DNA from: a bacterium
Lineage (GTDB): Bacteria > Bacillota_I > Bacilli_A > RF39 > UBA660
Assembly: GCA_963641945.1 (NCBI GenBank)
Contig: CAVIDW010000002.1
Location: 9,784 to 73,783 of the forward strand
Direction of reading: 5' to 3'
DNA: 64,000 bases
Shown here: piece after piece, positions 1 to 64,000 of the stretch
Numbering within the stretch: the first letter of the stretch is position 1
How the letters are laid out: each line of letters opens with the position of its first letter
Made by a program: the position numbers and the translations under genes
The notes under the pieces: generated by a model
Seen by the model: only the letters and a program-made list of their open reading frames with translations
Told to the model about the DNA's origin: nothing
The model's database searches: none

Positions 1-1540
1 CTAAACGTTTTTGATTATCTGTTTTTCCATCATAATCTGGAATTTCTTCTCCAGTTGGATCACCATTCTCATCAGTATTTCTTCCATATAGTCCTTCTTG
101 AACATGATTACCTATAATAGAATTAATTGTTTCATTTTCAAGTATGCCTGTTAATCCTAGTATGCCTGTACCATTTAATAAGTTTACAGCAATACTATCT
201 CCATAATTTTCATAATATTCTAATACTTCACGTTCTGTTGGTATTCTTCCTTCTTTTTCACATTTTAAATAAAAATCAGTTGATTTATAAGTATCACTAT
301 TGATTGTTTCTATTTTTTCTAAAACTTTTTGAGTTGTTTGTTCAAAATAATCATTGATATTTTCATTTGATGTAAAATTTGCAAGGAAAGTATCAATTTC
401 ATCTTGAGTCATAGAATCTTTATCAAGATATTTTCCGTCTTTTACAGTTGAATTATATAATCTTAATGCCTTATCTAAATCGATTTCTCCATTTTCATCT
501 ATGATTTGATAAGCCATTTCTCTACTGAAAGCTTCGCCATAGTAGTCTTTACCGTACATTTCAATCAAACTTTCTCTTAAGCCTTCAAGTTTTGATTTGA
601 GTGTGCTTGTAAATCCGCCCTCTCCATTTTCACCATTGAAGAAATTGCTAATAGTTTTTCTGTATCCTTCATATGATGTTTCATTTTCAGATATTCTATC
701 ATATTCTGGAGACTCAAATTCATCAAATAAACTATCTAATCCACCATTTGAACCAAAAAATTTACATTCTGTTATTACATTTACATTTGATGCTAAAGAT
801 GAACCTCCTAAGCATGCTAAAGCATTTTCTAGAGCTGCAAATGATATATCTATTCCGCCGCTGCCGCCAGAATCCCCTCCACCAGAATCACCACCGTCAT
901 CATCTGATTTGCTTTTATCTTCATCTTTAGAATCATCTTCATCCATATCAGTATCAGTGGTAGTTTCATTTCCATTCATAAGAAGTTCTAAAAGTTCTTC
1001 AAGATTTTCATCATCTTTATGTTCTTCTGAAAATTCTTTTAATATTTCTTCTATTACTTCTTCATTTCCTTGTTTTTTTGTAAGTTTTTCGATTAATTCA
1101 CTAATATCTTCTTGAGCAATGCCTTCGTATTGAATATCATTATTAGTTTGTTCTTTCATTTTTGTCGAATTATTACTTTCATTTATTTCCAATGAATCAT
1201 TATATTTTTTATTTTCATATGCAGTGGTTGATGTTTGAACTGTTTTTTGATTGTTGTTTTTAGTAGTTACTGTTGAATCTGTTTTTTTTATTGATTCTGT
1301 ATTTTCTAATTTTTCTGTACTTTTATCAGATGAATTATTTTTAATACTTTTTATCACTTTTTTTGTTTCTTTTTCGTGTGATGCTACTCCTGCTGCTATT
1401 ACTCCAGCTCCCACAGCAGCAGCGCCAACGCCTGTTAAAATATCTTTTTGTTTTTTGTGTACATCAAAAACATGCCCACATCTTGGACATTTTTTGTCAT
1501 TTTTATTTATCATTAAACCGCAACTACTACATTCAATCAT
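1..1540 (-). CDS. zinc-ribbon single-pass membrane protein, >513 aa, 3' end outside window; T7SS-locus associated, function unknown
   Basis: Absent from the supplied ORF track (no stop inside the window). My reverse-complement translation from ATG (1540-1538) stays open for 513 codons to position 1. It reads MIECSSCGLMINKNDKKCPRCGHVF (CxxC-x10-CxxC), GVGAAAVGAGVIAAGVA (TM helix), a long N/K/E/D-rich linker with DDDGGDSGGGDSGGSGG, then a non-repetitive domain. The start overlaps the upstream stop (TAATG). Confidence 0.7.
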   Translation of the reverse strand, partial: MIECSSCGLMINKNDKKCPRCGHVFDVHKKQKDILTGVGAAAVGAGVIAAGVASHEKETKKVIKSIKNNSSDKSTEKLENTESIKKTDSTVTTKNNNQKTVQTSTTAYENKKYNDSLEINESNNSTKMKEQTNNDIQYEGIAQEDISELIEKLTKKQGNEEVIEEILKEFSEEHKDDENLEELLELLMNGNETTTDTDMDEDDSKDEDKSKSDDDGGDSGGGDSGGSGGIDISFAALENALACLGGSSLASNVNVITECKFFGSNGGLDSLFDEFESPEYDRISENETSYEGYRKTISNFFNGENGEGGFTSTLKSKLEGLRESLIEMYGKDYYGEAFSREMAYQIIDENGEIDLDKALRLYNSTVKDGKYLDKDSMTQDEIDTFLANFTSNENINDYFEQTTQKVLEKIETINSDTYKSTDFYLKCEKEGRIPTEREVLEYYENYGDSIAVNLLNGTGILGLTGILENETINSIIGNHVQEGLYGRNTDENGDPTGEEIPDYDGKTDNQKRL

Positions 1541-1980
1541 TATCTATTTCTCCAATATCCGCCAGTATTACCACCATATATCCCATTGCCATAAACATCA
1601 TCGGTTACAGGTGGGCGACATTCACTACATGATCCACAAGGTGTCATTGAAACTAGGCTTGCTTTGTCAGCTTCCAACCCAGATATTTCATCGCTAATAT
1701 CATTAAGTGCTAATTGAAAACTTTTTTGTTTGTTTTTAATATCTGTCATTATGTTGTTAAATTCAGTAGCGTATTTTGAACTTTCACCAAGATCATAAGG
1801 GCCATATGCACTAACTTCGGTACAATAATTTCCTATCAATTTTAAACTATTAGTTATGCAATTAAGTGATTCTAAACTATTATTACAGTCTTTTAATACT
1901 CCCTCGTACTTAGCTTTTTCTTCTTTTAAAGCTGCAAGTTGAGTATTAATTGCAGCTATTTTTTTATCATTCACACACAT
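1540..1980 (-). CDS. small helical Cys-rich protein, possible T7SS accessory factor or substrate
   Basis: Track ORF 1540..1989 starts at TTG. The ATG at 1980 has GAAGGGA 9 nt upstream. Heptad-like helices (IAAINTQLAALKEEKAKYE, ISDEISGLEADKASL) surround a YGPYDLG turn. The C-terminus has CGSCSEC and a Gly/Tyr tail. The shape recalls YwqH/DUF5082-type T7SS helper proteins, but I could not verify this. Confidence 0.6.
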   Translation of the reverse strand: MCVNDKKIAAINTQLAALKEEKAKYEGVLKDCNNSLESLNCITNSLKLIGNYCTEVSAYGPYDLGESSKYATEFNNIMTDIKNKQKSFQLALNDISDEISGLEADKASLVSMTPCGSCSECRPPVTDDVYGNGIYGGNTGGYWRNR

Positions 1981-1992
1981 GCTTATCAATCC

Positions 1993-2068
1993 CTTCTTAT
2001 TTCATAAATAGAATAACTATTAATTGTTCTACTTATGAAATAAGAAGTTATAAAATAACTTCTTATTT
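1993..2068 (-). promoter_or_regulatory. three-segment alternative-hairpin element between the WXG-like gene and the next gene
   Basis: The plus strand carries CTTCTTATTTCAT (1993-2005), ATGAAATAAGAAGTTAT (2035-2051) and ATAACTTCTTATTT (2055-2068). The middle segment is perfectly complementary to either flank (13 or 14 bp). The 3' copy on the transcript abuts the Shine-Dalgarno of the 1980 start. Confidence 0.55.
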
Positions 2069-2091
2069 GTTTAACAACCTTTTCTAAATGA

Positions 2092-2712
2092 TTAGAATGT
2101 ATAGTTTTGAATTGCGGTTGTTATACTTGCTGAAGCTGTTGCTAAAGTTTCTTTGTATACATTTGAATTACTGATGAATGTATCGAATGATTCTTGAGCA
2201 TTTTCTCTTCCAGTTCCTGCTGTCCAGTTTTCCATAATTGAGTTATAATATTTTTTAACTTCAGAAATGAAACTATCGATAGAACCGTTAGCAGCGTCAA
2301 TTTTAGCTTTTCCATTTGATGCTTCTGGAGTGATACCTACAGAATCTCTTGTATCTGTATAATCTTCCATAATAGTTTTATTTTCACAACTAATAGCACC
2401 AAAAGTTTCTAGTCCAGCACCATTAGAATTTTGGATTTCTCTATAATTTGCAGCAATCTTTGAAGATTCAGTAGCTAAAAGCGCTAAAGAATTTCTAATT
2501 CCAACCATTGCATTGTGAACTTTTACAATGTTTTCGATTTGAACTCCTGCATCTTTTCCTTCCCAACATCCTTTTAAAATTTGAATTCCGCTTGCTAAAT
2601 TAGCAATAATCGTATCAGCGCTGTAATCTCCACCACCAATAACAACATTGTTATATAATCCGTAAGCATCATCATGTAGTGCTTGTACACTATTAACCTT
2701 ATGATTCATATC
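2092..2712 (-). CDS. two-hairpin WXG100/LXG-like protein (206 aa), probable T7SS substrate
   Basis: The track ORF extends to 2757, but the promoter lies inside that extension. The ATG at 2712 follows AGGAGGT by 6 nt. The protein is all-helical with LKGCWEGKDAG in the first hairpin and ENWTAGTG in the second. It sits directly after essC. Confidence 0.65.
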   Translation of the reverse strand, partial: DMNHKVNSVQALHDDAYGLYNNVVIGGGDYSADTIIANLASGIQILKGCWEGKDAGVQIENIVKVHNAMVGIRNSLALLATESSKIAANYREIQNSNGAGLETFGAISCENKTIMEDYTDTRDSVGITPEASNGKAKIDAANGSIDSFISEVKKYYNSIMENWTAGTGRENAQESFDTFISNSNVYKETLATASASITTAIQNYTF

Positions 2713-2728
2713 ATTACCTCCTAGTATA

Positions 2729-2757
2729 ATTTTATAACATATTGAAAGTGTTTTCAA
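2729..2757 (-). promoter_or_regulatory. sigma-A type promoter of the WXG-like gene
   Basis: The minus strand reads TTGAAA (2757-2752), 17 nt spacer, TAAAAT (2734-2729). Confidence 0.6.
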
Positions 2758-2776
2758 GAAAATTTACACTTTTTTA

Positions 2777-2808
2777 TATAAAAAATCAAGTAGCTTTCTA
2801 CTTGATTT
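2777..2808 (-). terminator. rho-independent terminator after essC
   Basis: The minus strand reads AAATCAAGTAG-AAAG-CTACTTGATTT followed by a T run. The essC TAG stop lies inside the stem. Confidence 0.7.
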
Positions 2809-5800
2809 CATTTAATATTTTTATTAGTATTGGAACTCCATTTTTAATAACAATTGCATATTGATTATTAATATTTGATAGCATAGCTTGTTGTACTATT
2901 GTTTTTAATACAAATTGTTGTGATAATCCTTGTCCAATCCATATTCCATTATTAGTATCAAAATTATTCTTATACCAATCTTCATATTCATATTTCTTGA
3001 ATCCTGATGGAATATCAATTAAGATAAAGTTAACTTTTGGATATTCTTTATTATTAGCAAGTATCTCTTTAAATGCTTTTTTATGATTATCATCTAATTT
3101 ATCATAGAATTTACTAAATCCTATTACAACTACCCCTAAGTTAGAATATTTTTCAACACTCCTAAAGTTCATGTTATTATTTGTTAGAACATCTTGAATT
3201 CCTTTATTGAAGCTACTTATTATATCTACTGCTCTGTTAAAGTCACTATTACAATATTGTTTACTATAAGTATATTCTTCAAAGTAATTTTGTGCATCTA
3301 TCATGAATGTTTTAAATGCTGTATTTGAGTTTAATGTTCTAGTTATATTTTTAATAAATAAATTCATATTTCCAAATTCGTTAGAACAAATTATTGAAGC
3401 AACTCTCTTCTTAAAATCAAATAATGAAGCATTTAAAGACTCTTTAACAACTCCAATTGGAACTGTATCTAATCCAGTATATTTGTCCTTAAATTTGTCT
3501 AATTCTATTGTTTCTGGCATTACATGAATAGCAGGTGCTTTAGTATAATTTTTGCTTTCTAATTCTTTTACAAATTTATTAATGCTATCATATGAATTTT
3601 TATTTTCATCAATAAATGCTGTTTGGAATTCACAAACTCTTTCTAGTTTTGCAAGACCTCTACCTAAATTATTTGATGGTACTAAACCATTTGTTTTTCC
3701 TAGTATATCTTTATATGACATTTCATTTGTTAATTGTAAGCAAATGCTGTTTTTACAACTTTGAACTACTTTCATTTTTACACTGCTTTGTGTTTCAGTT
3801 GTTATGATGAAGTAAATTCCATATTTATTACCATCTCTAATAATTGGATAAAATTTATCTATAATATCATTATATAATTCATTTAAAATCTCAATTGAGT
3901 TAATTTCTACTACTATATTAGGTAATTTTTTAGGATTATTCTTGATGTAATTTTCATAATTACCACCAAAGCTAGTAAATAATTTTTTACGTTTATTTAA
4001 TTCAAATGATAATAGTTTAGCTAAATTATTGATTTTTTCATCATCACCATTAATTACAACATCTCCTACTTGAGGAGCATTTCTAAAGTTGTTTAATGTT
4101 TCTGCTCCAAAATCTAATATATATAAGTTTAATTCATCTGTACTATAATTTTTTAACATAGAGTATGTTAATGTTTGTAAGAATTCATCTTTTCCACTAT
4201 CATTCATTCCATATATTAGTGTATTACCATTATTTTTTAGATTGATTGTTAATAATCCTTGTTGTTGAGATGATGGATTATCATATTCACCAATTATTGG
4301 ATTAATAACATAGTCTTCTTTAACGTAATTGTATTTTTTAGATAATGATTCTACATATACTTCATTAGGTACTCTATCTAACCATAATTGATTAATTTTT
4401 AATGGAGTTTCTTCACCAATATGTATTAAGTATTTAACTATATTAGTTAATTCTTCTCCTTCTGAATGTAATAGTCTTTTTGAAATTACATTATTTATTG
4501 TTTTACTTACTGAACCAGTATTATCTATTAAATATAAGTTTTTATCAACTGATTTCTTAAATTCATTGTTAGGATAATATTGAGCTCCAGCCCACGCTGC
4601 TTGTCCTATTGCAAAGTATTCACTATAACCTACTAATAAATAAAATCTACCAACTTGTTTTATTTCAGCAGCTAAATCATTTCTGATCATTTCCATACTA
4701 TCTTGCTTATCTTGAACTTTTAAACAAACTTTGAATTTTGAGTTTGACCAAATTTGTCCATCTACTACTCCTGATGGTTTTTGTGTAGCAAGAATTAAGT
4801 GTACTCCTAAAGAACGTCCGATACGAGCTGTACTAACTAAGTCTTCCATAAAGTCTGGTTGTTGATCTTTTAATTCAGCAAACTCATCACAAACTATAAT
4901 TAAGTGAGGCATTGGTTCTTTTATTACACCATCTCTATATAGTCTTTGATATTTATAAATATCGATTGTTCCTTCACCAGTTTTTAATCTTACATCATTA
5001 AATACTTGTTGTCTACGAGTAAGTTCGCTATTAATACTAGCTAGTGCTCTATTAATTTCAGTTTTATCTAAGTTAGTAATTGTTCCAACTACGTGTGGTA
5101 ATTTTTTACCAGTTTCTGAATTTACGAATGCTCCTGCTAATTCTCCACCTTTGTAGTCGATTAATAAAAATGCAACTTCTTCCGGACTATAGTTAACTGC
5201 CATAGAAAGAACATATGAAATAATAAATTCAGATTTACCACTACCAGTCATACCAGCAATTAAACCATGTGGTCCATGTTGTTTTTCATGTAAATCTAAT
5301 ACAAATGGATCTCCTACTGTATTAACACCTATTTCTGTTTTTAATGATCTTGTAGGATTATTATCTTTCCATCTATTCAGTACATTTAATTGTTCTATAT
5401 TACCTACTCCAAATAATTCTAAGAATGTTACTGAATCAGGTAATTTTTTACTTGTTTCTTCTAAATTAATAGGAAGATTTGATAACATTTTTGTACAAGC
5501 AAACATATCATATGAATCATTTATTTCTTCTATAAATTTTGTTTGATTATTATTTTCTGTATTCAATATTGTTGAAGTTTTTTCTCCAATTATAATGAAT
5601 TTAGATACTTCACTTGGAACTTTAGAAAGTTTTTCTTCTAGTATAATCATACTAAAACCTAAATTACTATTTTTAACTTCTAATATATCACTTATAATTT
5701 CTATTTTTCTTGATGCATCTATATCATCAACGATTACTAAATAATATCCATTATTAAATTTACTAAAATTACTTATTCTTTCTTCTTCTGATCCATTTTT

Positions 5801-7375
5801 TGATAATACCTTTCTACTTTCAAATACTTGTACAAGATAATTAGATACTTCTTGCATTTCTTCTGTATTAGTAGCAAAGAATCTTATTGATTTATCATTT
5901 GAGAAACAATAAGGCATCTCTCTTAAGTATTCCCATCTATGTTTATTTACATCATTTGTGAATACTACTATTTTCAAGTCATCATAACTATGAAATGCCA
6001 TAACTTGTAATAACATATTATTTGTAAATGATATATATTTTGGATAAATACCATTAATACCAGTTAATGTATTTTGAATAAATGAGTATCCGATTGGAAC
6101 ATTATTTATTACTTTATTAAAATCTATTAGTTTGTTTAACATTAATTTAAGATTATCATTATCCATTGAGAAATCTTCACTATGATAGCTAATTTTAGTA
6201 TTAAAGTTAACATCTCCAGTACCTACTCTTACCGTTAAGAAATCATTTTGATCATTTCTTCTTGACCACAATGTTCTTCTTTTATTCATTATCATGTCGT
6301 AACAAACATCTGTTGAAATTAAATTTTCTTCTAATGTTCTTTTTTGATTTTCGTATTCTACTGCTAATTCTTTATCTTTTTTATTTATATAGTTTTGATA
6401 TAAAACTTGTCTTTCTTCTTCTTTCTTTTGTTTCTGTTTCTTTTCAAAGTTTTTAGTAACAAATGGCCAAACCAGCATAGTTAGTAACATAGATATACAA
6501 ATAACTAATGATGGAATTATACTTTTAAATGTTTTTTGCCCATCTACAACTGCCATAATTGAATTTGATAATGTCATCATTGAACTTGCTGCCATTGTTA
6601 ACATTGGGGCAAGTGTTACCCACAATGGTGTTTCTGGATCTTTTTCTTTTGCAGGTGGTGAATCTATAACCATCTCATAAGTATTAATTTCTTTTCTTAT
6701 ACGAGGTGATTTTAAGAAATAGTCTTCATCTTTATAAATATCTTCATTTTCTATTTCTTCATCTGTTAGAGTATCATCAACTACTAAATCTATTTGTTCT
6801 AAACCATTTATAGTTAAATTATTAAATGGATTATTTACAAATATATATTCACATACAACTAATATTTTAAATCCATATATATTAATTAAATCACAATAAT
6901 TACATGTAGTTGTTTTTTCAACTCTTCTATCATTTACATAGCAAACTAAATTTTCTCCTACTTCAAGAGTCCATTTTTTATCTTTATAAGTAAGTGTTAT
7001 ATGTTCATTTCCTACTATACTTATTGGTACACTTATGTTACATGCAGCTGATGAACCAAATTTTATAACTGAATTGTCTTTTACTATATAGTTTTTATAT
7101 GTATTGTCAGTTAAATAATCACAATATAATAAATACTTTTTATCATTTTTTTCTACATTATAATATTTTCTAGCTCTAAGAGAAATGTTTTCTGTGTTAC
7201 CATCTGTATCAGATATTTTTACATTTTTTCCTGGATTTATTATCCATTCATTATTAGAAACTGTAATATTAATCACATTTTTGTTATATGTATCTTTCAT
7301 CCAGAAGTTTCCAATTTTTTTAACTGGTAGAGCAAAAACTATAATTCTATCATCATCAAATAAATATACATTCAT
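2798..7375 (-). CDS. essC: type VII secretion FtsK/SpoIIIE-family ATPase EssC/YukB
   Basis: 1525 aa with an N-terminal FHA-like region and two TM helices (LWVTLAPMLTMAASSMMTL, IIPSLVICISMLLTMLVWPFV). It has three ATPase modules. Module 1 has Walker A GMTGSGKSE and Walker B IIVCDEFAE. Module 2 has a degenerate GMNDSGKDE. Module 3 has no evident P-loop. GGAGGA RBS upstream. Confidence 0.9.
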   Translation of the reverse strand: MNVYLFDDDRIIVFALPVKKIGNFWMKDTYNKNVINITVSNNEWIINPGKNVKISDTDGNTENISLRARKYYNVEKNDKKYLLYCDYLTDNTYKNYIVKDNSVIKFGSSAACNISVPISIVGNEHITLTYKDKKWTLEVGENLVCYVNDRRVEKTTTCNYCDLINIYGFKILVVCEYIFVNNPFNNLTINGLEQIDLVVDDTLTDEEIENEDIYKDEDYFLKSPRIRKEINTYEMVIDSPPAKEKDPETPLWVTLAPMLTMAASSMMTLSNSIMAVVDGQKTFKSIIPSLVICISMLLTMLVWPFVTKNFEKKQKQKKEEERQVLYQNYINKKDKELAVEYENQKRTLEENLISTDVCYDMIMNKRRTLWSRRNDQNDFLTVRVGTGDVNFNTKISYHSEDFSMDNDNLKLMLNKLIDFNKVINNVPIGYSFIQNTLTGINGIYPKYISFTNNMLLQVMAFHSYDDLKIVVFTNDVNKHRWEYLREMPYCFSNDKSIRFFATNTEEMQEVSNYLVQVFESRKVLSKNGSEEERISNFSKFNNGYYLVIVDDIDASRKIEIISDILEVKNSNLGFSMIILEEKLSKVPSEVSKFIIIGEKTSTILNTENNNQTKFIEEINDSYDMFACTKMLSNLPINLEETSKKLPDSVTFLELFGVGNIEQLNVLNRWKDNNPTRSLKTEIGVNTVGDPFVLDLHEKQHGPHGLIAGMTGSGKSEFIISYVLSMAVNYSPEEVAFLLIDYKGGELAGAFVNSETGKKLPHVVGTITNLDKTEINRALASINSELTRRQQVFNDVRLKTGEGTIDIYKYQRLYRDGVIKEPMPHLIIVCDEFAELKDQQPDFMEDLVSTARIGRSLGVHLILATQKPSGVVDGQIWSNSKFKVCLKVQDKQDSMEMIRNDLAAEIKQVGRFYLLVGYSEYFAIGQAAWAGAQYYPNNEFKKSVDKNLYLIDNTGSVSKTINNVISKRLLHSEGEELTNIVKYLIHIGEETPLKINQLWLDRVPNEVYVESLSKKYNYVKEDYVINPIIGEYDNPSSQQQGLLTINLKNNGNTLIYGMNDSGKDEFLQTLTYSMLKNYSTDELNLYILDFGAETLNNFRNAPQVGDVVINGDDEKINNLAKLLSFELNKRKKLFTSFGGNYENYIKNNPKKLPNIVVEINSIEILNELYNDIIDKFYPIIRDGNKYGIYFIITTETQSSVKMKVVQSCKNSICLQLTNEMSYKDILGKTNGLVPSNNLGRGLAKLERVCEFQTAFIDENKNSYDSINKFVKELESKNYTKAPAIHVMPETIELDKFKDKYTGLDTVPIGVVKESLNASLFDFKKRVASIICSNEFGNMNLFIKNITRTLNSNTAFKTFMIDAQNYFEEYTYSKQYCNSDFNRAVDIISSFNKGIQDVLTNNNMNFRSVEKYSNLGVVVIGFSKFYDKLDDNHKKAFKEILANNKEYPKVNFILIDIPSGFKKYEYEDWYKNNFDTNNGIWIGQGLSQQFVLKTIVQQAMLSNINNQYAIVIKNGVPILIKILNEIK

Positions 7376-7386
7376 TTTTATTCCTC

Positions 7387-7632
7387 CTAGATAAGTACTA
7401 ATTTTGTACTATTTTTAATGTTAGTTTCTCTTACTAAAGTATTATTTTTATAACATTCTCCAGTATCAGCATTCATTATTACTATGTTCTTAGTAAAGTC
7501 AATTGAATCAGTAACAATATTGCTTAATAGTTTAGTAATATTACCTATTTTTTCATTTATTGGAATAAAAATTTCACAGTTTTTGCTTAAAGATAATATG
7601 TATACATTAACTAAAATTTTATTTTCATACAT
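7387..7632 (-). CDS. yukD: YukD/EsaB-like ubiquitin-fold T7SS protein
   Basis: 81 aa, immediately 5' of essC, with its TAG stop inside the essC RBS. Size, the alternating beta-like pattern and the C-terminal TKLVLI fit the YukD/EsaB family. Confidence 0.6.
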   Translation of the reverse strand: MYENKILVNVYILSLSKNCEIFIPINEKIGNITKLLSNIVTDSIDFTKNIVIMNADTGECYKNNTLVRETNIKNSTKLVLI

Positions 7633-7746
7633 ATAAAAACACCCTCTTATCCTACTATAAAAAGTATACTATAAAACATGGTGAATTTAAAGTTTTTTAT
7701 TTAAAAAAAATTGTTTATTCAACAACTTTTTCAATAAATGATAATT

Positions 7747-7992
7747 TTATTTAAGTTTTGGACTTTTATATTCCCATTCAAGTTCTGCTAGTTCTTTTTT
7801 TTCTTCTTCTGTTAATTCTGGTATGTCTTCTCTTTTATACTCTGGCTTATAATTTACGTATCCGAAAACTTCACCTACTAATTTGCCATTTTTATCTAAT
7901 TCTCTAGCTATACACCTATAGGCATCTTCTACACTATCTACCATTTTGCCATCTTTGTCAAAATAATATACTTCACTTTTTTCTCCAATCAT
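7747..7992 (-). CDS. hypothetical small acidic protein (81 aa)
   Basis: Intact ORF with its own promoter downstream of the rpoC terminator. I recognised no motif. Confidence 0.5.
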   Translation of the reverse strand: MIGEKSEVYYFDKDGKMVDSVEDAYRCIARELDKNGKLVGEVFGYVNYKPEYKREDIPELTEEEKKELAELEWEYKSPKLK

Positions 7993-8017
7993 GTTATCTA
8001 CTTACTTATCTCTTTTG

Positions 8018-8046
8018 ATTATACCATTAGCAATTCAAAAAGTAAA
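8018..8046 (-). promoter_or_regulatory. promoter of the 81-aa gene
   Basis: The minus strand reads TTTACT (8046-8041), 17 nt spacer, TGgTATAAT (extended -10, hexamer at 8023-8018). Confidence 0.55.
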
Positions 8047-8072
8047 TTATTCTTATTTTATTATTAGATGAT

Positions 8073-8100
8073 AAAAAAAGAAAATGCATTAAGCATTTTC
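8073..8100 (-). terminator. rho-independent terminator of rpoBC
   Basis: The minus strand reads GAAAATGC-TTAAT-GCATTTTC followed by TTTTTTT. The rpoC TAA lies in the loop. Confidence 0.75.
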
Positions 8101-30078: not shown

Positions 30079-31918
30079 TGTTTAAGAATTTTTCAATAAT
30101 GTTATCTACTTCAACCATGTCTATTGGTTTTGCTAAATATTCATCAAATCCTTTGTTTAAATATGATTCTTTCATACCTGATAATGCATTGGCAGTTAAT
30201 GCAATAACAGGACATATATTAGGATCTAATTGTTTAATAATATTTAATGTTTCTTGACCACTTAGTTCTGGCATTCTATCATCTAAAAATATTAAGTCAA
30301 ACTTTTCTCCTGATTTGATTTTTCTTATGCATTCATCTCCGTTGTTAGCAGATTCAATTTGAAATTTGTAATCAGCAATAAGTCTTTGGATTACTTTAAT
30401 ATTTAATTTATCATCATCAACTACTAACAATTTATAATTTGAACAATCTAATTTAGTTTTATCAGCACTTGCTGTGGTTTTTATTTCAAATGTTCCGATT
30501 GGTGATGAATTTACTATTTTTTGAGTTACTTCTATAAAGAATGTACTACCAACTCTATAATTACTTTCAAACCATATCTTTCCACCCATTGTTTCTAAGA
30601 ATTTTTTAGTTAATGTTAAACTATATCCTCTTCCTTCTTCATGATTTGAAATAACATTAGAATCAACATTATCTTTAAATATACCAGTAGCTTCCTCTGG
30701 TTTAATTCCTATTCCTGTATCACTCACTTTAAACAATAATACTTCATTATTGTTTGTTCTTGTTCCAACTACTGTTAATCCAATTTTACCTACTTCTGTA
30801 TATTTAACCGCATTTGATAAAATATTTAATACACATTGATATAATTTTTCTTCATCTCCATTTAATACAGAAGATATATTACTATCAACATCAACATTAA
30901 TTGATATTTTTTTTGTACCAATCATATTAGTAGTGGCATTAACTAAATTTCTAATAGTGTCAACTATATTATAGTTATTGTTGTTTGTTTCTGTTTGACC
31001 ACCATTTATTTTAGAAACATCTAAAATAACATCTATTGCATCTACTAATTTTAAACCGTATTCACTTATTTGTTTAAAACATGTTTTTGATGATTCTTCA
31101 TTATATGGTGCATTTTTTAAATCATTTGTAATTTTTGATATTGTTTGCATTGGTTCATTTATTTCATAGGCAATTCCTGATAAAATTTTTGTTTTTTCTC
31201 TATTGGATGCATCTATTGTTTTTTTAGCATTTTCACTTTCTTCAATTAGCACTAAGTCAGGATTTTCTGTTGAAAAGTATAAATAATACATTTCAAGTCC
31301 AAATCCAAGTGGAATAACAGATATTGATGGGATTAATACTTGCATTGACATTAATGTTAAAGTTAATACTAATGAAATAATAATAACTAGTTTTTCTTTT
31401 CTTGTTAAATTTTTTCCTTGTATTATAACATTAACAACAATTAATACATCTATTACAAAACAAAATGCCCATACTACAATTGCAGTATTACCTGGAACAA
31501 AAGTCAAATCATTCTTATCTAATCCTGCGTATGGAAGAAAAAACGAATATACAATAATTCCAATCAAGAATATTAATGACATAATAATTCTATATGGCGT
31601 GGCAGTCACAAATTTAAATAAATTTGTTTCTTTGCTTTTAATAATAAGTGAAATTGAGTAGAAGTAAAATAATGCATACCACATAATGCAAAAATCAAAG
31701 CTCATTCTAAAAAATATTTTTACTGATGTGTTATCTCCTTGATAATTCAATATTGTGACTGCAATTATCTGAAAAAAAACATATAATATTGAAGAAAAAA
31801 GCATATATCTATAAATTTGATTTTGGACATAATTTTTGTTTGATTTTGAGAAATAAGACAATGTAAATAATCCTAAATATACTAAACATGCGATTGGAAA
31901 TAATAAACTATATAGCAT
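30074..31918 (-). CDS. hybrid sensor kinase-like protein (multi-TM, degenerate HisKA, HATPase_c, REC)
   Basis: The start MLYSLLF overlaps the upstream stop by 11 nt. The H-box position reads SGIAYEINEPM, with Tyr (codon 31166-31168) where His is expected. N box LSNAVKYT, G1 DTGIGI. The receiver domain (VVDDD, FLDDRMPE, ALTA, AKP) is intact. Confidence 0.8.
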   Translation of the reverse strand: MLYSLLFPIACLVYLGLFTLSYFSKSNKNYVQNQIYRYMLFSSILYVFFQIIAVTILNYQGDNTSVKIFFRMSFDFCIMWYALFYFYSISLIIKSKETNLFKFVTATPYRIIMSLIFLIGIIVYSFFLPYAGLDKNDLTFVPGNTAIVVWAFCFVIDVLIVVNVIIQGKNLTRKEKLVIIISLVLTLTLMSMQVLIPSISVIPLGFGLEMYYLYFSTENPDLVLIEESENAKKTIDASNREKTKILSGIAYEINEPMQTISKITNDLKNAPYNEESSKTCFKQISEYGLKLVDAIDVILDVSKINGGQTETNNNNYNIVDTIRNLVNATTNMIGTKKISINVDVDSNISSVLNGDEEKLYQCVLNILSNAVKYTEVGKIGLTVVGTRTNNNEVLLFKVSDTGIGIKPEEATGIFKDNVDSNVISNHEEGRGYSLTLTKKFLETMGGKIWFESNYRVGSTFFIEVTQKIVNSSPIGTFEIKTTASADKTKLDCSNYKLLVVDDDKLNIKVIQRLIADYKFQIESANNGDECIRKIKSGEKFDLIFLDDRMPELSGQETLNIIKQLDPNICPVIALTANALSGMKESYLNKGFDEYLAKPIDMVEVDNIIEKFLNK

Positions 31919-33392
31919 TGTTATCATCTCCTTCCTTAATTTTTTCATTGCTTGAATAAGCTGCATTTTCTGCTACCCTTTGTTCAATCTTAAATATATA
32001 TTTAGTTCCTTGGCCTTTCTCATTGATAAATTCAATTTTACCATTCAATAAATTAATTAATTTTTTAGCTATAACTAATCCTAATCTAATTCCATTTCCA
32101 GAAACATCTTTTAATTCAATGTAATCATCAAAACTTCTATTAAAGTTTTCTTTTGTCATTAAGTGTCCGGTGTTTGAAACAATAATTTCCAACTCGGATA
32201 TTCCTCTTGACACCATTCTAGAGTTAATAGTTAATTTCATCTCTCCATAGAATGTATACTCAAGAGCATTTGACAAAAGATAACATATTATTTTTGAAAT
32301 AGTCATTGAATCCCCAATATAGTCTAAAGGTACATGATTTGCAATGTTTGATGAGAAATTAATATTTCCTTTCTTTTCAACTTGTGGTTCAATGTATCTA
32401 TGTGACATATCCAATATATCATTTATATTGTAATTATGTTCTTCTATTTGGTATTCATTTGAATCTAATTTTGATATTTCTGTTATATCATTTGCTAGTA
32501 GCAATAATTCTGATGCTTCAGATTGTATATAACTCAAATCATGTTTCATATCTTCTTCTGTTAAATTTTGTTTTTTATATAAAGTTTGACTAAAACCAAT
32601 TATACTTGTTAGCGGAGAACGGATTTCATGTGACATATTTATTAAAAACATTGATTTTGCTTCATCAGATTTTATTGCTTTTAACCTTATTTCTTCATAT
32701 TCTTCAAGTATTTTAGCATCTTGACTTTCTAATGATAAAAATAATATTGTTAATGTTAATGCTAATGTGATGCTTAGAGTATTCATATTAATAGCAAAGA
32801 ATATTAAGAATAATGTTACTGCTACATAAACAACTAATAAATAGTATAAAAGATTTAAATTTAAATTTTTGACTTTATTCTTATTGTAGAAAAACATTGT
32901 TACATGTATTATACTGGATATAATTGATAATATTTTAATTATTCTTGCATATGGAGAACCTATCATAGCGGGATTTCCATTTATTCCATCTATAAAATTT
33001 AATTTTAAAAATATAGATAACAATAATGATATAGCTATTGATATAAATACATACATACTAAAATGTATTTTTATTTTTTTAGTTTCTTCTTCTTTTGAAA
33101 ATGCAACTATAACATAAAGCGTTGCTATAAAAAACCAAAAAAATGTTAAGAACATATTTGATCTACATAGTATTTCATTTAGCATAGGATGTGTTCCTCT
33201 ATGCAATATAGTATATGATATTGCTATTTCAGAAACTAAAACCAGGATTGTAGTTACCGTTGAAATTAAGAAAGCTGTGGTTCTTAGCGTCCAATTAGTT
33301 TTATTTTTTCTTGAAAATAATATAAGCATTAAAATTGTCATTGCCAAACCAAAAATGGCTAAACCTGACCCTGCAAAAAATGAATTTATCAT
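31908..33392 (-). CDS. sensor histidine kinase (multi-TM, HisKA, HATPase_c)
   Basis: Canonical H-box FLINMSHEIRSPLTSI (His codon 32628-32630), LSNALEYT, and GNGIRLGLVIAKKL. Confidence 0.85.
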   Translation of the reverse strand: MINSFFAGSGLAIFGLAMTILMLILFSRKNKTNWTLRTTAFLISTVTTILVLVSEIAISYTILHRGTHPMLNEILCRSNMFLTFFWFFIATLYVIVAFSKEEETKKIKIHFSMYVFISIAISLLLSIFLKLNFIDGINGNPAMIGSPYARIIKILSIISSIIHVTMFFYNKNKVKNLNLNLLYYLLVVYVAVTLFLIFFAINMNTLSITLALTLTILFLSLESQDAKILEEYEEIRLKAIKSDEAKSMFLINMSHEIRSPLTSIIGFSQTLYKKQNLTEEDMKHDLSYIQSEASELLLLANDITEISKLDSNEYQIEEHNYNINDILDMSHRYIEPQVEKKGNINFSSNIANHVPLDYIGDSMTISKIICYLLSNALEYTFYGEMKLTINSRMVSRGISELEIIVSNTGHLMTKENFNRSFDDYIELKDVSGNGIRLGLVIAKKLINLLNGKIEFINEKGQGTKYIFKIEQRVAENAAYSSNEKIKEGDDNNAI

Positions 33393-33463
33393 ATATAACT
33401 CCTCTATTCTTTATCTTTCTTTAGTAAGTATACCATATTTAAGAATTTGAGTAAATTCTTATT

Positions 33464-34048
33464 TTACTTTTTTTTAATAATTTTTTTATGATGTTCTTCT
33501 AATGTTAATCTTTTTTCAGTTAAATATTTTGCTAAGTCTGTACCTACAAAACGATAATGCCAAGGTTCATAATCATAACCAGTTATTTTTTCTTTAAAGG
33601 CAGGATATCTTAAAATAAATCCGTATTTGTATATATTTTTTATCAAATACGTTATTTCTTTGTCAGTTAAATTAGAACATAGTATTCCATAATTAATGCT
33701 TGCTATATCTATAGCTAAACCAGTTTGATGTTCACTGCATCCTGGAAGAGCTACTCTATTTTTTGCCTTTTTAAGTCCTATTTTTGAAACATTATACTCC
33801 CATATTAACTGCTGATACTCATAAGATCTATATCCACTATCTATGATATAATCAAAACCATCTAATATTGCATTTTCATTAAATGAATTAAAAGCATCAA
33901 AAACAAAATCTTTTACCATAGGTTTTAATTCTGGATTAAGAAAATTATGAAAATTATTTTCATTTTCATCTGTTATTACCAAACCTGATGGTGTAAAATT
34001 TTTGTCTAAAGGATTTTCTTTATTTATTAATATATCTACTCTTTCCAT
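33464..34048 (-). CDS. M15B (VanY-like) D-alanyl-D-alanine carboxypeptidase
   Basis: SGYRSYEYQ, PGCSEHQTGLAIDI and YEPWHYRFVG give the full metal-binding and catalytic set. Confidence 0.8.
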   Translation of the reverse strand: MERVDILINKENPLDKNFTPSGLVITDENENNFHNFLNPELKPMVKDFVFDAFNSFNENAILDGFDYIIDSGYRSYEYQQLIWEYNVSKIGLKKAKNRVALPGCSEHQTGLAIDIASINYGILCSNLTDKEITYLIKNIYKYGFILRYPAFKEKITGYDYEPWHYRFVGTDLAKYLTEKRLTLEEHHKKIIKKK

Positions 34049-34162
34049 ATTATACTTTCTTCTTATTTTATTGTTATAATTAATTCATATATATAATATT
34101 TTATCTAAATTTGCTTTTTATATCAATATTTTATTAAAAACAAATTTGTTAAAAATGTAATT

Positions 34163-34183
34163 AAAAATCCCTTATTTAAGGGA
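34163..34183 (-). terminator. terminator after tRNA-Arg
   Basis: The minus strand reads TCCCTT-AAAT-AAGGGA followed by TTTTT. Confidence 0.6.
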
Positions 34184-34196
34184 AACTTAACATTAA

Positions 34197-34273
34197 TGGC
34201 GTCCTCGAGCAGAATCGAACTGCTGACCTATCGCTTAGGAGGCGATTGCTCTATCCTACTGAGCTACGAGGAC
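34197..34273 (-). tRNA. tRNA-Arg (anticodon CCU)
   Basis: The minus strand reads GTCCTCGTAGCTCAGTAGGATAGAGCAATCGCCTCCTAAGCGATAGGTCAGCAGTTCGATTCTGCTCGAGGACGCCA. I folded the cloverleaf by hand. The anticodon loop is CTCCTAA and CCA is encoded. Confidence 0.92.
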
Positions 34274-34295
34274 AAATTAAATAGCATTAAACTAT

Positions 34296-34784
34296 TTATT
34301 TCATTAAATTAACAAATAATATTAGTGTAACATTCATAGATAAGTTTACTTGATACCTAAAGAATTCATAAATACTAATTATTTTATCACATAAACAAAC
34401 TACTTTTGATTCTTTATATACAGGTTTTTCTTTAGTAATTGGATACATATGTGATAAAATTATATTTTTTTCTACATCATTAACATCAAAATATTCTTTT
34501 GAATTGTCTAATGCCATTTTAGGATGTTCTTTTAGAAAATCATTATATTTTTTATCTTTTTTACTAATATCATCTATTGTAAAAAAGTCATGCATCATTG
34601 CTCCTCTTGTACATGAAATATAATCTAATCCCAATTTTTTGGAGACAAAAAAACTAAGTTTAGCAACACGATTTATATGATCTAATCTATTGTTGCCATG
34701 ATGTACTATAGATTTTAATTCTCTATATTTATTTACATTATAAAACTCCCCATATATATCATAATATATTTTTTTATTTATCAT
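34296..34784 (-). CDS. HD-domain phosphohydrolase
   Basis: HGNNRLDHINRV...GAMMHDFF (H..H..HD pattern). Confidence 0.7.
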   Translation of the reverse strand: MINKKIYYDIYGEFYNVNKYRELKSIVHHGNNRLDHINRVAKLSFFVSKKLGLDYISCTRGAMMHDFFTIDDISKKDKKYNDFLKEHPKMALDNSKEYFDVNDVEKNIILSHMYPITKEKPVYKESKVVCLCDKIISIYEFFRYQVNLSMNVTLILFVNLMK

Positions 34785-34796
34785 AACATCTCACTT

Positions 34797-35168
34797 CTAA
34801 ATCCACTTAGGAATATACAAATTCCTTGTATATCCCTCAGTATATTTTTTAAATTCATTGATAATAGCATTAGCTATTACTCCAATAACATCTTCTTCAT
34901 TTTTTGATATTCTTAAAGACACCAAAAAATTAGTTAGAATTGTTTTAAATTCTCTATCATCAAAATATCTTGCTACAGCATCGTTTAAATCTTTTATTTT
35001 CTTTAAATCATTTTTACTTTTTATATTTGTTGAAAATATAAATGATTGGTATATTTCAATTATTTTATCACTCATATAATCCAATTCACTAAATTCTTCA
35101 TTTATTATTCTGTAGTAATCTTTACAATATTTTAGAACTACTTTATTGTCAAGATATTCATTCTTCAT
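34797..35168 (-). CDS. hypothetical protein (123 aa)
   Basis: Intact ORF packed tightly between rseP and the HD gene. I recognised no motif. Confidence 0.45.
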   Translation of the reverse strand: MKNEYLDNKVVLKYCKDYYRIINEEFSELDYMSDKIIEIYQSFIFSTNIKSKNDLKKIKDLNDAVARYFDDREFKTILTNFLVSLRISKNEEDVIGVIANAIINEFKKYTEGYTRNLYIPKWI

Positions 35169-35169
35169 G

Positions 35170-36228
35170 TTATTTCACCACAAGTCTTATTATATCATTA
35201 AATGTAATAAATACAAATAACAATAACATTATTCCAAATCCTATATAATTTAATTTTAATTCTAAATCTTCACTTGTGCGTTTTTTAGTAATCTTTTCTA
35301 TTATTAAAACTAATATTCTTCCACCATCAAATACTGGAACAGGTACTAAGTTAATAATAGCAACATTTATACTTAAATAAGCAGTTAAATATATTAAAGT
35401 TTGAAATCCTTGTGATTTAACTTGGTCAACAACTGAATAGATGCCTACTGGACCACTTAAATTTTTAATAGAAACATCTCCTGTAAATAATGATCCCAAT
35501 ATTTTTAAAATAGTCGTAGTTGTTTCATAAAATCCAGTAAATGCATAATTAACTGCACTTCCAAATCCTTTTTTGTATGTAGTCACTGAAGATTTAATTC
35601 CAAATACACGAACTTCTTCTCCATTTTCTTCGACAATTTCTGGTACTACTTTATATGATCCAACTTTTCCATCTGACTTTTCTACTTTAAATACATATTC
35701 TTTTTGCAGTTTTTTTGCAGAAACTTCTAAAGTAAAATCATCCCAAGTTTCAATTTCTACTCCATTAATTTCCAGAATTTTATCTCCAGCTTCAAGACCT
35801 GCATTGTATGCTGCTTTTCCTTCAATAACTTCACCTATTTTAACTTCACTAATTGGCTTTCCATATAAAAGACCGCTTATAAAGAATAATAATATTGCCA
35901 AAAGACAATTAAAAATAATTCCATTAGCCATGACCCATAAATTCTTTAAGAATCCCTTATTTTCTAAAACTCTATCTTTCTTTATTTTAGAGCCTTTCAT
36001 TTCTCTTTCAGCCATAGCAACATATCCACCAATTGGAAATGCTCTTAATGAATATTTTGTTTCACTTTTTTTAGGTTTAAATTGCTTAATAAGTAGTCCC
36101 ATTCCCAAACTAAATTCTTCTACATATACTCCACTTTTTTTAGCAGCAATAAAATGTCCAAATTCATGGATTGATATAATTAATCCTAACATTATAAATA
36201 ATATTAGTATTGTAATAATAAAGTTCAT
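35170..36228 (-). CDS. rseP: RIP zinc metalloprotease RseP/RasP (M50)
   Basis: HEFGHFIAAK, a PDZ-like middle region, and NLVPVPVFDGGR. Confidence 0.92.
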   Translation of the reverse strand: MNFIITILILFIMLGLIISIHEFGHFIAAKKSGVYVEEFSLGMGLLIKQFKPKKSETKYSLRAFPIGGYVAMAEREMKGSKIKKDRVLENKGFLKNLWVMANGIIFNCLLAILLFFISGLLYGKPISEVKIGEVIEGKAAYNAGLEAGDKILEINGVEIETWDDFTLEVSAKKLQKEYVFKVEKSDGKVGSYKVVPEIVEENGEEVRVFGIKSSVTTYKKGFGSAVNYAFTGFYETTTTILKILGSLFTGDVSIKNLSGPVGIYSVVDQVKSQGFQTLIYLTAYLSINVAIINLVPVPVFDGGRILVLIIEKITKKRTSEDLELKLNYIGFGIMLLLFVFITFNDIIRLVVK

Positions 36229-36240
36229 TTAAATTTCCTC

Positions 36241-37035
36241 CTAGATGAATGATGCAAAGAAAGCAAATGCTAATATTGCAAATATCATACTGTCTAATCT
36301 ATCTAGTACACCGCCGTGTCCAGGCATAATATTTCCATAATCTTTAACACCATATTTTCTCTTAATTGCTGAAAATACTAAATCGCCAAATTGTGCTATT
36401 AACGATAATGTTAATGACATCACTATAGTCAAGAATACATTTGCATTTCGACTAATAAATGTTAAAAAATAAACTGTAGGAATAAATGTGCCAAATATAG
36501 TGCCACCAATCATTCCTTCTACAGTTTTATTTGGCGATACATTTGGACATAGTTTTACCCTACCAATCTTTGTTCCAAAGAAATGAGCAAATGTATCAGA
36601 CATAATTGTTATAAATAAAACATAGATTAAATAATTTATATTTAAATTTCTTACTATGATTAAATATCTAAAAGAAATACCTAAAAATATGATGGTTGCA
36701 ACTAAAAAGAATGCATCATCTACATCATATTTTCCTTTATTATTAATTATTAAAGGTACAAAACACAATAAGAATACAATTACAAGTAATCTATAGTCAA
36801 TTATAAAAGATGTATTGTTAACTACTGAAAATACCACAAGCAACACATATCCAATTAATGATATTACCACATTTATACTAGGAATAATGTTTTTCCTATT
36901 TCTTACTTTAATCATTTCCATAAATCCAATTAGTGATAAAAGTCCTACTCCTATATAAAATGGATAACCACCTAGTATTACTAATGGTATTACAATTATT
37001 AATGCAACTATTGCACTTATTACTCTTCTTTTCAT
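36241..37035 (-). CDS. cdsA: phosphatidate cytidylyltransferase
   Basis: SDTFAHFFGTKIGR...SPNKTVEG...PGHGGVLDRLDS. Start taken at MKRRVISAI. Confidence 0.9.
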   Translation of the reverse strand: MKRRVISAIVALIIVIPLVILGGYPFYIGVGLLSLIGFMEMIKVRNRKNIIPSINVVISLIGYVLLVVFSVVNNTSFIIDYRLLVIVFLLCFVPLIINNKGKYDVDDAFFLVATIIFLGISFRYLIIVRNLNINYLIYVLFITIMSDTFAHFFGTKIGRVKLCPNVSPNKTVEGMIGGTIFGTFIPTVYFLTFISRNANVFLTIVMSLTLSLIAQFGDLVFSAIKRKYGVKDYGNIMPGHGGVLDRLDSMIFAILAFAFFASFI

Positions 37036-37095
37036 ATTTTTCACCATAAACATTATATCACGTAAGAATAGTTTAAACAAGAAAAAAGAGTATTT

Positions 37096-37821
37096 CTACT
37101 CTTCACATAGATTTTTTACTTTGTCTTTATTATAAACAATTGTTGATTTTTTGTATAAATTACACCACTTGGAATCTAAAGTCAATTGGACAAATGAGGT
37201 ACATTGCTTATCTAAATAATTTGAATAAAATGTTTTACCATTTTCTGTTTTAATACAGTAATATTGACTTTCATCATCAAAATTATATACCCAAGAATAT
37301 TTATTATTATCATCACTTTCAAATTCTGGGAATACAATCAAATTATAATCATCAGCACTTTTTAATTTTGTATTGTTGTTATCAGTTACATTTTTATATA
37401 AAGTTTTTCCATAATTATAAGCTACATATACTGCATTTTCTACTTCTTCTTCTGTCTTAAATCCATCTATCATTTCACTTGTATAATAGCCATTATCAGT
37501 CATTACTTCAATATCTTTTTTTGATATTTTTATATCTTGTGGATTATTATAATATCCATTTTCATCATAAATATATTTAACCGGACAAATAGATGAATCA
37601 TCATCATAGCTACCAATCATATATTTCTTATTACTATTACAATACCATACTTTATAAAATATTGCTTTATATTCTGTTGTTTCTGAATTTATTTTTGATT
37701 TTAAAGCTATTTTAGGAGCAATATTTTTATTTTTTACACAAAAATAGTCTATATACACTATAGCTGAAAATATTGTTAAAATAACGAATATAAATATTAA
37801 AATTCTTACTACTTTCTTCAT
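37096..37821 (-). CDS. hypothetical membrane-anchored extracytoplasmic protein
   Basis: N-terminal TM or signal anchor, followed by several Cys and a Tyr/Asn/Asp-rich region. Confidence 0.5.
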   Translation of the reverse strand: MKKVVRILIFIFVILTIFSAIVYIDYFCVKNKNIAPKIALKSKINSETTEYKAIFYKVWYCNSNKKYMIGSYDDDSSICPVKYIYDENGYYNNPQDIKISKKDIEVMTDNGYYTSEMIDGFKTEEEVENAVYVAYNYGKTLYKNVTDNNNTKLKSADDYNLIVFPEFESDDNNKYSWVYNFDDESQYYCIKTENGKTFYSNYLDKQCTSFVQLTLDSKWCNLYKKSTIVYNKDKVKNLCEE

Positions 37822-37928
37822 CTTAATCTCCTAAACATAGTTTAATTATATAGTTATTTCTATTAAAAGTAAATGATTTCATTTTATTTTTTATGCTTTT
37901 TCAGTTATAATATTTTATGAGGCGAATT

Positions 37929-38564
37929 ATGAAAAAAATATTTTTTATGTTTTTTGCAGTACTTTTTAGTATTGCTAATGTATATGCTTTTGAAAATGAA
38001 TACTTTAAGATTGATATTCCAAATGGATACGAAATAGAATCTAATGATGATGATAATAGAATATATAAATGGACTAATAATGATGATTATATAGTTATAA
38101 CTGTTGACAATAATGATAATAAATATTCTGTTAAAGATTATACTGAAAATGATATTTCAAACCAAAAAAAATATTTAGAAGAAAATATTAATACTGCTTT
38201 AGAAGAATATAATGTTGATGTTAGTATACCTAAAATATTTAAAAATAAAATTGGTAACTACTATTCACTACAATATGATATATATTGGCCTACTAAAGAA
38301 ATGACTGGTAAGGATACATACCAAAGAGGAAATGTATTTACAACAGGAAAATATATTATAACTTATTTATATTCTTCTGAATCAGAGATAAAAGGTGATA
38401 ATGAAGTTTATAATAGTACAATTAATTCTTTTAAAATATTAGATGAAACTGAAATTAAAAAAGAGCTTACTATTGATATTAGTTTTATTATAGTAATAGG
38501 AGTAGTTTTGGCTATATTAAGTTATATATTATCAGAAGTTAAAAAGAAAAAAGCTACTAATTAA
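37929..38564 (+). CDS. hypothetical secreted protein with C-terminal TM anchor
   Basis: Signal peptide MKKIFFMFFAVLFSIANVYA and C-terminal helix FIIVIGVVLAILSYIL followed by KKKK. Confidence 0.5.
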   Translation: MKKIFFMFFAVLFSIANVYAFENEYFKIDIPNGYEIESNDDDNRIYKWTNNDDYIVITVDNNDNKYSVKDYTENDISNQKKYLEENINTALEEYNVDVSIPKIFKNKIGNYYSLQYDIYWPTKEMTGKDTYQRGNVFTTGKYIITYLYSSESEIKGDNEVYNSTINSFKILDETEIKKELTIDISFIIVIGVVLAILSYILSEVKKKKATN

Positions 38565-38576
38565 TTTTAGTGGCTT

Positions 38577-39212
38577 TTATTGTGACAAGGAATTTGATCT
38601 TATTTTATTTAAAATAAGTTTTTCTTGTCTTGATACTTTTACTTGGGATATTCCTAAAGTATCTGCTGTTTCACTTTGTGTTAAATCTTGATAGTACCTA
38701 CAACTAATAAGTGATTTATCAAAATCATTTAATGAATCTAGTATTTCTTTTACATATAGTTTAGTGTCATAGTCTTCTTCATAAAATATTTGATTATCAT
38801 CTGTAGGTTCGTAGCTTTTAGTAAATGCAACACTTTGAATAATTTTTAACAAATCACCTTCTTTCATTTCCATAAAAGAACATATTTCACTAAATGTTAC
38901 TTCTCTTTCATATTTAGCATTTAAAAGCTCTTTAACTTTTTGATATTTTTTATAAATCCTAAAATTTTCTTCACTAATTATTATATTCCTATCCTTTCTT
39001 ATAAAATCTACGATTTCTCCTAAAATGTAATCGTAAGCATATGTAGAAAATTTAGTATTAAAACTTTTATCATATTTTTTACAAGCTTTTATAACACCAA
39101 TTACTCCAGATTGATATAGATCTTCTATGTTATATCCAGAACTATATCTATGTGCAATATTATAAATCAAGTTTTCATGTTCTTTTATTTTCATATATAT
39201 TTCTTGATTCAT
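38577..39212 (-). CDS. sigma-70 family (group 3, SigF/FliA-like) RNA polymerase sigma factor
   Basis: Region 2: DLYQSGVIGVIKACKKYD..FSTYAYDYILGEI. Region 4: LTQSETADTLGISQVKVSRQEKLILNKIR. Confidence 0.8.
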   Translation of the reverse strand: MNQEIYMKIKEHENLIYNIAHRYSSGYNIEDLYQSGVIGVIKACKKYDKSFNTKFSTYAYDYILGEIVDFIRKDRNIIISEENFRIYKKYQKVKELLNAKYEREVTFSEICSFMEMKEGDLLKIIQSVAFTKSYEPTDDNQIFYEEDYDTKLYVKEILDSLNDFDKSLISCRYYQDLTQSETADTLGISQVKVSRQEKLILNKIRSNSLSQ

Positions 39213-39853
39213 GATTCAATATTACAATGATTTTTGTTTTTTTTAAATCGTTTCGACAAAACTAGAATTATTTTTTGTTTATACATTACTATCAATATAG
39301 AAGTTAAACATAAAAATAATAATATATCATAATATAAAATATTATCAGCAGTTTTTGGATTATATACTATTTCTTCTTCTGGTTCCTCTTCAGGTGTATT
39401 AGGTTCTTCTTCAGGTGTATTGGGTTCTTCTTCAGGTGTGTTGGGTTCATCTTCAGGTGTATTGGGTTTTTCTTGTGTTTCTGGTTCTTCTTCAATATTT
39501 CTATATTTATCAAGTTTAATTATGTAACATTTTTCTTTTACACAATAACCTAAATCTGTAACAAAATTATTTTGAGAATCTACTACAACTGCATCATTTG
39601 TTATATATCTATAATAAGTTTTATGATTATTTTCTAACTTATAATAACCTTCTTTATAATTATTATAGTATTCTTCTGTTATATCTTCTCCATCTGTCCA
39701 TTTGTACCTTTCTTCACTTTCTACTATCCATTCATCTACTCCTTTTGGATAATTTTCTGACCATTCACTATATTCAAATATGAATGTTTCTGCTGATAAT
39801 TTTGATGTAAAAATCAAAAAAATTGCAAATAAAAAAAACTTTTTGTTTTTCAT
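39209..39853 (-). CDS. secreted, C-terminally anchored protein with PNTPEEE repeats
   Basis: Signal peptide, then a Tyr/Trp/Glu-rich domain, a heptad repeat linker, a TM helix (ILYYDILLFLCLTSILIVMY) and a short basic tail. Its TGA stop overlaps the sigma gene start (ATGA). Confidence 0.6.
   Translation of the reverse strand: MKNKKFFLFAIFLIFTSKLSAETFIFEYSEWSENYPKGVDEWIVESEERYKWTDGEDITEEYYNNYKEGYYKLENNHKTYYRYITNDAVVVDSQNNFVTDLGYCVKEKCYIIKLDKYRNIEEEPETQEKPNTPEDEPNTPEEEPNTPEEEPNTPEEEPEEEIVYNPKTADNILYYDILLFLCLTSILIVMYKQKIILVLSKRFKKNKNHCNIES
39381..39464. repeat. 21-nt tandem repeat, 4 copies, in frame
   Basis: The unit GGTTCTTCTTCAGGTGTATTG (plus strand) occurs at 39381, 39402, 39423 and 39444 with 1-2 substitutions each. 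It encodes (E)EPNTPE. Confidence 0.9.
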
Positions 39854-39922
39854 TATATTAACCTCCCTCTACTAATATAATTCGCAAAAAGTTTCTAAAA
39901 CACTACATTTTTTATAATTTTT

Positions 39923-40558
39923 TTAATTTTTGTAATATAAGTTATAAAAATATGCGATTAATATTGCTCCAAATGAGTTTCCAAGTATCATTATTAATAC
40001 ATAAAGTAAAGCTTTCCAAGACCATGCATTTGCTATAGTTATGTATGCCATATTTGCTATACAGTGTTCAAATCCACATAATATAAATGTCATTACACAC
40101 ATAAATATTCCAATATATTTTCCTATTTCTGTTCCAACTTTTTTATAATTATTTACTGCTATATACATAAGTATTCCACAAAAAATAGATAATATAAATA
40201 TACTTAATAAATTATCATTTAGTTTTATATTGACTAAAGTTAATGCTTTTTCATTTATATTTGATACTCTTGTTAAAAGTATTAGTTTTCCAACTATAAA
40301 AGTACCTATAAAATTACCTAATAACCCTAGTAATAACTCATAAACATATTCAATTTTATTAATTAAAATATAACCTACTTTACCAGTATATAGATTCATA
40401 GCATACATACAAATAGTTAATAAGCCAATTGAAAAGAAAAATGAACCTAATACTTTATTTTCTAAACTTAAAAAAGCTATTGCTCCAATGCCTATCATAA
40501 ATCCTGCATAGATACCTTTTAATAAATAATCAACATATTTTCTTACTTTCTTTTTCAT
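39923..40558 (-). CDS. formate/nitrite transporter (FNT) family protein
   Basis: Six TM helices and the CGFEHCIANMAY motif. ATG at 40558 follows AGGTGA. Confidence 0.75.
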   Translation of the reverse strand: MKKKVRKYVDYLLKGIYAGFMIGIGAIAFLSLENKVLGSFFFSIGLLTICMYAMNLYTGKVGYILINKIEYVYELLLGLLGNFIGTFIVGKLILLTRVSNINEKALTLVNIKLNDNLLSIFILSIFCGILMYIAVNNYKKVGTEIGKYIGIFMCVMTFILCGFEHCIANMAYITIANAWSWKALLYVLIMILGNSFGAILIAYFYNLYYKN

Positions 40559-40620
40559 ATACTTCACCTATTATTAATAATTACATAAAAATAATAAATA
40601 ATCAATCAAATTGTTAAATA

Positions 40621-40649
40621 TGGACAAATTTAATATTTTTTGATATAAT
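40621..40649 (+). promoter_or_regulatory. rnj promoter
   Basis: TGGACA (40621-40626), 17 nt spacer, TGaTATAAT (hexamer at 40644-40649). Confidence 0.55.
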
Positions 40650-40686
40650 GTATTCAGTTATTTAGCTTTTCGAAGGGAATGATATT

Positions 40687-42378
40687 ATGAATAGTAAAGA
40701 CAAAGAAACTTTAGTCTGTGCTTTAGGTGGCTTAGGTGAAGTTGGAAAAAATATGTATGTTGTAATGCATGAAGATGAGTTATTTATTATAGATTGTGGA
40801 GTTATGTTTCCAGAAGATGATTTAATGGGAATTGATTATGTTTTAGCAGATTATACCATCCTTAAAAACATGCAAGATAAAATTAAAGGATTAATAATTA
40901 CTCATGGACATGAAGATCATATTGGTGGAATACCATTTTTATTACAAAATATATCTATACCAACTATTTATGCTCCTAGAGTTGCAGAAAAATTAATTAA
41001 GAAAAAATTATCTGAAAAGAACATACCATGTCCGAATGTGGTAACTGTTAATGAAGAATTAAATATTAAAACTAAAAATTTTGATATAGAATTCTTTACT
41101 ACCACTCACTCTATTCCAGATTCATTTGGAATGGCTATACATACTGTAAATGGTACTATTGTCGAAACAGGAGACTTTAAATTTGATTTTACACCTATTG
41201 GACCAGTTGCTAATATGGGTAAAATAGCTGATATTGGTAATAGAGGTGTTACTTTATTAATGAGTGATTCTACTAATGCTTTATTACCTGGATTTTCTAA
41301 TAGCGAATCAGTAGTTGATGAGGCTCTAGGTGAAATATTTGCTGAAAATACTAATTCTAGAATTATTTTAGCTACATTTGCTAGTAATATATATAGAATT
41401 ACACATATAGTTCAAACTTGTAAAGAAAATAATAGAAAAATTGTTGTTTTTGGAAGAAGTATGAATAATAGTATAGAGATTGCTACTGAATTTGGATATA
41501 TTAAAGACAAAGATATGTTTATTAGTAGTGAAGATGCTAATAAAATGGAACCTTCTAAAGTATGTTTATTATGTACTGGTTCTCAAGGAGAGCCTTTAGC
41601 TGCTTTATCTAGAATTGCTAATGGAAATGATAGAAATATTACTTTAATGCCAAGTGATACAGTTATATTTTCTAGTTCACCTATCCCAGGAAATGCTATG
41701 TCTATTAATAGAATTATAAATAAACTATATTTAAAAGGTGCTAAAGTATATACTAATGCTAGTGAATCTAATGTTCATACAAGTGGTCATGCTAGACAAG
41801 AAGAATTAAAATTATTATTAAGGCTTGTTAAACCAGCTTATTTTGCACCTATGCATGGTGAATATAGAATGCTTTCTTCTCATGCTAATTTAGCTACACT
41901 ATGTGGTGTACCAAAAGAAAACACATTCATTAATAAAAATGGAGATATACTTGCTATAAAAGATGAGAAAGTATATAGAAAAGGAAGTATTCCTATAAAT
42001 GATATATATGTAGATGGAAGTAGAATTGGTGATGTTGGAGTATCTATAATTAAAGATAGAAAAATAATGTCTACTGATGGAGTATTAATTGTTATATTAA
42101 ATATAGATTTAAAAAACAAAAAAATGTTAATTGAACCTAATATAACTACTCGTGGATTTGTGGTCGTTAATGATAATCAAGATTTAATTAAACAAATTCA
42201 AAATAAAACAAATATAGTTACTTTAAATGAACTTGAAAAAGATAATTTTACCTTAACTGATTTAAAAAATAGAATTATATTAGAAATTAATTCTTATGTT
42301 ATAGAATTAACTGGTAGAAGACCTATTATTATTCCAATGATATTAGATGTTAATAGTGAAGAAAAAATCTCAAATTAA
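40687..42378 (+). CDS. rnj: ribonuclease J
   Basis: 563 aa with GGLGEVGKNMY and ITHGHEDHIGG (beta-CASP metallo-beta-lactamase) and HTSGHARQEEL. Confidence 0.93.
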   Translation: MNSKDKETLVCALGGLGEVGKNMYVVMHEDELFIIDCGVMFPEDDLMGIDYVLADYTILKNMQDKIKGLIITHGHEDHIGGIPFLLQNISIPTIYAPRVAEKLIKKKLSEKNIPCPNVVTVNEELNIKTKNFDIEFFTTTHSIPDSFGMAIHTVNGTIVETGDFKFDFTPIGPVANMGKIADIGNRGVTLLMSDSTNALLPGFSNSESVVDEALGEIFAENTNSRIILATFASNIYRITHIVQTCKENNRKIVVFGRSMNNSIEIATEFGYIKDKDMFISSEDANKMEPSKVCLLCTGSQGEPLAALSRIANGNDRNITLMPSDTVIFSSSPIPGNAMSINRIINKLYLKGAKVYTNASESNVHTSGHARQEELKLLLRLVKPAYFAPMHGEYRMLSSHANLATLCGVPKENTFINKNGDILAIKDEKVYRKGSIPINDIYVDGSRIGDVGVSIIKDRKIMSTDGVLIVILNIDLKNKKMLIEPNITTRGFVVVNDNQDLIKQIQNKTNIVTLNELEKDNFTLTDLKNRIILEINSYVIELTGRRPIIIPMILDVNSEEKISN

Positions 42379-42390
42379 TGAGATTTTTTT
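42362..42390. terminator. bidirectional terminator
   Basis: AAAAAATCTCA-AATTAA-TGAGATTTTTTT spans the rnj stop. Confidence 0.65.
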
Positions 42391-43633
42391 AATTGTATTT
42401 TTTTCTTTCAAAAGTATATATTCTATTTTTATTTGTTAAATCTATATAATCTATTTTTATTCCATCTATTTTATTTGATAAATCTAATTCTCCTACAAGG
42501 AATCCAATATTTATTATTTCTTTTTCCGATTTCATATTTGATAGTGTTGGTACGATGAATCTTACATTTTTATCATCAAATTTACATCTATATTGATGTG
42601 TATGTCCAGAAAAACTTAATGATGTAGCTAATGGATAATTTGGATTTAGCATTTTTTTTATATCATGTTTTAAGGCTATATAATCATTTTTTACTTTAAT
42701 ATAACCATTTCTATATCCTAATGAAATAAAGTCGTTTCTTTCTTTTAAAACTTCATTTAAATCTATTCCTCTTACTTTTAATGATTTGACATCATGATTG
42801 CCTAAAAGAATAATGTTTTTAATACTTTCATCATAGCAATAATCATTTAATATATGTTCTATTTGTAAATAGATATTTCTGTATTTCCATTTGATTCTTT
42901 CAGATTCATAACACTCTTCTCCTTCAATTAAATCACCACAATGAAATATATATTTTATACCATTTTTAATTGCATAATCATATACTATTTCTAAATATTC
43001 TATTGATTCAAATATACTTCCAAAATGAGTATCTGAAATTACTATGAATTTAGGATAATTACTCTCTAATTCATATACTTGTTGAATTTTAGTATTTGAT
43101 ATAAACAATTCTTCTTTATGATTTGTAAATGTTGCATATTCATCTATTGAATTTATTACCATATTTTTTTCTTGTAATTTTTTTTCATGTTTTATATATA
43201 TAGTTGTTTGATTCAAACATTTTTTTATGAGTGAAATATACTTTTTTTCTTCTTCTATATTATACATATATATATCATAATAAATAGATTTTAATAATGC
43301 ATAACATTTACTTGGTGTCAAATTTAATATTATTGTTAAATCTTTAAATGTTCTATTTTTAGATAATAAATATAAAACTATTTTCTTTTTATCTTCACTA
43401 TAGTTTTTTATTAGTTTTTTATTAGTTTTCTTTTTTAGTGTTTCATTTATAGTTTTGATATATGGAAATCTTTGATCATCTAATTCTCTTACTATACTAC
43501 TTTTAATTTTAATGAGTAGTGATTTTAAATAGTGTCTATCTAAATTAGTGATAGCTATGATTTCATCTAAACTTTTACCTTCGTCAATTAATTCTAATAC
43601 AATATCAACTACATTAAATTTTGATTCCTGCAT
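42389..43633 (-). CDS. metallophosphoesterase with about 190-aa N-terminal extension carrying two HTH-like modules
   Basis: The C-terminal half has VISDTHFG, CGDLIEG, LGNHD and GHTH. The N-terminus has two similar segments (SLDEIIAITNLDRHYLKSLL, TFKDLTIILNLTPSKCYALL). Confidence 0.65.
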   Translation of the reverse strand: MQESKFNVVDIVLELIDEGKSLDEIIAITNLDRHYLKSLLIKIKSSIVRELDDQRFPYIKTINETLKKKTNKKLIKNYSEDKKKIVLYLLSKNRTFKDLTIILNLTPSKCYALLKSIYYDIYMYNIEEEKKYISLIKKCLNQTTIYIKHEKKLQEKNMVINSIDEYATFTNHKEELFISNTKIQQVYELESNYPKFIVISDTHFGSIFESIEYLEIVYDYAIKNGIKYIFHCGDLIEGEECYESERIKWKYRNIYLQIEHILNDYCYDESIKNIILLGNHDVKSLKVRGIDLNEVLKERNDFISLGYRNGYIKVKNDYIALKHDIKKMLNPNYPLATSLSFSGHTHQYRCKFDDKNVRFIVPTLSNMKSEKEIINIGFLVGELDLSNKIDGIKIDYIDLTNKNRIYTFERKKYN

Positions 43634-43653
43634 AAACACCTCATATTAATGAT

Positions 43654-45105
43654 TTATTTCATTAAATAAATAAGACCATCTTCTTTAATTATAAAAAAAT
43701 CATTTGTTAAGTCTAAAAATACAGGATATTTATAATTTGTTTCTTTTGTTGTTAAATATCCAAATTCACTTAATGATGGTAATACTATTTCTGTGAATGA
43801 ATTTTTAAGTTTATTTAAATATTCATCAGTATTATCCATATTTTCTTTAGTTATATAATTACTATAATATATTTTTGAAGTGTTTCCATCATTACTATGA
43901 ATCAAAATTAAATATTCATTTTCTTCTTCTATTACTTCGTAGTCATAATTATATACATCTTCATATTCTAATTCTATTTTATATCCTGTGTTAACATTCT
44001 TTATATATATTTTTTTATTTTCTCTATAAAGTTCAAATTCAAAATCTATAGTGTCATATACTTTAATTGGTTCTTCGCCAATTGTATTATATTGTACTTC
44101 ATCTACTTTATAATTTATTTTATATTTTTTTTGATATGGATAATGTACTGTGAAATCTTTTAACATTTCTGTACTTGTGTATTCATAGCAAACTTCAGTG
44201 TCTTTATATCCTTTAATTAATTTATCAAATGGTATAAACATGCATGAGAATGTAATTATTAATGCTAACACTATTGTGCTAGTATCTTTTGTTTTTTTAG
44301 ATTTTTCTTTTAAGTCTGTTTGCATTAATACTAGTACTCCAGACAATATAAAGTATATAATTAATATTAATAAACTAATTAATAAAACTATGCTTGTTGG
44401 TAAATTTGGTAATGTATAAGTACAATTTTTTATTAAATTTACTTCTCCTAAAAATATTGAGAAATCATATAATCCATGTAGAAAAGCAACTGTCCATATA
44501 TTTTTTGTTTTATAATAAATGCTTCCAAACATAAATCCGATTGCTGTTGCTTGTAATACTTGAAGTAATGTTGTGAATGCATCTTGTATTGCTATATTTA
44601 CTAAGTGAATTATTCCAAATATGCATGAAGATAATATTATGGATAAAATTATATGTTTTTTATCATAACCATATCTTTCAATAAACTCATTTTGAACCCA
44701 TCCTCTACACATGAATTCTTCTGCTATTCCAACAAATGCACATAAAAGTAATGCATTTATAAGATTTCCGACTGTAACATTATGTAGTTGTCCTAAATTT
44801 TCTAAAAAAATTAAACCAGTTATTATGAACATTGGAATACAATATTTTAACGATTTAATAAACTTTGTTTTATCATTTGTAAATACATATGAATTTTTAA
44901 ATAGAAGCATAACAATGAGCATTATTATTGCATAGAATATTTCTGATAAAAGTTCTCCACCATATTTAAAGTTATTAACTCCATATACATATATATTAAT
45001 AAACAAAATTGATATAAAATCTATTATTATAAATATTAAAAACATTTTAATAAAAAATAAAAATATGTGTTTTGATTTTTTCTCTTCCTTTTTAGTTTCT
45101 TTCAT
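43654..45105 (-). CDS. CPBP (CAAX/Abi) family intramembrane protease with long C-terminal extension
   Basis: GIAEEFMCRGW, FGIIH and HGLYD motifs, followed by two more TM helices and a soluble domain of about 200 aa. Confidence 0.75.
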   Translation of the reverse strand: MKETKKEEKKSKHIFLFFIKMFLIFIIIDFISILFINIYVYGVNNFKYGGELLSEIFYAIIMLIVMLLFKNSYVFTNDKTKFIKSLKYCIPMFIITGLIFLENLGQLHNVTVGNLINALLLCAFVGIAEEFMCRGWVQNEFIERYGYDKKHIILSIILSSCIFGIIHLVNIAIQDAFTTLLQVLQATAIGFMFGSIYYKTKNIWTVAFLHGLYDFSIFLGEVNLIKNCTYTLPNLPTSIVLLISLLILIIYFILSGVLVLMQTDLKEKSKKTKDTSTIVLALIITFSCMFIPFDKLIKGYKDTEVCYEYTSTEMLKDFTVHYPYQKKYKINYKVDEVQYNTIGEEPIKVYDTIDFEFELYRENKKIYIKNVNTGYKIELEYEDVYNYDYEVIEEENEYLILIHSNDGNTSKIYYSNYITKENMDNTDEYLNKLKNSFTEIVLPSLSEFGYLTTKETNYKYPVFLDLTNDFFIIKEDGLIYLMK

Positions 45106-45143
45106 TTTAATCATCCTCTATTGTAAATATAATAGCATACAAA

Positions 45144-45163
45144 AAGCACTTTTGAAAGTGCTT
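45144..45163. terminator. terminator after the GGGtGRT gene
   Basis: AAGCACTTT-TG-AAAGTGCTT flanked by A and T runs. Confidence 0.6.
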
Positions 45164-45169
45164 ATTTTT

Positions 45170-46168
45170 TTATTTAAATGCTTCTTCTACAGCTACTGCA
45201 ACTGATACTGTAGCACCAACCATAGGGTTATTTCCCATTCCAATTAATCCCATCATTTCTACATGAGCTGGTACTGAACTTGATCCTGCAAATTGAGCAT
45301 CACTATGCATTCTACCCATAGTATCTGTCATACCATATGAAGCAGGTCCTGCAGCCATATTATCTGGATGTAATGTTCTTCCTGTTCCACCACCTGAAGC
45401 AACTGAGAAATACTTTTTACCTATTTCAATACATTCTTTTTTATAAGTTCCTGCAACTGGATGTTGAAAACGTGTTGGATTAGTAGAGTTACCTGTAATA
45501 GATACATCTACTCCTTCTAAATGCATTATAGCTACACCTTCTCTAACATCATTTGCTCCATAACAACGTACTTTGCTTCTTTCACCATCTGAATATTTAA
45601 TTTCTTCAACGACTTTTACTTTTCCTGTAAAGAAATCAAAGTCAGTTTTTACATAAGTAAATCCATTTATTCTTGATATTATTTGAGCAGCATCTTTTCC
45701 CAAACCATTTAATATAACTCTTAATGGTTCTTTTCTTACTTTGTTAGCACTTTTAGCAATACCAATTGCTCCTTCTGCTGCTGCAAAAGATTCATGTCCT
45801 GCTAAGAATGCAAAACATTTAGTATCTTCACTTAATAACATTGATGCTAAATTTCCATGTCCTAATCCTACTTTTCTATCATCAGCTACACTTCCTGGAA
45901 TACAAAATGCTTGCAATCCTTCTCCAATAGCTTTAGCTGCTTCACTAGCTTTAGTTCTTCCACTTTTAATAGCTATTGCTGCTCCTAATGTATAAGCCCA
46001 ACAAGCATTTTCAAAACAAATTGGTTGAATTCCTTTTACTATTTCATATGGATCAAATCCTTTTTCTTTGCATAGATTTCTTGCTTCTTCAAAATCTTTT
46101 ATATCATATTTATCCATAACTTTTTGAATTTGTGGAATTCTTCTTTCATAACTTTCAAATAATGCCAT
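45170..46168 (-). CDS. GGGtGRT family protein (function unknown)
   Basis: 332 aa containing the literal motif SVASGGGTGRTLHPDN. It is Gly/Ala-rich and resembles the family named after this motif. Confidence 0.8.
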   Translation of the reverse strand: MALFESYERRIPQIQKVMDKYDIKDFEEARNLCKEKGFDPYEIVKGIQPICFENACWAYTLGAAIAIKSGRTKASEAAKAIGEGLQAFCIPGSVADDRKVGLGHGNLASMLLSEDTKCFAFLAGHESFAAAEGAIGIAKSANKVRKEPLRVILNGLGKDAAQIISRINGFTYVKTDFDFFTGKVKVVEEIKYSDGERSKVRCYGANDVREGVAIMHLEGVDVSITGNSTNPTRFQHPVAGTYKKECIEIGKKYFSVASGGGTGRTLHPDNMAAGPASYGMTDTMGRMHSDAQFAGSSSVPAHVEMMGLIGMGNNPMVGATVSVAVAVEEAFK

Positions 46169-46172
46169 TATA

Positions 46173-46865
46173 TTACTCCTTTCTTGGATCGATTTTCTTT
46201 ACAGCTTCATCGAATCTTCCATAAGTACCACTGGCTTTTTCTATCGCCTCCATAGGTTCAATACCTTTTTTGATATTTTCCATCATTTTTCCTAAGTTAA
46301 CATATTTATATCCAATGATTTCATCATTTTTATCTAATCCTATTTCAACGATATATCCTTCAGCTAATTCTAAATATCTTGGACCTTTAGATACAGTTGA
46401 ATAAATTGTTCCAACTTGACTTCTTGTTCCTTTTCCTAAATCTTCTAGTCCAGCACCAATTGCAAGTCCTCCTTCAGAGAAAGCAGATTGGCTACGGCCA
46501 TATACTATTTGTAAGAATAATTCTCTCATAGCAGTATTAATTGCATCACATACTAAATCTGTATTTAATGCTTCTAAAATAGTTTTACCAACTAGTATTT
46601 CTCCTGCCATTGCAGCACTATGTGTCATACCTGAGCATCCTATTGTTTCAACAAGTGCTTCTTGTATTATTCCTTCCTTGATATTTAGTGTAAGTTTGCA
46701 TGCTCCTTGTTGAGGTGCACACCATCCGATACCATGTGTAAGACCAGAAATATCTTTAATTTCTTTTGCTTGAACCCATTTGCCTTCTTCTGGGATTGGA
46801 GCACATCCATGATTTGCGCCTTTAGCAACTTTACACATTTCTTCTACTTCTTTTGTATAAATCAT
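46173..46865 (-). CDS. NifU/IscU-like Fe-S scaffold-domain protein with C-terminal extension
   Basis: The N-terminal half has Cys in GWCAPQQGAC, ETIGCSGMTHSAAMAGE and LVCDAIN. It lies 4 nt upstream of the GGGtGRT gene. Confidence 0.65.
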   Translation of the reverse strand: MIYTKEVEEMCKVAKGANHGCAPIPEEGKWVQAKEIKDISGLTHGIGWCAPQQGACKLTLNIKEGIIQEALVETIGCSGMTHSAAMAGEILVGKTILEALNTDLVCDAINTAMRELFLQIVYGRSQSAFSEGGLAIGAGLEDLGKGTRSQVGTIYSTVSKGPRYLELAEGYIVEIGLDKNDEIIGYKYVNLGKMMENIKKGIEPMEAIEKASGTYGRFDEAVKKIDPRKE

Positions 46866-46982
46866 TTTTTCCTCCTATCTCTATACACTGTTACATATAT
46901 AAATTATATCATATAAATTTAAAAATTATTTAATTTTGTTTAAATTAATGTTATCATATTCTTGCTTGTTTAGGAGGAATAC

Positions 46983-47492
46983 ATGAAAAAGAAAAATTTA
47001 TTAACAACTAGTGCTATTTTATCGACTATATTGAACGTTAAAGGTGTTTATGAATATTTCTTATTGCTAGGAAATAATGGATATAAAATTGATTATGAAA
47101 ATATTATTAAAAATAATGAGGAAATCAAAGAATGCTTATTTAATAATAAAAAATCTAAATTATTAATTGCTAAAAATATTCTTCAATCTTTATTACCTAG
47201 TTTTAATATTTATATGTCTAGAAAAGGTAAGAATTTAGATAAAATTACTAAAAATGAAAATATTATACGTATGAATCCTAATGAAATTAAATGTTATCAG
47301 CAAATGGAAAATAATGTAGATAAAATTATATTTATAGTTGTAACTTCTAGTAGTAAAGATATTAATCCTAATGAGGTTTTTGATTTTATTATTAAATTAA
47401 GAGCAAATATAAAAGAAAAAACACTTAGTATTCAAAATAAAATAAGTAATCAAAAATCATTTAATTTAAGAAAAAAGTTTAAAGAAAAATAA
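46983..47492 (+). CDS. hypothetical protein (169 aa)
   Basis: Intact ORF with AGGAGGA RBS. No motif recognised. Confidence 0.5.
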   Translation: MKKKNLLTTSAILSTILNVKGVYEYFLLLGNNGYKIDYENIIKNNEEIKECLFNNKKSKLLIAKNILQSLLPSFNIYMSRKGKNLDKITKNENIIRMNPNEIKCYQQMENNVDKIIFIVVTSSSKDINPNEVFDFIIKLRANIKEKTLSIQNKISNQKSFNLRKKFKEK

Positions 47493-47525
47493 GAATATAT
47501 CACAAAAAACTTTCATTATTGAAAG

Positions 47526-47891
47526 TTATTTTTCATATGGATAATTATTCTTATCGTTATTGGTATCTTGTATTAAATAATATAACAAAATAAATGGACC
47601 AACTGGTAGGAAAAATATTACAAAGCAATATAATCCTGATTTATTAATATCGTGTAATCTTCTTACCAAAATTGATAATGATGGTATTAAATTTGTCATT
47701 ACAAATATACCAAATAATAATCCAAATGTTGGTTTTGATGTATTTCCTGAACTATTGATAACTAAATCCATAAATCCTGTACAAAATAAAAGAACTGTAT
47801 TCCATAAAAATATTATCCAATAATTTCTTCTAGATGTTCTTCCATCAAAATTTGAATAATTTTTCCAATATTTTTTGTATACATCTATCAT
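47526..47891 (-). CDS. DUF805 family membrane protein
   Basis: GRTSRRNYW...RRLHDINKSG, the signature of DUF805. Confidence 0.75.
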   Translation of the reverse strand: MIDVYKKYWKNYSNFDGRTSRRNYWIIFLWNTVLLFCTGFMDLVINSSGNTSKPTFGLLFGIFVMTNLIPSLSILVRRLHDINKSGLYCFVIFFLPVGPFILLYYLIQDTNNDKNNYPYEK

Positions 47892-47893
47892 AT

Positions 47894-48421
47894 TTATTTC
47901 TTATCTTCTTCTTTTGATTCTAACATCTTTAATATTTTGTTTTGAGTTGACGATATTTTTCTCATTTGATCATGTAATTCTTCTAAAATTAATTCACTTT
48001 TTAAATCTGTTTTATAATCATTCTTTCCTCTTAGAGAGTCTTTTTTAGCTGCTCTATTTTGGCTCATCATAATTACTGGTGCTTGAAGTGCTGCTACACA
48101 TGACAATACTAAATTTAATAGTATAAATGGATATGGGTCAAATGAGTCTCCTTTTTTTGCAACTAATAAAATATTTACTCCCATCCATAAAGCTAATATA
48201 ACTATAAAAGAAATAATAAATCCCCAACTACCACATATTTCTGTTACTTTATCTGCAATTTTATCTCCTATAGTCTCGTTTTCTAAAACAAGTCTATCAA
48301 CATCTATTGCTATTGGTTCATTAAATAATATTTCCATTAATTGTTCTTCATCTTCATTTTCTAATTCTTTATTTTTTAATAACATCTTAACTATATCTTT
48401 TTTTGTTTTTACTTGCGCCAT
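47894..48421 (-). CDS. DUF1003 family membrane protein
   Basis: FDPYPFILLNLVLSCVAALQAPVIMMSQNR. Confidence 0.75.
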   Translation of the reverse strand: MAQVKTKKDIVKMLLKNKELENEDEEQLMEILFNEPIAIDVDRLVLENETIGDKIADKVTEICGSWGFIISFIVILALWMGVNILLVAKKGDSFDPYPFILLNLVLSCVAALQAPVIMMSQNRAAKKDSLRGKNDYKTDLKSELILEELHDQMRKISSTQNKILKMLESKEEDKK

Positions 48422-48479
48422 AATTATACCTCTTCTATTTTATTTATATATTTATTATACATTTTTTATTTCTTTTTAA

Positions 48480-48719
48480 CTACTTTTTTCTTTGAATTTT
48501 TTTATTTATTTTCTTTTCTTTTGGAATTGGATATTCGTTCATGTCAGCAAAAGATTTAAATGGATCTATACTTGAATTTATAATATTTATTTTTTCTTTA
48601 TATTTGCTTATATTACATTCTAATAATTTTTTATATTCATCATTTGATAATATTGTTTCTATATTTATTTTGCTTAGACCACATGCTTCTAAATACTTTT
48701 TTATTTCTTCTTTTTTCAT
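48480..48719 (-). CDS. hypothetical small protein
   Basis: Start MKKEEIKKYLE follows GGAGGA. The track extension to 48770 lacks an RBS. Confidence 0.45.
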   Translation of the reverse strand: MKKEEIKKYLEACGLSKINIETILSNDEYKKLLECNISKYKEKINIINSSIDPFKSFADMNEYPIPKEKKINKKIQRKK

Positions 48720-48794
48720 TATTCCTCCAATTATAATATTATCATAATTTAACCAAGAAAAAAAGTCCATATAATGGACTTCAATTAACCTAAT

Positions 48795-48871
48795 TGGTGG
48801 AGAATGTGGGACTTGAACCCGCGACCTCCTGCGTGCAAGGCAGATGCTCTAGCCAACTGAGCTAATTCCCC
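48795..48871 (-). tRNA. tRNA-Ala (anticodon UGC)
   Basis: The minus strand reads GGGGAATTAGCTCAGTTGGCTAGAGCATCTGCCTTGCACGCAGGAGGTCGCGGGTTCAAGTCCCACATTCTCCACCA. G3:U70 identity pair, anticodon loop CTTGCAC, CCA encoded. Confidence 0.93.
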
Positions 48872-48907
48872 AATAGGTAGGCACTTGATAACAATCAAGC
48901 GTATTAA

Positions 48908-48936
48908 TATTATCATACCGATTGGGTTAAAGTCAA
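48908..48936 (-). promoter_or_regulatory. tRNA-Ala promoter
   Basis: The minus strand reads TTGACT (48936-48931), 17 nt spacer, ATAATA preceded by TG. Confidence 0.6.
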
Positions 48937-48947
48937 GTAATTTTTAC

Positions 48948-49535
48948 CTATTTAATTAAAATATTCATTATTTCTAGCCCAACTTTGATACTATCATGCC
49001 TAATTACATCATTTTCTATTTTTATAAATAGGGGGTTGATATTAGTGATTTTTATATTTTCTCCATCAATTTTGACTAAATCTTTTTGATCTAGTGTGTC
49101 ATATTTTTTTGAACTTTTTTACTTATTTTTTCACTATTTGTTATCACTATATCTATTTTTCTTTTTCCTAAATAACTATTTAATAATAGTTCATTTTTGG
49201 TTTAAAATTTTCCTTATTTGTTTAATACCATTAAGCATATTTCCAGTTATATTGCTTAACTCAGTTAATATTATATTTCCAATTGTATGCCCTTCTAATT
49301 CATTATTTGATTTAAATCTATAATTCACTAGTTCCCTTACCTTATCTTCTGTTTTTGATAATGAAATTAGTACTCTTCTTATATCTCTCATTGCAAGTAT
49401 TTTAAAAACTTTTCTAAGTTTTCCTGTGCTTCTTCCATCATCGCAAACACTAACAACAGCTGTTATATCAAACGTAAACTTTTTAAATCCTCCAAGTAAT
49501 ACTGATTGTCCTGTTCCTCCACCTAATACAACCAT
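48948..49535 (-). pseudogene. yvcK: degraded yvcK (CofD-like gluconeogenesis/cell-shape factor) remnant
   Basis: The N-terminal 114 aa (VVLGGGTGQSVLLGG..DITAVVSVCDDGRSTG..) end at a TGA. The C-terminal homology (LGKRKIDIVITNSEKISKKV / KKYDTLDQKDLVKIDGE...VIRHDSIKVGLEIMNIL) continues in two other frames across an A7 run. The central part of about 130 aa is missing. Confidence 0.75.
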
Positions 49536-49538
49536 TTT

Positions 49539-50510
49539 TTATTTGTTCCACCTAACAAAATATGCATAATATTCCTCATAGCATATATTTTCACTATGAA
49601 TAATTGCCGCAGCACTTGTACCTACATATCTAAGTCTCCAAGTGGCTGCATTAAATCCAGTTAAATCTATTTTATCTTCTGGAAATCTAAATATAAATCC
49701 ATATTTATAAGCATTTTCTTTAAGCCATTGATATTCTGGGCTTTCTTTAGGTTTATCCAACACTTTATTATATGGCATTAAGTCAAATGATAGACCTGTT
49801 TGATATTCTGAATGACCTGGTCTTGCGACTATTTTATCTGTTTCACTCATACCCATGCTACTTGCATAACTATCATAAATATTTTTTTGTTCTTGATAAC
49901 TTCTATAGCCATCACTTACTACGAATGTATATCCATTTTCTCTACCTGCTTCAATTAAAGATATAATTGGATCAAGTATACTATTACTTATTTTCTTACC
50001 AGTGTATGCATATTTAGATGGAACATCAACTAAATCATCTGGAGCATAGTCTTCTTTTAGACCATATAGTCTATTAACAAGCATTAGTTCTTTCTCATCT
50101 GTATTCGTTTCTCTTTCTTCATCAAACCAATCTATATTAGCTTCAGTATTAATAATAGAAACAATCTTTGTATTATCTGTTTTTTTGTTTTTTGATTTAT
50201 ATTCTAAATATTGATTTAAATTATTAAATATGAAATATTTTTCTTTCATAAGTTCAATTATATTCTCATCATATTTCATAGTTAATAGTTTATCTATTTG
50301 TGAATCATTTAGTTTGTCTTTTATTTCTTTTATTTCAGATTCAGAATAATTTATTTGCATTAATTTATAATCATATGTTTTTTTATAGTTAATCTTTTTT
50401 ATAGTAGATACACTAAAAAAAATTATTCCAATTATAATAGCTAGTAATACTGCTATAAATGTAAAAAATCTAACGTAATTAAATTTTCTTATAACCATCA
50501 TATTCACCAC
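49539..50510 (-). CDS. membrane-anchored M15B (VanY)-like protein, predicted catalytically inactive
   Basis: SDGYRSYQEQ is retained. SEH is replaced by SEY (PGHSEYQTGLSFDL) and EPWH by ATWR (AATWRLRYVG). Compare the intact paralogue at 33464-34048. The start codon is uncertain. Confidence 0.7.
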   Translation of the reverse strand: MVNMMVIRKFNYVRFFTFIAVLLAIIIGIIFFSVSTIKKINYKKTYDYKLMQINYSESEIKEIKDKLNDSQIDKLLTMKYDENIIELMKEKYFIFNNLNQYLEYKSKNKKTDNTKIVSIINTEANIDWFDEERETNTDEKELMLVNRLYGLKEDYAPDDLVDVPSKYAYTGKKISNSILDPIISLIEAGRENGYTFVVSDGYRSYQEQKNIYDSYASSMGMSETDKIVARPGHSEYQTGLSFDLMPYNKVLDKPKESPEYQWLKENAYKYGFIFRFPEDKIDLTGFNAATWRLRYVGTSAAAIIHSENICYEEYYAYFVRWNK

Positions 50511-50631
50511 ATATATTATACTATATTTATCATTTATTTGATAGATATAATATTCTACATAATTTTTAAAAATAATTTATATTATTACTATTTTATGATA
50601 AAATTATATTAATATATGAAAGGTGGTAAAG

Positions 50632-51173
50632 ATGGATACTGTAGTTGGAGATAATGTTTATGATTACTCTATTGATGGTTCATATGGTGACTATGATTAT
50701 GATGATACTTTACATGGGATTATAGTTACGATGGATCATCATTTGGTGCTTATGATTACGATGACTTCTTTGATGGTGGCGCTTTTATGGCATGGCTTAT
50801 GGTATTTTTTGCTATTATCGCAGTTATAGGTTTAATAATAGGCGTATTCAAAATCATTTGTAACTGGAAGATATTTACTAAGGCTGGACAAGAATGATGG
50901 AAAGCAATTATTCCAATTTATAATACGTGGACTCTTTGTGAAATTGTTGGTTTAGAAGGTTGGTATTCTCTACTTCAATTAATTCCATTTGTTGGATTTA
51001 TTGTTACATTCGTTCTTAAAATTGTGCTTTCTATAAGACTTTCTAAATGTTTTGGTAAGCAGAAGGCGTATGCTGTTGGTCTTATATTATTGGATTTAAT
51101 ATTTAGTGCAATACTTGCATTCGATAAGAGTAAATTTAGAAATTATTCCAGTGAACAACAAGTTACAAACTAA
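50632..51173 (+). pseudogene. DUF5684-like small membrane protein gene, frameshifted and nonsense-interrupted
   Basis: Frame A (ATG 50632) reads MDTVVGDNVYDYSIDGSYGDYDYDDT. The homology continues in another frame from about 50709: TWDYSYDGSSFGAYDYDDFFDGGAFMAW..NWKIFTKAGQE-TGA(50895-50897)-WKAIIPIYNTWTLCEIVG... and runs to TAA 51171. Confidence 0.7.
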
Positions 51174-51197
51174 AACTAGTTATTCTGAACTAGTTTT
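51172..51197. terminator. bidirectional terminator (DUF5684 remnant / recA)
   Basis: AAAACTAGTT-ATTCTG-AACTAGTTTT, a 10-bp perfect stem. Confidence 0.7.
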
Positions 51198-51205
51198 AGT
51201 TTGTT

Positions 51206-52225
51206 TTATTTTTCTTTTTTTACTGGAACTGTTTCTTCTTTTTCAGGTTCAAATAAACTTTTTCTAACTTTTTCTTCTATTTCTTCATATAAAGTAGGAT
51301 TGTTTTTTAATACAAGTTTAACATTTTCTTTTCCTTGGCCTATCTTTTCACCCTTATAACTGAACCATGCTCCACTTTTATCTATTATTCCAAGATTTGA
51401 AGCAACATCAATTACTTCACCAGTTCTTGAAATTCCTTCACCATACATTATTTCAACTTCTGCTGTTTTGAATGGTGGCGCAACTTTATTCTTCACAACT
51501 TTTATAATTGTTTTGTTTCCAAGAACATCTACACCTACTTTAATTTGTTCGCTTCTTCTAACATCCATTCTAATTGTTGAATAGAATTTTAAAGCTCTTC
51601 CTCCTGGAGTTGTTTCTGGATTTCCAAACATAATACCAACTTTTTCTCTTAATTGATTTATGAAGATACAAATTGTATTTGTTTTATTTATTACACCACT
51701 TAATTTTCTTAAAGCTTGAGACATTAGTCTTGCTTGAAGTCCTACATGAGAATCTCCCATTTCACCTTCAATTTCAGCTTGTGGAACTAATGCAGCAACT
51801 GAGTCTATAACAATAATGCTCATTGCTTCACTTCTAACAAGTGCTTCTACAATTTCTAGTGCTTGTTCTCCAGTATCTGGTTGACTTAATAATAATTCAT
51901 CAGTATCTACGCCCAACTTCTTTGCATATACTGGATCTAATGCATGCTCTGCATCTATAAATGCTGCCTTTCCACCATTTTTTTGAACTGATGCAATTGC
52001 ATGTAGTGCTATAGTTGTTTTACCACTTGATTCTGGACCAAATATTTCAATTATTCTTCCTTTTGGATATCCTCCTACACCTAATGCCTGATCTAATAAA
52101 ATAGAACCACTAGATACTACATCTATATTTTTAACACCTTTTTCTCCTAATTTCATAATTGCGCCTTTGCCAAATTGTTTTTCAATATCAGCTAGGACTT
52201 GGTCTAATGTCTTGTCTTTTTTCAT
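51206..52225 (-). CDS. recA: recombinase RecA
   Basis: GPESSGKTT Walker A and full-length RecA similarity. Start MKKDKTLDQ follows AAGGAGA. The track extension contains the promoter. Confidence 0.97.
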
Positions 52226-52247
52226 AAGTTTCTCCTTCATTAATTTA

Positions 52248-52276
52248 ATTTTAAAACAATTAATTTTCTTTGTCAA
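52248..52276 (-). promoter_or_regulatory. recA promoter
   Basis: The minus strand reads TTGACA (52276-52271), 17 nt spacer, TAAAAT (52253-52248). Confidence 0.65.
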
Positions 52277-52419
52277 CACCTTTTTGCAAACTTTTGTTTG
52301 TGCATAATTCAACTATTATTTTTCTTTTCTTTTGATAATTAAATTATGTATAAAAATATGTTTTAAATATTCATTTTTTATGCTTGTTTATATTGTAATA
52401 ATTGTTTTTTAATTATATT

Positions 52420-52442
52420 AAAAAATAGCAATTTTATTGCTA
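52420..52442 (-). terminator. terminator after pgsA
   Basis: The minus strand reads TAGCAAT-AAA-ATTGCTA followed by TTTTTT. Confidence 0.6.
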
Positions 52443-53039
52443 TTTTGTTGTATCTGCTAAATATTTTTTATTTTTTGTAAAATATTGAACACCACTTAGT
52501 ACTGATAATATAGTTGCTATCATTATAATAACTCTTGCTGGATAAACATTTATCAAAGAAAATGGTAAATCATAGAAGAATAATAATGTTATTCCAACTA
52601 ACATAAATGCTGTTTTAAACTTCCCTGCTTTTGATGCAGCAACTGCACCATTCTTTTGTCCTGCTACCATTTTTATAGAATCAACAGCAATATCTCTTGA
52701 TACAATAACAACTGGTACTATTGGACTAATATGCCCACTTGTTGCTAACAATATTAATACACCATTTACCAATATTTTATCAGCTATTGCATCCATTACT
52801 TTTCCTAAATCAGTTACTAGATTATATTTTCTAGCTAAATGACCATCTAAATAGTCTGTAACTGATGCTATCATAAATATAACACCACATATCAAATATT
52901 TACTATCTATTATAAAATCAGCTGATATTTTTATTTCTGGAAAAGAAATTCCAATTTTATTTAATGGAAATACCATTAATATAAGTAAAAATATTGATAA
53001 AACAATTCTACAAACAGTTATTTTATTAGGAACATTCAT
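52440..53039 (-). CDS. pgsA: CDP-diacylglycerol--glycerol-3-phosphate 3-phosphatidyltransferase
   Basis: DGHLARKYNLVTDLGKVMDAIADK (CDP-alcohol phosphatidyltransferase motif). Confidence 0.9.
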   Translation of the reverse strand: MNVPNKITVCRIVLSIFLLILMVFPLNKIGISFPEIKISADFIIDSKYLICGVIFMIASVTDYLDGHLARKYNLVTDLGKVMDAIADKILVNGVLILLATSGHISPIVPVVIVSRDIAVDSIKMVAGQKNGAVAASKAGKFKTAFMLVGITLLFFYDLPFSLINVYPARVIIMIATILSVLSGVQYFTKNKKYLADTTK

Positions 53040-53041
53040 AA

Positions 53042-53536
53042 TTAAATTATACTCCTTTCGTCTATATAATTATCATAATTTAACTCATTAACATCTCTAT
53101 CAGTTATATATTTAATAATTATTATAACTAGCATAACCAACACCACTATTGCAGCTATATATAGTATAGTATATTTAGTAGACTTATCTTTTCTTTTTAT
53201 TGTGTATGGTGAAACTATTTTATTTTCTTCATTTTTTAATTCTTTTAGGTTAATTTCTTTTGTTTGCTCTAATATATCTTCAATTGGTATTCTAGAAGTG
53301 TATCCAAACATAAAATCATTAAATTTGTCTATGATTTCATCTTCATCCAAATTTAAATATACAGCATACTTTTTAATAGTTTCTTTTAAGAAAAAAACAT
53401 CTTTAAAAGCATTAACATTTCCGTCTTCTAAGTTATCTAGTTGGCTTTCTGTAATATTTAAATCTTTTATAACTTCTTCTTTTGAAATACCAATAGTTTC
53501 TCTAGCTAATTTGAAACTATCACCTATTTCTTTCAT
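53042..53536 (-). CDS. RodZ/YmfM-like HTH (XRE) membrane protein
   Basis: N-terminal HTH and one TM helix (ILYIAAIVVLVMLVIIII). It sits upstream of pgsA, as ymfM does in Bacillus. Confidence 0.65.
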   Translation of the reverse strand: MKEIGDSFKLARETIGISKEEVIKDLNITESQLDNLEDGNVNAFKDVFFLKETIKKYAVYLNLDEDEIIDKFNDFMFGYTSRIPIEDILEQTKEINLKELKNEENKIVSPYTIKRKDKSTKYTILYIAAIVVLVMLVIIIIKYITDRDVNELNYDNYIDERSII

Positions 53537-53559
53537 AAAACTCTCCTATAAATTAAAAA

Positions 53560-53912
53560 AATAATTTTTAATAAGCCATGTTCTGTACCTACTTCCTAGG
53601 TGATAAACATTTATCTAAGAATTTCTTCTTCCCTTACTCCTTTGTTATTCATTTGTAAGAGTTCCCCTACCAAATTTGGGTTTCTCACTCGTGGGGTTTA
53701 CCTCGTTCCACAATTATCATTCCTGATAATCTCGTCTCTATGGCACTTTTATAGTTACTTTAATCAGTTCTTGATTATTTTACAGCCGTATATATTTCTA
53801 TATCCTAAGGTTATTCTTTCCCTTAGCGCGAACATTTTCAATCGTTTCAGATTGAGTGAGCATGGACTTTCCTCTACATAATTTTATGCAGCGTTTACCT
53901 AAAAAATTATTC
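53560..53912 (-). ncRNA. rnpB: RNase P RNA, type B
   Basis: The minus strand contains GTAGAGGAAAGTCCATGCTC, AAAGTGCCATAGAGACGAG, GGTAAACCCCACGAGTGAGAAACCCAAATTTGGTAGGGGAAC and ACAGAACATGGCTTA. P1 pairs AATAATTTTT with AAAAATTATT. The ends are approximate. Confidence 0.88.
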
Positions 53913-54224
53913 TTCTCCGTATACAACCTTTTCCAAGTCACTAATTCTCTTTAATAAATCAACATTAGTAACTCCTTTATTAGAGCCTGCTATATCTAAA
54001 GATGCTTTTAATTTTCTAACTTCAGTTCTTAATTTATCATTTTCATTTTCTAAAGTTTTTATTTCACTAATTAATTTCTTTGTAGAATTTTCAAAATAAA
54101 CATAATCCTTGATAATATAATCTAAAAATTGATCTACTTCTTGAGGTCTATATCCTCTAGCATCAATTTTAAACTCTTTGTCTAGTATCTCTTTAGCAGT
54201 TAAAATCCTCTTATCTTCAAACAT
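53907..54224 (-). CDS. gpsB: GpsB (DivIVA-domain cell-division protein)
   Basis: LTAKEILDKEFKIDARGYRPQEVDQFLDYIIKDY followed by a coiled coil. It is adjacent to rnpB, as in Bacillus. Confidence 0.85.
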   Translation of the reverse strand: MFEDKRILTAKEILDKEFKIDARGYRPQEVDQFLDYIIKDYVYFENSTKKLISEIKTLENENDKLRTEVRKLKASLDIAGSNKGVTNVDLLKRISDLEKVVYGEE

Positions 54225-54248
54225 CTTTTTAGCCTCTCTTCCAGTCTA

Positions 54249-54277
54249 ATTTTACGCTAAAATATTTTTTTTGTCAA
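54249..54277 (-). promoter_or_regulatory. gpsB promoter
   Basis: The minus strand reads TTGACA (54277-54272), 17 nt spacer, TAAAAT (54254-54249). Confidence 0.65.
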
Positions 54278-54281
54278 TAAA

Positions 54282-54308
54282 AGAAGCAAACCTCTATAGC
54301 TTGCTTCT
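54282..54308 (-). terminator. terminator upstream of the gpsB promoter
   Basis: The minus strand reads AGAAGCAA-(11 nt loop)-TTGCTTCT followed by TTTTATT. Confidence 0.5.
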
Positions 54309-54447
54309 ATAATTCAAAATACACCTATTAATTAACTCATCAAAATCCTTAAACCTAGTATTAATATTATTTTTATCCTTAATAGTGCACCTCCATATAA
54401 ATCATAGCACTATTTATTTACTATGTCATAGTTTTGACAAAATTAGA

Positions 54448-55212
54448 CTATTTATTTAAATCATCTTTAAAATATTCATAAATTGTGTCTATTAGATTAC
54501 TATCAAATTTATTAATTTTAATATTATATATTACGCTTTCTTCTGAAGGATTAATTATTTCATTAATTTTAGTATAGTCTATATTTATTTCACTAAAACG
54601 TGATGAAGTATATGCAGTATCAAATGTTAAATTTGAATCATTTATTACTTCAAAACTAGTATCATATAAATCATTATATGCTTTAATAAAATCAGATAAT
54701 TTTATATTACATGTAGATTTAGTATTACTTATATATTTAAATTCACAGTAATTAACTACTTTTTTATACAAATTCATATCTAAATAATTATCATTTATAA
54801 AATCATAAGTTTTATTATCTTTATGTAATTTTTCTTCTTGTGAATCAGAATAAAATACTTGATTATTATAAACAATAAAGCCATCATGAGGAAGATTATC
54901 TCCAGAATATAATTCTAATTTATCTGAAAATTGATAATTTAGACTTTCACTTTTATCTTTATATTTTTTGGTTATGTCTAAACTATAATTATCTTCTATA
55001 TTATTTAATAATTCAATAATTTTTATTTTATTTGCTACATTTTCCTCTAATTTATTATCATATCTTAATCTATTATTAGCTATAAATATTATTGAAACCA
55101 CAAAAAATATTAACACAAGAATTAATTTAACATTGTTAGTTATTCTAATATTACTTATTTTTTCTTTTATATCTTTTAACTGTTTTTTAAACTTTTTAAA
55201 GTCCTTTAACAT
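54448..55212 (-). CDS. hypothetical membrane-anchored protein
   Basis: One N-terminal TM helix (LILVLIFFVVSIIFIA). The start overlaps the fmt stop by 7 nt. Confidence 0.5.
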   Translation of the reverse strand: MLKDFKKFKKQLKDIKEKISNIRITNNVKLILVLIFFVVSIIFIANNRLRYDNKLEENVANKIKIIELLNNIEDNYSLDITKKYKDKSESLNYQFSDKLELYSGDNLPHDGFIVYNNQVFYSDSQEEKLHKDNKTYDFINDNYLDMNLYKKVVNYCEFKYISNTKSTCNIKLSDFIKAYNDLYDTSFEVINDSNLTFDTAYTSSRFSEINIDYTKINEIINPSEESVIYNIKINKFDSNLIDTIYEYFKDDLNK

Positions 55213-56141
55213 AATTTTTCACCCAAAAGATTCTCTTTTCTTTTTCCATTTATAAAATCACTAGCATACATTTCTTTTTTACCACTAGGTTTTAATCTTG
55301 TTATGATTATTTCACCATCAGAGCATAAAACTCCAAAACCATCTTTATAAACATTTATAATTTTACCTGGAGTTCCTTTTTTATTTGATCCAATTCTACT
55401 AGAACATATTTTTATGATTTCATTATTCAAAGTTGTGTATGCCACTGGAAAAGGATACATACCTCTAATTTGATTAAATACTTCTACTCTTGTTTTATTA
55501 AAATCTATTTTTTCTTCTTCACGTTTAATGTTATATGCAAAAGTTACTTTGCTTTCATCTTGTTTAATTCTTGTAATGTTGCCACTAAATATATTTGGTA
55601 ATGTTTCTTTTAGCAAATCTCTTCCTAAAATACTTAATTTATCATGAATTGTTCCTACATTATCAGTTTCTTCTATTTTTACACTTTTTTGAGTTATTAT
55701 ATCTCCATCATCCATTCCAGGAGCCATATACATAATAGTTATTCCTGTTTCTTTATAGCCATTAATAATAGCTCTATGTAATGGGCTTCCACCTCTTAAT
55801 TTAGGTAAAAGTGATGCATGAACATTAATTGCTTTATATTTAGGTGTTTCAAGTAATTCAGTAGGTATAATTTGACCATAAGCACATGTTATGATTACAT
55901 CAGGATTTTTACTTAAAATATATTCAAAATCATTTCTTATCTTTTCAGGCTGAAATACTTCAATATTATTATTAACAGCTACTTGCTTAACTGGTGAAAA
56001 CTTTAATCCATCATGATGTCTACCAACATAACTATCTGGTTGAGTAACTACCATAATAACATTTGTATTTTCAATTAACATCTCTAATACAGGTACACTA
56101 AATTCAGGTGTTCCCATAAATACTACTTTTTTATCTTTCAT
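55206..56141 (-). CDS. fmt: methionyl-tRNA formyltransferase
   Basis: VVFMGTPEFSVP and HASLLPKLRGGSPL. Start taken at MKDKKVVF. Confidence 0.93.
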   Translation of the reverse strand: MKDKKVVFMGTPEFSVPVLEMLIENTNVIMVVTQPDSYVGRHHDGLKFSPVKQVAVNNNIEVFQPEKIRNDFEYILSKNPDVIITCAYGQIIPTELLETPKYKAINVHASLLPKLRGGSPLHRAIINGYKETGITIMYMAPGMDDGDIITQKSVKIEETDNVGTIHDKLSILGRDLLKETLPNIFSGNITRIKQDESKVTFAYNIKREEEKIDFNKTRVEVFNQIRGMYPFPVAYTTLNNEIIKICSSRIGSNKKGTPGKIINVYKDGFGVLCSDGEIIITRLKPSGKKEMYASDFINGKRKENLLGEKLC

Positions 56142-56170
56142 ACTTATTCCTTTCAATCATGAATATTATA

Positions 56171-58327
56171 TTAAATATTAATACTAATATCAATTGTTAC
56201 ATTTTTTATTTCTAATTTATTTAATTCTTCTAATGCTTTATATAATAATTCATTTTTCTTATATTTTATCATTATATTAAATCTATATTTATTCTTTAAT
56301 TTTACTATACTTGATACACTTGGACCTAATACTATATATGAATCATCTAATCTATTATCTATAAATTTCTTTATTTTTTTACTTTCTTCACTTGCTTGTT
56401 CAAATGAGGTACTACTGATTAAAATATTACAAATATAATAGTAAGGTGGATAACCTAGTTTTTTTCTCATATTCATTTCATAATTAAAGAAATAGTCAAA
56501 GTTATTTTTTAACACACTGTTGTAAACATAATTTGTTTTGTTATATGTTTGTATTATTACTTTTCCTGGTATATTAAATCTTCCTACTCTTCCTGCTGTT
56601 TGACTTAGTAATTCATATGTTCTTTCTCCACTTCTAAAGTCAGGAATTGAAAGAAGTGAATCTGGATTTATTATTCCTACTAAGCTTACATTTTCAAAAT
56701 TTAATCCTTTTGATATCATTTGTGTACCAACTAATATATTATATTTGCCACTTCTAAACTCATTTATAAGCTTCTCATGAGCATTTTTAGTACTAGTAGT
56801 ATCTGCATCCATTCTAAGTACTTTTGTCTTATATTTTTCTTCTATTATGCTTTGAAGTTTTTCTGTTCCAAGACCTAAATCTTTAATAGCATTTTCTTTA
56901 CAATTTGGACATATTGAACTAGAAGAAACCCTATATCCACAATAATGACATGAATAACTATTACTACTCTTATGATAAATTAATGATATATCACAATTTG
57001 GACATTTATAAACATAACCACAATTAGTACAACTTAAGAATGTTGAGTAACCTCTTCTATTTAATAAAAGAATTACTTGCTCATTTTTACTTAAAGATAA
57101 TTTTATTTCTTTATCTAATTTATCACTAATAATATAATTATGTTTTTTAGCCTCAATTTCCATATCAACTATTTCTATATTTGGAAGAGTACCACTTATT
57201 CTAGATTTTAAGTTTATTAAATGAAATACTCCTTTTTTACCTCTTGCATATTGTTCTAATGATGGTGTTGCACTTCCTAAAACTACTTTTGCATTATTAT
57301 ATTCTGCTCTTTTAAATGCAATATCTATTGCATCATATTTAGGATTATTTTCTTGTTTATATGTTTGACTTTGACATTCATCAACTATAATTACTCCAAT
57401 ATCTTTAAGTGGAACAAATATTGCACTTCTTGCACCTACTACAACATCAACATTTCCATTCATTATTTTTCTATATTCATCATATTTTTCACCTTCACTA
57501 AGTGAACTATGAAATACAGCTACTCTACTCATAAAAACACTTTTAAATCTTGAAACAATTTGAGGTGTAAGAGATATTTCAGGTACTAAACAAATGGCTT
57601 TTTTTCCTTGCTCTAAAACATTCTTTATTAAGCTGATATACACTTCTGTTTTTCCACTACCAGTAACTCCATATAATAAATATTTATTATCATTAGAGTT
57701 TAATATTTCATTTAAACAATTATTTTGATTTTCTGTGAGTGATATTTCTTTTCTTTTTTCTTCTAGGAAGAATATTTCTCTATTAACTTCTTTTTTTCTT
57801 TCAATTACAATATTATTATTTATTAGATTCTTTAATACTTGAGAAGTTATTTCTTTTTTATTTACTTCTTTATCTTTTAAATAATTAATTATTTCTATTT
57901 CTTTTAATTTTCTTTTATTATTATTTATATATTTTTCTATATCTATATCTTTATTTAAACTAATAATTGTTTCATATTTTCTATTTATATTTGTTTTAAC
58001 CGATGCTTTTAATGCTTTTGGTAACATAACTTGATAACATGATATTAAATTGCATAATAAAGAATTACTCATATATTTTCCTAGTTTGAGTAATTCATCA
58101 TTTAAATAGAAATCTTTTTCTTGAATCTTTAATATTTTTTTATATTCTAAAGTATTATCTATATTATCATGTATTTTTAGTATAAATCCTTCTACTTCTT
58201 TTGTACCAAAATTAACTATTACTTTTTGTCCCACTTTTACATCGCATTCTAATTCTTTAGGAACTAAATAATCAAATACTCTATTTAATGATTTTACTGA
58301 GTATTCAATTAATACACTAGCTAACAT
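56171..58327 (-). CDS. priA: primosomal protein N' (PriA helicase)
   Basis: GVTGSGKTEVY, IIVDECQ, and the Cys-rich zinc insert CTNCGYVYKCPNCDISLIYH..CHYCG..CPNC. Confidence 0.93.
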   Translation of the reverse strand: MLASVLIEYSVKSLNRVFDYLVPKELECDVKVGQKVIVNFGTKEVEGFILKIHDNIDNTLEYKKILKIQEKDFYLNDELLKLGKYMSNSLLCNLISCYQVMLPKALKASVKTNINRKYETIISLNKDIDIEKYINNNKRKLKEIEIINYLKDKEVNKKEITSQVLKNLINNNIVIERKKEVNREIFFLEEKRKEISLTENQNNCLNEILNSNDNKYLLYGVTGSGKTEVYISLIKNVLEQGKKAICLVPEISLTPQIVSRFKSVFMSRVAVFHSSLSEGEKYDEYRKIMNGNVDVVVGARSAIFVPLKDIGVIIVDECQSQTYKQENNPKYDAIDIAFKRAEYNNAKVVLGSATPSLEQYARGKKGVFHLINLKSRISGTLPNIEIVDMEIEAKKHNYIISDKLDKEIKLSLSKNEQVILLLNRRGYSTFLSCTNCGYVYKCPNCDISLIYHKSSNSYSCHYCGYRVSSSSICPNCKENAIKDLGLGTEKLQSIIEEKYKTKVLRMDADTTSTKNAHEKLINEFRSGKYNILVGTQMISKGLNFENVSLVGIINPDSLLSIPDFRSGERTYELLSQTAGRVGRFNIPGKVIIQTYNKTNYVYNSVLKNNFDYFFNYEMNMRKKLGYPPYYYICNILISSTSFEQASEESKKIKKFIDNRLDDSYIVLGPSVSSIVKLKNKYRFNIMIKYKKNELLYKALEELNKLEIKNVTIDISINI

Positions 58328-58860
58328 TATATTCCTCTTAAGAAAGGATTATTTTTTAACTCATGACCTACTGTAGTTGATTCTCCATGGCCAGGATAAC
58401 AAACTACACTTTCTGGCATATATTTAAATACATTTAAACTATTAGCCATTTCATCTTCTAGATTTTCTTCTATATTTCCAATTGTTTCTTTAAAGACAAA
58501 ATCTCCTGTAAATAAAACATTATTGTTATCAAAATAGTAAGAAACACTATCACTAGAATGACCAAATGTTTCTATTTTTTTGAATTCAAATGTTCCAATT
58601 TGAAGTTTATCTTCTTTAGTTTTATAATCGACTAATACTGCATTTGGATATTTAGCTTTTATATCATCTAATGCTCCTATATGATCAAAATGATAATGTG
58701 TTATTAGAATTCCTTTTACATTTAAATTAAGTTTTTCTATCTCAGAAATAATAATATCACTATTATCTCCTGGATCTACTATTAAAGCATCTATATCATT
58801 ATGAATAATATAACAATTTTCTTCTAATATCCCTGTTACTATTGTAATAACTTTTATCAT
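58327..58860 (-). CDS. MBL-fold metallo-hydrolase
   Basis: ITHYHFDHIG and a C-terminal YPGHG. Confidence 0.8.
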   Translation of the reverse strand: MIKVITIVTGILEENCYIIHNDIDALIVDPGDNSDIIISEIEKLNLNVKGILITHYHFDHIGALDDIKAKYPNAVLVDYKTKEDKLQIGTFEFKKIETFGHSSDSVSYYFDNNNVLFTGDFVFKETIGNIEENLEDEMANSLNVFKYMPESVVCYPGHGESTTVGHELKNNPFLRGI

Positions 58861-59372
58861 TTTAAATCTCCTTTCTCATCAAATATATTTAATAGTGAAT
58901 CTAACCTATTAATTACTTTAAATCCACTTGATTCTAATTCTTTTGAAAATCTCACTGATATTCCGCCATTCTTTTCCCATTCTCTTAAATTGCCTGAATA
59001 ATCATCAACTAATATTGCATCTTTGCTATGAACAACTAAAGTTTTAGATATTTCTTTTGGTACCATAATTATACTTATATCTCTAAATTTGCTTCTTAAG
59101 TATTTTACTTTTACTATTCCCTCTTCTAGTGAGTTAATATGTGTTAAAAAACTTATTTCAAACCTTTTACTATCTATTAATTTATTTATACATTCAATTG
59201 AATCATTTAAAATATTAGCATCATTAACGATACTATTAAAATCAAATGTAGACATAAATACTCTTACTTGAGCATTGTCTGATACATCTGTTCCACTTTT
59301 TTCTAATGCTGAATATAATGGTGGAATTGTATCCATAACTACACCATCAAAATCAATATAAAGTCTTCTCAT
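58857..59372 (-). CDS. HAD-superfamily hydrolase (5'-nucleotidase-like)
   Basis: The N-terminal motif YIDFDGVVMDT is a DxDG nucleophile motif. Its TGA stop overlaps the next start (ATGA). Confidence 0.5.
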   Translation of the reverse strand: MRRLYIDFDGVVMDTIPPLYSALEKSGTDVSDNAQVRVFMSTFDFNSIVNDANILNDSIECINKLIDSKRFEISFLTHINSLEEGIVKVKYLRSKFRDISIIMVPKEISKTLVVHSKDAILVDDYSGNLREWEKNGGISVRFSKELESSGFKVINRLDSLLNIFDEKGDLK

Positions 59373-59454
59373 TTTTATCACCTACTAACACTATAATATT
59401 TTATCATTATTTTGTCAAATCATAATAAAAGTGACTTTATGAGTCACATTTTAT

Positions 59455-60336
59455 TTAACAATCAAAATTTAATCCCTCTACATCAACATCTTTTGGAAAT
59501 GGATTACAAATAAATTCAATTAGTGTTCTATCTCCAAAGAAGTCAATATTAGTTATGTCGTTAATTTTAAATGCGTTATAACCTATGAATTGAATAGTTG
59601 ATGGAAATATTACTTTGGTCAAATTGTTTTTATCAAATGCATATGCATCTATATAGATTAAGCCTTCATTTAATGTTAATTTAGATATTTTGTTATTATA
59701 AAATGCATTTTCTCCAATAGATGTTACACTTGGTGGAATTATTATGTTTTCAATTTCATTATCTTTGAAAGCATTGTCTTTTATAACAGTTACTGTGTCT
59801 GGTATAATCACACTTTTAATTCCCATGTTACCATCACCACATGGATTATCTGTATCACACACATTTGAAAAAGCTGAACTTCCTATTATTTGAACTTTTA
59901 TTCCATCTATTTTTGAAGGAATAACGACATCATTTATCGCTTTATCATTATTATTAATTTTTATTATTCCTTCTTTTTCCAATTCTATGTACATTTTTGA
60001 AGGTATAGCTTTGTTAGCTATTGCATATTCAAGAGAATATTCTTGTGATTTATCATTTGTACAAAAGGCTAATGCTTTAGTTTCATCAAATAAATAATGA
60101 TTTACTAAATAGTCTCTGCATGCTTCTGCATCTAGCATTTTATATTCTGACATATCTACTTTACTTGTTTTACCGCAAAGATATTTTACTATTGTTCCTG
60201 TTTCTTTATCAAATTCAAAGCATTTATTATCTTCAGTGTCAGTGTTTGATGTGTTATTATCTTTCTTTGCACATCCACTAAATAGGAATGTGCAAAGAAA
60301 TAATAAAACTAAAATTCTTATAAAATATTTTTTCAT
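59455..60336 (-). CDS. lipoprotein with BspA-type leucine-rich repeats
   Basis: Lipobox LFSGC. Repeats of the form IPxxVxxIxxxAF (VIIPDTVTVIKDNAF, IIIPPSVTSIGENAF, VIFPSTIQFIGYNAF). Confidence 0.75.
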   Translation of the reverse strand: MKKYFIRILVLLFLCTFLFSGCAKKDNNTSNTDTEDNKCFEFDKETGTIVKYLCGKTSKVDMSEYKMLDAEACRDYLVNHYLFDETKALAFCTNDKSQEYSLEYAIANKAIPSKMYIELEKEGIIKINNNDKAINDVVIPSKIDGIKVQIIGSSAFSNVCDTDNPCGDGNMGIKSVIIPDTVTVIKDNAFKDNEIENIIIPPSVTSIGENAFYNNKISKLTLNEGLIYIDAYAFDKNNLTKVIFPSTIQFIGYNAFKINDITNIDFFGDRTLIEFICNPFPKDVDVEGLNFDC

Positions 60337-60338
60337 TA

Positions 60339-62852
60339 TTATTCAGCTCCTATCCATGTAATTCTTGCAGCTCCATCACCCATTTTTGCTGATTTTGCAT
60401 TAAGTGATTTTGATACAGAAGTTGTTTTGTTTGTTTTTGTATTAGTTGCTGATGATGTTGTGCAGTTATAACAATACATCACTTTATTTGTAAGATTGGT
60501 ATTTCCTATATAGCTTGAACCTCCTGCTCCATTTGTACTTGTGTATTCTCCAGTACCCTGGTATGCGTATCCACCATAATAGCCACCTCCAGCGCCTCCG
60601 CTTCCTTCAGCACCACAGTTATAATATCTATATGAGCGTCGTCCTGCTTGTCCTTGCCCGAAACTATAACCAGTTGTTTGGGTTGCGCCTATTGATTTAT
60701 TTCCTACTCCAGAAATGCCACCTGCATTAGGTCTTACTGTGTCACATTCGCCGCTTCCTTGGACTCCACCTCCACCTCCTGCAACAATAAGTATGTTACT
60801 TTTTTTATTATTTAGAGTTGATAATAGACCACTTGTTGTAGCAATATGTGTTGCTCCGCCTCCACCAGAACCACCAGCATATTTAAGATTTGAATCATCA
60901 TATGGATATGATGAACTAGAACCATATCCGCCAGAACCACCACCGTTATATCCACCTGCTCCTGGTGTTGTTATTGGAGGTAAACCTGCACCAGATGGAG
61001 AAGTTCTTCCGCCTGTTCCTCCTTTTCCACCAACATAAATGTAAAGTTTTGTTCCAGCAGTCAACTTTATTTGACCAGTTGCATAAGCACCATATCCGCC
61101 ATAGTTTAAGGGATTATAATACTCGTTTGGTAACGGATACGCCCATTGATATATATCTCCACCTTGTGCACCCCAAGTTTCAAGTTTATATATGCCTGTA
61201 ACTTTAACGTCATAAGTATAAGCTCCGCTCTTAGTAAATGATTTTGGTAAATCTGTTGGGGCATTTACTTCCCATCTTGCATACAATGTTTGAGTACTTG
61301 TTATCGTTACTTTTGTTGTGTTATATACTCTTGTTCCACCTGTATTAGATGTGTACCAACCGGTGAATACATACCCTGATCTGGTTGTAGTTGGTAATGT
61401 TCCATATGTACTATTATATGTAACTGTTTGATTTGCTGGTTGTGTTCCACCATTTGCATTGAATTTTATAGTATATTTATTTGCTTTCCATTGAGCATAT
61501 AATGTTTGTGCACCTGTTATTTTTACTTTTGATGCACTTGTTACTTGTGTTCCATTTAATGCAGATGTATACCATCCTTTTAATGTATATCCAACTCTTG
61601 ATGTTGTTGCAAGAGTTCCATATGGACTATCATATGTAACTGGCTTTGATGTTGGATTTGGAGTTGTTCCTCCACTTTGATTAAATGTTATGGTATATGT
61701 ATTTGCTTTCCATTGAGCATATAATGTTTGATTGCTTGTTATTGTTACCTTTGTTGTACTTGTAACTTGTGTTCCTCCAGAGTCTGCTGTATACCAACCT
61801 GTGAATGTATAACCAGTTCTTGTGGCTGTTATTCTTGATAAGTCTCCATATTCACTACCATAACTAACATCCTTTGTTGCAGTTGATCCCATTGTTCCAC
61901 CATTACCAACGAATGTTATTGTGTATAAATTTGGATTCCAATGTGCATATAATGTTTGATTGTTTGTTATCGTAACATCAGTAGTAGATGTTACTTTACT
62001 TCCACCATTTTTTTCTGTATACCATCCATCAAATGAATAACCTGTTCTTGTTGGTTCAGGCATACTACCATATTTTTCTTTATAAGTTACTTCTTGAGTA
62101 TAATTTGTAGGTGTTCCGCCATTAGAGTCTAAAGTGACAATATACTTTTTAGGTTCAAAATTTATTACACAATTTAAATCTCTATCTAATGACCTAATTG
62201 TTATTTTATTTCCTTCGACTAAGAAATAATTAGAAAAACAATTAGAAATATTTGATGATGAAATGTCATATCCTGGCGATGCAATAAAGTTAATTGATTT
62301 AGTTGTTCCTTTATCTATATACATTTCTTGTGGGCCTAAATTACTGCCAGATCCCAAATTACCATAACTTTCATTATTGCTTTTTAATCTTATCATGTAA
62401 GATTCAACAAAATACCATGGATTATTTATAGTTCCTTGTCCATTAACTTTTGCAAATGGCTGAATATATTCTGTAATTCTTACTGCAAGTCTATCATTCA
62501 TATGTTTTGAATATAGTGCATCAGATACGAAATAATAATTGTCTGTTCCATTCTTTGATGATGTCCAATATCCAATACCTGGAGCTAACCATGAACCCTT
62601 ATTATCTAAAGAAAGTTTGTATTCATATGAACTGATAAATCCTCCATTTTTAAAACTTCCTTGTGCTATATAACCATTTTTTTCATAATTGTAATATTTA
62701 TTCCCAACAACATTTATGTATCTTTTATAATTAGAAAAGTTTACAATATAATTGTCTGTTATCTTCATTCCATCATTATAAGTACTTGTGGCATTAATAA
62801 AAAATGGTATAAATGTTAATAAAAGTAAAACATATTTAATTGCTCTTTTCAT
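60339..62852 (-). CDS. secreted surface protein: N-terminal domain + 4 Flg_new (Listeria-Bacteroides) repeats + C-terminal glycine-rich (ALK/LTK-GRD-like) domain
   Basis: Signal peptide present. Four repeats of about 74 aa (GYxFxGWYT....G..V....V.I...QTLYAxW). The C-terminus reads YTYDVKVTGIYKLETWGAQGG...YIYVGGKGG...GGYNGGGSGG...GGSGGGGATHI...IVAGGGGG. Confidence 0.75.
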   Translation of the reverse strand: MKRAIKYVLLLLTFIPFFINATSTYNDGMKITDNYIVNFSNYKRYINVVGNKYYNYEKNGYIAQGSFKNGGFISSYEYKLSLDNKGSWLAPGIGYWTSSKNGTDNYYFVSDALYSKHMNDRLAVRITEYIQPFAKVNGQGTINNPWYFVESYMIRLKSNNESYGNLGSGSNLGPQEMYIDKGTTKSINFIASPGYDISSSNISNCFSNYFLVEGNKITIRSLDRDLNCVINFEPKKYIVTLDSNGGTPTNYTQEVTYKEKYGSMPEPTRTGYSFDGWYTEKNGGSKVTSTTDVTITNNQTLYAHWNPNLYTITFVGNGGTMGSTATKDVSYGSEYGDLSRITATRTGYTFTGWYTADSGGTQVTSTTKVTITSNQTLYAQWKANTYTITFNQSGGTTPNPTSKPVTYDSPYGTLATTSRVGYTLKGWYTSALNGTQVTSASKVKITGAQTLYAQWKANKYTIKFNANGGTQPANQTVTYNSTYGTLPTTTRSGYVFTGWYTSNTGGTRVYNTTKVTITSTQTLYARWEVNAPTDLPKSFTKSGAYTYDVKVTGIYKLETWGAQGGDIYQWAYPLPNEYYNPLNYGGYGAYATGQIKLTAGTKLYIYVGGKGGTGGRTSPSGAGLPPITTPGAGGYNGGGSGGYGSSSSYPYDDSNLKYAGGSGGGGATHIATTSGLLSTLNNKKSNILIVAGGGGGVQGSGECDTVRPNAGGISGVGNKSIGATQTTGYSFGQGQAGRRSYRYYNCGAEGSGGAGGGYYGGYAYQGTGEYTSTNGAGGSSYIGNTNLTNKVMYCYNCTTSSATNTKTNKTTSVSKSLNAKSAKMGDGAARITWIGAE
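61272..62147. repeat. in-frame tandem repeats (periods about 216-228 nt) encoding the Flg_new modules
   Basis: The 30-nt string ATTTGCTTTCCATTGAGCATATAATGTTTG occurs identically near 61480 and 61702. Related copies lie near 61266 and 61931. Confidence 0.85.
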
Positions 62853-62967
62853 ATCATCACCATTATTAATTTTATATCAACAATTATTTTTTTTCAATAA
62901 ATTGTTTGTAGTAAACTTAGGTTATATGTAAATATTTTTATAAAAATTTAAGAGGTTACTGCAATAT

Positions 62968-63004
62968 AAAAGACACATGATTATTAACTAACTTATGTGT
63001 CTTT
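62968..63004 (-). terminator. terminator after miaB
   Basis: AAAGACACAT-(16 nt)-ATGTGTCTTT, a 10-bp stem, followed on the minus strand by TATATT. Confidence 0.5.
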
Positions 63005-63011
63005 TGGCTTT

Positions 63012-64000
63012 TTATAGTGCTCTTCCATCTAATGAGAAACTTTTTGTATCATTTATTTCTACATCAGCTATTTTTCCTATTAATGATTTGCTTCCTTCAA
63101 TGTTAACTAGTTTCATATTTTCTGTGTATCCACATACTTTACTACTATCTTTTTCACTTAATCCTGTTACTAAACATTTAACAGTTTTACCCATCATCTT
63201 TTTATTTGCTTCATTGCTATACTTGTTAACTACTTCATTTAGTCTATGAAGTCTATCCATTTTTACTTCTTCACTTACAGTTTCTTTCATTAAAGCAGCT
63301 GGAGTATTTTCACGAGGACTGAATGCAAATGTAAAGGCACCATCAAATTTACATTTATTTACAACATCAAGTGTTTCTTCAAAATCTTCTTCTGTTTCAC
63401 CTGGAAATCCAACTATAATATCAGTTGTTATACTTGAACCTTTAACTTTTGAACGAATACTATCATATAATTTTAAATATTCTTCTTTTGTATATTTTCT
63501 ATTCATTAATTTTAATATTTTATTGCTACCTGATTGAAGTGGTAAATGAATATATGGCATTATGTTATCATATTCAGCTATTACGTCTATCATTTTTTCA
63601 GTGAAATCCCATGGATGTGATGTTACAAATCTAATTCTATCTATTTTAGTTTCGGCAACATCTTTAAGAAGATTTGCTAAATTGTAGTCATCATACAAAT
63701 CTTTTCCATATGCATTTACATTTTGACCAAGTAGTGTTACTTCTTTATATCCCAATTCTTTTAAATTTTTAACTTCATCAATTATATTTTCTTTTTTTCT
63801 ACTTCTTTGTTTTCCTCTTGTATATGGAACTATGCAATATGTACAAAACTTGTCGCATCCATATTGTATATCTACCCATGCTGAATAAATACTATCTCTA
63901 ATAACTGGTACGTTTTCAACAACATCTCCTTCGTAACTTAATACTTCTATTTGTTGTTTCTTTGTATCAATTTTATTTTTAATAATTGATAATAAATTAT
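63012..64000 (-). CDS. miaB: tRNA-2-methylthio-N6-dimethylallyladenosine synthase MiaB (5' end outside window)
   Basis: The track starts at an internal Met. My translation continues upstream in frame through IQYGCDKFCTYCIVPYTRGKQRS (radical-SAM CxxxCxxC) to the window edge. Downstream it reads LLGQNVNAYG and HLPLQSGSNKILKLMNRKY, followed by a TRAM-like C-terminus. Confidence 0.9.
   Translation of the reverse strand, partial: NLLSIIKNKIDTKKQQIEVLSYEGDVVENVPVIRDSIYSAWVDIQYGCDKFCTYCIVPYTRGKQRSRKKENIIDEVKNLKELGYKEVTLLGQNVNAYGKDLYDDYNLANLLKDVAETKIDRIRFVTSHPWDFTEKMIDVIAEYDNIMPYIHLPLQSGSNKILKLMNRKYTKEEYLKLYDSIRSKVKGSSITTDIIVGFPGETEEDFEETLDVVNKCKFDGAFTFAFSPRENTPAALMKETVSEEVKMDRLHRLNEVVNKYSNEANKKMMGKTVKCLVTGLSEKDSSKVCGYTENMKLVNIEGSKSLIGKIADVEINDTKSFSLDGRAL

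Follow-up and report, generated by a model that had tools for sequence, protein, structure and literature searches.

[quoted passage not shown] Along the minus strand, rpoC (ending at 8089) and a terminator are followed by the genes for the YukD-like protein, EssC, the double WXG100 protein, a 146-residue protein referred to here as p146, and a giant zinc-ribbon protein (Table 1). All of the genes named in the preliminary description are present on this strand, in the positions given there or a few bases away. The terminator and new promoter that it had described after EssC correspond to a hairpin with a T-run, which may be a terminator, and to a promoter-like match. The hairpin was reported by the scan on the plus strand only, its function on the minus strand being a reading of the sequence, and the promoter match is one of consensus only, the total of such matches equalling the shuffle expectation. 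No Rfam family was matched in positions 1-9000 of the window. The orphan gene that separates rpoC from the module is restricted to L002 and L005, the closest relatives (72-81% identity), with rpoZ at that position elsewhere; because of this restriction and replacement it was rejected as a component and is probably not part of the secretion system.

Table 1. Genes and signals at the T7SS-type locus, in order of position within the window
Feature	Position	Strand	Remarks
First 513 aa of the 2435-aa giant polymorphic toxin-like protein	1..1540	-	Zinc ribbon, TM, linker, start of conserved body
146-aa Cys-rich helical hairpin (p146)	1540..1980	-	7 Cys; putative Lap-like factor targeting the giant
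Fused tandem WXG100 protein, 205 aa	2092..2709	-	EsxA/TsxA equivalent in a single chain; PF06013
Sigma-70-like promoter match TTGAAA-17-TAAAAT	2729..2757	-	Ahead of the double WXG100 gene
Hairpin overlapping the essC stop, then T-run	2783..2808	- (by reading)	Possible terminator or attenuator
EssC/TsxC membrane ATPase, 1525 aa	2798..7375	-	FHA region, TM, DUF, D1-D3
YukD/EsaB-like ubiquitin-fold protein, 81 aa	7387..7632	-	TsxB equivalent; fold and family matches
81-aa orphan gene	7747..7992	-	Between rpoC and the module; no Pfam/NCBIfam match
Terminator-like hairpin and T-run	8076..8104	-	12-pair stem; upstream boundary of the locus, after rpoC

The assignment of the 1525-residue product as EssC, also made in the preliminary description, is borne out by its coordinates and by NCBIfam TIGR03928, which it matches at 971 bits against a cut-off of 778. 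Pfam identifies FtsK_SpoIIIE (PF01580; 1e-45) and an FHA match at residues 105-166. The protein aligns to residues 209-927 of YukB (E=4e-112), beginning at its own residue 202, and its first 201 residues, including the FHA region, lie outside this alignment. Both Walker motifs of D1, GMTGSGKSE and IIVCDEFAE, are invariant in the clade. The equivalent D2 sequence reads GMNDSGKDE, with Asp replacing Ser/Thr, and IVVEINS takes the place of the Asp-Glu pair of Walker B, while D3 has no P-loop. [quoted passage not shown] The description of these modules as non-canonical stands in part, since T7SSb normally has a degenerate D3 and it is the degenerate D2 that is unusual (PMC9436818). In EssC of Staphylococcus aureus, the D2 Walker motifs keep the EssC-EsaA-EssA-EssB assembly together, and the FHA region of T7SSb EssC binds EssB (PMC9436818). 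The YukB hexamer of Bacillus subtilis forms a central channel, with the FHA and DUF domains clasping YukD (PMC12637312).

The YukD-like protein itself has no direct match in Pfam or NCBIfam, and comparison of its family profile with PDB sequences did not find YukD (2BPS). Two of the 15 family members from related loci match PF08817 (YukD; E=1.8e-5), and an AlphaFold2 model (pLDDT 80) adopts a beta-grasp fold for which Foldseek returns ubiquitin, SUMO and NEDD8 at TM 0.72-0.80 and E about 1e-4. Together, the family matches and this ubiquitin-like model uphold the original yukD/esaB-like call. The C-terminus ends in ...KLVLI, with Gly-Gly absent, and the gene adjoins EssC in 15 of 15 loci.

The double WXG100 protein matches PF06013 in two stretches (34.5 bits against a gathering cut-off of 27.3) and TIGR03930 over residues 32-96. 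Across nine genomes W-x-G-[KR]-DAG is invariant in the first half and NW-x-x-G in the second; similarity between the two halves was not detectable when they were aligned with each other by hhalign (E=0.26). The preliminary description had presented a 206-residue WXG/LXG-like protein, of which the WXG100 element is retained, as two fused domains in 205 residues, and the LXG element is not.

The five-gene module is conserved in approximately 12 genomes, recurring in metagenome-assembled genomes (MAGs) of uncultured Bacilli, and its flanks differ, with rpoC upstream of it here versus a NUDIX-VanZ-SpoU-rpoZ arrangement in other genomes. The whole order of YukD-like, EssC, double WXG100, a gene for approximately 140 residues and a giant is found in L002, L003, L005, L007, L008, L009, L011 and L020, and L024 displays the same order with one extra small gene ahead of the giant. 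The L021 and L074 contigs stop inside essC, placing the YukD-like gene out of view there. This recurrence bears on whether the locus is a decaying, inactive T7SS remnant kept by chance, as might be supposed from the degeneracy of two of the three ATPase domains, the reduced size of the host genomes (about 1.5 Mb) and the fragmentation of the essC region in L016. However, intact EssC reading frames of 1514-1540 residues, their D1 Walker motifs invariant, persist in over 12 genomes at identities as low as 54%, the double WXG100 protein is highly conserved, and the conservation of the degenerate D2 motif GxxxSGKDE in itself implies selection. The fragmentation in L016 spans the whole region and therefore resembles an assembly error. 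Decay is thus considered a most improbable account of this locus.

The membrane components EssB (PF10140-type), EssA and EsaA were not detected among the five locus proteins, among the genes to the left of the window or in the window between 17 and 55 kb. Nor do their families occur in the related-locus flanks that were scanned with Pfam or carried precomputed Pfam matches (all but the L011 and L012 flanks and the L017 upstream flank), and in the related loci, at EssC identities of 31-98%, none of these genes was detected within 10 kb. To the left of the window lie only the rest of the giant, an 87-residue gene (p87), a hydrolase, ffh and unrelated genes. The original observation that the three components are missing from the vicinity therefore holds for this locus and for the approximately 12 related genomes in which the module recurs. 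This absence would be accounted for by an ordinary T7SSb whose genes are divided between loci, with EssB, EssA and EsaA encoded at another locus and only the ATPase module and its substrates placed here; the sequence covered comes to about 80 kb, from a genome of roughly 1.5 Mb, EssC passes TIGR03928, a T7SSb-type equivalog, and it retains the FHA region that binds EssB in T7SSb (PMC9436818). Such a split is nevertheless judged unlikely, given that core T7SS genes are normally clustered and none is found near EssC over the range of relatives surveyed, that the FHA-bearing residues 1-201 fall outside the YukB alignment, that D2, the holder of EsaA, EssA and EssB, is without Walker motifs here (PMC9436818), and that several surveyed subtypes genuinely do without these genes (PMC11217815).

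Ten T7SS subtypes, namely a, b and c-j, were distinguished in the 2024 survey of Garrett, Higginson and Palmer (PMC11217815), and the present layout matches none of them; the survey drew on RefSeq, and the hosts here are uncultured MAGs. As in T7SSb, typified by the Ess system of S. aureus and the Yuk/Yue system of B. subtilis, EssC combines an N-terminal FHA, a TM stalk, a DUF and three FtsK-like domains with a TIGR03928 match, and the locus encodes the ubiquitin-like EsaB/YukD protein as a separate chain, together with a WXG100 component, and places toxin cassettes beside the machine. Unlike T7SSb, it lacks EssB/YukC, EssA and EsaA/YueB in or near the locus, the Walker A/B motifs of D2, which S. 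aureus requires in canonical form, are degenerate, the FHA-bearing N-terminus of EssC falls outside the YukB alignment as described above, and a fused tandem WXG100 protein stands in place of a homodimer of chains of approximately 100 residues. The subtypes T7SSc-j, including T7SSg, share the TsxA/TsxB/TsxC core and the absence of the T7SSb membrane proteins, and T7SSg and T7SSe possess two non-identical WXG100 proteins that are functionally comparable to the fused pair (PMC11217815). In contrast to EssC here, however, TsgC of T7SSg has no FHA (PMC11217815), and the kinase TsxD, the vWA protein TscE, the PPM phosphatase TsxF, the EspG-like TsxG, TsxH, the Ig-rich TsxI, the DUF6382-FHA protein TsxJ, TsxK, the DUF5050 protein TsgL and the AAA+ protein TsfV of T7SSc-j have no counterpart at this locus. 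At the level of Pfam families, fold-level relatives such as EspG-like proteins aside, no T7SSc-j accessory family (including TsxI with its Sec signal and TadZ-AAA+) was found among the locus proteins; the distant relative L014 does display DUF6382 and FHA, so the method is able to detect such accessories.

The last gene of the module encodes the zinc-ribbon membrane protein of more than 513 residues noted in the preliminary description, which proves to be 2435 residues in full on a near-identical contig (99.87%; 23 mismatches over 17,375 bases). Its start at position 1540 presents a CxxC...CxxC zinc ribbon, then one strong TM at residues 34-52 and an acidic low-complexity linker ahead of the conserved body, within which it is cut by the window edge. 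To our knowledge, an N-terminal TM anchor is unprecedented among T7SS substrates. Homologues of the giant share residues 1 to approximately 1940 and then differ in C-terminal modules, where HExxH repeats, HD-CE/HD or the domain type of the window's giant are exchanged for one another. In this respect the giant behaves as a polymorphic toxin, with a conserved body of approximately 1940 residues and interchangeable C-termini of putative toxicity. Pfam and NCBIfam recognise nothing in it beyond the zinc ribbon, and neither the giant nor the Cys-rich p146 matches a described T7SS family. The preliminary description had named such matches, or clear essA, essB and esaA homologues just left of the window, as marks of an ordinary T7SSb locus, and neither was found. 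No match to LXG (PF04740) or other known T7 targeting domains was found in its 2435 residues, and PF04740 is also unmatched in the relatives P0003, P0008, P0053, P0055, P0058, P0059, P0060, P0063 and P0066. Neither the giant nor its C-terminal domain has a meaningful match among PDB sequences, that domain has no Pfam match, and an AlphaFold2 model of residues 222-640, built on a 3-sequence alignment, reached a pLDDT of 44, too low to be informative about the fold. A transglutaminase-like pattern of Cys, His and Asp is apparent in the window-type C-terminal domain, by eye only. A common N-terminal 'GG..GG-I-x-I-S-F' domain of the giant and the LXG-looking proteins of L006 (CAG:524) was considered and rejected, the BLAST similarity not being significant.

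Immediately upstream of the giant, p146 is a helical Cys-rich protein, as first described; it has seven Cys residues, and its stop codon overlaps the giant's start (TAATG). It matches no family HMM of Pfam or NCBIfam, and its profile retrieves generic coiled coils only from PDB sequences. In L024, L023 and L022 the profile does match the small gene that immediately precedes a related toxin, and all of its matches have this position, including those of a three-cassette array in L023. The family shares a turn motif, G-x-x-[YFL]-D-x-G-E. The Lap factors of T7SSb are likewise encoded upstream of toxins and bear an FxxxD motif (PMC10801868), and p146 is a candidate Lap-like targeting factor by virtue of its size, helicity, gene position and turn motif.

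On the other side of the giant, p87 comes first on the near-identical contig, then an alpha/beta hydrolase and ffh, with unrelated genes beyond. Strains that are nearly identical differ, at this same chromosomal site, in the genes that separate the giant from ffh, and these genes change together with the giant's C-terminus. The divergent giant P0054 possesses a window-type C-terminal domain (37% identity, 1e-61), and its 3' neighbours are homologous to p87 (8e-12) and to the hydrolase (9e-92). The hydrolase was rejected as a housekeeping gene because it co-varies with the toxin C-terminus, and p87, which has no match in Pfam or NCBIfam, and the hydrolase are the likely antidote, immunity-like genes paired with this particular C-terminal module. 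The cassette resembles the LXG/Lap/immunity modules of T7SSb, with a small helical partner immediately upstream and translationally coupled, a conserved N-terminal body with polymorphic C-termini, co-varying immunity-like genes, possible arrays, and a central domain that may serve translocation in the manner of a 'middle domain' (PMC12478183). The present cassettes are set apart from LXG modules by the lack of an LXG (PF04740) or Lap (DUF3130/DUF3958) HMM match, by giants that are 5-10 times larger (2435-4420 residues) and string several enzymatic modules together, and by the zinc ribbon and TM anchor with which the giant begins in this lineage.

That anchor raises the alternative of a giant that is at once a structural membrane component and an effector carrier, in which the zinc ribbon and TM would replace EssB, EsaA or TsxI as the partner of EssC and the body would form an envelope conduit with a toxin at the tip. 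Large envelope-spanning proteins have precedent in TsxI of T7SSd, e and j and in EsaA of T7SSb (PMC11217815), the giant's gene is always terminal in the module, and the giants of L002, L003, L005, L007, L008, L009 and L011 all keep the zinc ribbon, the TM and the acidic linker. The window's giant has no match to EsaA (TIGR03929) or the Pip family and one strong TM rather than the 1+5 arrangement. Against a structural role, the orthologous giants of L024 and L074 (P0053 and P0054) lack both zinc ribbon and TM yet reside in a module with the same core genes (the YukD-like gene of L074 being out of view). The body also diverges far faster than EssC, at 39% versus 91% identity in L005, and relatives of the giant occur in multi-copy arrays distant from EssC, features that suggest cargo and not machinery. 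A structural role is accordingly regarded as doubtful. The preliminary suggestion that the downstream proteins substitute for the membrane partners is likewise weak, because the L024 and L074 giants lack the zinc ribbon and TM and those modules contain no other membrane protein. As to whether the downstream genes are components or effectors, their appearance as a substrate cassette (targeting factor, toxin and immunity-like genes) stands, and it is the component role that weakens.

The locus is therefore interpreted, as a fairly probable reading, as a reduced T7SS of EssC, YukD-like protein and double WXG100 protein only, genetically coupled to its own giant-toxin cargo cassette. It is taken to be a genuine variant of the T7SS, restricted to components A, B and C and equipped with a giant effector cassette of its own, that falls outside subtypes b-j.

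The cargo has a further affinity outside of secretion systems. A central hydrophobic, Gly-rich domain of approximately 200 residues in the giant is common to phage polyvalent proteins, a class for which injection into host cells has been proposed (PMC5512222). Neither tblastn against GenBank phages nor a single-sequence scan of IMG/VR found a relative of this domain, and an alignment-based scan of IMG/VR retrieved 46 viral contigs. Pfam identified no families in seven other proteins bearing the domain or in the small genes 5' of them; the polyvalent example P0068 combines LPD23 and ART-PolyVal and lies inside a phage structural module. The polyvalent proteins of phages and conjugative elements are similarly giant strings of unrelated enzymatic domains (Iyer et al. 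2017, PMC5512222), and the hydrophobic domain is the sole part that they share with the window's giant. In contrast to these proteins, the giant is chromosomal and is encoded in a T7SS operon alongside a Lap-like partner and immunity-like genes, and no phage genes surround the locus, which is flanked by rpoBC and ffh.

The sequence comparisons establish what the genes are, that the module is conserved, that the C-termini are polymorphic and that the cassette genes co-vary with them; export by EssC, the parts played by p146 and the hydrophobic domain, the topology and the toxicity are inferred. In the mechanism proposed for the reduced system, the EssC hexamer, stabilised by the ubiquitin-like clamp, would be the translocon without EssB, EssA or EsaA, and the double WXG100 protein would take the role of EsxA as a secreted component. 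p146 would bind the giant's helical region beyond the linker and present a [YF]xxxE-type export motif to EssC, and the hydrophobic Gly-rich domain may help the C-terminal toxin domains to cross the target membrane. In the present lineage, the zinc ribbon and predicted TM may tether the toxin to the surface of the producer for contact-dependent delivery. A bolder proposal, offered tentatively and as improbable on balance, is that EssC with its ubiquitin-like clamp constitutes a complete translocon needing no other membrane subunit, co-evolved with membrane-anchored mega-toxins of 2.4-4.4 thousand residues that use a phage-shared membrane-penetration domain to deliver swappable warheads into neighbours, and that it adds an eleventh subtype to the T7SS, one found solely in gut Bacilli that are uncultured and have reduced genomes.

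Should EssC and YukD prove sufficient at this locus, it would encode the smallest natural T7SS and a tractable system in which to ask what the channel requires, which the partial B. subtilis structure has not settled (PMC12637312). The loss of the D2 Walker motifs together with that of EsaA, EssA and EssB amounts to a natural experiment that supports the assembly role proposed for D2, and the fused double WXG100 protein provides a single-chain analogue of the EsxA-EsxB pair. The giants, the Lap-like partner family and the phage-shared hydrophobic domain lie outside Pfam coverage and would widen the T7SS cargo repertoire, and such a giant cargo class would connect bacterial toxin delivery with protein ejection by uncultivated phages. 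The hosts are abundant yet uncultured gut Bacilli of humans and animals, and for this reason the giants may be relevant weapons in gut competition.

The whole locus lies on the minus strand and is read from right to left, with the stop codon of p146 (the 146-aa Cys-rich helical gene) and the ATG of the zinc-ribbon ORF (the giant) having one base in common in the sequence TAATG. The locus genes named in the preliminary description were confirmed, and the identity of EssC is unambiguous (TIGR03928, 971 bits against a cut-off of 778; PF01580, 1e-45; FHA match at residues 105-166).

Features of the type VII secretion-like locus and its rpoBC flank (window coordinates)
Feature	Position	Strand
rpoB	15455..11793	-
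rpoC	11793..8089	-
Terminator-like hairpin	8104..8076	-
Orphan gene, 81 aa	7992..7747	-
YukD-like gene, 81 aa	7632..7387	-
essC, 1525 aa	7375..2798	-
Hairpin and T-run across essC stop	2783-2808	
Promoter-like site	2757..2729	-
Double-WXG gene, 205 aa	2709..2092	-
p146, 146 aa	1980..1540	-
Zinc-ribbon ORF (giant), >513 aa in window	start 1540, past window edge	-

Contig CAVJRE010000029.1 (GCA_963651815.1), found by its exact EssC sequence, is from a near-identical strain, since only 23 mismatches occur in 17,375 bases overlapping the window. Here the zinc-ribbon protein is 2435 aa long, and after its gene come p87 (an 87-aa gene), an alpha/beta hydrolase (260 aa) and ffh; past ffh, three further strains carry only unrelated genes at the same site. 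Homologues of essA, essB and esaA just left of the window, which would have made this an ordinary T7SSb locus, are thus absent, the left-hand genes of sister strains being unrelated. In window 17-55 kb, precomputed Pfam matches point to housekeeping and envelope genes only, and a survey of the other window ORFs by size and TM segments found none resembling EssB or EsaA. No family matches the orphan gene that separates rpoC from the module, and it occurs in the closest strains only, at 72-81% identity against 96-99.6% for rpoC; rpoZ occupies its position in other genomes. A conserved trio also lies past ffh in sister strains (L019:15365-18020, L020:19884-23169 and L021:13422-16707), in which a gene for a VWA-domain protein (314 or 524 aa) is joined by genes of 199 and 371 aa; a vWA component (TscE) occurs in T7SSc. 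Two secreted proteins with signal peptides, of 1171 aa with a Big_3 domain (20457-23972, minus strand) and of 837 aa (60339-62852, minus strand), are probably located at the cell surface, with no relation to the T7 locus.

Scanning GTDB species representatives for EssC relatives gave 17 loci, all of which lie in MAGs of uncultured Bacilli type or in genomes like 'Clostridium sp. CAG:524', one of them a 1.53-Mb chromosome. The full order of YukD-like gene, EssC, double WXG, ~140-aa gene and giant is found in loci L002, L003, L005, L007, L008, L009 and L011, and recurs in metagenome contigs L020, L021, L024 and L074 (essC being cut by the contig end in L021 and L074); in L004 and L012 the contig or fetched stretch stops at essC, with the downstream genes out of view. 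Because the upstream flank differs between genomes (rpoBC in the window; NUDIX-VanZ-SpoU-rpoZ in L003, L004, L007, L008 and L024), the conserved unit is the five genes from YukD-like gene to giant. Among more distant relatives, L010, L013 and L017 (~40% EssC identity) have EssC followed by a YukD-like gene, L010 also with WXG100 genes. L014 has a DUF6382-FHA TsxJ-like gene and in this resembles T7SSf, e or j. No match to the EssB, EssA or EsaA families was found in the scanned or precomputed-Pfam neighbours of the related loci, excluding the L011, L012 and L017-upstream flanks.

Several of these loci display further arrangements. One MAG contig (L004:1187-13894) bears two EssC and YukD-like pairs ~9 kb apart, the EssC copies being 38% and 70% identical to that of the window; after the first pair comes a zinc-dependent phospholipase C (PF00882) that may be a T7 substrate. 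In 'Clostridium sp. CAG:524' (L006:6473-18546) the module is rearranged as double WXG, p146-like gene, DUF4176, 612-aa protein, YukD-like gene, EssC and 1325-aa protein, the large paralogues having a helical, LXG-looking N-terminus and neither zinc ribbon nor TM segment; the DUF4176 family comprises chaperones of T7SSb toxins (PMC12478183). The essC region of the 1.53-Mb MAG chromosome (L016; CP091739.1, 10001-14624) consists of numerous short ORFs, and the genes next to it are split in the same way, probably through long-read assembly frameshift error rather than pseudogenisation.

The preliminary reading that only the first of the three EssC ATPase domains (D1-D3) bears canonical Walker motifs is correct, and the same pattern is kept clade-wide. 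In clade members lacking EssB, EssA and EsaA nearby, D2 reads GxxxSGKDE and is devoid of the Walker B Asp-Glu; the EssC of T7SSf-like L014 retains GASGGGKT. In Staphylococcus aureus, EssC has canonical Walker motifs in D1 and D2 only, D3 being degenerate in all species studied; the D2 motifs are needed to hold EssC, EsaA, EssA and EssB together, and FHA2 recruits EssB and EssA (PMC9436818). Alignment with Bacillus subtilis YukB begins at residue 202 of the window EssC, so that the first 201 residues, including the FHA region, fall outside it, and by eye the phosphothreonine-pocket Arg and Ser are missing from the FHA segment (FGSS..., GNEH). Structural work on B. subtilis models a YukB hexamer as the central channel and YukC as an outer crown, with YukD clasped by FHA and DUF domains (PMC12637312). 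Given this architecture and these details of EssC, a channel formed by EssC and a ubiquitin-like protein alone is mechanistically conceivable.

The 81-aa YukD-like protein has no direct Pfam or NCBIfam match, its 39 database homologues are all unannotated, and its family profile did not retrieve YukD from PDB sequences. Support for its likeness to YukD comes from PF08817 matches in 2 of 15 relatives adjoining EssC in other genomes, from an AlphaFold2 model (28 sequences, pLDDT 80) predicting a beta-beta-alpha-beta-beta-beta beta-grasp fold, and from the similarity of that model to ubiquitin, SUMO and NEDD8 (TM 0.72-0.80). Its C-terminus (...KLVLI) is without Gly-Gly, as are those of EsaB/YukD proteins (PMC11217815).

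The double-WXG protein comprises two WXG100 stretches (TIGR03930, residues 32-96; PF06013, residues 135-203). Nine orthologues are strongly conserved, with W-x-G-[KR]-D-A-G invariant in the first half, N-W-x-x-G invariant in the second and a conserved tail, TA[IL]xNY. Since the halves have no detectable mutual similarity, the protein resembles a heterodimer joined into a single chain, comparable to EsxA-EsxB or TsxA1/A2.

The p146 family is typified by a helical hairpin, conserved Cys residues and the turn motif G-x-x-[YFL]-D-x-G-E. A profile built from nine members matches the small gene directly upstream of related large proteins in L024 (1e-8), L022 (3.5e-3) and three cassettes of L023 (4e-8 to 1e-6), and these p146-like genes extend into the beginning of the toxin gene, as in the window; the only other match below 1e-3 is a 102-aa gene in L014 (1e-4), which precedes a 408-aa protein without family match. 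The three L023 cassettes are consecutive (L023:2280-17393), and in each a p146-like gene of ~110 aa overlaps the beginning of the gene for a hydrophobic-domain protein of 1194-1603 aa, after which comes a 61-227-aa gene; the array resembles a toxin/immunity island, with no EssC visible nearby. Lap proteins, the targeting factors for LXG toxins, share the small size, helical character and upstream gene position, and bear an FxxxD motif akin to YxxxD/E (PMC10801868), to which the [YF]-D-x-G-E turn of p146 corresponds as [YF]xxxE. This likeness indicates how p146 may work and is not evidence of Lap membership, because no Lap or WXG100 HMM matches p146.

The giants of L002, L003, L005, L007, L008, L009 and L011 keep an N-terminal CxxC...CxxC, a TM segment and an acidic or Ser/Thr/Asn-rich linker. 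The suggestion that the downstream proteins substitute for the missing membrane partners is countered by P0053 (L024) and P0054 (L074), large proteins at the same operon position with neither zinc ribbon nor TM segment, and by the extra 142-aa gene of L024, which encodes a soluble protein. On this comparison the anchor is unlikely to be a subunit that the machine requires. A lineage-specific tether, carried by a cargo protein, is the better reading, and it might serve surface display and contact-dependent delivery; the cited T7SS literature describes no substrate anchored by an N-terminal TM segment.

The giant has the character of cargo. A word-indexed search found only 10 relatives of the giant, alike over residues 1 to ~1940 (about 80% or about 40% identity) and wholly divergent thereafter, their tails bearing one or two HExxH modules (HELGHNID...EDFAES), duplicated HD-CE/HD domains (PF24391/PF01966) or the window-type C-terminus. 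The giant diverges much faster than EssC, L005 being 91% identical to the window in EssC and 39% in the giant, and L002 98% and 80%, with a different tail. The giants are recombination mosaics. Between giants P0005 and P0001, identity is about 50% in the ~300 residues that directly follow the linker (~225-520; window 1-870 covers part) and about 95% from 'QKQLEILTYSWYA' on (>520).

At the same chromosomal site, the interval between giant and ffh tracks the tail: p87 and the hydrolase accompany the window-type tail (window strain, P0002), a 134-aa gene the HD-type tail (P0003), and a 197-aa metallo-beta-lactamase-fold gene the metalloprotease-type end (P0004). The most stringent test is offered by P0054: this 3368-aa giant of a divergent lineage matches the body of the window giant only at residues 990-1276 (34% identity), in and just before the hydrophobic domain, yet it contains the window C-terminal domain (37% identity, E=1e-61) and is followed by homologues of p87 (39%, 8e-12) and the hydrolase (48%, 9e-92). 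C-terminal domain, p87 and hydrolase thus travel together as one cassette, the signature of polymorphic toxin/immunity systems, the toxicity and immunity being putative. The lack of a TM segment in p87 would fit protection against an intracellular activity. By eye, the C-terminal domain has a transglutaminase-like pattern (GIICINWAQLYSELLLSAGF ... HAGIYVKLKDGSIIMPD), with no HMM or PDB match in support.

Exhaustive HMMER searching with residues 1041-1544 of the giant as query gave 475 representative clusters at E<=1e-3, which have in common a hydrophobic, Gly-rich domain some 200 aa long (giant ~1126-1335; L001:19211-19840, outside the window). This domain has no Pfam model and is found in proteins of 400-5300 aa, seven of which were scanned without a Pfam match. 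Its contexts are of two kinds, T7-type loci (L024 and L074, plus the L022 and L023 toxin cassettes that have p146-like partners) and uncultivated phages. Among the latter is P0068 (L025:6265-16602), a 3445-aa protein with faint to weak precomputed LPD23 and ART-PolyVal matches; its gene lies in a structural module, flanked by those for a PG_binding_1 protein and a BppU_N baseplate protein and preceded, a few genes away, by a capsid gene. The domain is also encoded by 46 IMG/VR viral contigs (L026-L071), many of 40-44 kb; tblastn against 50,697 GenBank phage records did not detect it. For polyvalent proteins, injection into the host together with the DNA has been proposed (PMC5512222), and a middle domain of intracellularly acting LXG toxins is suggested to serve translocation (PMC12478183); by analogy, the hydrophobic domain may help C-terminal modules across the target membrane.

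Subtypes T7SSc-j, defined from RefSeq genomes by Garrett, Higginson and Palmer, all have the core TsxA (WXG100), TsxB (YukD/EsaB-like) and TsxC (EssC), together with subtype-specific accessories: kinase, PPM phosphatase, vWA, EspG-like, TsxH/I/J/K, the DUF5050 propeller TsgL and the AAA+ TsfV (PMC11217815). The window locus shares this generic core but, placed by gene families rather than EssC phylogeny, fits none of T7SSb-j because no subtype accessory family matches, the T7SSc-j families giving no match to its proteins; that study mentions no zinc-ribbon protein, fused WXG100 or MAG hosts. The variant-T7SS reading of the preliminary description is partly supported: it holds for a compact locus without EssB, EssA or EsaA nearby, and is weak where the downstream genes would be replacement membrane components. 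What the window shows is an A-B-C-only T7SS variant, both compact and conserved, with the absence of EssB, EssA and EsaA applying to the locus and its scanned surroundings rather than genome-wide; its downstream genes are best read, from sequence, synteny and co-variation, as a candidate targeting factor, a giant putative polymorphic toxin and an immunity-like cassette.
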